This document shows positions 1-40,000 of a stretch of DNA of 40,000 bases, piece after piece. The translations under genes and the position numbers were made by a program. The stretch's first letter is position 1. Each line of letters begins with the position of its first letter. The stretch is from contig CAYUYX010000001.1 in assembly GCA_964449495.1 (NCBI GenBank), positions 2,332 to 42,331 of the forward strand. Reading direction: 5' to 3'. Source of the DNA: an uncultured Candidatus Bathyarchaeia archaeon (lineage in GTDB: Archaea; Thermoproteota; Bathyarchaeia; EX4484-135). The notes beneath the pieces were generated by a model. It was not told the origin of the DNA. It did no database searches and saw only the letters and a list, made by a program, of their open reading frames with translations.

Positions 1-738
1 GGCCAGCTCGAATATCTGCACGTTCTGCTCATCGCTTCCCACATTAAATACCTGGCCATTTACCAACTCAGGCTCGGCCTCCAACACGGATATGAAGGCC
101 CTGGAGGTGTCCTTGACGTGGACGAAGGGCCTCCACTGGCGCCCATCCCTCATGATGCGGATGACGCCCGTTTTGAACAGGGCCTTCACCATGCCATTCA
201 CGGCCAGGTCGAACCTCATTCTGTAGCTCAGGCCATAGACCGTGGCCTGCCTCAGGGCCGTGGCTACGAACCGCCTGTCAGCGAGCGGCAGGATCTCCAT
301 CTCGGCCAGGTAGCTGGCCCTCGCGTAGACGGTCAAAGGCTTAACGGACGAGTTCTCATCCAAAATACCGGGCTGGAAACCATAGACGCTGCAAGTGCTG
401 GCTAACACATAGCGACTTACGCCCTTCTTCTTGGCTAACTTGGCCACGCGCACCCTGCCCTTGTAGTTAATGTCCATGGCCGTTTCCGGATCCAGCTCGC
501 ATGTGGGATCGTTTGGCAGGGCCGCTAGGTCGAGTACAGCGTCCACGCCCTCTAGAATGCGCGGGTCAAACCGCCTTATGTCGTCCTCCACGATCCTCAC
601 TTGGTCCTCCACGTCCGCTAGCGGCTCCCTGCCGAAGAACAGCCTGTCCAAGACGACCACATCGTAGCCGCGCTCAAGCAGGAGCCTGACGAGCGTGGAG
701 CCGATGTAACCAGCGCCACCTGTTACGAGCACCTTCAT
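1..738 (-). CDS. NAD(P)-dependent epimerase/dehydratase family protein (extended SDR), N-terminal 246 codons only; the gene runs off the left edge
   Basis: Missing from the ORF track because it has no stop in the window. My minus-strand translation from ATG 738..736 reads MKVLVTGGAGYIGSTLVRLLLERGYDVVVLDRLFFG...VLDLAALPNDP...YVLASTCSVYG...FNVGSDEQN. It has a Rossmann GxxGxxG N-terminus and an ATGA start/stop overlap with rmlD at 735-738. Confidence 0.8.
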   Translation of the reverse strand, partial: MKVLVTGGAGYIGSTLVRLLLERGYDVVVLDRLFFGREPLADVEDQVRIVEDDIRRFDPRILEGVDAVLDLAALPNDPTCELDPETAMDINYKGRVRVAKLAKKKGVSRYVLASTCSVYGFQPGILDENSSVKPLTVYARASYLAEMEILPLADRRFVATALRQATVYGLSYRMRFDLAVNGMVKALFKTGVIRIMRDGRQWRPFVHVKDTSRAFISVLEAEPELVNGQVFNVGSDEQNVQIFELA

Positions 739-1676
739 GGTCGCCTCCGCACCTCCTCATACTCGGTCCTGAGGGCCCGTAGAGCCTCACTCGTGCTGTA
801 AAAATCTGTCTTGAGCACTTGGCGGGTGCGCTCACATCTGAGGCTGGCATCTCTCGGGCGTGGTGCTAGCCAGCTAAACTCTTCCATCTCGGCCTTCTTC
901 ACCAGCTCCTTATTGAGGCCTAAGAACTCTGCGATCCTGAGGGCGAACTCGTGCCTGCTCATGCGCTCGCCCACCACATGGAAGATGCCCGTGGGCCTCC
1001 GCTCTAAGATCTCCACGAGGGCCTCCGCCAGGAGGCTGGCCTGGGTGGGCGTGGTGTACTGATCCACGAGCGCTCTCACGGGCTTGCCCGCGCTCAGGTT
1101 CTCCACGAGGAACTTAGCGAAGTTCTTCCTGCCAGGCCCGAGGCCGTAAATGGAACTTGCTCTCACGATGGATCTCCCGATGTCTGCCGTGAGGACAGCC
1201 ACCTCCCCACACATCTTCGTGAGGCCGTAGTAGTTGATGGGGCATGGGGGCTCGTGTTCCTCATACATGCCTCTGAGGCCATCGAAGACGTAATCGGTCG
1301 AGAGGTAAAGCAAGTAGTCCGCATATCGCTCAGCCGCTCTGACCACGTTAATGGTGCCTAGCACGTTCACATCCCAAGCCAGGGCGCGGTCGCGCTCACA
1401 GCCATCTACATCACCGTAGGCGGCCATGTGGATGACGGCCTCCGGCCGGTGCTTCTTGAACAAGCGCTCAAGGCCAATTCTGTCCCTCACGTCCAATCTC
1501 ACGGCCGTGAAGGCCTCGTGTTGGATGGGCACCTCATGGGTCAGGTAGGTGCCTACCACCTGGTGGCCCCGGCTGAGCAGAGCCAATGCTGCCCTATAGC
1601 CCGGCAGGCTACTGGCCCCTGTTATCAGCACCCTCAAGGGCTGTGATCCCCTCACTTGTGTGGAGGCCTGAACCAA
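735..1676 (-). CDS. rmlD: dTDP-4-dehydrorhamnose reductase (RmlD/RfbD-like SDR)
   Basis: 313-aa ORF with LITGASSLPGYRAALALLSRGHQVVG (Rossmann), LYLSTDYVFDG and YGLTKMCGE (YxxxK). It lies directly downstream of rmlC. The start may be a later GTG/TTG near 1640, since the ORF-track start overlaps rmlC by 25 nt. Confidence 0.8.
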   Translation of the reverse strand: MVQASTQVRGSQPLRVLITGASSLPGYRAALALLSRGHQVVGTYLTHEVPIQHEAFTAVRLDVRDRIGLERLFKKHRPEAVIHMAAYGDVDGCERDRALAWDVNVLGTINVVRAAERYADYLLYLSTDYVFDGLRGMYEEHEPPCPINYYGLTKMCGEVAVLTADIGRSIVRASSIYGLGPGRKNFAKFLVENLSAGKPVRALVDQYTTPTQASLLAEALVEILERRPTGIFHVVGERMSRHEFALRIAEFLGLNKELVKKAEMEEFSWLAPRPRDASLRCERTRQVLKTDFYSTSEALRALRTEYEEVRRRP

Positions 1677-2209
1677 TCCCAGGGCTTCCCCACGCGTGGG
1701 TCGTCCTCTCGGCCATTTATCTTAATAGGCACTATAGCCGGATCGTTCCAGGGCCTGCGGAGTTCATCTGGGTTCCTATAATCATAGAGCCTGTTCACGA
1801 AGTAGATCAAGTAAGCAGGCGCTGGTCCCACGACCTTAAAGCCGTGCCAGTATCGACCGGGGATTCTGAGAAGTTGCATCCTGTTCTCCGTCAACACAAC
1901 CTCGACCATGTGGCCCCTAGTAGGCGATTCTTCATCGTCATCATAAGCGCACACTTTTATAGCTCCCTTCACGACTAAGAAGTAGTCTACCTGCCCCCTT
2001 TGATGCTTGTGCCAGGCCCTTACGATGCCGGGGTAGGTTATTGATAGATTAGCCTGTACTATAGTGTCGCCGCCTAGGAGTTCTACCCAGTCAGAGCGCA
2101 TTATCTCTGTGAAGACGCCCCTTTCATCTGGAAATCGGACGAGATCGACGAGTTTAACACCAGGAAGGGCCAACTCTTTGACTGACCCTAAGAGGGGCAT
2201 GCTCACCAC
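1652..2209 (-). CDS. rmlC: dTDP-4-dehydrorhamnose 3,5-epimerase (cupin, RmlC/RfbC)
   Basis: 185-aa ORF with RmlC-type motifs FPDERGVFTEIMRSDW, ANLSITYPGIVRAWHKHQRGQVDYF and YWHGFKVVG. A GGTGGTGAG Shine-Dalgarno-like sequence precedes the ATG. Confidence 0.85.
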   Translation of the reverse strand: MVSMPLLGSVKELALPGVKLVDLVRFPDERGVFTEIMRSDWVELLGGDTIVQANLSITYPGIVRAWHKHQRGQVDYFLVVKGAIKVCAYDDDEESPTRGHMVEVVLTENRMQLLRIPGRYWHGFKVVGPAPAYLIYFVNRLYDYRNPDELRRPWNDPAIVPIKINGREDDPRVGKPWDWFRPPHK

Positions 2210-2513
2210 CTATGACCGACCTGAGGATGCCGTACGGTGTATTTAAGATTTTTCCAAGAGCCCAAAAAACGTGAAGCACAGTTCGACGAGGTGCCCGAAA
2301 GGGGGTATCTCGAGTATAGGCTCAATAGGCTTCACAGGCTATCTTGGCTTCTTACAGACCTCACACAGATAGTCTTGAGCAAGATGAACCTAAAGAACCT
2401 TTACGGCTCCTTAAGGAAACTATAGAGCACAGAACTAGAAGAACAGATTTACATTTATTGAACGTACTTAATTGGCTTCAAGGGAGATGTGACCTATCTC
2501 AGAATAAATAATG

Positions 2514-3226
2514 CTATTTTCGTTTCGGTTTAACGAAAAAGTCGGTATCCCAGAGACCGTTTGTTGTTTTTATTCGAATCCAGCATCGTAGGAGGGAACT
2601 TATCCAATCCAAAAATTTTCTCCAATGTCTGCGATCTGAGTTATCGAAGATGATAAGGCCACCTGGCTTTACTTTTGGTAAAGCATTTAGAAAGCAGGCA
2701 ATACGTGCCTCCCCATCGACTAGGATGAAGTCGAAGTATTCATCAGGATACTCATTTATAGCATTAAAATAATGTATGAATTCAGGTTGCGGTGGAGGTT
2801 TTTCTGTAATAATAATATCCCGGCCATACACTTTTCCAATCGATCCCACATAAATCTTCTGGAGAGACTGGGGGGATTAACTTCAGGTCTACGTTCCTTA
2901 TCGATCTTCTCTCAAGCATTGCTTTAACACGAGTAAACCATTTTTAGATCATGCTCAATACTTACAAGACGGTGTATTCGTCTTGCGAAAAAGATGCTAG
3001 ATCCACCCGATCCCCACTCAAAACCCTTCATTGAGGGGCGAAGCCACATAATTAGAATAGAGTTCGCTTCCTCAGTTAGCCATGGGAAATCCGGATGAAG
3101 AATTTGGTAAAGTTTATAACGTAATTCAGCAAAGGAAATCTTGGGATTTCTAATTAGAGTGCGAATTAGTTTAAGAGCATCAATATTAAATCGATCGTAG
3201 ATTAACTCATTTATTTTTGAAATCAT
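2514..3226 (-). pseudogene. Class I SAM-dependent methyltransferase, reading frame broken twice at homopolymers
   Basis: ORF 2924..3226 carries motif I (GFEWGSGGSSIFFARR...LVSIEHD). ORF 2514..2849 carries the distal half (FDFILVDGEARIACFLNALPKVKPGGLIIFDNSD). The third frame between them reads WFTRVKAMLERRSIRNVDLKLIPP without stops. The frame changes fall at the T5/A5 run 2941-2945 and the G6/C6 run 2870-2875. Confidence 0.65.
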
Positions 3227-3249
3227 CGCGAAACCTTATGGTGTATGAC

Positions 3250-3516
3250 GCTATCTAAACTGCTTACTGGCCTCCTTATAGCTAGTGAACGACATGGCAT
3301 TACGAAGCTGAAACATCCGTGCTTTCCCGGATTTGCGCCTGTAACGAACGAAACTCAGGCAGTCGCAGTTATAGGCGGTATGGTTGATTTAAGAGTAAGC
3401 CACTTACCCTTCCCCGTCAGAGCTGGTATTGTTCTTAATACTCCCACACTGGTCATATAATTGAGCACATCCCGGTTTACGCCGTCAGGCTCTATAACTA
3501 GGATCCTCGACTTTTT
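3250..3516 (-). pseudogene. N-terminal fragment of an alkaline-phosphatase/NPP-family gene (paralogue of 6044..7567)
   Basis: The minus strand reads RILVIEPDGVNRDVLNYMTSVGVLRTIPALTGKGKWLTLKSTIPPITATA*VSFVTGANPGKHGCFSFVMPCRSLAIRRPVSSLD. The intact gene reads MRVLVIGLDGVDWNVIDHM...TIPPITVTAWASFATGSNPGKHGCFSFLLPGRSLAEKRPISS. There is an in-frame TGA (3357..3355) where the paralogue has Trp, no start codon, and truncation after about 90 codons. Confidence 0.7.
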
Positions 3517-3548
3517 ACGCCCCCGGTTTTTCTAGCTTTCTAGCAGAC

Positions 3549-3630
3549 CTAGGCTGCTGGCTTATTAGCTTTTTCCTTCTCGTCCTTTAAGCATATCATA
3601 GAGCACTCGTCCATCCATATCATGTGCTAC
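3549..3630 (-). pseudogene. C-terminal fragment of an alkaline-phosphatase/NPP-family gene (paralogue of the 3' end of 7589..9049)
   Basis: The minus strand reads MDGRVLYDMLK, then (after a 1-nt frame change) KDEKEKANKPAA*. The intact gene ends IDGRVLDDMLKERKGPAG*. DNA similarity to 7589-7650 is visible (taggctgctgg...ctttaagcat... versus ttagcctgctgg...ctttaagcat...). Confidence 0.5.
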
Positions 3631-3667
3631 TCAATGATATTACTCCATAAGAATCGCTTTTTTATCC

Positions 3668-3853
3668 TTACTTCACGGTTGATGCGAACTTAGCTACTTC
3701 CCATTTTATTAATAATTTAGAACCAGTTATGTCAGATAGCGACGAGTTCTTGAGCACGGGGACGAGCCGCTTTGGATCGCTAAACGTTAGGGGCCTGAGC
3801 CTGGTGCCCGCACCGCCGTGCAAGATCACGCCCTTCACGAGGCTACACCTCAT
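3668..3853 (-). pseudogene. Truncated sugar-phosphate nucleotidyltransferase (RmlA/G1P-thymidylyltransferase-like), first ~35 codons only
   Basis: The 61-aa ORF begins KGVILHGGAGTRLRPLTFSDPKRLVPV, the GGxGTRLxPLT signature of RmlA-type enzymes. Similarity is then lost as the sequence turns AT-rich at about 3720-3750. Full-length enzymes of this family are several-fold longer. Confidence 0.65.
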
Positions 3854-3858
3854 GTCCC

Positions 3859-4758
3859 TTATCGATAAGTTGGCGTCTGGGATTTCTTACTCATGGCTTG
3901 GACAGTTCTCTCTATTCCCTCTTCCAGGCTTAGAGGCCTCCATCTTAAGGCCTTCATAGCCTTCTCCGGTGATATGTACGGCATGCTCGGCCCCTCTCGC
4001 CTGCGCCTATCGTATTCTACTTTAAAACCATAGCTCTCCCTAAGTAGCTCTGCTATCTCCCCTATGCTCTTGTACTCCGGTGATATAAGGTTGAATATTT
4101 CATTTGTATGCTTCATGGCCTTGACAGCCCCATCAGCTATGTCCTCTACATATGTGTATTGGTTCCGGCGCTTGCCCTCCCCCCAGACGACTATAGGCTT
4201 TCCCGATAAACCATCTCTTATGAAATCGCAGATGACGCACGAGCAACGCTCATGAGGGCCGTAGACGGGGCCGAACCTGAGTATGACGTAATTTAGGCCG
4301 TACTTCCGGTTGTACTCTAAGATGAGCCGCTCGCCCACGAGCTTGGCTACGCCGAACATCTCGGCCTTAAATATGTCCGAGCTATGGGCCTCGCTAACCT
4401 TGATATCGGGCGGCAGACCATCATAGACGTAGAAGCTGCTGGCGTATATTAGCTTCTCAATATCATTTCTCACACATGCCTCCAGAACGTTCAAGGTTCC
4501 GTATATATCTAGTTGGCCGGATAAGTAGGGGTTTTTCCTTGCTACGTTGAGCACCGTGCCAGCTAAGTGATAGACCACGTTCACCTCGCTTAGGGCGTTC
4601 TGCAGTTGATCGAGCACACGCACGTCGGCCAAGTGGAATTCCACATCGAGGCTGCTCTCCCTGATATCCACGTTGATGACCTTATGGCCCTCTCTCAACA
4701 GCCCCTTTATGAGGAAGCTGCCTATGAAGCCCGAGCCGCCTACGACGGCGATGCGCAA
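3859..4758 (-). CDS. NAD-dependent epimerase/dehydratase family protein (extended SDR), atypical active site
   Basis: 299 aa with a TTG start. Motifs are VVGGSGFIGSFL (Rossmann), YASSFYVYDG, and MFGVAKLVGE where YxxxK is expected (Phe codon 4356..4354). By eye it is about 70% identical to the SDR at 18989..19879. Confidence 0.85.
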   Translation of the reverse strand: MRIAVVGGSGFIGSFLIKGLLREGHKVINVDIRESSLDVEFHLADVRVLDQLQNALSEVNVVYHLAGTVLNVARKNPYLSGQLDIYGTLNVLEACVRNDIEKLIYASSFYVYDGLPPDIKVSEAHSSDIFKAEMFGVAKLVGERLILEYNRKYGLNYVILRFGPVYGPHERCSCVICDFIRDGLSGKPIVVWGEGKRRNQYTYVEDIADGAVKAMKHTNEIFNLISPEYKSIGEIAELLRESYGFKVEYDRRRREGPSMPYISPEKAMKALRWRPLSLEEGIERTVQAMSKKSQTPTYR

Positions 4759-4759
4759 C

Positions 4760-5887
4760 CTATATCCACTCCAGCGCCCTCAAGGATGCCTTGAGGCTAT
4801 CGATGACGTAATGGGCCTCTTCTTCCGTCATCTGGGGATAGATGGGGAGTGCTATATGCCTATGGCATAGGTCGTCTGCTACCGGATAGCTATCCGGGTC
4901 ATCCACGTATTCTTTGAAGACCGGCTGTGCGTGTAGAGGGACTTCATATACATAGCCAGCTAGCGATATGTCAAACTTCTCCCTCATGTAAGCCCTAAGA
5001 AGCTCTGGATCGCATCCCCTAGGCAAGAAGACTACGTACTTATAGTAATTCGACCTCACGTTATCCGGTACCTCGAGCACCTCTACTGACTTCACATCCT
5101 CGAGCAGCTCGTCATATATCTCAGCTACTTTCCTACGCTTCTCTATGATCTCCGGCAAGAGCTTCAGCTGCTCAAGACCTATTATCGCCTGGAGCTCCGT
5201 CATACGCCAATTGTAGCCCATCATGCCTATGAGGTTCCCCCTCACCTTGCCCTGATTACGCAGTATCCTAGCCTTCTCGGCGATCTCGTCGTCGTCCGTG
5301 GTTATCATACCTCCCTCGCCGGTGGTCATCACCTTGGTGGAGAAGAAGCTGAACGCATTCGCCACCCCGAAGGCGCCAGCCTTCCTGCCGTCCAACTCGC
5401 TACCATGGGCGTGGGCGGCGTCCTCGACCACGTAAATACCCCTTTCCTCGGCTAGCTCCAATAAGTCCACAAGCCTCGGCGAGATGAGACCGCCTATGTG
5501 GACGGGCATGACGGCCCTCACCCGATCGTCCAATCTCTTCTTGACATCCGAGAGGCTGAAGTTCAGATCCCTCTCTATATCCACGAACACGGGCCTACCG
5601 CCAGCCCTTATCACGCCGTAAGCCGTGGCGGCAAATGTATTTGTTGGCACTAAAACCTTGAGCCCACAGACATCAAGGATCTGAAATATTATCTCGAGAG
5701 CGGCCGTGCCGCTCGAGACGGAGATGGCGTGCTTAGTTCCTATATACGACGCAAATTTCTTCTCGAATTCCTCGGCGTACTTTCCTTGCGTCAGGAAGTC
5801 CCCGCTCTGAAGAAGGCGCTCTATGTTCCTTATCACGTTCTTCACGCAGCGCTCGGGGAAGTAGTACTTAAACGGGGGTATTTTCAT
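4760..5887 (-). CDS. DegT/DnrJ/EryC1/StrS-family PLP-dependent sugar aminotransferase
   Basis: Motifs are SGTAALEIIF, PTNTFAATAYG, EDAAHAHGSE and FSFFSTKVMTTGEGG (PLP lysine). The ORF extends to 5941, but alignment with the paralogue at 17853 (MRARRIPPFRYYFP) favours the ATG at 5887 (MKIPPFKYYFP). Confidence 0.9.
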   Translation of the reverse strand: MKIPPFKYYFPERCVKNVIRNIERLLQSGDFLTQGKYAEEFEKKFASYIGTKHAISVSSGTAALEIIFQILDVCGLKVLVPTNTFAATAYGVIRAGGRPVFVDIERDLNFSLSDVKKRLDDRVRAVMPVHIGGLISPRLVDLLELAEERGIYVVEDAAHAHGSELDGRKAGAFGVANAFSFFSTKVMTTGEGGMITTDDDEIAEKARILRNQGKVRGNLIGMMGYNWRMTELQAIIGLEQLKLLPEIIEKRRKVAEIYDELLEDVKSVEVLEVPDNVRSNYYKYVVFLPRGCDPELLRAYMREKFDISLAGYVYEVPLHAQPVFKEYVDDPDSYPVADDLCHRHIALPIYPQMTEEEAHYVIDSLKASLRALEWI

Positions 5888-6043
5888 GGCATTACCGTGG
5901 ACATAGCCTGGCTTATAAGGTTTTCGAGATAAACAAGCCATTTCCCATCATGTTTCTTGTTCTAAAGGTACCTTTTCCTAGTTGCTCTCGTCCCGCCTGA
6001 GCAATCAATCCCGTTTCCATGGTCTTATCTAAGCTCCCAAGCC

Positions 6044-7567
6044 TTATAGATGGATTAAGGTGCGCCCGTCCATATATCTTGGCTTCTCGACGCCGAGGGC
6101 GGTTAATATTGTGGGGGCCACGTCATATATATCTACGGTACTATCGTTTTCTACGTTGTACTTGACATCACAGCCCCGGGAACCATACATTATCAGTATC
6201 CCGTGAAGGTTGTGGAAATTGAATGGCCTTTCTCTTAGGATCACTAAGGGATTGTTCCATTCCACGGAGTAGTTCCGAGGAACTACTAATATATCCGGTG
6301 CTCTGTCGAGCTCCCCTCCTCTATATACGTCCTCTTTCCTGAGGACAGCCTTAAATAGCGTTTTCCTTCCCCTAGGCTCCCTCATCCCCTTAAGCTCTCC
6401 TATAATCTCGTTTCTGATATCTTCGTATTCCGATGGATTTACTATACCATCTACGAACTTCCCCATTAAGTTAATATATATTCCATGGGAATTCATATCT
6501 GGCGTATATGCTATCGTCTCGTCGATGAGCGGCCTGGTCTCTAACTTGAGGTGGGATAGCATAGGCATGATGGGGGAAATCTTACTTGCTATGAATAATA
6601 ATAATTGAGAACCTATGTCGATTTTGTTGCATAACTTACTTAACGTCATGGCCGATAGTCTGCTCATCCATCTTATAGTTGCTTTCCTGCCCACGCTCTC
6701 CTCGACGAGATGGGAATACGTGGACGGCGCCGTCAGCTCTTGCTTCAGAAGCCCCCTCTTGCTGAGCCAGGCATTTAGTGAGAAGAGCCCTCGATACGTC
6801 TTGAACCCATGATCTGACATCACTATCACGAGCGTGTCGCTTGGCACGTTCTTTATCATCAACTCAATATATGTATCAAGTTCTTTGTAAAACCCGTATA
6901 TTTCCCTTCTAACAGCTTCTTCCGTGCTCTTTGCGAATATCTTATCATAAGCCACGTGATGTATCCAATCGGTTCCGCTGAAGAGTACGAAGAACAGATC
7001 CCAATCCACCAACCTCATGAGCTTCATCGCACAGCGAAATCTCACCCTCTCGAGGTTTCTCACATCTCTTACGTAATCCGCGGTTCTCCCCATGATATAC
7101 AAAGATGAATTGGGCACTAGCCTATATTTCCTGAACTCGGGAACTTTCAATAAGATATTTCTTGGGAACACGAAATTATCGCCCCTAGTCAATATGCTCG
7201 TGATGACTATCCCGCTTCTTATCCTCGGAGGATAGGAGAGGGGGAGATTGATCAAGACGCATTTGCGTCCGTTCTCTTCCAAGATCTCGTAGAACGTCTT
7301 GACCTTCATGTCCCTGCTGCTAATCGGTCTCTTCTCGGCCAAAGATCGGCCTGGGAGCAAGAAGCTAAAGCAGCCGTGCTTCCCGGGGTTAGAGCCCGTT
7401 GCGAAGGATGCCCATGCGGTCACCGTTATCGGGGGTATGGTGGATCTAAGTATGGCCCATCTCCCCCGCTCGGCTAGAGCAGGTATCGTGGTCAGTACCC
7501 CCTTATGCGCCATGTGGTCTATCACGTTCCAGTCCACGCCATCGAGCCCTATGACCAAAACCCTCAC
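6044..7567 (-). CDS. Alkaline-phosphatase superfamily protein (type I phosphodiesterase/nucleotide pyrophosphatase-like), no TM segment seen
   Basis: 507 aa with a GTG start. Motifs are VIGLDGVDW (metal Asp), STIPPITVTAWASFATGSNPGKHG (nucleophile-Thr region), VIVMSDHGF and FNFHNLHGILIMYG. Confidence 0.85.
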   Translation of the reverse strand: MRVLVIGLDGVDWNVIDHMAHKGVLTTIPALAERGRWAILRSTIPPITVTAWASFATGSNPGKHGCFSFLLPGRSLAEKRPISSRDMKVKTFYEILEENGRKCVLINLPLSYPPRIRSGIVITSILTRGDNFVFPRNILLKVPEFRKYRLVPNSSLYIMGRTADYVRDVRNLERVRFRCAMKLMRLVDWDLFFVLFSGTDWIHHVAYDKIFAKSTEEAVRREIYGFYKELDTYIELMIKNVPSDTLVIVMSDHGFKTYRGLFSLNAWLSKRGLLKQELTAPSTYSHLVEESVGRKATIRWMSRLSAMTLSKLCNKIDIGSQLLLFIASKISPIMPMLSHLKLETRPLIDETIAYTPDMNSHGIYINLMGKFVDGIVNPSEYEDIRNEIIGELKGMREPRGRKTLFKAVLRKEDVYRGGELDRAPDILVVPRNYSVEWNNPLVILRERPFNFHNLHGILIMYGSRGCDVKYNVENDSTVDIYDVAPTILTALGVEKPRYMDGRTLIHL

Positions 7568-7588
7568 GATCCGTCCCCCGCCCCAGCT

Positions 7589-9049
7589 TTAGCCTGCTGG
7601 GCCTTTTCTTTCTTTAAGCATGTCGTCGAGCACACGCCCATCGATGTCCCGTGGCATAGGCAATCCCAGCAAATGGAGCACCGTGGGCGCAATGTCTATC
7701 AACCTAGCGCCGGTTATCATCTTGCCCTTCCTGATAGAAGGGCCGTGGGCTATTAGGACGCCGTAGAGAGAATGCGTCCCCGTCCAACAGCCTTCCGCCA
7801 GTTTAGTCCACAAGAGATCCATAAGAGGGGCATTATATACGTCCGTGCGTTGGTAGTAGGCTATTATATCTGGGGCGTTCTTGTCGTTGGGATATAGCTC
7901 CCTGCCCAAGGTGATGAACTTAATGAGCTTGTAGCCCCCGGGGGTGATTATATCACGTATCTGATCGGCCAGCTCACGTGCGAACTCCCTGGCTTTTCTC
8001 GAGGAGGGGAAGAGCGTCCTATTAATGAATAATAGCTCCCCAGTCAGCGGTATCACGAGGCTCCTATCCCAATCTATGACGGATAAGTTCAACCTTTTTA
8101 ATCCCGCATCGGTTAATGGCCTATTGATGTCGCCTATGACCCGAAGCCTGTATCTGTAGAACTCTATGAGCTTATGGATCAGGTTATATCCCGGCATCTT
8201 GAGCAAGAGCTTGGCCAGCAGAGCGTTCTTGCTTAATCTTAGATATCCCTTTTCTACGAGCCACTTCCCGATGTTAAAGGCGTAATCAGCGCCCATGAAT
8301 CCATGATCGGATATCATGAACAGATGGAAGTCATGCCCGTACTTACTCTCGAGGAAATCGGTGAAAAGACCTATATGTTCATCTATCTTCGCCCATAGTT
8401 GGGCTATACGGTCTCCGTATATAGGATCTCCCTCCTCCATATCACGCCAGTAGTAGTGCTGGACGCCATCCGTATAAGCTATGCCCATGTGAGCAAACGA
8501 GGGATCGTATTTCTCGATGAGGTACTTCATTATTTCGAAGTCCTTATCTACTAATTTCATCACGTTTCTGAACGTCCCCTCTCTTTCGATCGCATACCTA
8601 GGTTCTAAGTAAAACTTGCCGAATTTGGCTTCAAGCTCTGTTTTCAGGCCTCTTGGAAGTACCCCCCTGTACGGGTTATCGAGGATCAGGCACCCCTTCC
8701 GGGTATCCGCCGATATTGTGGGCGGAGCTCTGAACTTATATACGCAAAACCTCATGCCATGCTCTGAGACGTAATCCCAGATCGTTTTCTCTCTGAACGG
8801 GGATAACCTGCACGTCTTCTTCTTCATGTCCAAGGTGAAGAAGTCATAGATACGCAGGCTACCTGGGCTCTTCCCCGTCGCATAGCATAACCAAGCCGGG
8901 ATCGTGTTAACCGGCAGTACGCTCCTGAGGGGGCCATAAGCCCCCTTCTTCATGAGCTCACGTATATTGGGTAGCCTTCCTTCCTCCAAGAGGGGGACGA
9001 GGACGTTCCACGATGCTCCATCCAATAATATGACCACCGCCGGCCTCAT
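7589..9049 (-). CDS. Alkaline-phosphatase superfamily protein (type I phosphodiesterase/NPP-like), divergent paralogue of 6044..7567
   Basis: 486 aa. Motifs are VVILLDGASWNVL, VLPVNTIPAWLCYATGKSPG, LFMISDHGF and WTGTHSLYGVLIAHG. There is an ATGA overlap with the upstream FkbM gene at 9046-9049. Confidence 0.85.
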   Translation of the reverse strand: MRPAVVILLDGASWNVLVPLLEEGRLPNIRELMKKGAYGPLRSVLPVNTIPAWLCYATGKSPGSLRIYDFFTLDMKKKTCRLSPFREKTIWDYVSEHGMRFCVYKFRAPPTISADTRKGCLILDNPYRGVLPRGLKTELEAKFGKFYLEPRYAIEREGTFRNVMKLVDKDFEIMKYLIEKYDPSFAHMGIAYTDGVQHYYWRDMEEGDPIYGDRIAQLWAKIDEHIGLFTDFLESKYGHDFHLFMISDHGFMGADYAFNIGKWLVEKGYLRLSKNALLAKLLLKMPGYNLIHKLIEFYRYRLRVIGDINRPLTDAGLKRLNLSVIDWDRSLVIPLTGELLFINRTLFPSSRKAREFARELADQIRDIITPGGYKLIKFITLGRELYPNDKNAPDIIAYYQRTDVYNAPLMDLLWTKLAEGCWTGTHSLYGVLIAHGPSIRKGKMITGARLIDIAPTVLHLLGLPMPRDIDGRVLDDMLKERKGPAG

Positions 9050-9756
9050 GTACTGACCACCGCCGGCTTAACGGCATATATGTGATATATCTTCTCTCCT
9101 CTCCTCGTATTTATTATCTTTATTGAAAAGCCTAGAGAGCGTAGATACCTGCGTACTTCCCCGAGGGTACCATGGCATTCTATTATCAATCGTACATTCT
9201 TGCTACGCCTTAGGGTTCTCTCCGCTCCTCTGAGCACTAAGAGCTCGGCCCCCTCGACATCCACTTTTATGAGGCCCACATCTCCTATGCCAAGCGCCTC
9301 AAGGAGGCTATCGAGCGATCTGCAGGGAACGGTGATGTAGGAGTTGGAGATTGGGAGCACGGAGTGCGATACCAGCTCCTCGGCCACATATAGCTTACAG
9401 TAGCCGTCGTAATCTAGGAGAGCCAGCATCAAGGGCCTCACGTTCTTGGCCCGCAACACCCTTATGTTCTCCACGAGCCTCAAATAGTTAAGTGGATGGG
9501 GTTCTATGGCGAGCACAGTTCCCTCCTCGCTTACCAATCTAGATGAGAGCATAGAGTACATGCCTATATAAGCTCCCACATCTACTACCACATCCCCTCT
9601 ATGGGGCTTAAAGTAATCAACGACACGGTGCTCGTTCATCAATATCTTGAAGGCCAGCCTCCGCAGTGCGTCTAGCGGGGAGTAGGCCACCACGATCAGC
9701 AAGAACTTAGCTACGATCATCCTCAGCACGTAAATTATATATCTAATCGATTTCAT
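9046..9756 (-). CDS. FkbM-family SAM-dependent methyltransferase
   Basis: Motifs are VVVDVGAYIGMYS (motif I), VLAIEPHPLNYLRLVENI and LIKVDVEGAELLVLRGA. The ORF is open to 9804 (TTG); the ATG at 9756 (MKSIRY) is the first ATG. Confidence 0.8.
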   Translation of the reverse strand: MKSIRYIIYVLRMIVAKFLLIVVAYSPLDALRRLAFKILMNEHRVVDYFKPHRGDVVVDVGAYIGMYSMLSSRLVSEEGTVLAIEPHPLNYLRLVENIRVLRAKNVRPLMLALLDYDGYCKLYVAEELVSHSVLPISNSYITVPCRSLDSLLEALGIGDVGLIKVDVEGAELLVLRGAERTLRRSKNVRLIIECHGTLGEVRRYLRSLGFSIKIINTRRGEKIYHIYAVKPAVVST

Positions 9757-12700
9757 CCCCCATCCGTGGATACTTATTCTTGTACGGGGCCTCCCTCCTC
9801 TCAAGCTTCAATATCGAGTAGCCCGGGGGGAGCAACACGTAGATGTTCAATATGGTGAAGAAAGCCCATCTAGTGAGATGATCTCCATCGAACTCTATTC
9901 TTAAGACACGAGGGGGTGTAGTATTCACCTTTATGGGCCCCATTAATTCCACGTCATCGAACCACGTGGCCGCATACATCTCCGTGGTATCGTATATATT
10001 ACCTGCGAGAAGTACTATTCTGATGCTCGTAATGTTCTTCGGTATATGTATCAGCTTGTAATATACGGTCCATCCTGACGTATGATGAGGATGTACGACA
10101 TAAGTTATGCTATTCCATGTATTATCGGTAGTGTTAAGAAACACCACCCTCACATGAGATCTATCAGCGTTTTCGGTTTTCACCCAGAATTTCAGCAGGT
10201 AAAGTTTGTCAGCTATCACGTCGAAGTCCAAGGCTATGCTCCCGCATCTTGCGTGCTCTATCTCGGCCCTAGTCTCCAACTTCAAGCTATAATTTCCACT
10301 TACCCTTTCTCTACTGTCTAGGCTGGCGCTCCAATTCCCGCCCCAATAGGCATACAGAGGTATCCACGGCGTTTCCTCGAAGAGGACAGGACCTATCAGT
10401 TCTAAACGATCAAACCATGTAGCAGTATAGCCTATCGTCGTGTTATATATATTTCCTGCGAGAAGTACTATTCTAACGGATGTTATGTTTTCTGGGACTT
10501 GTAGTATTTTGTAATAAGATCTCCAGGGGCTCGTCGGATCTGGGCACACGGCCAGCGATAGGCATCTCCACTCGTTTTCTAGTGGGTCTATGTACACCAC
10601 TTTCACGTGCGATCTGTCTGCATTAAATGTCTTCATCCAAAATCTGAGCAGATACACCTCCCCAGGCCTTACATCAAAGTCCTTGAACACGCTCCCGCAC
10701 CTAGTGTGCTCTGTCTCGGTGTAGCTCTCCAGCTTTAGGCTGTAGTTCCCATCTACCCTTTCTATGCTATCCAGGCTGGCAGTCCAATTCCCGCCCCAAT
10801 AAACATATGAGGGCGTCCAAGACACGGGAGCGGAGGCCTGTTCATCCCATTCCTCGAACGATTCCACCCTGGCCGTTGTGTTGATCTCCTGATTGGTGCC
10901 TATGACATATATCTTCTTGTGTTCTACATCGACTATCGTGGACATCAACGAGAAAATAGGTATGCTCCCGATTTCGAATGATTCTCTCCTTATGAGATTT
11001 TCCGCAGATAGGGCCTTAGGTTCGGGGTTAACCCTTATAACATAGAACCTCATGCCGTTAGCATCGGTCAGCATAAGTAATGGCGTGAAATACCGCAGGT
11101 CGAAGAACTTAGCCGGGGTTATCAAAGCCGTGTCGTTGACCCACCGAGCCAGATAATCGTCGTATAACAAAATGATGTCCTCTGGCTCTCTGTAAAACCT
11201 CCTTATATCTTCGCCGTAGGGATCTGGCGCATGGACTATGAGCTCCGCACGCCTCGATAAGCTCATGATCTTCGTGTAGGCCTCTTCGGAAGTGTTGGCC
11301 AGATATATGTCCCAGAGCGGTTGATAATAGACCTTCCCTTCCTTCCACATATTGTACATGCCTTGGACATCGGCGTAAAACGTAGAGACCTCATAATACC
11401 AATAGCGCCCGCCGATCGTAGATATGACGAGCAGATCCTTGCCCTTGCTGTACTCCTTTAGGAAGCTCCCGATCTCGAACACGAAGAACCTATCTTGGAG
11501 ATCTATGACATAAGGATGCTCTAGTATGCCGATATCATGTAAGCATATGTACAAGCTCATTCCGAGCACGAGCGAGAACGGTAATATCCTCTGCAGGCCG
11601 TGGACTGCGATCGTGGAGCGTGGTATTTTAACTACATGGAAAAGCCTAAAGCAGGGATATATGGCCGACGCTATTATGAATGGATATGGGAACTTCAGGA
11701 ATCTCAGGTATAAATCGAGCGGCTGGAGTATGTAGAAGAGGAGTAGGGACAGGCCCATGGTATTGAGATAAAGCAGCTTTGCGTTGTTCTCGATAGTGGA
11801 TAGCGCAAATCCTATATAGAACATAAGTAAGACCACGGAAGGGAACACATCTACGATGGATTTCGAGTAGGTATCCCATGGGCGGAGAGAAGGCTTCTGT
11901 GGGAATGGCCAGATCAACGACTTCGGTGGATAATCCCATAAGCCAGTGTGGAGCGCCAGCGCTACGCTCGCTAATGATGTAGCCAGCAGTAAGTTCAATG
12001 CCTTATGCTTCCTCGTGCTCCCAAGGCCGCCCTTAGCCCACAGGCTTAATGAGGCTAGGCATATGATACTTGCGTAGAGCCCCTCGAACTTATGAAAGAA
12101 TATCAGCCCTTCGATGAGAAATGCAGAGTACAAAACCGTGGAACGCACTTCCGCCTTGCTCATCAAGGAGGCAATTATCGTGATGATGACCACGAGGGGA
12201 AATATGTATCCTATATGGTATCCTATGATCCCCTCAGAGTATGTCAGGTACGTAAGTACAAAGACAGTGCCACAAAGACCGTATAGCCTAGCTTGAACGC
12301 CTAAGGTAAGGCGATCTCTATTCCGTGAGGCCATGATGTACAGGGCATGGAGAGCGTAGATAAACAATATCGTTATAAAGCATTTAGGTGCGGTATGCCA
12401 TGGGAAGATATGCGATTCACGATTGTTCATCAGCGAAGAACCTATCATAGATGCCATGAGGGCCATCGTCTCGTCATCCAACATGGTACGGAAGAATAGG
12501 AAGAGCACGGCTGCGTGCACGGGATATAGTACAAACCTGCTTGACCATAGGAGGAAGAGGGGCTCTTCCCTGATATCGGATAACGCCATGAGCACGGCGT
12601 ATAAGGTATGCATAGTGGGCAGGTAGCTCGAGTAAAACAGCAGGGGCCTGCCCTCCTCTACTATCCTCAGGGCGTAGTACGTATGCCTTACGTAATCGTT

Positions 12701-13183
12701 GGCGTTGGCGTAAGGATATCCCCAGAACAGTGTTATGAAGATGGAGAAGAGAAGGCCGTAGATACCTGCTGCCGCTATGTAGAACGCCGAGCTCTTGTCC
12801 ATAGGCTTATTGGCTGCCAATATTGAGGGAGCGCAGATGAGCAATAAAATGATTATAAAGATATAGATGTCAAGGGCATAGCTGACGTAGAGCACGGACT
12901 CGAGCACCACCATGAATATGGCCCCAAGGACCCACGCAACCAACGCATCTACCGAGAGCCCCACATCAGGCTCCCTTAGGAAACGCCTAAACATGAGCAT
13001 AAGGGATTTGCCTAATAGGAAGGGTATTATGAATAAGCACGGTTGCGCCAACAAAGCCCTCACGAACTCCGGTGTCGGATAGCCCCTCGTGATAGTTGCG
13101 AAGGCCAGCACGTAGAAGTACATAGCGGCGTTTATCTTATTTATTTTCAATAACCTATCTCGCCCTCCGCTTAAGTAAGTCAA
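9743..13183 (-). CDS. Large polytopic membrane protein (about 560-aa multi-TM N-terminal half), extracellular region with two tandem CBM-like beta-sandwich modules, and a C-terminal hydrophobic segment
   Basis: 1146-aa ORF with many hydrophobic stretches up to about residue 560. Two roughly 150-aa repeats each hold YWGGNW(T/S)ASLDS..R(V)(D/S)GNYSLKLE...RCGS...ADRSHV(K/R)VV...SVRIVLLAGNIY...ATWFD. The tail is WAFFTILNIYVLLPPGY. It lies among GT and methyltransferase genes. Confidence 0.8.
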   Translation of the reverse strand: MTYLSGGRDRLLKINKINAAMYFYVLAFATITRGYPTPEFVRALLAQPCLFIIPFLLGKSLMLMFRRFLREPDVGLSVDALVAWVLGAIFMVVLESVLYVSYALDIYIFIIILLLICAPSILAANKPMDKSSAFYIAAAGIYGLLFSIFITLFWGYPYANANDYVRHTYYALRIVEEGRPLLFYSSYLPTMHTLYAVLMALSDIREEPLFLLWSSRFVLYPVHAAVLFLFFRTMLDDETMALMASMIGSSLMNNRESHIFPWHTAPKCFITILFIYALHALYIMASRNRDRLTLGVQARLYGLCGTVFVLTYLTYSEGIIGYHIGYIFPLVVIITIIASLMSKAEVRSTVLYSAFLIEGLIFFHKFEGLYASIICLASLSLWAKGGLGSTRKHKALNLLLATSLASVALALHTGLWDYPPKSLIWPFPQKPSLRPWDTYSKSIVDVFPSVVLLMFYIGFALSTIENNAKLLYLNTMGLSLLLFYILQPLDLYLRFLKFPYPFIIASAIYPCFRLFHVVKIPRSTIAVHGLQRILPFSLVLGMSLYICLHDIGILEHPYVIDLQDRFFVFEIGSFLKEYSKGKDLLVISTIGGRYWYYEVSTFYADVQGMYNMWKEGKVYYQPLWDIYLANTSEEAYTKIMSLSRRAELIVHAPDPYGEDIRRFYREPEDIILLYDDYLARWVNDTALITPAKFFDLRYFTPLLMLTDANGMRFYVIRVNPEPKALSAENLIRRESFEIGSIPIFSLMSTIVDVEHKKIYVIGTNQEINTTARVESFEEWDEQASAPVSWTPSYVYWGGNWTASLDSIERVDGNYSLKLESYTETEHTRCGSVFKDFDVRPGEVYLLRFWMKTFNADRSHVKVVYIDPLENEWRCLSLAVCPDPTSPWRSYYKILQVPENITSVRIVLLAGNIYNTTIGYTATWFDRLELIGPVLFEETPWIPLYAYWGGNWSASLDSRERVSGNYSLKLETRAEIEHARCGSIALDFDVIADKLYLLKFWVKTENADRSHVRVVFLNTTDNTWNSITYVVHPHHTSGWTVYYKLIHIPKNITSIRIVLLAGNIYDTTEMYAATWFDDVELMGPIKVNTTPPRVLRIEFDGDHLTRWAFFTILNIYVLLPPGYSILKLERREAPYKNKYPRMGDEID
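9925..10819 (-). repeat. In-frame tandem duplication (period 453 nt = 151 codons) inside the 1146-aa gene
   Basis: The identical 15-mer ccaattcccgcccca (WGGNW) occurs at 10331 and 10784, which gives the 453-nt period. The flanking protein repeats align over about 148 residues, and the DNA copies are clearly diverged. Confidence 0.85.
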
Positions 13184-14372
13184 TATAGAGTTTTACTAGC
13201 TTCTCGGCTATGGCCTTAGGCATCCTATGGCGTATGAAATAATTCACGTCGCTACTGGATATCCTATCCCTTATCCTGTCGAGGTCTCTGAGGACACTGA
13301 TGAGCGTGTTAGAAAGCCTCTTACGTGATGTGTAGAAGACCAAGATCCCTTCTAGGTCCTTGTACTCCAATAACATCAAGGTCTTGGTGAGCACGATCGG
13401 CTTGCCCAACGTTATGACCTCTGCGACGGCGCCGCTCGATCCTATGACCATCTTCTCATCATAGGGGAAGCAGAACACAGAGGCCTTCCTAAACACCTTA
13501 TGGAGCTTATCGGTGCTTACAAAAGTCGAGCAAATAAAGCTGACGTTCTTTTCCACCCCAAGCTCTCTGGCCAATCTCACGAGCTTATTGAGGTACGCCC
13601 AGGTGGTCTGGTGGGGGCGCACAGAGCCTATTATTATTAGCCTGGCGTTCGGTACTTGCTCGATAACATCGCTGAAGGCTTTTATCAACAATTCGAAGCC
13701 CTTATCCTTCCTTACCGTGCCATAGCTCACCACGAGCTTTTCCCCTTCGTGATCGCAGACCTCACCTACATCAGCAAGCTTGTATAGCTTCACGGCTTGA
13801 AAGGGTATTACCGCTATTCTGTCCTCGGCTACCCCATAATGCTCGGTGAGGACATCTCTTCCCAGCTTATTGCCCACTATCAGCTTATCGCTGAGTGCGT
13901 CGATAAGCCTGACCATGGCTCTTAGCAAGAGCCTGAACAGAGGCACGGGGAGGCGTGCGAGGAGTCGCGCTGAATCGAGGCTCTTATATTTTATCAATGA
14001 TTTGTCATCTAATGGAATGATGGTGTGAAGGGTAATTATTATGGGCGCCCTATTCAACAGCCTTATGAGCATCAGCAGGACAGGGAAGAACATCCCCTTG
14101 AACCTGCTTCCGAAGAGCGAATACTCATAATGTACATGGACTACGTGCGGCCTCGACTTCACGATAGCCTTGGCAATATCAATTACGTAGAGAGGGAGCT
14201 TCCTCTTGAGACTCCAGCCGACCACGATATCATCACGAGCGGAGAGGCCCATTAATTCCACACCCTCCTCCGGCGTGATGAGCGTGTCCCGCACGCCCAA
14301 CTTCAGCAGTTCCTCGTGAATGTCCAGAACCTCGAACCAGCCAATGGGAGCCACGCTACAGATACCTATCAT
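13155..14372 (-). CDS. Glycosyltransferase, GT-B fold (family 4 / group 1-like)
   Basis: 405 aa. The segment KLVVSYGTVRKDKGFELLIKAFSDV...ARLIIIGS...FCFPY..VIGSSGAVAEVITLGKPIV follows the usual GT4 C-terminal domain pattern. Confidence 0.85.
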   Translation of the reverse strand: MIGICSVAPIGWFEVLDIHEELLKLGVRDTLITPEEGVELMGLSARDDIVVGWSLKRKLPLYVIDIAKAIVKSRPHVVHVHYEYSLFGSRFKGMFFPVLLMLIRLLNRAPIIITLHTIIPLDDKSLIKYKSLDSARLLARLPVPLFRLLLRAMVRLIDALSDKLIVGNKLGRDVLTEHYGVAEDRIAVIPFQAVKLYKLADVGEVCDHEGEKLVVSYGTVRKDKGFELLIKAFSDVIEQVPNARLIIIGSVRPHQTTWAYLNKLVRLARELGVEKNVSFICSTFVSTDKLHKVFRKASVFCFPYDEKMVIGSSGAVAEVITLGKPIVLTKTLMLLEYKDLEGILVFYTSRKRLSNTLISVLRDLDRIRDRISSSDVNYFIRHRMPKAIAEKLVKLYIDLLKRRAR

Positions 14373-14448
14373 AGGGCCCCCGCCCTACTCCTTGAGGCCC
14401 ACCCATATCAAAAGTGGTCGGCGGCTGAGGAAGGCGGTCCCTTCCGTT

Positions 14449-15495
14449 TTATTGTATATACTTTCGTGCATATTTTCTCCTCAACAGCGCCTTAGTTTGC
14501 TCGCTTATGCTCTCCAGAAAGCCCATGATGAGCCCCATCTTCCTTAATTGTTTATCCCTGAGCTTCCTGATTTGTTGAAACACGCCCCTCTTCCTCATAA
14601 GCCTAGGGAGTTCCCTCAAGACATCTGCATAAGCCTTTACCACGGACAGTATCAGGTAGGGCTTTCTCTCGAGGAAGCAGAATAGGCTTATCGAGGCAAA
14701 GATCGTGTAGATAATGGTCAGGGCGAGCATACGTAGCATGTTGGCTCCCTCGGCAAACTTTATTATATTTCTTAATTGGTTCCTCCACAAGAGGTACATA
14801 TGACGGCTTGACATGGCGCCCATGGTAGCGCTTACCTTGTGCCAGAATTTCGCAGTAGGGATCAGGAAGACCTCATGGCCCATCAACCACGCCTTCCACG
14901 ACAGCTCGTAGTCCTCTGCGACGCAGAAATAATCTCCATCGAATCCCCCCAGCCTTAGGAACAAATCCTTAGATATCAGGAGCCCGCAGCCATCGGCATA
15001 AAACGTCATGATCGGCTTTCCCCCGGGGCTAGAATACCTCTCCCACGTCCTGAGATGGCGTGCGAAGCCCCAGGCCGTTAGTTTTCCTCCATGATATATT
15101 ATCACATCCCTCGTCCCGTACTTAAGCATCACGCTCCCATAAATGGCGTCCGGCTTCTCCATAGCCGCTCTTACCAGCTCTATCAGCCAGTTCTTGTCCA
15201 GAACCGTATCATTATTGATCAAGGCCAGGAAATCGCCCTTACAGTATCGTGCCCCTATGTTGTTGCCTTGGGCGAAGCCGTAGTTCCTATCAAGCCTGAT
15301 CAATTTGACCTCCGGGTAGTTCCGCTCGATATACTCGGGAGAGCCGTCTGTTGACCCATTATCGACTATGACTATCTCGTATTTATCCCTTGGGTAATTC
15401 AAATTGGTCGCAGAGCCAAGGAACTCATCCAGGTGGGCCATCCCGTTATAATTTAACACTAAGATCGATACGAACGGGAGCCCTCCCCTCCTCAT
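14449..15495 (-). CDS. Glycosyltransferase family 2
   Basis: Motifs are FVSILVLNYNG, EIVIVDNGSTDGS, RNYGFAQGNNIG and NNDT. The ATG at 15495 forms an ATGA overlap with the stop of the upstream GT2. The ORF track extends to 15597, but that overlaps the upstream gene by 106 nt. Confidence 0.85.
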   Translation of the reverse strand: MRRGGLPFVSILVLNYNGMAHLDEFLGSATNLNYPRDKYEIVIVDNGSTDGSPEYIERNYPEVKLIRLDRNYGFAQGNNIGARYCKGDFLALINNDTVLDKNWLIELVRAAMEKPDAIYGSVMLKYGTRDVIIYHGGKLTAWGFARHLRTWERYSSPGGKPIMTFYADGCGLLISKDLFLRLGGFDGDYFCVAEDYELSWKAWLMGHEVFLIPTAKFWHKVSATMGAMSSRHMYLLWRNQLRNIIKFAEGANMLRMLALTIIYTIFASISLFCFLERKPYLILSVVKAYADVLRELPRLMRKRGVFQQIRKLRDKQLRKMGLIMGFLESISEQTKALLRRKYARKYIQ

Positions 15496-16391
15496 AGTAT
15501 CTCCACCTTCGTCGATGATATGGGCCTCCAGAGGCTGTACCGCTCGTACCTTTTGAACAACATATCGGTGAGGGCTAGGGCGTAGCATATTGCCCATATG
15601 GAAGCCATGAGAAGTATGCGATGTAGCTTCCGCACGCCGATGGCCAAGCCCTTTATGAAAGCCCGTATCAGTCTGGCGGGCGTTCTCCGCTTGACGATTA
15701 TGCCGCGGCGTCTTAAATATAAGATGTGGAACGTGTCCCTCCTCTTCTGCTCTATGTAGTCCCAGATATTATCGGGTTGCTTCATATAGACTACGGCCTT
15801 GGGCTCATGGATCACCTTATAGCCCTTAGACTTGATCACGAAGTCTATGTATAGCTCGGGCACCATGACCCACCTCGGGATGGGCCTGAGCAGCTCAGAT
15901 CTCATGGCCGTCATGCTCCCGAAATCAACAGCTAAATGCTCAGGCTCGTACAGCAAGCTGTAATGGATGTGGGCTATGAAGCCCCATGTCGTCCTCCTAT
16001 CGTTGATGGGGATAGCACGTCCCACGACGGCCCCCACTGACTTATCCTCCTCCAGGGGCATCAAAAGAGCCTTAATAGTAGTCTTAGACGACAGCCTGGT
16101 ATCGGCGCACAGTATGACCAATACATCGCCGTCTGCGTTTTTGATTATCTGGTTGATGGCCCATGTCTGCCCCAACCTCTTCGTCTCGCTGATGAGTTTT
16201 ATCACAGGATACCTCCGGGCGAGTTCACGAACCACCTCCACAGTCCTATCAGTGCATCCATCTGCAACGACCAACACCTTAGCGATGGAGAACCCCTCGG
16301 GGAGCTCTTGTCTTAAGATGTCTCGTAGTATATATCTAATATTACGTTCCTCGTTATACGCTGGTATCCCTACGACGACCCTCGGGCTCAT
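15492..16391 (-). CDS. Glycosyltransferase family 2 with C-terminal membrane segment
   Basis: 299 aa. Motifs are VVGIPAYNEERNI, VLVVADGCTDRT and ILCADTRL, with a hydrophobic C-terminus LLMASIWAICYALALTDMLF. Confidence 0.85.
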   Translation of the reverse strand: MSPRVVVGIPAYNEERNIRYILRDILRQELPEGFSIAKVLVVADGCTDRTVEVVRELARRYPVIKLISETKRLGQTWAINQIIKNADGDVLVILCADTRLSSKTTIKALLMPLEEDKSVGAVVGRAIPINDRRTTWGFIAHIHYSLLYEPEHLAVDFGSMTAMRSELLRPIPRWVMVPELYIDFVIKSKGYKVIHEPKAVVYMKQPDNIWDYIEQKRRDTFHILYLRRRGIIVKRRTPARLIRAFIKGLAIGVRKLHRILLMASIWAICYALALTDMLFKRYERYSLWRPISSTKVEIL

Positions 16392-16392
16392 G

Positions 16393-17160
16393 TCATCGCA
16401 GCCTTCTACGCCCCCTCATGGTATTATAATGCGAGATGGTATAAATCCTCAGTTTTAGAAGGGACAGCCACATCTCTACGATGGCCTTGACGAGTTCACT
16501 AGATAATATACTTCCTAGCTCAACGTGCCTCCAGTACACGCCGAGTTCTTTGATATTGGCGCCAGCTTTCACGGCCGAATACAATAGATTTACGTCGAAA
16601 GCGAAGTTCGTTATGACCAGGGAGTCCTTAATTATCTCTATAAGTCCCTTCCTCACGGCCTTGAGACCGCACTGCGTATCCCTGAAGTCCTTCAGACTGG
16701 GAAACAATAGCCTGACCAACACGTTAAAGGCCCTACTCAAGAAGAACCTCATCAAGGTAGGTCTCTTGATCAGCTTAGCGCCCTTAACATATCTAGATCC
16801 TATCACCATATCGTGATCGTCTATCATGTTAGCTAATCTCATGAGTTCCTCAGGATTTGTTGGCATGTCCGCATCGCATAAGATCAGCACATTTCCCCTG
16901 GCCACCTCAAAGCCCTTCAGGAGAGCTCCTCCTTTGCCTAGCCGCTTACCAAATACAAGTGGTATCACCCTCGGATCGCTTCTAGCAAACCTCATCACTA
17001 TATTCGGCGTCTCATCGGTGCATCCATCCATTACTATTATTATCTCCACATCATCACGATCGTTTATATAACTTAGCAGGGCTTTCAATGTCCTCTCTAT
17101 TCTCCTAGCCTCGTTGTACGCCGGTATGACTATGGATATGCTACGCTCCCCATGGCTCAT
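16393..17160 (-). CDS. Glycosyltransferase family 2 (dolichyl-phosphate hexosyltransferase-like)
   Basis: 255 aa. Motifs are ISIVIPAYNEARRIERTL, IIVMDGCTDETP, LGKGGALLKGF, LCDADMP, IGSRY and TQCGLKA. Confidence 0.9.
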   Translation of the reverse strand: MSHGERSISIVIPAYNEARRIERTLKALLSYINDRDDVEIIIVMDGCTDETPNIVMRFARSDPRVIPLVFGKRLGKGGALLKGFEVARGNVLILCDADMPTNPEELMRLANMIDDHDMVIGSRYVKGAKLIKRPTLMRFFLSRAFNVLVRLLFPSLKDFRDTQCGLKAVRKGLIEIIKDSLVITNFAFDVNLLYSAVKAGANIKELGVYWRHVELGSILSSELVKAIVEMWLSLLKLRIYTISHYNTMRGRRRLR

Positions 17161-17178
17161 GTCCGTTACAGCTGACTT

Positions 17179-17526
17179 TTAAAATATCTTAGGCATGTTC
17201 ATATAGCATACGGCCAAGTACTTTGCGAATCGCTCGTCCGAGGCCCATTTGGCGGCCTCTCGGTAGCCCCAAGAGCGGGCTATTCGTGCTATCCGGCTAG
17301 CGAGCTGGCACCCCACTGTGCGAGTTAAAATACTCACAGGGCTCTCCAGAGCCTCCCTTAGCTTATCCACGATAGCCCTTAATGCCTTAAGTAGCTTCTC
17401 GCTTCTTATGGTACTCACTGCCCTCATGGTTAGGTCGTATATGGATCTCTCGATAGGCGACAGGGCCTTAAACCATACACCCTTACGGAGGGCCCTTCTC
17501 CTAAGGAGTGCCAGCCCACCTAACAT
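17179..17526 (-). CDS. Small hypothetical protein (115 aa, predicted helical, basic), first gene of the minus-strand glycan array
   Basis: The ORF has codon usage like its neighbours, a TATA-like box 24 nt upstream of the ATG, and an 18-nt gap to the next gene. I recognise no family. Confidence 0.5.
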   Translation of the reverse strand: MLGGLALLRRRALRKGVWFKALSPIERSIYDLTMRAVSTIRSEKLLKALRAIVDKLREALESPVSILTRTVGCQLASRIARIARSWGYREAAKWASDERFAKYLAVCYMNMPKIF

Positions 17527-17550
17527 GGCTCCTGTGTCTTAGGCGCTTCA

Positions 17551-17558
17551 TTTATAAG
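17551..17558 (-). promoter_or_regulatory. TATA-box-like element (minus-strand CTTATAAA) for the 17526-to-3859 gene array; implies a leaderless or near-leaderless mRNA
   Basis: The minus strand reads cgaaaatCTTATAAAtgaagcgcctaagacacaggagccATG. There are 24 nt between the box and ATG 17526, a purine-rich BRE-like GAAAA lies just upstream, and this is the only strong A/T box in the divergent 326-nt spacer near this start. Confidence 0.5.
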
Positions 17559-17852
17559 ATTTTCGCCAATTAAGTACCTTAGAACCGGAAATCTAGCATG
17601 GTGAGAAGGAAAGCAAAAGATGACTAAACGCCCCTAAAGACGGATGCTTCTTAACCGTGGGCGTTTTTCCCGGGACAAGCCTACTAACGTAATATGATAC
17701 CGTAGATCTTACCGCAATCCTTATATAGCTTTACCAGCCGAAATAGGCCCTAGCATGATGAGCATAAACGGCTTTTCCTCGCTGAGAGCAAGAGCCTGTC
17801 ATGCTGGTGCACCGGAGTATTATGAGCAGGGCTATGTCTGGGAGGTGCGTGC

Positions 17853-18989
17853 ATGAGAGCCCGGAGGATACCGCCCTTCAGGTACTACTTCCCTCCCGAG
17901 TCCGTGAACAGGATAGTAGGGGGGGTGCGGGAGCTCTTAGAGAGCGGTGACTACCTAACGCAGTGCAAGTACGTGGAGGAGCTTGAGCGTAAGTTCGCCA
18001 GCTACATAGGCGTCAAGCACGCCGTGGCCGTCAGCAACGGAACGGCGGCCCTCGAGATAATCTTCACAGCCCTTGGTGTCAACGGGAGCAAGGTCATCAT
18101 CCCGACTAATACCTTTGCGGCGACGGCCTACGGCGCGATAAGGGCTGGCGGGCGTCCGGTCTTCGTGGATATAGAGGCCGACCTAAACTTCAGTCTTAAC
18201 GATGTCAGGAAGAAGCTCTCCAAGGACGTGAAGGCCGTGGTGCCGGTCCACATAGGGGGCTTGGTGCCGCCGAGGATGGAGGAGCTCATCGAGCTGGCGG
18301 AAAAGAAGGGCTTTCACATTATTGAAGACGCTGCTCATGCTCACGGGAGCGAGCTTAAGGGGCGTAAGGCTGGAACCTTCAGCAAGGCCGCTGCCTTCAG
18401 CTTCTTCTCCACCAAAGTCATGACCACAGGTGAGGGGGGCATGATAGTCACCGATGATGATGAGATAGCCGAGAAGGCCAAGCTGCTCCGGAACCAGGGG
18501 AAGGTCAAGGGGAACCTGATAGGGATCATGGGCTACAACTGGCGTATGACGGAGTTTCAGGCCATAGTAGGACTTGAGCAACTCAGGCTCCTCGACGAGA
18601 TGATAGAGGGACGGAGGAGGGTAGCGAGGATATACGACGAGCTGCTCTCGGGCCACCCAGTGCTTAAGGTCCTCGAGATACCAGAGGAATCGAAGACAAA
18701 CTATTACAAGTACATAGTGTTCCTCCCGAAGGGCCGTAAGCCAGATGTTCTTAAAGCCTTCCTAAAGGAGAAGTATGGAGTTGAGCTGGCTGGCTACGTG
18801 TATGAGGTTCCCCTCCACCGCCAGCCCGTGTTTAAAGAGTACGTAAGTAGCTCAGAGGAGTTCCCTGTGGCCGATGACCTCTGCTACCGCCACATAGCCC
18901 TGCCCATCTACCCGCAGATGACGGAGGAGGAAGCCCATTATGTCGTGGAATGCCTGAACAAGGCCCTAAGGAGGCTGGGGTGGATGTGA
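17853..18989 (+). CDS. DegT/DnrJ/EryC1/StrS-family PLP-dependent sugar aminotransferase (paralogue of 4760..5887)
   Basis: 378 aa with the same motif set (NGTAALEIIF, EDAAHAHGSE, FSFFSTKVMTTGEGG). A GGAGGTG Shine-Dalgarno-like sequence lies 6 nt upstream of the ATG. Confidence 0.9.
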   Translation: MRARRIPPFRYYFPPESVNRIVGGVRELLESGDYLTQCKYVEELERKFASYIGVKHAVAVSNGTAALEIIFTALGVNGSKVIIPTNTFAATAYGAIRAGGRPVFVDIEADLNFSLNDVRKKLSKDVKAVVPVHIGGLVPPRMEELIELAEKKGFHIIEDAAHAHGSELKGRKAGTFSKAAAFSFFSTKVMTTGEGGMIVTDDDEIAEKAKLLRNQGKVKGNLIGIMGYNWRMTEFQAIVGLEQLRLLDEMIEGRRRVARIYDELLSGHPVLKVLEIPEESKTNYYKYIVFLPKGRKPDVLKAFLKEKYGVELAGYVYEVPLHRQPVFKEYVSSSEEFPVADDLCYRHIALPIYPQMTEEEAHYVVECLNKALRRLGWM

Positions 18990-19879
18990 TGCTGGTCGCC
19001 GTGACGGGCGGCTCCGGCTTCATAGGCAGCTTCCTCGTAGGACGCCTCCTCAAAGAAGGCCATGAAGTCGTGAATGTGGACATAAGGAGGAGCTATAACC
19101 TCGGCGAGTTCCACATGGCAGACATCCGCAACCTTGATCAGCTCTTAGAGGCCCTTGACGGCATTGACGTGGTTTTCCACCTAGCCGGCACGGTCCTGAA
19201 CACGGCGAGAAAGAACCCCCACCTCGCCGTCCAACTCGATGTCCTCGGGACGGCTAATGTCCTCGAGGCCTGCGTGAAGAACGAGGTCGAGAAGGTGCTC
19301 TACGCAAGCAGCTTCTACGTCTACGATGGCATACCCCCTGAGCGCAGCGTCGACGAGGGCGATAGGTCGAGCATATTCGATGCCGAGATGTTCGGCGTGG
19401 TAAAGCTCATGGGAGAGCGCTTGATCCTCGAGTACAGCCGTAAATACGGGCTCAAGTACGTGATACTCAGGTTCGGGCCCGTTTATGGCCCCCACAGGCG
19501 CTGCTCCTGCGTGGTATGCGATTTCATACTCGAGGGCCTGAGGGGGAACCCCATAGTGGTCTGGGGCGAGGGGAGGAGGAAGAACCAATACACGTATGTC
19601 GAGGATGTAGTAGATGGATGTATCAGGGCCTTTAAGGCCGAGGACACAATTTACAACCTCATATCCCCGGATTACATAAGCATAGGAGAGCTGGCCGAGC
19701 TCCTGGCCTCGAAGTACGGCTTCCACGTCGAGTTCGACCGCAGCAAGAAAGAGGGGCCCAGCATGCCCTACATATCCCCCAGGAAGGCCATAGAGGAGCT
19801 GGGCTGGAGGCCCATGAGCCTCGATGAGGGCATCGAGAGGACCTATGAGGGCTTCAGGGAGATGCTGGAGGGGCCATGA
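18989..19879 (+). CDS. NAD-dependent epimerase/dehydratase family protein (paralogue of 3859..4758), atypical active site
   Basis: MLVAVTGGSGFIGSFL starts at ATG 18989, a 1-nt overlap with the DegT stop. The ORF-track start at 18950 lies inside DegT. MFGVVKLMGE again has Phe (19391-19393) at the YxxxK tyrosine position. Confidence 0.85.
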   Translation: MLVAVTGGSGFIGSFLVGRLLKEGHEVVNVDIRRSYNLGEFHMADIRNLDQLLEALDGIDVVFHLAGTVLNTARKNPHLAVQLDVLGTANVLEACVKNEVEKVLYASSFYVYDGIPPERSVDEGDRSSIFDAEMFGVVKLMGERLILEYSRKYGLKYVILRFGPVYGPHRRCSCVVCDFILEGLRGNPIVVWGEGRRKNQYTYVEDVVDGCIRAFKAEDTIYNLISPDYISIGELAELLASKYGFHVEFDRSKKEGPSMPYISPRKAIEELGWRPMSLDEGIERTYEGFREMLEGP

Positions 19880-20544
19880 GTTTCACGGGTCCCCGGGAAC
19901 TCTTGGCCTCCATCATAATACCCACCTTCAACGAGGTCGAGACGATAGGCTTATTGATAAAACGCCTTGAGGAACTTCCCTTCGAGAAGGAGATCATAGT
20001 GGTCGATGACGGTAGCACGGACGGGACGGTGGAGGTGGTCAGGAAGCTCATGAGGGAGTACGATAACGTCAGGCTCGTGCTCAGGGGGCGTAAGATGGGC
20101 ATCGGCTCGGCCTACAAGGACGGCTTTAAGCTCGCGAAGGGGAATGTGATAGTCCAGATGGACGCTGACATGAGCCATGACCCGGGCGACCTGCCTAGCC
20201 TCCTCAGGGCCTTGAGGCGCTCCGACCTCGTGATAGGGAGCAGGTACATCCCTGGCGGCAGGATAGTCAATTGGCCTCTCCACAGGAGGCTCATCAGCTA
20301 TGGGGCTAACCTCTTGGCCAAGCTGCTCTTGGGCCTCAAGGTTCATGATGCTACATCCGGCTTCAGGGCCTACAGGCGCTCAGCCTTCGAGAAGATAATC
20401 TCCTCCTGCCTCTCGAGCGGTTTCGATTTCCAGGTTGAGGCGGTTTTCGTAGCTTCCATCCTCGGCCTCAGGGTAGCCGAGAGCCCCATCAGGTTCACGG
20501 GCAGGACAAAGCTCGGCCTTAAGAACATATACTTAACTTCATAG
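19876..20544 (+). CDS. Glycosyltransferase family 2, dolichol-phosphate mannosyl/glucosyltransferase-like (Dpm1-type)
   Basis: 222 aa. Motifs are SIIIPTFNEVETI, IIVVDDGSTDGT, GIGSAYKDGF, MDADMSHDP, VIGSRYIPGG and DATSGFRAY. There is an ATGA overlap with the SDR stop. The C-terminus (GRTKLGLKNIYLTS*) may be slightly short. Confidence 0.85.
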   Translation: MSFTGPRELLASIIIPTFNEVETIGLLIKRLEELPFEKEIIVVDDGSTDGTVEVVRKLMREYDNVRLVLRGRKMGIGSAYKDGFKLAKGNVIVQMDADMSHDPGDLPSLLRALRRSDLVIGSRYIPGGRIVNWPLHRRLISYGANLLAKLLLGLKVHDATSGFRAYRRSAFEKIISSCLSSGFDFQVEAVFVASILGLRVAESPIRFTGRTKLGLKNIYLTS

Positions 20545-20942
20545 TCTTCTTAATCATGCTAAGGAGAAGAGGCTAAACTATCAGAACCCCTTGTAATCGT
20601 TTAAGGGGATAAAGACTTAATAGCATGTTGCTCTAGTAGATCGGGTAAGTGCCCCCGGTATTGCTCTGCGCTATTAACGGGCTAGCACGTATTAGAAGCG
20701 AAACTCGGCGCTAACGATGCGTGTTAGTTGGCGCTTTAATCCTCATAGGAGCGTGGGCTAGTCTCGGGTATCATTTATTGTATAAATGGCTAAAGATATG
20801 AATGCCTACCTACTCTGGACGCTTAACTTCCTTGAGATGTAACATGTTCGGATTTAAGGAGGTCTTTACCAACCACGACATAGCTATCTACAGAGCGCTC
20901 GCTTGAAAAACTTTTAACCCCACATTAAGGTGAGGGGCAGGC

Positions 20943-21309
20943 ATGGCGGAGGACGCCATAGCAAGGGTAGCCAGAGGTTCCTCGCTCCTCCTTCTAGGCC
21001 AGCTCATCTCTAATCTTATAGCCATAGGTGCCTTCATGTTCATAGCCAGAGGGATATCCAGGGCCGAGATGGGGATCGCCACCATAACCAACCTGCTCAT
21101 AATGTTAGGCGTTATACTGTCCGGCGCTGGCGTGCCCATCTCCTCCATCAGATTTATCTCCGAGTCTATAGGAGCAGGTTCCGACTACAGACCGCTTATC
21201 ACGGCCAGCATCCTCAAACGCTTCGGGCCGGGAGGGCTCCTTTCACAAGTCCAGAATGCGGGAGTTGAGGGCCTTCCTAACCTACGGTATCGCAATAGTA
21301 ATGCCTTAA
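20943..21309 (+). pseudogene. Remnant of a Wzx/MOP-type polysaccharide flippase gene
   Basis: The first ~90 codons (ARGSSLLLLGQLISNLIAIGAFMFIARGISRAEMGIATI...ISSIRFISESIGAGSDYRPLITASIL) align with the N-terminus of the intact flippase at 32977..34545 (VRGSAHMLALSLATNIISIVVFMFMTRKLAVAEMGVWTA...PVKFISQAIGAGEDYGSIAASIL). Similarity is then lost. A short out-of-frame piece (MRELRAFLTYGIAIVMP*, 21256-21309) may be a further fragment. Confidence 0.6.
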
Positions 21310-21373
21310 GCGTGCCTCAGAGGCCTGCAGGCGCGTGTAAACCGATATTACGGTCCTCTGCCAGATCCGGTGT

Positions 21374-21460
21374 GGCCGGGCCAGTGAAGTGCGGCTGATG
21401 GCTAAGCTTCTTAACACACTTAACTAAGGTACTGAGAGCCGCACATTTGGAGGCCCGGCC
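21374..21460. repeat. GC-rich bipartite inverted repeat (9 bp + 8 bp perfect stems) forming an 87-nt hairpin
   Basis: The outer arms are ggccgggcc (21374-21382) and ggcccggcc (21452-21460). The inner arms are gtgcggct (21389-21396) and agccgcac (21437-21444). The apical region is about 40 nt. It lies between the 3' end of vapC and the flippase remnant. Confidence 0.6.
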
Positions 21461-21486
21461 CTCATAGTAAATTTAAGCTCCGGTCA

Positions 21487-21903
21487 TCAGAGCTCAGGTA
21501 CTGGGTCTATCACCCTTACGTCAGGGATGCGCTTAAAGGCCTTGTCGTGGGTCATTAGGATATCGATATTCAATTTTCTCATGCTCGCCAATATGGTCGC
21601 ATCTCGCCCTCCTATTCCTAAGTGTGAGTATTTTACGAGCAATCGCACGGACATGAGTGCGAGATCATAGGTGAGGTCCACGACCGCGAAGGGAAAGCCC
21701 AGGAAGACATCGAGCTTTCTCCAGCCCTCCTCAGCGCCCAGGTTCTTGATCAGAAAATGTGCTACTTCCATGATTATCACCGTATTTATGGCTATTTCCT
21801 TGGCTCTCAGCGCTTCCTCAACCGGTTTTACTACGTATTTATGCTCGGGGGCTCTTTCATCGAAGTAGTAGGCCCAGATGTTAGAGTCCACGAACAGCAT
21901 CAT
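21487..21903 (-). CDS. vapC: PIN-domain ribonuclease toxin (VapC)
   Basis: 138 aa. It has LFVDSNIW (first acidic residue), IMEVAHF, GGRDATI and MTHDKAF, a PIN acidic quartet pattern. Its start overlaps the stop of the upstream antitoxin by 1 nt. Confidence 0.85.
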   Translation of the reverse strand: MMLFVDSNIWAYYFDERAPEHKYVVKPVEEALRAKEIAINTVIIMEVAHFLIKNLGAEEGWRKLDVFLGFPFAVVDLTYDLALMSVRLLVKYSHLGIGGRDATILASMRKLNIDILMTHDKAFKRIPDVRVIDPVPEL

Positions 21904-22127
21904 TATGTCCTCCAGATCCGCTTAAGCTCCTCCGGCCTGATCTTGGAGCCCTTAATGCAACCCCTCAGCTCGGATATGAATTCCTCGGGACCTATGCCCG
22001 GCTTGAGGAGGACCTCCCGGCCCCTCACCTCGAGGATTAGGGTCTGGCCAGGCCTCAGGCCAAGCTCATCCAATACCTCCTTGGGAAGCCGCACTCTGCC
22101 CTCCTCATCTAATATCACATTAGGCAC
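21903..22127 (-). CDS. vapB: AbrB/SpoVT-type antitoxin (VapB)
   Basis: 74 aa with a GTG start. The sequence PNVILDEEGRVRLPKEVLDELGLRPGQTLILEVRGREVLLKP is a swapped-hairpin AbrB-like motif. The gene is coupled to vapC. Confidence 0.8.
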   Translation of the reverse strand: MPNVILDEEGRVRLPKEVLDELGLRPGQTLILEVRGREVLLKPGIGPEEFISELRGCIKGSKIRPEELKRIWRT

Positions 22128-22202
22128 CGCACGACACCGGACTAGATGATGCGCTGCCCTACTTTAAATCTTTACCAATAAAACGGGGATATTCGTTGTA
22201 GT

Positions 22203-22278
22203 TGGCGGGGCCGCGGGATTTGAATCCGGGACCTGTGACTTAGAAGTCCCCGCTCTATTTAGGCTGAGCTACGGGCCC
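22203..22278 (-). tRNA. tRNA-like sequence, probably a degenerate tRNA (Arg-UCU-type anticodon loop CTTCTAA) rather than a functional gene
   Basis: The minus strand is GGGCCCGTAGCTCAGCCTAAATAGAGCGGGGACTTCTAAGTCACAGGTCCCGGATTCAAATCCCGCGGCCCCGCCA, 76 nt including CCA. It resembles archaeal tRNA (GTAGCTCAG, GAGC, TTCAAATCC). The acceptor stem has a C:C mismatch, the D-loop lacks GG, and the anticodon and T stems pair poorly. Confidence 0.45.
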
Positions 22279-22390
22279 AAAGGGCCGGTCTTCCAAACTA
22301 TTACTTTACAACTCCTAAAAGTGATTCACCAATAGGAAGCACTATAACGCTTATACGGCCCTTGGCTACCAGATCGCCAGGTGTCGGTAT

Positions 22391-22938
22391 ATGGGCGTGG
22401 ACCACGGATTGAATTGGTCAGGATGGAATAGACTTGCCGACATCAAAATAGATGACGTGCCCGATAGGCCCGGTGTTTACCAAGTGAGGTGCGTGGATGC
22501 GGACGGGGGCCTGTTCGCATATTCAGAGCAGGGGGCGTAGATGGCGAAGGCATACTCTTCGTCGGGCGGGGCAGGAGCCTCAGAAAGCGCATAGGGGAGC
22601 TTAAAAGAGCCCTGATCTCCGGCGGCAGGGGGCATTCTGAAGCAGCTACCTATGTCCGCTACGGCTTCGCCAGGCAATTCCCCCCAGATAGGCTTGAAAT
22701 CCGGTGGGCAGAACTCCAGAGCGAGGATGAGGCAAGGAGAGCAGAAGCCATGCTCCTCAACAAGTATATGCACGCTTACCTGGATACCCCGCCTCTTAAC
22801 CTACAGGCCACGAGGGGCTTCCACGACGAGCTACTAGCGGATGCCCTTGAGATGGCCGAGGAGCTTTTGAGGGACATGCCCGTCCAGCCCCGGGGCTCTA
22901 TCTCCGCTCTCGTGAGGGAGAACCGTGATAGTCATTGA
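22391..22938 (+). pseudogene. GIY-YIG-like nuclease-domain gene, frame broken at a G5 run; its C-terminal tail resembles the end of a VapB-type antitoxin
   Basis: The frame from ATG 22391 reads MGVDHGLNWSGWNRLADIKIDDVPDRPGVYQVRCVDADGG and stops at 22538-22540. The -1 frame continues PVRIFRAGGVDGEGILFVGRGRSLRKRIGELKRAL...EARRAEAMLLNKYMHAYLDTPPLN. One extra G in the run 22505-22509 would join them. The spacing of GVY..FVG..R..E..N is loose, so the family call is tentative. Confidence 0.45.
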
Positions 22939-23080
22939 TGCCTCCGCTCTAGCAGCATATCTGCTGCGTGAGGAGGGATTCGAGGAAATACGCAAGTATC
23001 TACGGAGGGGCGTTATCAGCGTGAGCTTAGCGCCGAAGGAAGTATCGAATGCCATCTTGACCGCCTGGAGAAGAGGCAGC
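22922..23080 (+). pseudogene. 5' fragment of a PIN-domain (vapC) gene
   Basis: VIVIDASALAAYLLREEGFEEIRKYLRRGVISVSLAPKEVSNAILTAWRRG is a typical PIN N-terminus (DAS acidic residue). Similarity stops at about 23080, where the minus-strand tnpB fragment begins. Confidence 0.55.
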
Positions 23081-23084
23081 CAGC

Positions 23085-23530
23085 CCCTATACTGCCCGTG
23101 CCACCGCTCCACGTAGCACAGCTTGTAGGCCCTCCGCCCGTCAAGCGTGAGAATGCTTACCTCATCGTGAGCCTTGAACGTATAGGATTGCTTAGATGTA
23201 AGAACCATTCACAATCCCCTTATCACAGGTCTTCTGCCACGCTTCGGGTTCCTAAGCCACCCCTTCGCTATCCATATACCTTGCCTAATGGCGTCTTGGG
23301 CCAGGCGGGCCGGAGGCCATAACGCTCCCTGAGCAAGCGATAGAGAGCACGATGGACTCTTGCCAGCCCCGTCTGCCGTGTCCTGATGACGTAATCTACA
23401 ACATACCTTACAGCCTCGCGCCATACACGCATGGTATCGAGGAGGACAGGGACCTGGGTGGCTCCCTTAGGGGCAACCCTCACGGCAAAACTCAAGGTTG
23501 CTTGAACCCTCACTGGTAGCCACAAAGCGA
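23085..23530 (-). pseudogene. N-terminal ~150-codon remnant of a second, diverged tnpB (IS200/IS605 OrfB) gene with frame disruptions
   Basis: Three consecutive minus-strand frame pieces align in order with the N-terminus of the intact TnpB at 25517..26857. They are VQATLSFAVRVAPKG..VWREAVRYVVDYVIRT..RVHRALYRLLRERYGL, then QDAIRQGIWIAKGWLRNPKRGRRPVI, then LTSKQSYTFKAHDEVSILTLDGRRAYKLCYVERWHGQYRGW (compare WTVSIATPRGRAKFRLLHGQYHEKF). Confidence 0.6.
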
Positions 23531-23711
23531 ACTCTAAACATGATAAATATAAAGCCTGCCATGCCCATCTCATACGGCCTGTTCAGGAGATGGATAAAAC
23601 TAAACCTAGATTTTTCAACAGCCTATCTGATGTCATTAACCCATTAATGTGGGCGGGGGATGGCCTTGGTGAGAGCCGTGATGCTATGAGCCTCGCCTAC
23701 GGCCCTTAAGG

Positions 23712-24407
23712 CTATAAGCTCGTGTAAACATCTATGCCTAGTTCTTTGGCCAGTTTCTTGGCTTCCTCCCTAACAAATGGGGATACTATGGCAAGCCTTG
23801 GCTTCACGCCCTTAATACGCTCGTAGAGCTGGCCCACCTTCCAGAGCTCATAGACATCTGCCCTGGAGACGCTAGATTTTATCTCCACTAAGATGTGTTC
23901 CTTATCACTAATGACCATATCCACCTCCACGGGGCTTGGAAAACCGAACACGAATCCCTCCTCGTCGTAGTGCGTCCAGCGCTCCACCCGGCCGCCGAAA
24001 TAGCGCTCCACTACACCCACCATGCCTGCCCTAAAGGATTCCTCGGCTAGTATTCCCCACCTAGCCCCCAAGGCGTCTATGTGCCTACGGAGGAGTTCGA
24101 AGCCCTTGTTCATATCCTCCCTGAGCCTGGCCAGCTCTTCATCATAGCGCTTAAAACCCTTGTTCATATCCTCCCTCAACTTATTCATGTCCTCCCTAAG
24201 CTTAATTAGCTCTTCATCGTAACGCTTGAATCCCCTGTTCATGTCATCCCTTAGCTTGACTAATTGTGCCTCATGGCTATCGAGCCTCTTCAATATCTCC
24301 TCAAGCCCTATCAACCCGGCTACAGCATAACGGAACTCCTCATCTTCCTTCAACAACCTCAGTATCTCGGACTTCAGGCTCCCCATGTCCCGCCCAGGCT
24401 CAGGCAC
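23712..24407 (-). CDS. Coiled-coil protein with C-terminal PD-(D/E)xK nuclease-like domain (resembles the DUF3782-type family common in Thermoproteales; from memory)
   Basis: 231 aa. The N-terminal half holds heptad-like repeats (LREDMNKGFKRYDEEL). The C-terminal half reads GARWGILAEESFR...VEVDMVISDKEHILVEIKSS, a D...E-x-K pattern. Confidence 0.65.
   Translation of the reverse strand: MPEPGRDMGSLKSEILRLLKEDEEFRYAVAGLIGLEEILKRLDSHEAQLVKLRDDMNRGFKRYDEELIKLREDMNKLREDMNKGFKRYDEELARLREDMNKGFELLRRHIDALGARWGILAEESFRAGMVGVVERYFGGRVERWTHYDEEGFVFGFPSPVEVDMVISDKEHILVEIKSSVSRADVYELWKVGQLYERIKGVKPRLAIVSPFVREEAKKLAKELGIDVYTSL
24100..24258 (-). repeat. Short in-frame tandem repeats (54-nt unit plus partial units) in the coiled-coil region
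   Basis: The protein reads LRDDMNRGFKRYDEELIK / LREDMNK / LREDMNKGFKRYDEELAR / LREDMNKGFELL. The DNA motif gttcatatcctccct and its variants recur four times on the plus strand. Confidence 0.7.
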
Positions 24408-24628
24408 TTAATTCCTTATAAGCCTAATGCCCTACCCAATCGGGGCGTCCCGCTCAGAGCGGGATGCTGAGCTACCGCGATGTGGTACTCCTCGGCCGCG
24501 TGCTCCCCAAGCCCATCGAGCGCCTCGTGCTCCTCATCGAAAAGCTCCTACGCCCCGCTATTCAACAGAACCCATCTAGCTAAGTTTTAAGAGCCTCGGT
24601 AGAAATCAATTAAGGGCGGGCTATCGCA

Positions 24629-25048
24629 TTGAGCGGTGAAAGGGTTAACATCATCAAGGAGAGGGCCCGTGCCTTCCTGGACCTCGCTAAAGAGCTAACC
24701 GACAGGAGGCCTGATATATCCTCCTTCAGCGTTCATCAGGCATGCCAGCTCAGGGTTAAGGCGTCACCGCTTAGGTTCACGGGCGAGGTGCCTAGGCTCC
24801 ACGGCATTAGAGAGCTCTTAGGAATGCTGGCGAGGAGGCTAGAAGACCTGGGCCTTAAGGAGGATGCCCTGAGGATCGTGGACTTCGTGAGGAGGCGGAG
24901 AGGCGTTCTCATAGATATCGAGGCGGCATATACCGAGTCGAGGTACGGTGCGGGGCCTATCGCCAAGGGCATCTTGGAGGAGATGCTGGGAGTGGCCGAG
25001 GAGCTCTTCAAGCTCTTAGACGAGGTTGAGGAGCATGTCCTGGGCTAA
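24629..25048 (+). CDS. HEPN-domain protein (partner of the minimal nucleotidyltransferase)
   Basis: 139 aa with a TTG start. The sequence ERARAFLDLAKEL...FSVHQACQLRVKA...HGIRELL...IEAAYTESRYG follows the HEPN (PF05168-type) helical pattern ending in the xSRY motif. Its 3' end overlaps the next gene. Confidence 0.8.
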   Translation: MSGERVNIIKERARAFLDLAKELTDRRPDISSFSVHQACQLRVKASPLRFTGEVPRLHGIRELLGMLARRLEDLGLKEDALRIVDFVRRRRGVLIDIEAAYTESRYGAGPIAKGILEEMLGVAEELFKLLDEVEEHVLG

Positions 25049-25376
25049 GTACCACCTAGGGCATCTCAGGAGGTGGAGGGAGGCCGTCGAAGCCATAGCT
25101 AAGGCGGTTAGGGACCTAGGCATCAAGGCAGAGCTATACGTCATCGGCGGCGCAGCCGAGTCCAGGCTCACGATCCTGAGCGACATAGATGTGCTCCTAT
25201 GCTTGAAAGAGGAGCTAGGGCCTGAGGACCTATGGGCTTTGAGGAGGAGGGTGCTGGGGGTAGCCATGGATAAGTATGGATTGCCCATGGACTACCCCGT
25301 AGAACTCCACATACAGGATAAGGAGACGTGCAGCAAGACCTTACGACGTGGGAAAGCCATAAAGGTGAAAATATGA
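25035..25376 (+). CDS. Minimal nucleotidyltransferase (MNT, Pol-beta superfamily)
   Basis: MSWAKYH...AELYVIGGAAESRLTILSDIDVLLCL carries the G(G/S)x9-13 D-x-D signature. The ATG at 25035 overlaps the HEPN gene by 14 nt (ORF-track start 25026 is TTG). Confidence 0.8.
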   Translation: MSWAKYHLGHLRRWREAVEAIAKAVRDLGIKAELYVIGGAAESRLTILSDIDVLLCLKEELGPEDLWALRRRVLGVAMDKYGLPMDYPVELHIQDKETCSKTLRRGKAIKVKI

Positions 25377-25516
25377 GTCAGGGATATGATCATACAGCAT
25401 GGATTATGGCACAGCCATACCTTACGGCGGTATTGGAGCTCGTAACAAGGTTACGGGACTGAGCCTTGTTGAAGCTTGATGGAGAATAACTTAATATAAA
25501 ACAAAAACTAATAACT

Positions 25517-26857
25517 CTAGGAGGGGACAGGGCTGGAATGGGGCATATAATCGTCAAGGCCACCATAAGGGGCAGGAAGGAACACATCGGCGAGTTCCTT
25601 GTGGATACGGGTGCATCGTTTACGGTCTTGCCTCTCGACCTTGCAGAGGAGGTGCTCTACGAGACCGTTCTGTCCCGCATGGACGTTCGGGACCTTTATG
25701 CCCATGTGGGACTTCCCAACTCCACTCCCATCTGGGAGCTTCATGGCCGGGCTTTCGGGGCGAACGGAAGTCCCCACATACCTCTGGGCTAAATTCCAGG
25801 CCCCAATAACGTCTCTGTTGGCCTTTAGGCCACAATTGGAGCACCTCAAGAGCCTATACCCATTCGGGCTGAGCTTGGCCCCACATATCGGGCATAGGCT
25901 CGAACTATTCCTGGGATTAACGTAAGCTACCCTGAGGCCTTTCAGCTTGGCCTTATACTCAATTATGGTTTGGAGTTGGCGGAAGCTCCATCTATGGAGC
26001 CGCCCATTAAGCTCACGGCCATACCTGATATGGCTCCTAATGCCCTTTAGGTCCTCAAGGACGATAACGCTCACGTCCTCAGCTAGGGCTTGCCTCACTA
26101 CCTCATTAGCTAGCTTATGATAGAGGTCCTTAGTCCTATTCCTCCCACGGCCACGATACTTGGCTAAGAGCTTGGCCCTGAGCTTCCCGCACTTGAGAGC
26201 CGATTGTATTCTCCGTCTCTTGAGGAAGTAAGCCACTCTGATGGGCCTCTCGCCTGTCCTTATCTGCCTGAAGCCACTAGGGCTGGCTATCGTGATATTG
26301 TTCTCATTAACGTCTATCGCCAGGACACGGCCATTAGGCTCCCTAAGCTCAACCTCTGTCCTAAAGACAACCTTAAGCCATAGCTCACGGCCACGCTTGA
26401 CGAGCCACGCCTGTCCCGGCCTCATGGCCTTAAACTTCTCATGGTATTGGCCGTGAAGTAAGCGGAATTTGGCACGTCCTCTAGGCGTGGCTATTGAGAC
26501 CGTCCAGCTATCAAGGTCCAGGCTAAAGAGGTGGTCATCCAGCATTATAGTGTCCTTTTTGAAGCTGGGTCTATCGGCCTTAACACGACCACGCCTCTTA
26601 AGCTTTCTAAAGACCTTGTAGATGGAGCAAGCCATTTGACAAGCCGTATAGATATAATGGCTCGGTAGCTTGGGTAATCTGGCCCTTAACTCACGGTATT
26701 TCTCAGCCTTGAGGCGCTTAAAGCTCGTTATCCTTCTAGCGTGAGCATAGAATAGAAGCTCGTTAAGCATACTCCGGTAAGTAGAGAATAACGGCTCCGC
26801 TAGGCCCTTAGGGCCATCTAACTTGAAGTTGGCCGTGAGCTTAATCGTCTCTTTCAT
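25517..26857 (-). CDS. tnpB: TnpB (IS200/IS605 OrfB; RuvC-like RNA-guided endonuclease family)
   Basis: Motifs are VLAIDVNENNITIA (RuvC-I Asp), VIVLEDLKGIRS (RuvC-II Glu), CPICGAKL...LLRCSNCGLKANRDVIGAWNLAQR (Zn finger plus RuvC-III Asp). The start MKETIKLTANFKL at 26857 forms ATGA with the RHH stop. The last ~47 codons lie outside the inferred IS end. Confidence 0.85.
   Translation of the reverse strand: MKETIKLTANFKLDGPKGLAEPLFSTYRSMLNELLFYAHARRITSFKRLKAEKYRELRARLPKLPSHYIYTACQMACSIYKVFRKLKRRGRVKADRPSFKKDTIMLDDHLFSLDLDSWTVSIATPRGRAKFRLLHGQYHEKFKAMRPGQAWLVKRGRELWLKVVFRTEVELREPNGRVLAIDVNENNITIASPSGFRQIRTGERPIRVAYFLKRRRIQSALKCGKLRAKLLAKYRGRGRNRTKDLYHKLANEVVRQALAEDVSVIVLEDLKGIRSHIRYGRELNGRLHRWSFRQLQTIIEYKAKLKGLRVAYVNPRNSSSLCPICGAKLSPNGYRLLRCSNCGLKANRDVIGAWNLAQRYVGTSVRPESPAMKLPDGSGVGKSHMGIKVPNVHAGQNGLVEHLLCKVERQDRKRCTRIHKELADVFLPAPYGGLDDYMPHSSPVPS
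25538..25660 (+). pseudogene. 5' half of a retropepsin-like (clan AA) aspartic protease gene, interrupted by the IS
   Basis: MGHIIVKATIRGRKEHIGEFLVDTGASFTVLPLDLAEEVLY carries the D-T-G-A catalytic motif. The rest of the 84-aa ORF-track product is antisense of tnpB and not protease-like. The continuation is at 27098. Confidence 0.7.
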
Positions 26858-26997
26858 TCCTGGCTCACCCCTTGCTCCTTTAACCACTTCTTAATGAGTT
26901 CCCGTACCACCTGGGCCTTTTTGAGGCCGAGCTCGGCACATTTCACGGAGAAAGCCCTAAAAGTAGCCTCATCCAAGTCTATGCTCAACCTAGGCAT
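26854..26997 (-). CDS. Small ribbon-helix-helix (CopG/Arc/MetJ-like) protein, 47 aa (52 aa if the ATG at 27012 is used)
   Basis: Below the ORF-track size cutoff. I translated the minus strand base by base and got (MGGGG)MPRLSIDLDEATFRAFSVKCAELGLKKAQVVRELIKKWLKEQGVSQE*. The pattern is a beta-strand (RLSIDLD) plus two amphipathic helices. The stop overlaps the tnpB ATG (ATGA). Confidence 0.6.
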   Translation of the reverse strand: MPRLSIDLDEATFRAFSVKCAELGLKKAQVVRELIKKWLKEQGVSQE

Positions 26998-27032
26998 GCC
27001 CCCACCACCCATCACTTAACTGAGTAGCTGAG

Positions 27033-27042
27033 TATTTAAAGC
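27033..27042 (-). promoter_or_regulatory. TATA-box-like element (minus-strand GCTTTAAATA) inside the IS left end, upstream of RHH-tnpB
   Basis: It lies 20 nt upstream of ATG 27012 and 35 nt upstream of ATG 26997, which fits archaeal TATA-to-TSS spacing of about 25 nt. Confidence 0.45.
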
Positions 27043-27097
27043 TTACCCCCTTGCCGAGACGTATCTAAAGGTTCCCTTTGTCCATATTTTATGTTAC

Positions 27098-27322
27098 TAC
27101 CCCTACACGGTCGAGCTCAGGCTAGGCGATAGTAGGAGAGTAGGGGCCAAGGTGTTTATAGGAGAGGTCGAGATCGAGGACAGGAGAGGCCCCGTGAGAA
27201 TACTGGCGTTCCCAGGAGCACAGCCAGTCATAGGCGTAGACACATTGGAGACGTTAGGGCTAAAGGTAGATCCCACAACGGGCAGACTTGAGAAAACAGA
27301 ATATTACATGCTCTACATCTAA
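27098..27322 (+). pseudogene. 3' half of the retropepsin-like aspartic protease gene
   Basis: My translation is YPYTVELRLGDSRRVGAKVFIGEVEIEDRRGPVRILAFPGAQPVIGVDTLETLGLKVDPTTGRLEKTEYYMLYI* (stop 27320-27322). This is the typical C-terminal half of small archaeal clan AA proteases (GxDxLexLGlxvDp). It is not in the ORF track because it has no start. Confidence 0.7.
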
Positions 27323-27362
27323 CGCTAAAAAAGCTTAAAAGCAAAGGCTACTGAGTGTTAAG

Positions 27363-27770
27363 ATGCCTCCAAGGTGGGCCAATATGGGACGGCTAGGAGG
27401 AGCTAAAAGGGCCTTGGAGCTCGCCCTCGAGGAGCTTGAGAAATATCGCAAAGATCGTGAAGCTTTGAGGCTTAGGGATGCTTGTGAAAAGGGCTGGCTG
27501 GCGGTAGTGCTGGCGACCGATGCGCTGTTGATTAGCTTTGGTTATAAAAAGCCGGAGAGCTACAGTGAGAGGAGGAGGGCGCTCGAAGACCTAGAGGCGA
27601 AGCATCCTAGGATATCCGAGCTAGGTCTAATGGATAGATTTGGTGCTAGAGGATACTACCTACACATACAAGGCTACCATGAAGGGATGTTGAGCGATAC
27701 TGAGGTAGAAACGGAATTGGCGAAGGTCAAAGAATATATAGATGATGTGGAGGAAATACTTAGGGGTTAG
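27363..27770 (+). CDS. PaREP1-family protein (HEPN-like helical domain family typical of Thermoproteales)
   Basis: 135 aa. The sequence LELALEELEKYRK...ACEKGWLAVVLATDALLISFGYKKPESYSERRRALEDL...LGLMDRFGARGYYLHIQGYHEG matches my memory of the PaREP1 pattern (EKxWxA...sH/Y..R......LH..fYeg). Confidence 0.65.
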   Translation: MPPRWANMGRLGGAKRALELALEELEKYRKDREALRLRDACEKGWLAVVLATDALLISFGYKKPESYSERRRALEDLEAKHPRISELGLMDRFGARGYYLHIQGYHEGMLSDTEVETELAKVKEYIDDVEEILRG

Positions 27771-28058
27771 CCTTGAACCCGACCCGAAGGGATAAGTCGT
27801 GTGATGCTGTGGTAATGAGCTAAAGTGAAGAGAGAAGCGACTGTAATCTCTGTTGTAATAAACGAGTTATAAGCGTTGAGGAATTACCTGATAAGTTGTC
27901 AGAGCTTTAAGAATAGTGAGTGAGACTTTGTTAACCATGCCCTCAATTACTAGGTAGGCATGGCAAACGCGTGCGCTGAAGAACATAAAAATTAAGTTCA
28001 TGGACAAGGAGGCTAGCTGCACGGCGTTATTCGCTACAGACTCGGGCTATACGGTGAT

Positions 28059-29213
28059 TCAGCGAGCCTTCTTCGAGAGGAGCCTCGGCGCTAACTGGCC
28101 AAAGCTTCCCAGACCCATTAATAGCCTTAAAGGTCGACAGGAGGCCGAAAAGATTGACATCGATATCCGGCCACTTATGCGAGGAGGCCCCACCAAATGA
28201 TTCTGAACCCATACCGCCCCATTGATGAGTCCGCTATGCTCATCCTGCGTGGAATCCCAGGTCATATACCCTTCTCCCTCATCAAATCTCAGCCATAGAG
28301 ATAGATCGTCCTCGAATACCTTGCCCCTGTAGCTCGCCCTCACCTCATTCTCGGACAACGCCCTGGAATATACCTTCACCTCGTCTATTGTAGCTCCTAT
28401 AGAGGGGAGCCCCGGGGCCTTTCCCACGAAGAGGGAGCCGTTATTGAGCTTGGGCTCGAAATCCCAATCGTCCGCATAAGTGCACCTCACCCCATCGACG
28501 TATATGGCGATGCACGGCCTTGAGAAGGAGAACGCCACCTGATGCCACTCGCCGATGCTTAAACTTGCCTCCCCAACGGCCTCTCTCCAGGCGCCCTCAT
28601 CATCGTAAAAGCCAGCCCACGGCCTCGGGCCAGGGGCCACGCCCACCATGTAGTTGACCTCCCCTGACGTGCCGTCGCCCTTGCACAGTAATGCGCATCG
28701 CTCATCGGGCTCCTCCGCCAGGTTCACCCACAGCTCGACGGTGAAGTTCTTTAAGTCGAGAACAGGCAAATCGGTAAATTCCACATAATCATCTAAGCCG
28801 TTGAACCGGAGGGCCATGTTCTTCTCGCAGACGAGGACGCTGCAATCTCTTTCTAAGCTGATGCCCTCGGCCGTGACGAGCTTTATGTGGTACGTCGTCC
28901 TATATGTCCATGTGTAGGCCAGGGCTATTACCTGGCTCTCGCCGGCCGGGATAGCTATACTGATATCGTATTGCACGCTATCTACGTGGACACGCCTCAT
29001 CTTCACGGGCTCTTGGCCGGTATTCTTCACGTAGATGTATAGGTGTCCTCTGCTCACCTTGATCTCCTCTATCTCTATCGTGGCGAGAACGGACGGCCTC
29101 GAGCTTAGCCTTGGCCAGACGAGACATACTCCTACTGATACCGCCACGACCAGTATGAGGCAGAGTATCAATATGAACAAGCGTTTTCTCCCGCTTTCGG
29201 TGGTCTCTTCCAT
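28059..29213 (-). CDS. Membrane-anchored LamG/concanavalin-A-like lectin-domain protein; a second LamG unit appears truncated
   Basis: 384 aa with an N-terminal TM (LFILILCLILVVAVSVGVCLVW) and a beta-rich spacer. The LamG_3-like domain reads ALRFNGLDDYVEFTD...FTVELWV...GEWHQVAFSF...LFVGKAP...IDEVKVYSRALSENEV. The tail LWLRFDEGEGYMTWDSTQDEHSGLINGAVWV is the usual lead-in to another LamG domain, which never follows. Confidence 0.75.
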   Translation of the reverse strand: MEETTESGRKRLFILILCLILVVAVSVGVCLVWPRLSSRPSVLATIEIEEIKVSRGHLYIYVKNTGQEPVKMRRVHVDSVQYDISIAIPAGESQVIALAYTWTYRTTYHIKLVTAEGISLERDCSVLVCEKNMALRFNGLDDYVEFTDLPVLDLKNFTVELWVNLAEEPDERCALLCKGDGTSGEVNYMVGVAPGPRPWAGFYDDEGAWREAVGEASLSIGEWHQVAFSFSRPCIAIYVDGVRCTYADDWDFEPKLNNGSLFVGKAPGLPSIGATIDEVKVYSRALSENEVRASYRGKVFEDDLSLWLRFDEGEGYMTWDSTQDEHSGLINGAVWVQNHLVGPPRISGRISMSIFSASCRPLRLLMGLGSFGQLAPRLLSKKAR

Positions 29214-29362
29214 CCCTTATCCCCTACTCCGCTACTTGGACCAGGCAAGTATATGCCAAGGATTTATAAAACTATCCTTAATATAAGCCAGTAGTTAGAT
29301 CAACCATGCACTGACGATTCTACGAAAGCCTTAAATACCTATGCCCAGGACTCGAGGTAGGC

Positions 29363-30796
29363 GTGAGGAAAATGCAGGGGCGAGCCAAGAATATAGGTGC
29401 AATCACTGCCGCCGTACTGATGCTCATCGCGGGCGCACTAACCATCTACCAAGTATACAACGTCGTGGCGTCTCCATCGCCCACCAACACGCTTTCGCGT
29501 ATCGATAGCTTTGTAGCCCAGCACTGGGCCACAAAGCACTACGGCATAGTGCTGACCGCCGGGCCTGAGCAATACGAAGACGACTACTTCATAAACAACC
29601 CAAGCGTGATAAGAATAGACGATGTCTACTACATGTACTATTCGGGAAGAGATAGGGCCACTAAGACGTGGAAGGTGTGTTTAGCGACCAGCCCAGATGG
29701 CAAGAGCTGGACCAAGCAAGGCCCCATCCTCAGGCCCGCTGACTTCCACGCCGTCGGCTTCACGGACGTCACGGAGGTTAGCCAGCCGTGGGTGATATAC
29801 TCGGGCGGTACCTACTACATGTATGTGATGGCCACCCGCTCCTACGGCGGCCTGTACAGGGGCACAATCTTCGTCGCCACCTCGACGGACGGGGTCTCCT
29901 GGTCTATACCGCCAGCCCCTACCAACCCGCTGATCACGCCCTCGCTGGGCAGCGCTGAGGAAGATGTCTGGAGCCCAACGGTGGTGTACTTCGGCGACAC
30001 CTACTACATGTACTACCTTGGGACGGATCGCAGGGTCAGCCCGACTGTGGTGCGTATCTTCGTGGCGGTGGCCAACCACCCGCTCGGGCCCTGGACCAGG
30101 TTAGGCATGATAACCCTCGAGGGCGCTGCTGGCGAGTGGGACCCAGGGCCGAGGATCCTCGGCATGGGCGCAGTTGTCATCGATGACGTCATCCTCCTGG
30201 CCTATACGGCTGAGGCGACCCTCTCCGGATACGCCACCGGCGCCACCCTCATGGGCTTCGCCTTCAGCGACGACGGGACCACCTTCTACAGGAGCCTCTT
30301 CAACCCGATCTTCATGAGGGCGGCCAGCTACGAGGCGAGGTTCATACGGGACCCGTGCCCCATATACGAGGGCGGCAGGCTCAAGATATACTACGGCGCC
30401 ATGGGGGCGCCCCCGCCAGTGATAGTCTACGCCGAGGCCGTCCAAGCCGCAACGGACGTTAGGCAGGTGTTCATCAGCAGAACCGTGGATGTTGGCTACA
30501 CCATAAAGAGCGACCCGATATGCGGCGAGTACGAGACGGTCAAGATATTCTTCTATTCCACGGAGATAGGCAAGCTCTACATAGAGATATGGGACGAGGA
30601 AACCCAGACGTGGGTGAGGCTCCGCTGGTACGAGTACTACGAATCCCTCTATTACACCTACGAGTACATGTACAACACGCCGAACGAGCTCATCGTGTAC
30701 ACCATCGAGTTCACGCCGGTGAGGATGCTCCGCATACTCTTCGTCAACCTCGGCCAGGAGACAGCCACGGTATCCGCCTGGGTGACGATGTGTTAA
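29363..30796 (+). CDS. Secreted/anchored five-bladed beta-propeller glycosidase-like protein (GH43/GH130-like) with C-terminal beta-sandwich
   Basis: 477 aa with an N-terminal hydrophobic segment (IGAITAAVLMLIAGALTIY). Blade motifs repeat: NPSVIRIDDVYYMYYSGRD..LATSPDGKSWT; QPWVIYSGGTYYMYVMA..VATSTDGVSWS; WSPTVVYFGDTYYMYYLGTD..NHPLGPWT; RLKIYYGAMG. The start is GTG 29363 or ATG 29372. Confidence 0.65.
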   Translation: MRKMQGRAKNIGAITAAVLMLIAGALTIYQVYNVVASPSPTNTLSRIDSFVAQHWATKHYGIVLTAGPEQYEDDYFINNPSVIRIDDVYYMYYSGRDRATKTWKVCLATSPDGKSWTKQGPILRPADFHAVGFTDVTEVSQPWVIYSGGTYYMYVMATRSYGGLYRGTIFVATSTDGVSWSIPPAPTNPLITPSLGSAEEDVWSPTVVYFGDTYYMYYLGTDRRVSPTVVRIFVAVANHPLGPWTRLGMITLEGAAGEWDPGPRILGMGAVVIDDVILLAYTAEATLSGYATGATLMGFAFSDDGTTFYRSLFNPIFMRAASYEARFIRDPCPIYEGGRLKIYYGAMGAPPPVIVYAEAVQAATDVRQVFISRTVDVGYTIKSDPICGEYETVKIFFYSTEIGKLYIEIWDEETQTWVRLRWYEYYESLYYTYEYMYNTPNELIVYTIEFTPVRMLRILFVNLGQETATVSAWVTMC

Positions 30797-30849
30797 GGAA
30801 CCCCCGCTTTTTTCCATTATTATTCATCCTTCTTTAGTCTTATACCACG

Positions 30850-31887
30850 GTGAGCATCATCTCTGCGGGGGTTAGCGACTTGGGGAAGGGCTACGTGATG
30901 GCGACAATCGACCTTGAACTCATGTGGGGATTTAATAAGGCCTTAGTGGAGAGGCCCTGGATAGGGCGCTCTCCCTCCTTCAGGCGCTACGTGAGGAATA
31001 TGGGAAAAGCCCGTTATGTTGCGAGAGCCCTCTTAGAAGCCACGGAAGAGCTCGATTTTCCTCTTACGTGGGCCATTGTGGGCCACTTGGTCCTTGAAAG
31101 ATGTAAGCGCTACTGCGGGCGAGCCCATCCCGATATGCCAAGGCCACATGTGGCCTCCCGCCTTGATTGGTACGCCTTTGATCCATGTAGTGATCTGGCG
31201 AGAGCGCCCCTCTGGTACGGGCGAGATATCGTTGAGGCCGTTCTTGATAGCCCCGTGGAGCACGAGATCGCATGCCATTCGTTTTCCCACGTAGATTTCT
31301 CCATGTGCGATCGCCCGGTAGCGGAGGCCGAGATAAGGGCCTGTCGCTCGCTCCTCAAGGAGCACCTCGGCATAAGGCCTGTCTCGTTCGTTTTCCCTTT
31401 TGATCGTGTAGGTCATCTGGACCTCTTGGCGAGATACGGCTTCAAGGCCTTTAGAGCCCCAAGGAAGAGCTCATTATGGCCTTTAAACGATCCGGAGAGG
31501 CTTAAGGGCTTCGTTATGTCAAGGCTTGAAGAGCCCTTGACCTCAAGGCTTCGGCTTCCGTCCCCTATTGGCTTTCCGAAGAAGATCGGAGCTTTGGTAG
31601 AAATCCCGAACACCGGCCTCTTATACAAGCCCGTGGAGGAGAGCCTGATAATCCTCTTATCTCGCTTGTCCAAGGCTCTTCTCCTCGTCTGCAGAAAGGG
31701 GCTCCTCCTCCACGTCTATACCCACCTGCACAATCTGGCTCAAGGCCACGCTTACCTCTGGGCATTTAAAAAATTTCTCGAGCTTGTGAAAGAATTTGAG
31801 GAACAAGGTCTTCTGTGCGTCCTCGTCATGCGTGATGCTGTTAAGCTACTCAACAGGCGCTCCTCGGAAAAACCTTTTAGTTCGTGA
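30850..31887 (+). CDS. Polysaccharide deacetylase-like protein (NodB/CE4-type)
   Basis: 345 aa. The sequence ATIDLELMWGF...FPLTWAIVGHL...EIACHSFSHVDFS...RPVSFVFPFDRVGH follows the CE4-like His/Asp motif order. The start is GTG 30850 or ATG 30898 (MATIDLE). Confidence 0.7.
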   Translation: MSIISAGVSDLGKGYVMATIDLELMWGFNKALVERPWIGRSPSFRRYVRNMGKARYVARALLEATEELDFPLTWAIVGHLVLERCKRYCGRAHPDMPRPHVASRLDWYAFDPCSDLARAPLWYGRDIVEAVLDSPVEHEIACHSFSHVDFSMCDRPVAEAEIRACRSLLKEHLGIRPVSFVFPFDRVGHLDLLARYGFKAFRAPRKSSLWPLNDPERLKGFVMSRLEEPLTSRLRLPSPIGFPKKIGALVEIPNTGLLYKPVEESLIILLSRLSKALLLVCRKGLLLHVYTHLHNLAQGHAYLWAFKKFLELVKEFEEQGLLCVLVMRDAVKLLNRRSSEKPFSS

Positions 31888-32258
31888 TTGACGTCCGGGC
31901 AGGATGGATATCGATTCAGCAGATATCGCCCGGGGAACTGTACCTCGGCTCCACGGCTGAGAGCAAGCCTGAAACTAACTACATCGCCCTCTTGGGGCAA
32001 GGGAATAGATAAAGATGCCTTCAAAGCTTGCATGGCCGCTCCACTTTACGACCTCTTTATAAGCGCTTGCTCGAGGTCGGGGAGGGACGATTTCCCCACG
32101 GCGGAGGCCATCTGCCGGAAAATGGTACGCTCTCCCCCCATGCCCCAAGTTAAGCTATGAAGAAGCCCGCTATGGGGTAGAGGCTGCCGATGAACTTGTT
32201 AGCCGAGCTTATGAAAAACTAATATAGCCTCCCACCGCCTAATACAATACTAACGAGG

Positions 32259-32999
32259 ATGGGCGCACGGGGAAAACCGATGGTGGTGGCGTGCATACCG
32301 GCCTACAACGAGGAAGACACGATAGCCTCCGTGATTAAAGAGGCGCTCGGGCACGTTGACATGGTGATCGTTTGCGATGATGGTTCTACCGATTTGACGA
32401 GCAAGAGAGCTCGTGAGGCTGGCGCTTTTGTGATACGGCACCAGAGGAACATGGGTTACGGAGCTGCCCTGCGAACCCTTTTTGAGGTGGCCAGGATAAT
32501 AGATCCAGATGTAATGGTCATCTTGGATGCAGATGGGCAACACGATCCTAACGATATACCGGCTCTCGTTAATCCCGTTCTTTCCGGCGAGGCCGATATC
32601 GTGGTGGGCTCGAGGTTCCTTGGGAAGACGAGCATGCCCGCTTACCGGGGTGCCGGCATCAAGCTCATATCGCTTGTCGTTAGGCTAACGGCCTATCCCG
32701 GTCTAAGAGACGCTCAAAGCGGTTTCAGGGCTTATAGCCGGAGGGCCATAAGGGCCATAAGGGTAACAGAGCGTGGCATGGGGGCCAGCACGGAGATCCT
32801 CCTGAAGGCCGCCTACCACAGGCTCAAGCTCAGGGAGGTGCCTGTGGAGGTGAGATATGCCGGTATCGTGCATAGGATGAGCCCGTGGAAGCACGGGCTA
32901 TCTGTTTTGCTCGTCACCGTTAAACATGTTGTGAGGAAGTACCTCACGTTGTTCTGGTCTATCTTGAGCAAGAAGGTCAGGAGGATTCAGAAGCGATAG
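32259..32999 (+). CDS. Glycosyltransferase family 2 (dolichyl-phosphate hexosyltransferase-like)
   Basis: 246 aa. Motifs are VVACIPAYNEEDTI, VIVCDDGSTDLT, GYGAALRTLF, LDADGQHDP, VVGSRF and AQSGFRAY. Confidence 0.85.
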   Translation: MGARGKPMVVACIPAYNEEDTIASVIKEALGHVDMVIVCDDGSTDLTSKRAREAGAFVIRHQRNMGYGAALRTLFEVARIIDPDVMVILDADGQHDPNDIPALVNPVLSGEADIVVGSRFLGKTSMPAYRGAGIKLISLVVRLTAYPGLRDAQSGFRAYSRRAIRAIRVTERGMGASTEILLKAAYHRLKLREVPVEVRYAGIVHRMSPWKHGLSVLLVTVKHVVRKYLTLFWSILSKKVRRIQKR

Positions 33000-34545
33000 A
33001 ACCGGGCTCGTAAGCCCGGGAGGCGAGGAAGCCAAGCATCTTGAGAGATATCTCTCTCAGGGGGCCCGGGAACACGGACGTTATAGCCCGGATATCGTCT
33101 CGATTTAAGACGCCCAACAACCTTATCATCAACCCGTATACGCCAGCTCCGAGGAGCACGTAAGCCGGTAGGAGATAGACGTTATACGTGAGTTCCTGGA
33201 AGATGTAGACCACGGAGGCCATAACGGATCCGGCGAGCAAGCACTTCAGTATAGATGACCACTCTATCTCGAGAGCCTCCCTCGTGATGAGCACACAGAG
33301 GGCCGCTAAGACGGCGCTGGCCAGGCTCCTGGCGAGTGCTACTCCAAGCGCCCCATAAACCGGGAGGAGAAACAAGGCGAGGATAACGCCGAGGGCCGCT
33401 GATGAGAGCTTGATAGCCAGGTAGGCTATCGTCCGCTCGTACGTTATCAGGTAGTTGAGGAGCGATGGCGTTAGCATGGTGGTTACCCCGAAGACGCTTA
33501 TCATCATGAGTATGAGGTACCCCCGTGCGTAGGCCTCTCCTGCGAAGACGAATAAGACGATATGGGATAAGGCCGCCAGGCCAAGTGCCGCCGGTATGAA
33601 TAGCAATCCAAGGTACTTTGATATAGCCTTAGTGGTCAGGCGGACATCCTCATGCTTCTTTCCTCCAAACTTCTCGCCATAATAAGGTGAAATAGCCGTT
33701 CCAATAGCGGTTGGTATGGCCAATAGGACGCCGTAGGCCGTTGAAGCTACTTGGTAGATGCCGAGCCCCTCAAGGTTCCCCTGTCCAAGTATTACGGCCC
33801 TGTCAAACCACGATAAGATAAATGTGGATAGATTTGTTAAGAATATGGGGATGGAGAACTTCACGACCCCGGACAATATTCTTAACGCTTCCGAGATGCT
33901 CGGCAAGCGTAAATGGCCCTCCGTCAGGAGGATGACGGCCGGGTAAAAGCAGGCGAGCGCGTCTCCGATGAGCCAGGCGAGGGCTAAACCGTAGAGCCCT
34001 TGACCGAGCAGCATGAACACCAAAATGTATATCTGCCTGTATAGGCAAGCAAGTGTTCCAGAGAAGAATACATCTCTCGTCTTATTGAGGCCGAGGAGGC
34101 AGATGTTCAGGCTCATGTAAAGGTTGTACAGGAATATATCAGCTCCTACAAGCTGGAAGATGAGAGCGTAATCCGGCGTCCTAAGCAACCACTCAGAAAG
34201 CCAGCCGGATGATGTGAAGCACGTCAAGGCTATGGCGCCAGCTATGGCCCCCCTCCCGAGGAGTATGGATGCCGCTATTGAGCCATAGTCCTCCCCGGCT
34301 CCTATGGCTTGAGATATGAACTTCACCGGGGCAGATATCAAAGTGATGAACAGGCTCGCCACGCTGAGCACCATCCACATCGCAGTCCAAACGCCCATCT
34401 CGGCCACGGCCAGCTTCCTCGTCATGAACATGAAGACAACTATGGATATGATGTTCGTTGCCAGGCTCAAGGCCAGCATGTGGGCTGAGCCCCTCACCAC
34501 CCTCGTTACATCGGCCTCCAAGCCTGGCCTCCTGGCCCCTGGCAT
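32977..34545 (-). CDS. Polysaccharide biosynthesis protein / Wzx-type flippase (MOP superfamily)
   Basis: 522 aa and hydrophobic throughout, with more than 10 TM-like segments. The N-terminal pattern VRGSAHMLALSLATNIISIVVFMFMTRKL..AEMGVW is typical of RfbX/Wzx proteins. It converges on and overlaps the GT2 by 23 nt. Confidence 0.85.
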   Translation of the reverse strand: MPGARRPGLEADVTRVVRGSAHMLALSLATNIISIVVFMFMTRKLAVAEMGVWTAMWMVLSVASLFITLISAPVKFISQAIGAGEDYGSIAASILLGRGAIAGAIALTCFTSSGWLSEWLLRTPDYALIFQLVGADIFLYNLYMSLNICLLGLNKTRDVFFSGTLACLYRQIYILVFMLLGQGLYGLALAWLIGDALACFYPAVILLTEGHLRLPSISEALRILSGVVKFSIPIFLTNLSTFILSWFDRAVILGQGNLEGLGIYQVASTAYGVLLAIPTAIGTAISPYYGEKFGGKKHEDVRLTTKAISKYLGLLFIPAALGLAALSHIVLFVFAGEAYARGYLILMMISVFGVTTMLTPSLLNYLITYERTIAYLAIKLSSAALGVILALFLLPVYGALGVALARSLASAVLAALCVLITREALEIEWSSILKCLLAGSVMASVVYIFQELTYNVYLLPAYVLLGAGVYGLMIRLLGVLNRDDIRAITSVFPGPLREISLKMLGFLASRAYEPGSIASESS

Positions 34546-34615
34546 CGCTTCTATGGCTTATATAGGTTATGGTTTTACCACGGCCAGATTAATAAGCCAA
34601 ACTAATATAAGTTAG

Positions 34616-35518
34616 GTGGAGCTTGGTGCCCAAGGAGGGGCGCGTTTGACGGGGTGGCTTGAGCGTTTCTGGCGTCTTCTGCTTAGCTTACCAGCCAGCT
34701 TCCCCCAGAAGACGGCTGGCGCTCTTGCGAGCGACCTACTGCTGAAAACCGCCTTAGGGCTTTACTCCGCCCTCAGTAGGCCAACAAGGGAGGTGCCCGG
34801 GCGAGAGGTGCGGCTTCTCAAGGCTGAATCCCCTTATGGAACACTTGTTTACCCTGAGGACTCCGGCCCTACATCAATACTTGAGAAACCCATTTACACG
34901 AGGGTAAGGGACATCCGGCCCGATGATGTGGTCATAGATATCGGCGCCCATGTCGGTGCTTTCACACTGAAGGCAGCAAGGAAAGCGGTGAACGGTCTTG
35001 TTATAGCGGTAGAGCCCCATCCAGCGAACTTCAAGTTATTAGTCCGTAACATAAGATTTAATCGGTTGGAGAACGTGGTGCCTATTCAAGCTGCGATATG
35101 CGATAAGACGGGTAGAATAAGGCTGTACTCACATGGAGATTCCGTTTCACACTCTGTTGTTCTCCCCGGCCGGCGAGGTTGCTACGTAGAGGTCAGGGCC
35201 ATCACGCTGGATGAGCTCGTGGGGGAGCTCGGCCTGAAGCGTGTAGATTTCGTGAAGATAGACGCCGAGGGGGCAGAGCTCCATATCCTCAGAGGCGGGC
35301 GAGCCACGCTCAGGAAGATGGCGCCATTCCTCTCCATAGCTGCTTACCACACGCCATCAGAGGCCATAATGGTGATGCGGTTCTTGCACAAGCTGGGCTA
35401 CCGCTTCGCCACTTACCGGGGGCCGGAGGATCCATACCTCAAGATATTCGCCTTCAGGCCCAGGAAGCGCTTACTTGGCATAGGGGGTGGGCTAAGTGAG
35501 CCAGATTCCCCTCCATAG
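34616..35518 (+). CDS. FkbM-family SAM-dependent methyltransferase
   Basis: 300 aa with a GTG start. Motifs are VVIDIGAHVGAFTLKAA (motif I), VIAVEPHPANFKLLVRNI and VKIDAEGAELHILRGG. It is a second FkbM paralogue in the window. Confidence 0.8.
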   Translation: MELGAQGGARLTGWLERFWRLLLSLPASFPQKTAGALASDLLLKTALGLYSALSRPTREVPGREVRLLKAESPYGTLVYPEDSGPTSILEKPIYTRVRDIRPDDVVIDIGAHVGAFTLKAARKAVNGLVIAVEPHPANFKLLVRNIRFNRLENVVPIQAAICDKTGRIRLYSHGDSVSHSVVLPGRRGCYVEVRAITLDELVGELGLKRVDFVKIDAEGAELHILRGGRATLRKMAPFLSIAAYHTPSEAIMVMRFLHKLGYRFATYRGPEDPYLKIFAFRPRKRLLGIGGGLSEPDSPP

Positions 35519-36776
35519 TCTTTGCTTTGGATGCGGTATATGCGCTGCCGTCTGCCCAACACGAGCCATAAGCATGGAGATCACGAGAGAAGGAGTTTAC
35601 AAGCCTTTTTTAGCCCCCGATAGGTGTTCGGGGTGCGATCTCTGTAAAGCAGTTTGTCCGGCGATTTCCCTCGATCTTAAGGAGCTTTCATTGCGGGTGT
35701 TCGGCCGTCCTCCAACGGATCCCTACGTGGGCTTCGTTAAGAGCGTTTATATCGGTTACTCCACAGATGAGGGGCTCCGATACATGAGCTCCTCAGGTGG
35801 AGTAGCGACCGCTCTCATAATAAAGGCTCTTGAGGACGGTATGGTAGACGGCGCCCTCCTCGTGAAGATGGATGAAAGGAGGCCTCTTCTGCCAAAGCCC
35901 TTTGTAGCTCGCTCGCCTGAGGAAGCGAAGAAGGCCGCGGGTTCTAAGTACTGCCCGGTCCCCCTCCTCACGGCTCTCCCAGAGGCCATGGAGCTTCCTG
36001 GCCGCTTTGCTGTGGTCGGCTTGCCGTGCCATATCTGGGCCATGAGGAAGGCCGAAGCTGTTTTAAAGGCTCTTAGGGAGAAGGCAGCCTTTTACATAGG
36101 CCTGTTCTGCTCCCACACGTTCACGTTCTACGCTACCCTGTTGTGGCTCCACGAGCTCGGCGTGAAGCCCTCCGAGGTGGTCTCCCTGGCTTATCGGGGG
36201 CATGGGTGGCCCGGTTACATGACGGTCAAGTTAAGAGATGGCTCTTGGCGGTGGATGCCCAGCCTGAAATATCTGATTCCATTTAACCCCTATCTCTTCA
36301 CCCCCTTATCGTGCCTAGCGTGCCCTGATGCGACCAACGAGCTCGCCGATATTTCCGTTGGCGATGCGTGGTCCCTCAAGGAGTTCACAGGCGAATTGAG
36401 CCCGGGCTACTCCTTAATCGTGACGAGGACACCTCGGGGAGAGGAGCTTCTCAAATCAGCCGTTGAAGAGGGGCGTTTATCCGTGAGAGAACTCAGTTTA
36501 AAGGAGCTTTATAAGAGCCAAGGGGTCATCTTAAAATTGAAGAAGAAGGGTTTCTTGGCGAGGAAACGGCTTCTTAAAGCCCGATTTGGCCATCTTGCGA
36601 TAGAGGTTCCTCACGCATTAAAGCCGGACGTCAGGGATTACGTGTCATCATCTATAGCCTTCCTCGGGGCCAAGCTCACCTCCCACCGCACGATATTCCT
36701 CATCTCCGCCCACGTCCCCATTCCTTTATTTAGGGCGTTCAGCTTGTTGTTCTATGCCGGGGCGGGGAGACTATGA
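35496..36776 (+). CDS. FrhB/FdhB-like (coenzyme F420 hydrogenase/dehydrogenase beta-subunit family) Fe-S flavoprotein
   Basis: 426 aa. It has two ferredoxin-type cluster motifs (CFGCGICAAVCPTRAI; CSGCDLCKAVCPA), then SSGGVATAL..., GSKYCPV and VGLPCHIWAMRK, typical of the FrhB_FdhB N/C domains. It overlaps both neighbours. Confidence 0.8.
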   Translation: MSQIPLHSLCFGCGICAAVCPTRAISMEITREGVYKPFLAPDRCSGCDLCKAVCPAISLDLKELSLRVFGRPPTDPYVGFVKSVYIGYSTDEGLRYMSSSGGVATALIIKALEDGMVDGALLVKMDERRPLLPKPFVARSPEEAKKAAGSKYCPVPLLTALPEAMELPGRFAVVGLPCHIWAMRKAEAVLKALREKAAFYIGLFCSHTFTFYATLLWLHELGVKPSEVVSLAYRGHGWPGYMTVKLRDGSWRWMPSLKYLIPFNPYLFTPLSCLACPDATNELADISVGDAWSLKEFTGELSPGYSLIVTRTPRGEELLKSAVEEGRLSVRELSLKELYKSQGVILKLKKKGFLARKRLLKARFGHLAIEVPHALKPDVRDYVSSSIAFLGAKLTSHRTIFLISAHVPIPLFRAFSLLFYAGAGRL

Positions 36777-38041
36777 AAGAGCCCACAGTGGCCATAGCAT
36801 TCCCGTTTCTCCTGACGAACGACGGCGATTACTCCCTCTTGAAGGCCATTATGAGCGTTTTGTCAGAGCGTTTCCCTAAGATGAAATTTGTCATCTTACT
36901 GTGGAGAAGCCCTGGCAAACTCTATGTGGAACGTGTAGATTTCATAGCGTTTAACGTCCCGGCTCCCAAAATACCTGGAGGCTCGCTTGACATGGTAATG
37001 TGGTTTTCTCAAGCGCTCTTATACCGGCTTCTCGGCGTTAAACCATCAAGCACATTCCTCCGAGCTATAGCGGACTCCGATGTGGCCTTAGCTCCCTCAC
37101 GGGACATGTTGGTCATGAATGGCCTCGGGGGGTTGACAAGCTTCTTATACTCCCTCTTCTGGGTCATGCTCCCGAAGGTGCTCGGAAAGCCGACAATCCT
37201 TCTATCGGCTGATTTCATGCCGGGAAAAGGCTTTAAGAGAAAGCTTTTAGCCCCATTGCTCCGATCGCTCATGAGCTCCCTTGAGCTGCTGATCGTTAGA
37301 AATGAGAAATCAAGGCAGAACCTCCTTGAGATGGGCATCCCTCCTCACAAGGTGATGGTGGTTACTGATAGCTCTTTCCTGTTACGGCCAATAGGCCGGG
37401 AGGAGGCCATTAAGATACTTAATGCCGAGGGAGTACCAGTGCACCACAAGCCTCTTATCGGATTAAGCATTCATCCACTTCTCCACAAAGCAAGACGCCG
37501 CTCCTTGAGCACGAGTTGGCGTGAAGTAGCCGCAATCCTCGCTGAAGCTTTAGATCGCCTGATAGAGGAGCTTAATGCCATAGTGGTATTCGTGCCGAGG
37601 GTCTCCATTTTCGGTGAAAGCGATAGAACGCTGGCGAAGGAGGTGAAGTCCCTCATGAGGCACAAGGAACGGTATATCCTGCTCTCGAGGAAGTACAGGC
37701 CTGAGCAGATACGGGCTATCATAGGCGTCTTCGACCTTCTCATAGCTCTCCCCTTTCACGCCCTCGTCCACGCCGTCAGCATGGGGGTGCCAGCCGTTGC
37801 TGTTGATTACGGCGGTAAGACCTTAGAACTCATGCGCTCGCTCGACCTCGAGGGGCTCGTTATTCCAGCTCAAGAGCTAACACCAGAGGCTATCGTGCAA
37901 CGGGCAATATTCGTTTGGTCAGCAAGGGACCGGATAAGGGCTAAGCTCTTGGAAGCTAAAGAACGGCTTAGGAAAGAAGCGATGAAGGGCCTTGAGGCAT
38001 TCTCAGAGTTTTTAGGGCTTTCCATGTCCAAAACCGCTTAG
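36773..38041 (+). CDS. Polysaccharide pyruvyl transferase family protein (CsaB/WcaK-like)
   Basis: 422 aa with an ATGA overlap with the FrhB-like gene. The C-terminal pattern LIALPFHALVHAVSMGVPAVAVDYGGKTLELMRSLDLEG matches the PS_pyruv_trans family (R/xHaxIxaxxxgxPxixixYxxK). Confidence 0.75.
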   Translation: MKEPTVAIAFPFLLTNDGDYSLLKAIMSVLSERFPKMKFVILLWRSPGKLYVERVDFIAFNVPAPKIPGGSLDMVMWFSQALLYRLLGVKPSSTFLRAIADSDVALAPSRDMLVMNGLGGLTSFLYSLFWVMLPKVLGKPTILLSADFMPGKGFKRKLLAPLLRSLMSSLELLIVRNEKSRQNLLEMGIPPHKVMVVTDSSFLLRPIGREEAIKILNAEGVPVHHKPLIGLSIHPLLHKARRRSLSTSWREVAAILAEALDRLIEELNAIVVFVPRVSIFGESDRTLAKEVKSLMRHKERYILLSRKYRPEQIRAIIGVFDLLIALPFHALVHAVSMGVPAVAVDYGGKTLELMRSLDLEGLVIPAQELTPEAIVQRAIFVWSARDRIRAKLLEAKERLRKEAMKGLEAFSEFLGLSMSKTA

Positions 38042-39071
38042 GAATACGCTCAAGGATATTCTTTAACCTTCTCCCATGTAGAGCTGGTCTAAGCCTCTTC
38101 TTGAAAAAGGCACGGGCTTGTTCCCTGAGTTCTTCTCTCTGCTCTTCATCCGAAGCTAACCGCCTGAGGATACTTGGCCATCTCAGAAAATCGTCCTCAG
38201 CCAGGACGTGGAAACCAGCCTTAAGGCCCCTCACCCCCCTGATCACGAAGTTGGTCGTGATAATCGGTACACCGTGGTAGAGCCCCTCAAGAAGCCTAAC
38301 GCAGATGCCCGAGAAGCAGATATCCGGGATGAGAAATGCAAGAGCCTTCTCGAACAACATGGGGAGCTCCGGCTCAAAGACGCATCCTATGGGCACGATG
38401 TTCTCCGGCAGCTTATCATGGCCAGATACACGCTTAAGCTCGTTTTCTTTGACCGCTATGATGAAATTAAACTCTGGTAGAGCTCTTGCCAGGCGAAGGT
38501 AAATTCTCTTCGGCTCATAACCAAAAAAGAAAGGGCTTTTCTTTTCAATGATTTCTTTGATGTTACGGACTTCCGTCCTCTTGTCCCTCAAGAGCGATAC
38601 GTAGGTGGGCTCAAGCACGCTCGTCCGCCTGATGAGCGCCCTGCCCAACCTCATCCTGCTCATCTCGGTGAAGACGAGCGTCCAATCTGAGAGGTGGGCG
38701 AGGGCGAATGTATGGAGGGACGATGCACATAACCACAAAGCGTCGTCAAATTGAAGCCCTCGCATGCAGGGGAACTCCTCTACTCCGATGCTGTGAACCC
38801 TCAGCACGAGCTTGGCGTCGAAGGCTCTGGCGATGTCCTTGGCTATGTACCACGGCGTGCATGTCTCACTAATGACGTAATCGGGCTCAAGCTCCTTAAG
38901 CGCTTCGGAGATGTGCTCGCTTAACCGTGCTCGGGCGGTATTGAGGTAGAAGGCTGCCTCATTCTTAAAAACCATATCGAGAGAAAGCCTGAGGAGCCTT
39001 ATTCCCACCCGTTTTCCATCCGTATCGAAATAGATGAATTGGTCAAGAGGGCTGGTTCTTATCCACATCAC
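37968..39071 (-). CDS. GT-B-fold glycosyltransferase-like protein; the true 5' end is probably at 39241 across a frame break (see findings)
   Basis: 367-aa ORF. The C-terminal half reads AFLIPDICFSGICVRLLEGLYHGVPIITTNFVIRGVRGLKAGFHVLAEDD, like GT4-type E-x7-E regions. The frame stays open upstream of ATG 39071 (GKTALFVGYGRWRRSLTEPRGYHRVIQGSLVGLKLAGYKTAYLEV). Confidence 0.65.
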   Translation of the reverse strand: MMWIRTSPLDQFIYFDTDGKRVGIRLLRLSLDMVFKNEAAFYLNTARARLSEHISEALKELEPDYVISETCTPWYIAKDIARAFDAKLVLRVHSIGVEEFPCMRGLQFDDALWLCASSLHTFALAHLSDWTLVFTEMSRMRLGRALIRRTSVLEPTYVSLLRDKRTEVRNIKEIIEKKSPFFFGYEPKRIYLRLARALPEFNFIIAVKENELKRVSGHDKLPENIVPIGCVFEPELPMLFEKALAFLIPDICFSGICVRLLEGLYHGVPIITTNFVIRGVRGLKAGFHVLAEDDFLRWPSILRRLASDEEQREELREQARAFFKKRLRPALHGRRLKNILERIPKRFWTWKALKTLRMPQGPSSLLS

Positions 39072-39245
39072 CTCTAAATAGGCAGTTTTGTATCCCGCAA
39101 GCTTCAGGCCAACAAGTGAGCCCTGTATGACCCTGTGGTACCCACGGGGCTCTGTGAGACTGCGGCGCCATCTGCCGTAACCAACGAAGAGGGCCGTTTT
39201 TCCCGTGGCTCCCCCCGTCCCCGCCTGATTGTTTCGACCATATCT

Positions 39246-39254
39246 TTTTATAAA
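39246..39254. promoter_or_regulatory. Shared A/T box (TTTTATAAA) in the divergent spacer between the GT gene and the DUF362 gene
   Basis: It sits about 18-26 nt upstream of GTG 39272 on the plus strand, which fits a leaderless start, and immediately upstream of ATG 39241 on the minus strand. The motif is palindromic. Confidence 0.4.
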
Positions 39255-39271
39255 CCTTTAGGTCGGCGAAG

Positions 39272-40000
39272 GTGCAAATCTTTATTGCCCGCTTTAACTA
39301 TGAGGCGCTGAAAGGGGCTATGAGCCGTCAAGCCGATGTCGTGGTGGTGAGAATACGGGATTACTCCTCCATGCGGGACGCCTTAGCCGAGGCCATAAGA
39401 GTCCTCGGCGGCCTCTACCTAAATCAGGATAAAGTGGCCATTAAGATAAATCTCTGCGATGCAAGAACACCAGATACGGGCGCGATAACCCACCCGGCGT
39501 CCTTAGACGCTCTCCTCTGGCTCCTGAGGGAGCGTATGAGCTTCGACGGGCCTATATACGTGGTAGAGGGGGATAGCGGCACCGTCTTAGCGGACGAGTA
39601 CGCCCGGTGGTTTGGCTTTAGCCCCATCATAGAGCGTTGGGGGGCTCGCTGGCTTAACATCGCAAAGGCGAGGAAGAAGCTCCTCCGCTTGAACGGACGG
39701 ATCTTCAAGGCCATGAAGCTCCCCGATGAGCTCATTGGCTCCTTTTTCATCACCCTCGCACGGCTAAAGACGAACATCATAACGAAGATCACGGGGGCGC
39801 TTAAGAACCAATTCGGCTGTCTTCCCTTCGTCTACAAGAGCAAGTTCCACCCCTGGATAGACGAGGTGATAGCCGATATCAATCAGGCGCTTAGACCCTC
39901 TCTTGCCATCGTGGATGGCCTGGTGGCCCACGTAGGCGTGAAAGGGCCATCCTTTGGTATTCCATCTAAGGCCGGCCTCATCGTAGTGGGGAAAGACCCG
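39272..40000 (+). CDS. DUF362-domain protein, partial (continues past the right edge)
   Basis: Not in the ORF track because there is no stop in the window. My translation from GTG 39272 (or ATG 39320) is ...VAIKINLCDARTPDTGAITHPASLDALLWLL...IYVVEGDSG...LKTNIITKITGALKNQFGCLP...KFHPWIDEVIADINQALRPSLAIVDGLVAHVGVKGPSFGIP..GLIVVGKDP. This matches the DUF362 pattern, and 243 codons stay open to the edge. Confidence 0.75.
   Translation, partial: MQIFIARFNYEALKGAMSRQADVVVVRIRDYSSMRDALAEAIRVLGGLYLNQDKVAIKINLCDARTPDTGAITHPASLDALLWLLRERMSFDGPIYVVEGDSGTVLADEYARWFGFSPIIERWGARWLNIAKARKKLLRLNGRIFKAMKLPDELIGSFFITLARLKTNIITKITGALKNQFGCLPFVYKSKFHPWIDEVIADINQALRPSLAIVDGLVAHVGVKGPSFGIPSKAGLIVVGKDP

Follow-up and report, generated by a model that had tools for sequence, protein, structure and literature searches.

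The window, that is, the whole stretch of DNA that was analysed, is 40 kb long, and element coordinates are given as window positions. Between 25667 and 27100 (+/-1 nt owing to a C run) lies an insert of 1,434 bp, which splits the gene of a retropepsin-like protease at a run of C/G and carries a small RHH gene followed by tnpB on the minus strand. The features of the locus are the following:

25517 to 26857, minus strand: tnpB, 446 codons plus stop, with its ATG at 26857 (NCBIfam and Pfam profiles, conserved catalytic residues).
25538 to 25666, plus strand: 5' half of the protease gene, 43 codons (M...DTGAS...LAEEVLYET); the empty allele L056 and orthologues continue with PYTV.
25645 to 25664, minus strand: predicted omegaRNA guide, 20 nt of flank (TCTCGTAGAGCACCTCCTCT), placed from TnpB/omegaRNA biology.
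25665 to 25777, minus strand: right end and omegaRNA-like scaffold (GTGGGG...CCGTTC..CCCCGAAAGCC...terminal stem...CAGAACGG), conserved in relatives.
26854 to 26997, minus strand: RHH gene, 47 codons (26997-26857) plus TGA (MPRLSIDL...VSQE; Pfam, AlphaFold2, Foldseek, pN/pS).
26998 to 27016, minus strand: 5' leader with a G-rich, putative Shine-Dalgarno-like stretch (AGTGATGGGTGGTGGGGGC), from reading the sequence.
27017 to 27034, minus strand: candidate operator, a tandem of TACTCAG-C / TACTCAG-T that follows directly on the TATA box (repeat search).
27033 to 27047, minus strand: RHH cassette promoter, with BRE-like GGTAAGC and the TATA box TTTAAATA, conserved in all cassette copies.
27061 to 27099, minus strand: left end (TAGTAACATAAAATATGGACAAAGGGAACCTTTAGATAC), from BLAST matches to L058 and L060.
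27100 to 27103, no strand assigned: left-junction C run, which reads as a G run on the element strand, from the empty-site and L058 comparisons.
27101 to 27322, plus strand: 3' half of the protease gene (PYTVELRLGD...TEYYMLYI*), from orthologues and the empty-site allele L056.

That an element had inserted into the protease gene, as an earlier note on this DNA proposed, is borne out by an allele without the insert and by intact orthologues. The allele, L056, matches the window at 96% identity over 25140-25666 and then resumes at 27100, and uninterrupted protease orthologues of 116 aa read LYETPYTV across the insertion point. This puts the two halves of the protease gene at 25538-25666 and 27101-27322 and the insert at 25667-27100; the limits first given, 25661-27097, were a few bases off. 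By the same comparison the RHH gene (26854-26997) belongs to the inserted segment, as had been expected. The joined halves match Pfam Asp_protease_2 (E 7.6e-8), and the protein ends in ...GRLEKTEYYMLYI, not in GRLEK as the earlier note had it. The C run at 27100-27103 together with CC at 25665-25666 is the target or crossover run. The empty site has five C residues and the occupied site six (4+2), a net gain of 1 nt, and this change from 5 to 6 does not match a strict 2-nt GG crossover. IS607 reportedly inserts at GG dinucleotides and duplicates 0-2 bp. Every left-end flank examined has a G run at its end (GGGG in L050, L058, L059, L063, L012-L014 and L036; GGG in L060), and these flanking sequences fit a G-run preference. 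The occupied locus L001 and the empty-site allele L056 both come from sample ERZ27227318.

The small gene is confidently predicted to encode an RHH-fold protein. Its four RHH-type Pfam matches have E-values of 4e-4 to 2e-3; RHH_1 (20.4 bits vs 20.5) and ParG (20.8 vs 21.4) fall slightly below the gathering cut-offs, and RHH_9 and 56B_RHH are also sub-threshold. The AlphaFold2 model (pLDDT 85.7) has an extended N-terminus, a helix at residues 10-23 and a second at 27-41, after which about six residues remain and no C-terminal tail. All inspected Foldseek matches in the PDB are RHH proteins, with ParG and CopG on top, together with MazE6, CopA, PutA, Arc, NikR, MatP, ORF56 and AmrZ; with so tiny a domain, their E-values are weak, at 0.01 or above. 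Searching the PDB with a three-homologue profile gave ParG at E 9.4e-5. The protein resembles CopG, ParG and Arc in size (43-76 aa) and in its strand-helix-helix order (TM-score 0.6 to CopG and 0.7 to Arc), whereas identity is only 13-33%, the transcription context is archaeal, and DNA binding and dimerisation are predicted. The reading of the small ORF as an RHH protein in the earlier note thus agrees with the Pfam, AlphaFold2, Foldseek and profile results. Its description of the ORF as missing from the ORF track does not hold: the ORF is found at a 30-aa minimum, and gene calling on the source contig includes a version of 52 aa.

The RHH family is small, with 85 cluster representatives that share a motif (E<=1e-3), and the gene is under purifying selection, with pN/pS of 0.08-0.10 across copies (11-13 synonymous vs 3-4 non-synonymous differences). 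The RHH TGA (26856-26854) overlaps the tnpB ATG (26857-26855) as ATGA, and where the junction is readable in other copies (L048, L050, L051, L059) the overlap is GTGA. Conservation of the small ORF upstream of tnpB, with a 4-nt overlap and under selection, had been anticipated and is what these copies have; the TATA box, the 47-codon ORF, the minus-strand tnpB and the ATGA overlap described earlier are likewise all present. Comparison of the RHH alignment with viral contigs confirmed no RHH relative, tblastn against a phage collection found none, PADLOC and NCBIfam gave no RHH match, and the ORF has no similarity to TnpA.

The tnpB gene lies in an open frame spanning 25517..26887 on the minus strand. 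Its product matches NCBIfam NF040570 (guided_TnpB; 164.3 bits vs a cut-off of 100) and Pfam PF07282 (Cas12f1-like_TNB; 71 bits vs 26.3, E 8e-20). The RuvC triad is intact (D182 in AIDVNE, E268 in VLEDL and D349 in NRDVIGAWN) and aligns with the catalytic residues of Cas12f/TnpB structures, and the C4 zinc finger is also intact (C322, C325, C339 and C342; CPIC...CSNC). Here tnpB starts with a proper ATG, and in relatives it starts with TTG or GTG inside tnpA. The final 49 codons, down to 25517, are flanking DNA, because the element itself has no in-frame stop. Across the tnpB clade the stop varies in position relative to the right end, and stops beyond it are common. A frameshift in the window copy was suspected since L004 differs by 1 nt and stops at the right end; most relatives keep the window frame (...PESPxMK...), and therefore L004/L058 is the shifted copy. 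An identical TnpB protein, P0123, is encoded on a 95.8-kb contig.

The scaffold overlaps the 3' end of tnpB, and the right end terminates in CAGAACGG (25665). This region is kept in 26 relatives, all of which terminate in (C/T)AGAACGG, and directly past CAGAACGG their sequences diverge completely. An extension of the right end, based on similarity between the flanks of the window and L004 (GTAGAGCACCTCCT vs GTAGGGCAGCTCCT), was rejected: 26 of 26 relatives stop at CAGAACGG, and the match is also offset by 4-5 nt. RNAalifold predicted 10 base pairs in the scaffold, with compensatory changes in 10/10, and the single sequence has a fold z-score of -2.0. An Rfam scan of 25400-27300 (E<=1) returned no omegaRNA family match. 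We regard this conserved and covarying 3' region as an omegaRNA-like scaffold on the strength of its sequence pattern. The 20 nt of the predicted guide also occur in the empty allele L056, where they adjoin the G run.

Upstream of the RHH gene, the TATA box TTTAAATA at 27040-27033 belongs to a promoter common to every copy of the promoter-RHH cassette, the virus-like loci L049, L052 and L053 included. The leader is kept in L003, L048, L050, L051 and L059. TACTCAG occurs four times in the 40 kb, and two of these sites lie within the candidate operator, 8 nt apart; the promoter has the sole repeat motif, and none is found at the right end. In L059, which carries a different RHH, both promoter repeats read TACTCTT. 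The tandem is named a candidate operator on the basis of a short repeat and one co-varying example, L059. In the virus-type cassette the beta-strand is almost the same (PRMSIDLD), yet the double TACTCAG is not shared. Further upstream, the left end contains a degenerate ex-tnpA TATA box (TTTAGATA, 27069-27062) at the place where L058 has TTTAAATA. By BLAST the left end matches L058 at 93% over 43 nt (27103-27061, including 4 flanking G/C-run bases) and L060 at 85%.

These ends lead to the ancestry of the element. At least 16 relatives have a serine-recombinase tnpA overlapping tnpB (L004/L058, L060, L061, L005, L028, L006, L010 and others); their TnpA matches NF033518 at 219 bits, and IS607 TnpA combines an HTH of its own, of MerR type, with a resolvase domain. 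L058 is the closest autonomous copy: its tnpB and right end are 86% identical to the window, and homology breaks exactly at the tnpB start. L060 and L061 repeat this pattern; in these autonomous copies tnpB, the omegaRNA-like region and the right end are 84-86% identical to those of the window. Within the 40-kb window there is no Y1 transposase or serine recombinase, in line with the earlier note, and a Y1 transposase stands upstream of tnpB in 0/30 inspected relatives; the transposase, when present, is a serine recombinase. Since the relatives are of IS607 type and L058 shares the ends, the tnpA position is a serine-recombinase slot, and the earlier assignment to IS200/IS605 or to generic IS1341 has to be given up. 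Judged from sequence, the element is a non-autonomous derivative of an IS607-type lineage, in which about 620 bp of tnpA have been swapped for a cassette of about 200 bp (promoter plus RHH gene). It has in common with the autonomous copies (L058/L004, L060, L061) the left end (85-93%), insertion next to a G run and a ...GAACGG right end, and differs from them in having no tnpA. With IS1341-type solo-tnpB elements it shares the non-autonomous state, tnpB and a guide RNA without a transposase; in classical copies of that type, however, nothing replaces tnpA, whereas here a selected regulator gene does, and the lineage is serine (IS607) rather than Y1. Relatives that have lost tnpA and hold meaningless remnant ORFs are numerous (e.g. 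L012, L013, L036). The window TnpB is 88% identical to that of the tnpA-linked L004/L058 vs 82% to that of the RHH-linked L048, and the history therefore involves recombination.

The same architecture occurs at at least three sites besides the window: in L050, L059 and L063 the left end, RHH and tnpB lie beside unrelated flanks. At a coverage of 1.95x, L063 links the left end and RHH with an ABC ATPase and the C-terminus of ribosomal L19e; it is probably chimeric and is therefore cited only for its left-end junction. In L003, L048 and L051 homology to the window starts exactly at the promoter and no recognisable left end is found, while both genes are still kept; these copies may be immobile. 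L003 looks like a mosaic of two variants and was therefore used only in the RHH coding comparison; the idea that its upstream 46 nt derive by decay from this protease site was dropped (a 13-nt BLAST match, E 43). The RHH-like ORF upstream of L036 was also set aside, being a flanking VapB-type gene outside that element. In L059 the slot holds a sequence-unrelated RHH (Pfam RHH_5 at E 2e-5, and not matched by BLASTP to the window RHH) next to a TnpB that is 84% identical. Because this unrelated RHH sits between a homologous promoter and tnpB, and the repeats have changed with it, the slot would seem to be functional. Only the RHH variants of L051/P0250 have a C-terminal extension, of 77 aa, that is DUF3072-like (E 4e-7). 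Finally, on the virus-like contigs L049, L052 and L053, the promoter-RHH cassette (63% aa identity) precedes nuclease-like genes of the HNH/HTH and NUMOD3/DUF559 types.

A regulatory role for the RHH, which the earlier note had suggested, is plausible, and by analogy the protein is most likely an Arc-like autorepressor of an RHH-tnpB-omegaRNA operon. We think it probable that the element as a whole is an IS607-derived, non-autonomous one in which tnpA gave way to the promoter-RHH cassette, whose RHH represses its own operon, while TnpB acts in homing and TnpA is supplied in trans. The cassette, with its 47-aa Arc/CopG-like RHH, would have replaced tnpA exactly from the left end to the start of tnpB. 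A single transcript, starting some 25 nt past the TATA box (27040-27033), would span RHH, tnpB and omegaRNA. RHH dimers would bind the tandem TACTCAG repeats, which overlap the predicted transcription start, and shut the promoter, and such autorepression would keep TnpB and omegaRNA low yet always present. TnpB-omegaRNA, guided by the flank (25664-25645), would cut alleles without the insert, such as L056, and the element would therefore be copied or retained by recombinational repair. New insertions would depend on serine TnpA acting in trans and made by autonomous relatives (L058, L060 and L061, for example) that have the same ends as the element and come from the same metagenome or from sister ones.

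Other explanations have to be weighed against this one. One could imagine that RHH and TnpB form a toxin-antitoxin-like addiction pair, in which the RHH binds TnpB and blocks its guide or target binding, a mode that Altae-Tran et al. 2023 proposed for archaeal RHH/MazE-TnpB, and autoregulation is secondary. The layout, a small RHH gene first with a 4-nt overlap, is the classic one of type II systems; the structural neighbours include the RHH antitoxins MazE6, CopA, ParD and VapB; both genes persist in the copies without a left end (L003, L048, L051); the 77-aa extension of L051/P0250 could touch a partner; and a precedent exists in the co-folding model of Altae-Tran et al. 2023 (PMC10691335). 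Nevertheless, we hold this reading to be rather unlikely. Unlike type II RHH antitoxins, which normally bind their toxin through a long C-terminal tail, the window RHH, at 47 aa, has no such extension beyond its second helix, the window TnpB has the canonical DED and a zinc finger where in the published clade a D has become H and the zinc finger is missing, and the 84%-identical TnpB of L059 is served by an unrelated RHH. A repressor is favoured over an antitoxin because the RHH is tailless at 47 aa and because the same cassette also precedes unrelated nuclease-like genes.

In partition and relaxosome systems, RHH proteins have accessory roles. The RHH might be a cofactor of transposition, replacing the DNA binding of the MerR-type HTH of TnpA, marking the left end for a TnpA in trans, or acting as a directionality or immunity factor. 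It fills the exact tnpA slot adjoining the left end, IS607 TnpA carries an HTH of its own, and ParG and NikA-like families are among the matches. A cofactor appears doubtful, as the repeat motif lies solely in the promoter and not at the right end, the cassette also serves nuclease genes that are not transposon genes, and copies without a left end retain it. To much the same low degree we would credit the view that the pair is no transposon any more but has been domesticated, acting in the host or in defence as an RNA-guided nuclease or regulator under its own repressor, the insertion in the protease being old and fixed. The window has no tnpA and only a single copy in its 40 kb, a left end cannot be recognised in L003, L048 and L051, and low recent mobility has been reported for many archaeal TnpBs (PMC10691335). 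On the other hand, the empty (96% identity) and occupied alleles co-occur in ERZ27227318, both ends are intact, with about 85-93% identity to their counterparts in autonomous elements, several distinct insertion sites exist, and the guide is simply flanking sequence. The last alternative, that the small ORF is a chance frame or a remnant of tnpA deletion without a functional protein, as the remnant ORFs of L012, L013 and L036 and the sub-threshold Pfam scores might suggest, is effectively refuted already by the low pN/pS, the confident RHH fold and the family of 85 cluster representatives, the conserved promoter and SD-like leader of its own, and the lack of similarity to TnpA.

The earlier note knew of no described RHH-TnpB module, but such pairs are on record. 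Altae-Tran et al. 2023 (PMC10691335) reported archaeal RHH/MazE-TnpB, a clade with a rearranged RuvC-III (D to H) and, in RIIIr-4, also without the zinc finger, which was scored non-mobile and read as a toxin-antitoxin pair. Zedaveinyte et al. 2023 (10.1101/2023.11.20.567912) found Arc-like ORFs in IS605/IS607 IStrons and beside homing endonucleases, and Moon et al. 2026 (10.64898/2026.09.24.754181) showed that bacterial Arc binds and represses IS605-family promoters, arc+tnpB-only elements included. The RHH-TnpB pairing is thus already known, and our element is a well-documented further example, not a new class. As in the archaeal clade, a small RHH gene lies immediately upstream of tnpB; unlike that clade, the window TnpB has NRD at RuvC-III (D349) and an intact C4 zinc finger, and the element has IS607-type ends, an empty-site allele and other sites (L050, L059, L063). 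As in Arc-type IS605/IS607 elements and IStrons, an RHH microprotein gene lies within the transposon boundaries adjoining tnpB, a likeness of architecture and fold. RHH relatives likewise lie beside homing endonuclease-like genes, as arc does, and elements with only arc and tnpB also exist. The Arc systems, however, are bacterial (Clostridia and others), with sigma-70 promoters and with arc and tnpA often divergent from tnpB, whereas here the host is archaeal, the promoter is of the BRE/TATA kind, and the RHH gene is co-directional with tnpB, overlaps it and replaces a serine-recombinase tnpA.

A natural set of occupied site, empty site and autonomous parent was recovered for a TnpB/omegaRNA element whose transposase was lost and which acquired an RHH regulator under selection. 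With it, the Arc-TnpB association known from bacteria reaches an archaeal IS607 lineage that is apparently mobile and canonical in its catalytic residues, whereas the archaeal RHH-TnpB pairs described earlier were rearranged, immobile and read as toxin-antitoxin systems. As a resource, it offers a compact, thermophilic TnpB/omegaRNA pair whose native target, the L056 sequence, is defined and, for archaeal genetics, a candidate repressor/operator pair. We also put forward, tentatively, that promoter and RHH form a portable 'governor' cassette, which thermophilic archaea and their viruses would exchange among unrelated selfish nuclease genes, repressor and operator co-evolving. If this is true, an IS607 derivative has become a self-limiting, homing-type RNA-guided nuclease gene, and the pairing of RHH type 1 with two TACTCAG repeats and of the L059 RHH with two TACTCTT repeats would amount to private regulation or immunity for each lineage. 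Two unrelated RHHs in one slot, together with a cassette that also stands before other nucleases, argue that selfish nucleases repeatedly recruit a small autorepressor.

Reading window positions 25300-27500 together with the ORF listing, we found on the plus strand a DTGAS aspartic-protease frame with its start at 25538 and its counterpart, which runs to 27322. As one sequence, the two halves matched Pfam Asp_protease_2 (E 7.6e-8) and, used as a query, retrieved 155 intact relatives, the nearest of which are 116 aa long, are 88-91% identical and all read ...LAEEVLYETPYTVELRLGD.... The empty-site allele L056 aligned at 96% identity with window 25140-25666 and resumed at 27100-27363; one sample, ERZ27227318, was the source of both this allele and the occupied allele L001. 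Since L056 and the intact orthologues run through, the protease gene is split into 25538-25666 and 27101-27322, and the insert is 25667-27100, or 1,434 bp, with one base ambiguous. The interruption of a DTGA protease gene by a tnpB element, as the earlier note had read it, is borne out, whereas its boundaries (25661-27097) had to be moved to these positions. The empty-site boundaries and the 116-aa relatives also place the RHH gene inside the inserted segment, which removes the objection the note had raised against itself, that this gene might not belong to the insert.

The junction holds one irregularity. The empty site carries five C residues, and the occupied site carries two at the right-end junction (25665-25666) and four at the left-end junction (27100-27103). 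A clean 2-nt crossover by a serine recombinase does not account for the one base gained; the extra C is possibly a later homopolymer slip or an assembly error.

The neighbourhood of the protease gene has features of its own. Directly 5' of it, an overlapping gene pair of HEPN (E 3e-14) and nucleotidyltransferase/MNT (E 3e-5) type forms a toxin-antitoxin-like module (24629-25376, plus strand), and a PaREP1 (HEPN-like) gene lies 3' of it (27363-27770, plus strand). On another contig, L054, four Asp_protease paralogues alternate with PaREP1-type genes (3844-6711). This suggests that the protease/PaREP1 pairing is recurrent in these Thermoproteales-like genomes, and such paralogous sets may be the reason why the loss of one protease copy is tolerated. 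A tandem repeat of two 75-nt copies, 79% identical, was found at 24105-24251 inside a minus-strand ORF (23712-24407).

Within the insert, the ORF listing confirmed that tnpB is on the minus strand and overlaps the stop of the small ORF:

26997-26857 (stop 26856-26854), minus strand: RHH ORF, 47 codons
26857-26855, minus strand: ATG start of tnpB, in an ATGA overlap with the RHH stop

The TnpB protein matched the NCBIfam model for RNA-guided endonuclease TnpB at 164 bits (cut-off 100) and Pfam Cas12f1-like_TNB at 71 bits. Alignment to solved Cas12f/TnpB structures placed the RuvC residues at D182, E268 and D349, and the zinc finger CPIC...CSNC is intact. The absence of a TnpA or serine-recombinase ORF was upheld, as the 40-kb window was found to contain neither any type of transposase nor a further tnpB.

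The origin of the element was traced through its relatives. When one genome per species was scanned, 44 loci were recovered with TnpB relatives at 50-84% identity, hosted by Thermoproteota, Bathyarchaeia, Korarchaeia, Archaeoglobi, Thermococci, Asgard and other archaea. Of the 30 loci inspected, at least 16 have a gene 5' of and overlapping tnpB that ends ...IAIVTSFAGRLYGMRSHKKKKVVE...RD, and its complete product is identified as an IS607-family serine transposase by NF033518 (219 bits, cut-off 110). By protein search, the closest relatives are L058 (the L004 locus), L060 and L061, all of them autonomous and with both tnpB and a MerR-HTH/resolvase tnpA. Two blocks of L058 aligned with the window, the left end (43 nt, 27103-27061) at 93% and 26852-25664 at 86%, and the homology breaks exactly at the tnpB start. 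The left end of L058 leads into a tnpA TATA box (GGGAACCTTTAAATAC); its window equivalent is degenerate (TTTAGATAC), with a new promoter and the RHH gene beyond. Because L058 matches on both sides of this break, we conclude that a tnpA of about 620 bp was swapped for a cassette of about 200 bp. Together with the empty-site comparison, these alignments establish the anatomy of the element, its insertion and its IS607 ancestry. The placement in IS200/IS605 had to be given up: with relatives that carry a serine-recombinase tnpA and with both ends shared with L058, the element is classified by homology as IS607 type.

Many other scanned loci are tnpA-deleted remnants, and none of these carries the RHH of the window. 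Examples are L012, L013, L014, L021 and L036, internal-deletion derivatives that retain the left end and the tnpA promoter, with the first codons (MPEKLY...) and last codons (...VV..AIRD) of tnpA fused ahead of tnpB. Such derivatives show that tnpA has been lost more than once in this clade. At L036 (826-1000), a tnpA-deleted element has landed at the 3' end of a gene for an unrelated VapB-type RHH; a weak tblastn match of this locus to the window RHH fell on that flanking gene, outside the element, and was rejected as coincidental context. L062 (1-1064 and 1535-3494) holds a rearranged or truncated close TnpB, with 90% identity over 71% of the query and an internal duplication, 0.5 kb from another resolvase+TnpB element, so that IS607-type copies are clustered there.

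The RHH assignment of the small ORF held up on several grounds. Four Pfam RHH families matched it at E 4e-4 to 2e-3, all just under their cut-offs. In the AlphaFold2 model (pLDDT 85.7), an extended N-terminus is followed by helices at residues 10-23 and 27-41, and the Foldseek neighbours inspected were RHH proteins (ParG, CopG, MazE6-N, CopA, PutA, Arc, NikR and Sulfolobus ORF56); a three-sequence profile matched ParG at E 9e-5. Close relatives are rare, with two matches in a word-indexed search and four metagenome loci, and a full HMMER search gave 85 cluster representatives at E<=1e-3. The family comprises proteins of 40-60 aa with the motif PR(I/L)S(I/V)DL(D/E)E..F..FS(I/V)KC...KK.(E/Q)V(I/V)R.LI..W. 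At the DNA level, the RHH-tnpB copies L048, L050 and L051 share 80-86% identity with the window; compared with it, their RHH ORFs show 11-13 synonymous and 3-4 non-synonymous differences (pN/pS 0.08-0.10), and the 4-nt overlap with tnpB is retained as GTGA. The conservation of the small ORF 5' of tnpB under purifying selection, which the earlier note had proposed as a check, was thereby found, as was its coupling to tnpB. Judging from the substitutions and the model, the small ORF encodes an RHH protein under selection. Longer variants of the window-type RHH were seen in L051 (1152-1520, 123 aa) and in the protein P0250 (114 aa), where a C-terminal DUF3072-like domain (E 4e-7) is placed before the conserved ...SQE* end and the GTGA overlap with tnpB is retained.

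The RHH-tnpB unit was found at several insertion sites. The left end, RHH cassette and tnpB stand beside unrelated flanks in L050 (the 3' end of another gene), L059 (a further, unrelated location) and L063 (an ABC ATPase gene, on a low-coverage contig that is probably chimeric downstream). The left-end flanks of the RHH copies, the autonomous L058 and the tnpA-deleted relatives all end in a G run, which is GGG in L060. Read from these junctions, the RHH-tnpB unit has moved. The autonomous L060 shares sample ERZ27227321 with the RHH copy L003, and Ga0180302 holds L061 and L062 with the RHH copy L051. This sharing of the same or sister samples makes mobilisation in trans by autonomous relatives plausible. 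In L003, L048 and L051, homology runs from the promoter onward only, with no recognisable left end, and these copies may be immobile or rearranged.

The 3' end of tnpB overlaps a predicted RNA region that covaries. About 110 nt 3' of the RuvC-III motif are conserved in 26 relatives, and all terminate in (C/T)AGAACGG, beyond which the sequences are unrelated. RNAalifold gave two helices of 10 pairs in total, with compensatory changes at every pair; the window region (25777-25665) had a fold z-score of -2.0, and the 3' region of the element matched no Rfam family. This layout is as expected for an omegaRNA scaffold followed by a guide from the flank. The predicted guide would be 25664-25645, a stretch also present beside the G run in the empty allele L056. 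The tnpB frame crosses the scaffold with no stop inside the element, and window 25517-25664 (minus strand) adds 49 codons from the flank, antisense to the protease 5' end. The stop lies within flanking DNA in about half of the clade, and its position across the 26 relatives ranges from 71 nt ahead of the right end to 148 nt past it; therefore the C-terminal tail of these TnpBs is set by the insertion site. A frameshift in the window tnpB relative to L004 was rejected after frame comparison across relatives, the shifted copy being L004.

The cassette itself varies and is shared. The TnpB of L059 is 84% identical to that of the window, and the two loci are homologous in the left end, the promoter, the leader and the first three (VPR) and last (EVSRK*) codons of the small ORF (L059 2735-3004). 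The body of this ORF matched RHH_5 (E 2e-5) and RHH_1 (E 3e-3), and BLASTP found no match between it and the window RHH. Directly 3' of the TATA box, the window promoter has two TACTCAG repeats 8 nt apart, and the motif occurs just four times in the 40 kb, these two included; L059 has TACTCTT in place of both repeats. This single case is suggestive of co-variation between the RHH and the promoter repeats. The same promoter, with a 63%-identical RHH, also stands ahead of an HNH/HTH protein in L052 and L053 (L053 4001-4553) and of a NUMOD3/DUF559 protein in L049 (350-1092). The three contigs, which may be archaeal viruses or proviruses, carry further genes for large, repeat-rich, fibre-like proteins.

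We propose that a single promoter would drive the RHH gene, tnpB and the omegaRNA, and that RHH dimers would bind at the TATA box or immediately beyond it, so that the operon is autorepressed. TnpB with its omegaRNA would cut insert-free alleles, leading to retention or homing, and transposition would rely on a serine TnpA supplied in trans. In the model of Altae-Tran et al., the RHH would instead act on TnpB as an antitoxin or inhibitor. We consider this role improbable here, because the window RHH is a bare 47 aa with no tail, the same cassette serves unrelated nucleases, and nearly the same TnpB is paired with an unrelated RHH in L059; the same observations favour a repressor. Experiments on bacterial Arc (10.64898/2026.09.24.754181) are in agreement with the repressor reading.

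The earlier note knew of no described RHH-TnpB module; three papers report such modules. Altae-Tran et al. 2023 (PMC10691335) reported archaeal RHH/MazE-TnpB with a rearranged RuvC-III, scored as non-mobile and with a proposed toxin-antitoxin role. The architecture is common to both, but the window element lacks the defining features of that clade: D349 is canonical, the zinc finger is intact, and there is evidence that the element is mobile. Zedaveinyte et al. 2023 described Arc-like ORFs within IS605/IS607 IStrons and also beside homing endonucleases and TA systems, and Moon et al. 2026 (10.64898/2026.09.24.754181) demonstrated binding and repression of transposon promoters by Arc, also in elements that carry just arc and tnpB. 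The window element follows the same logic as these systems; it differs in its archaeal host and promoter, its co-directional coupling and the replacement of the serine tnpA. The earlier observation is thus confirmed with corrected coordinates, and its interpretation is partly supported. What is worth keeping is that the derivative was recovered along with its parent element and the empty site, that unrelated RHH genes recurrently occupy the tnpA slot, and that the cassette is common to other nuclease genes.
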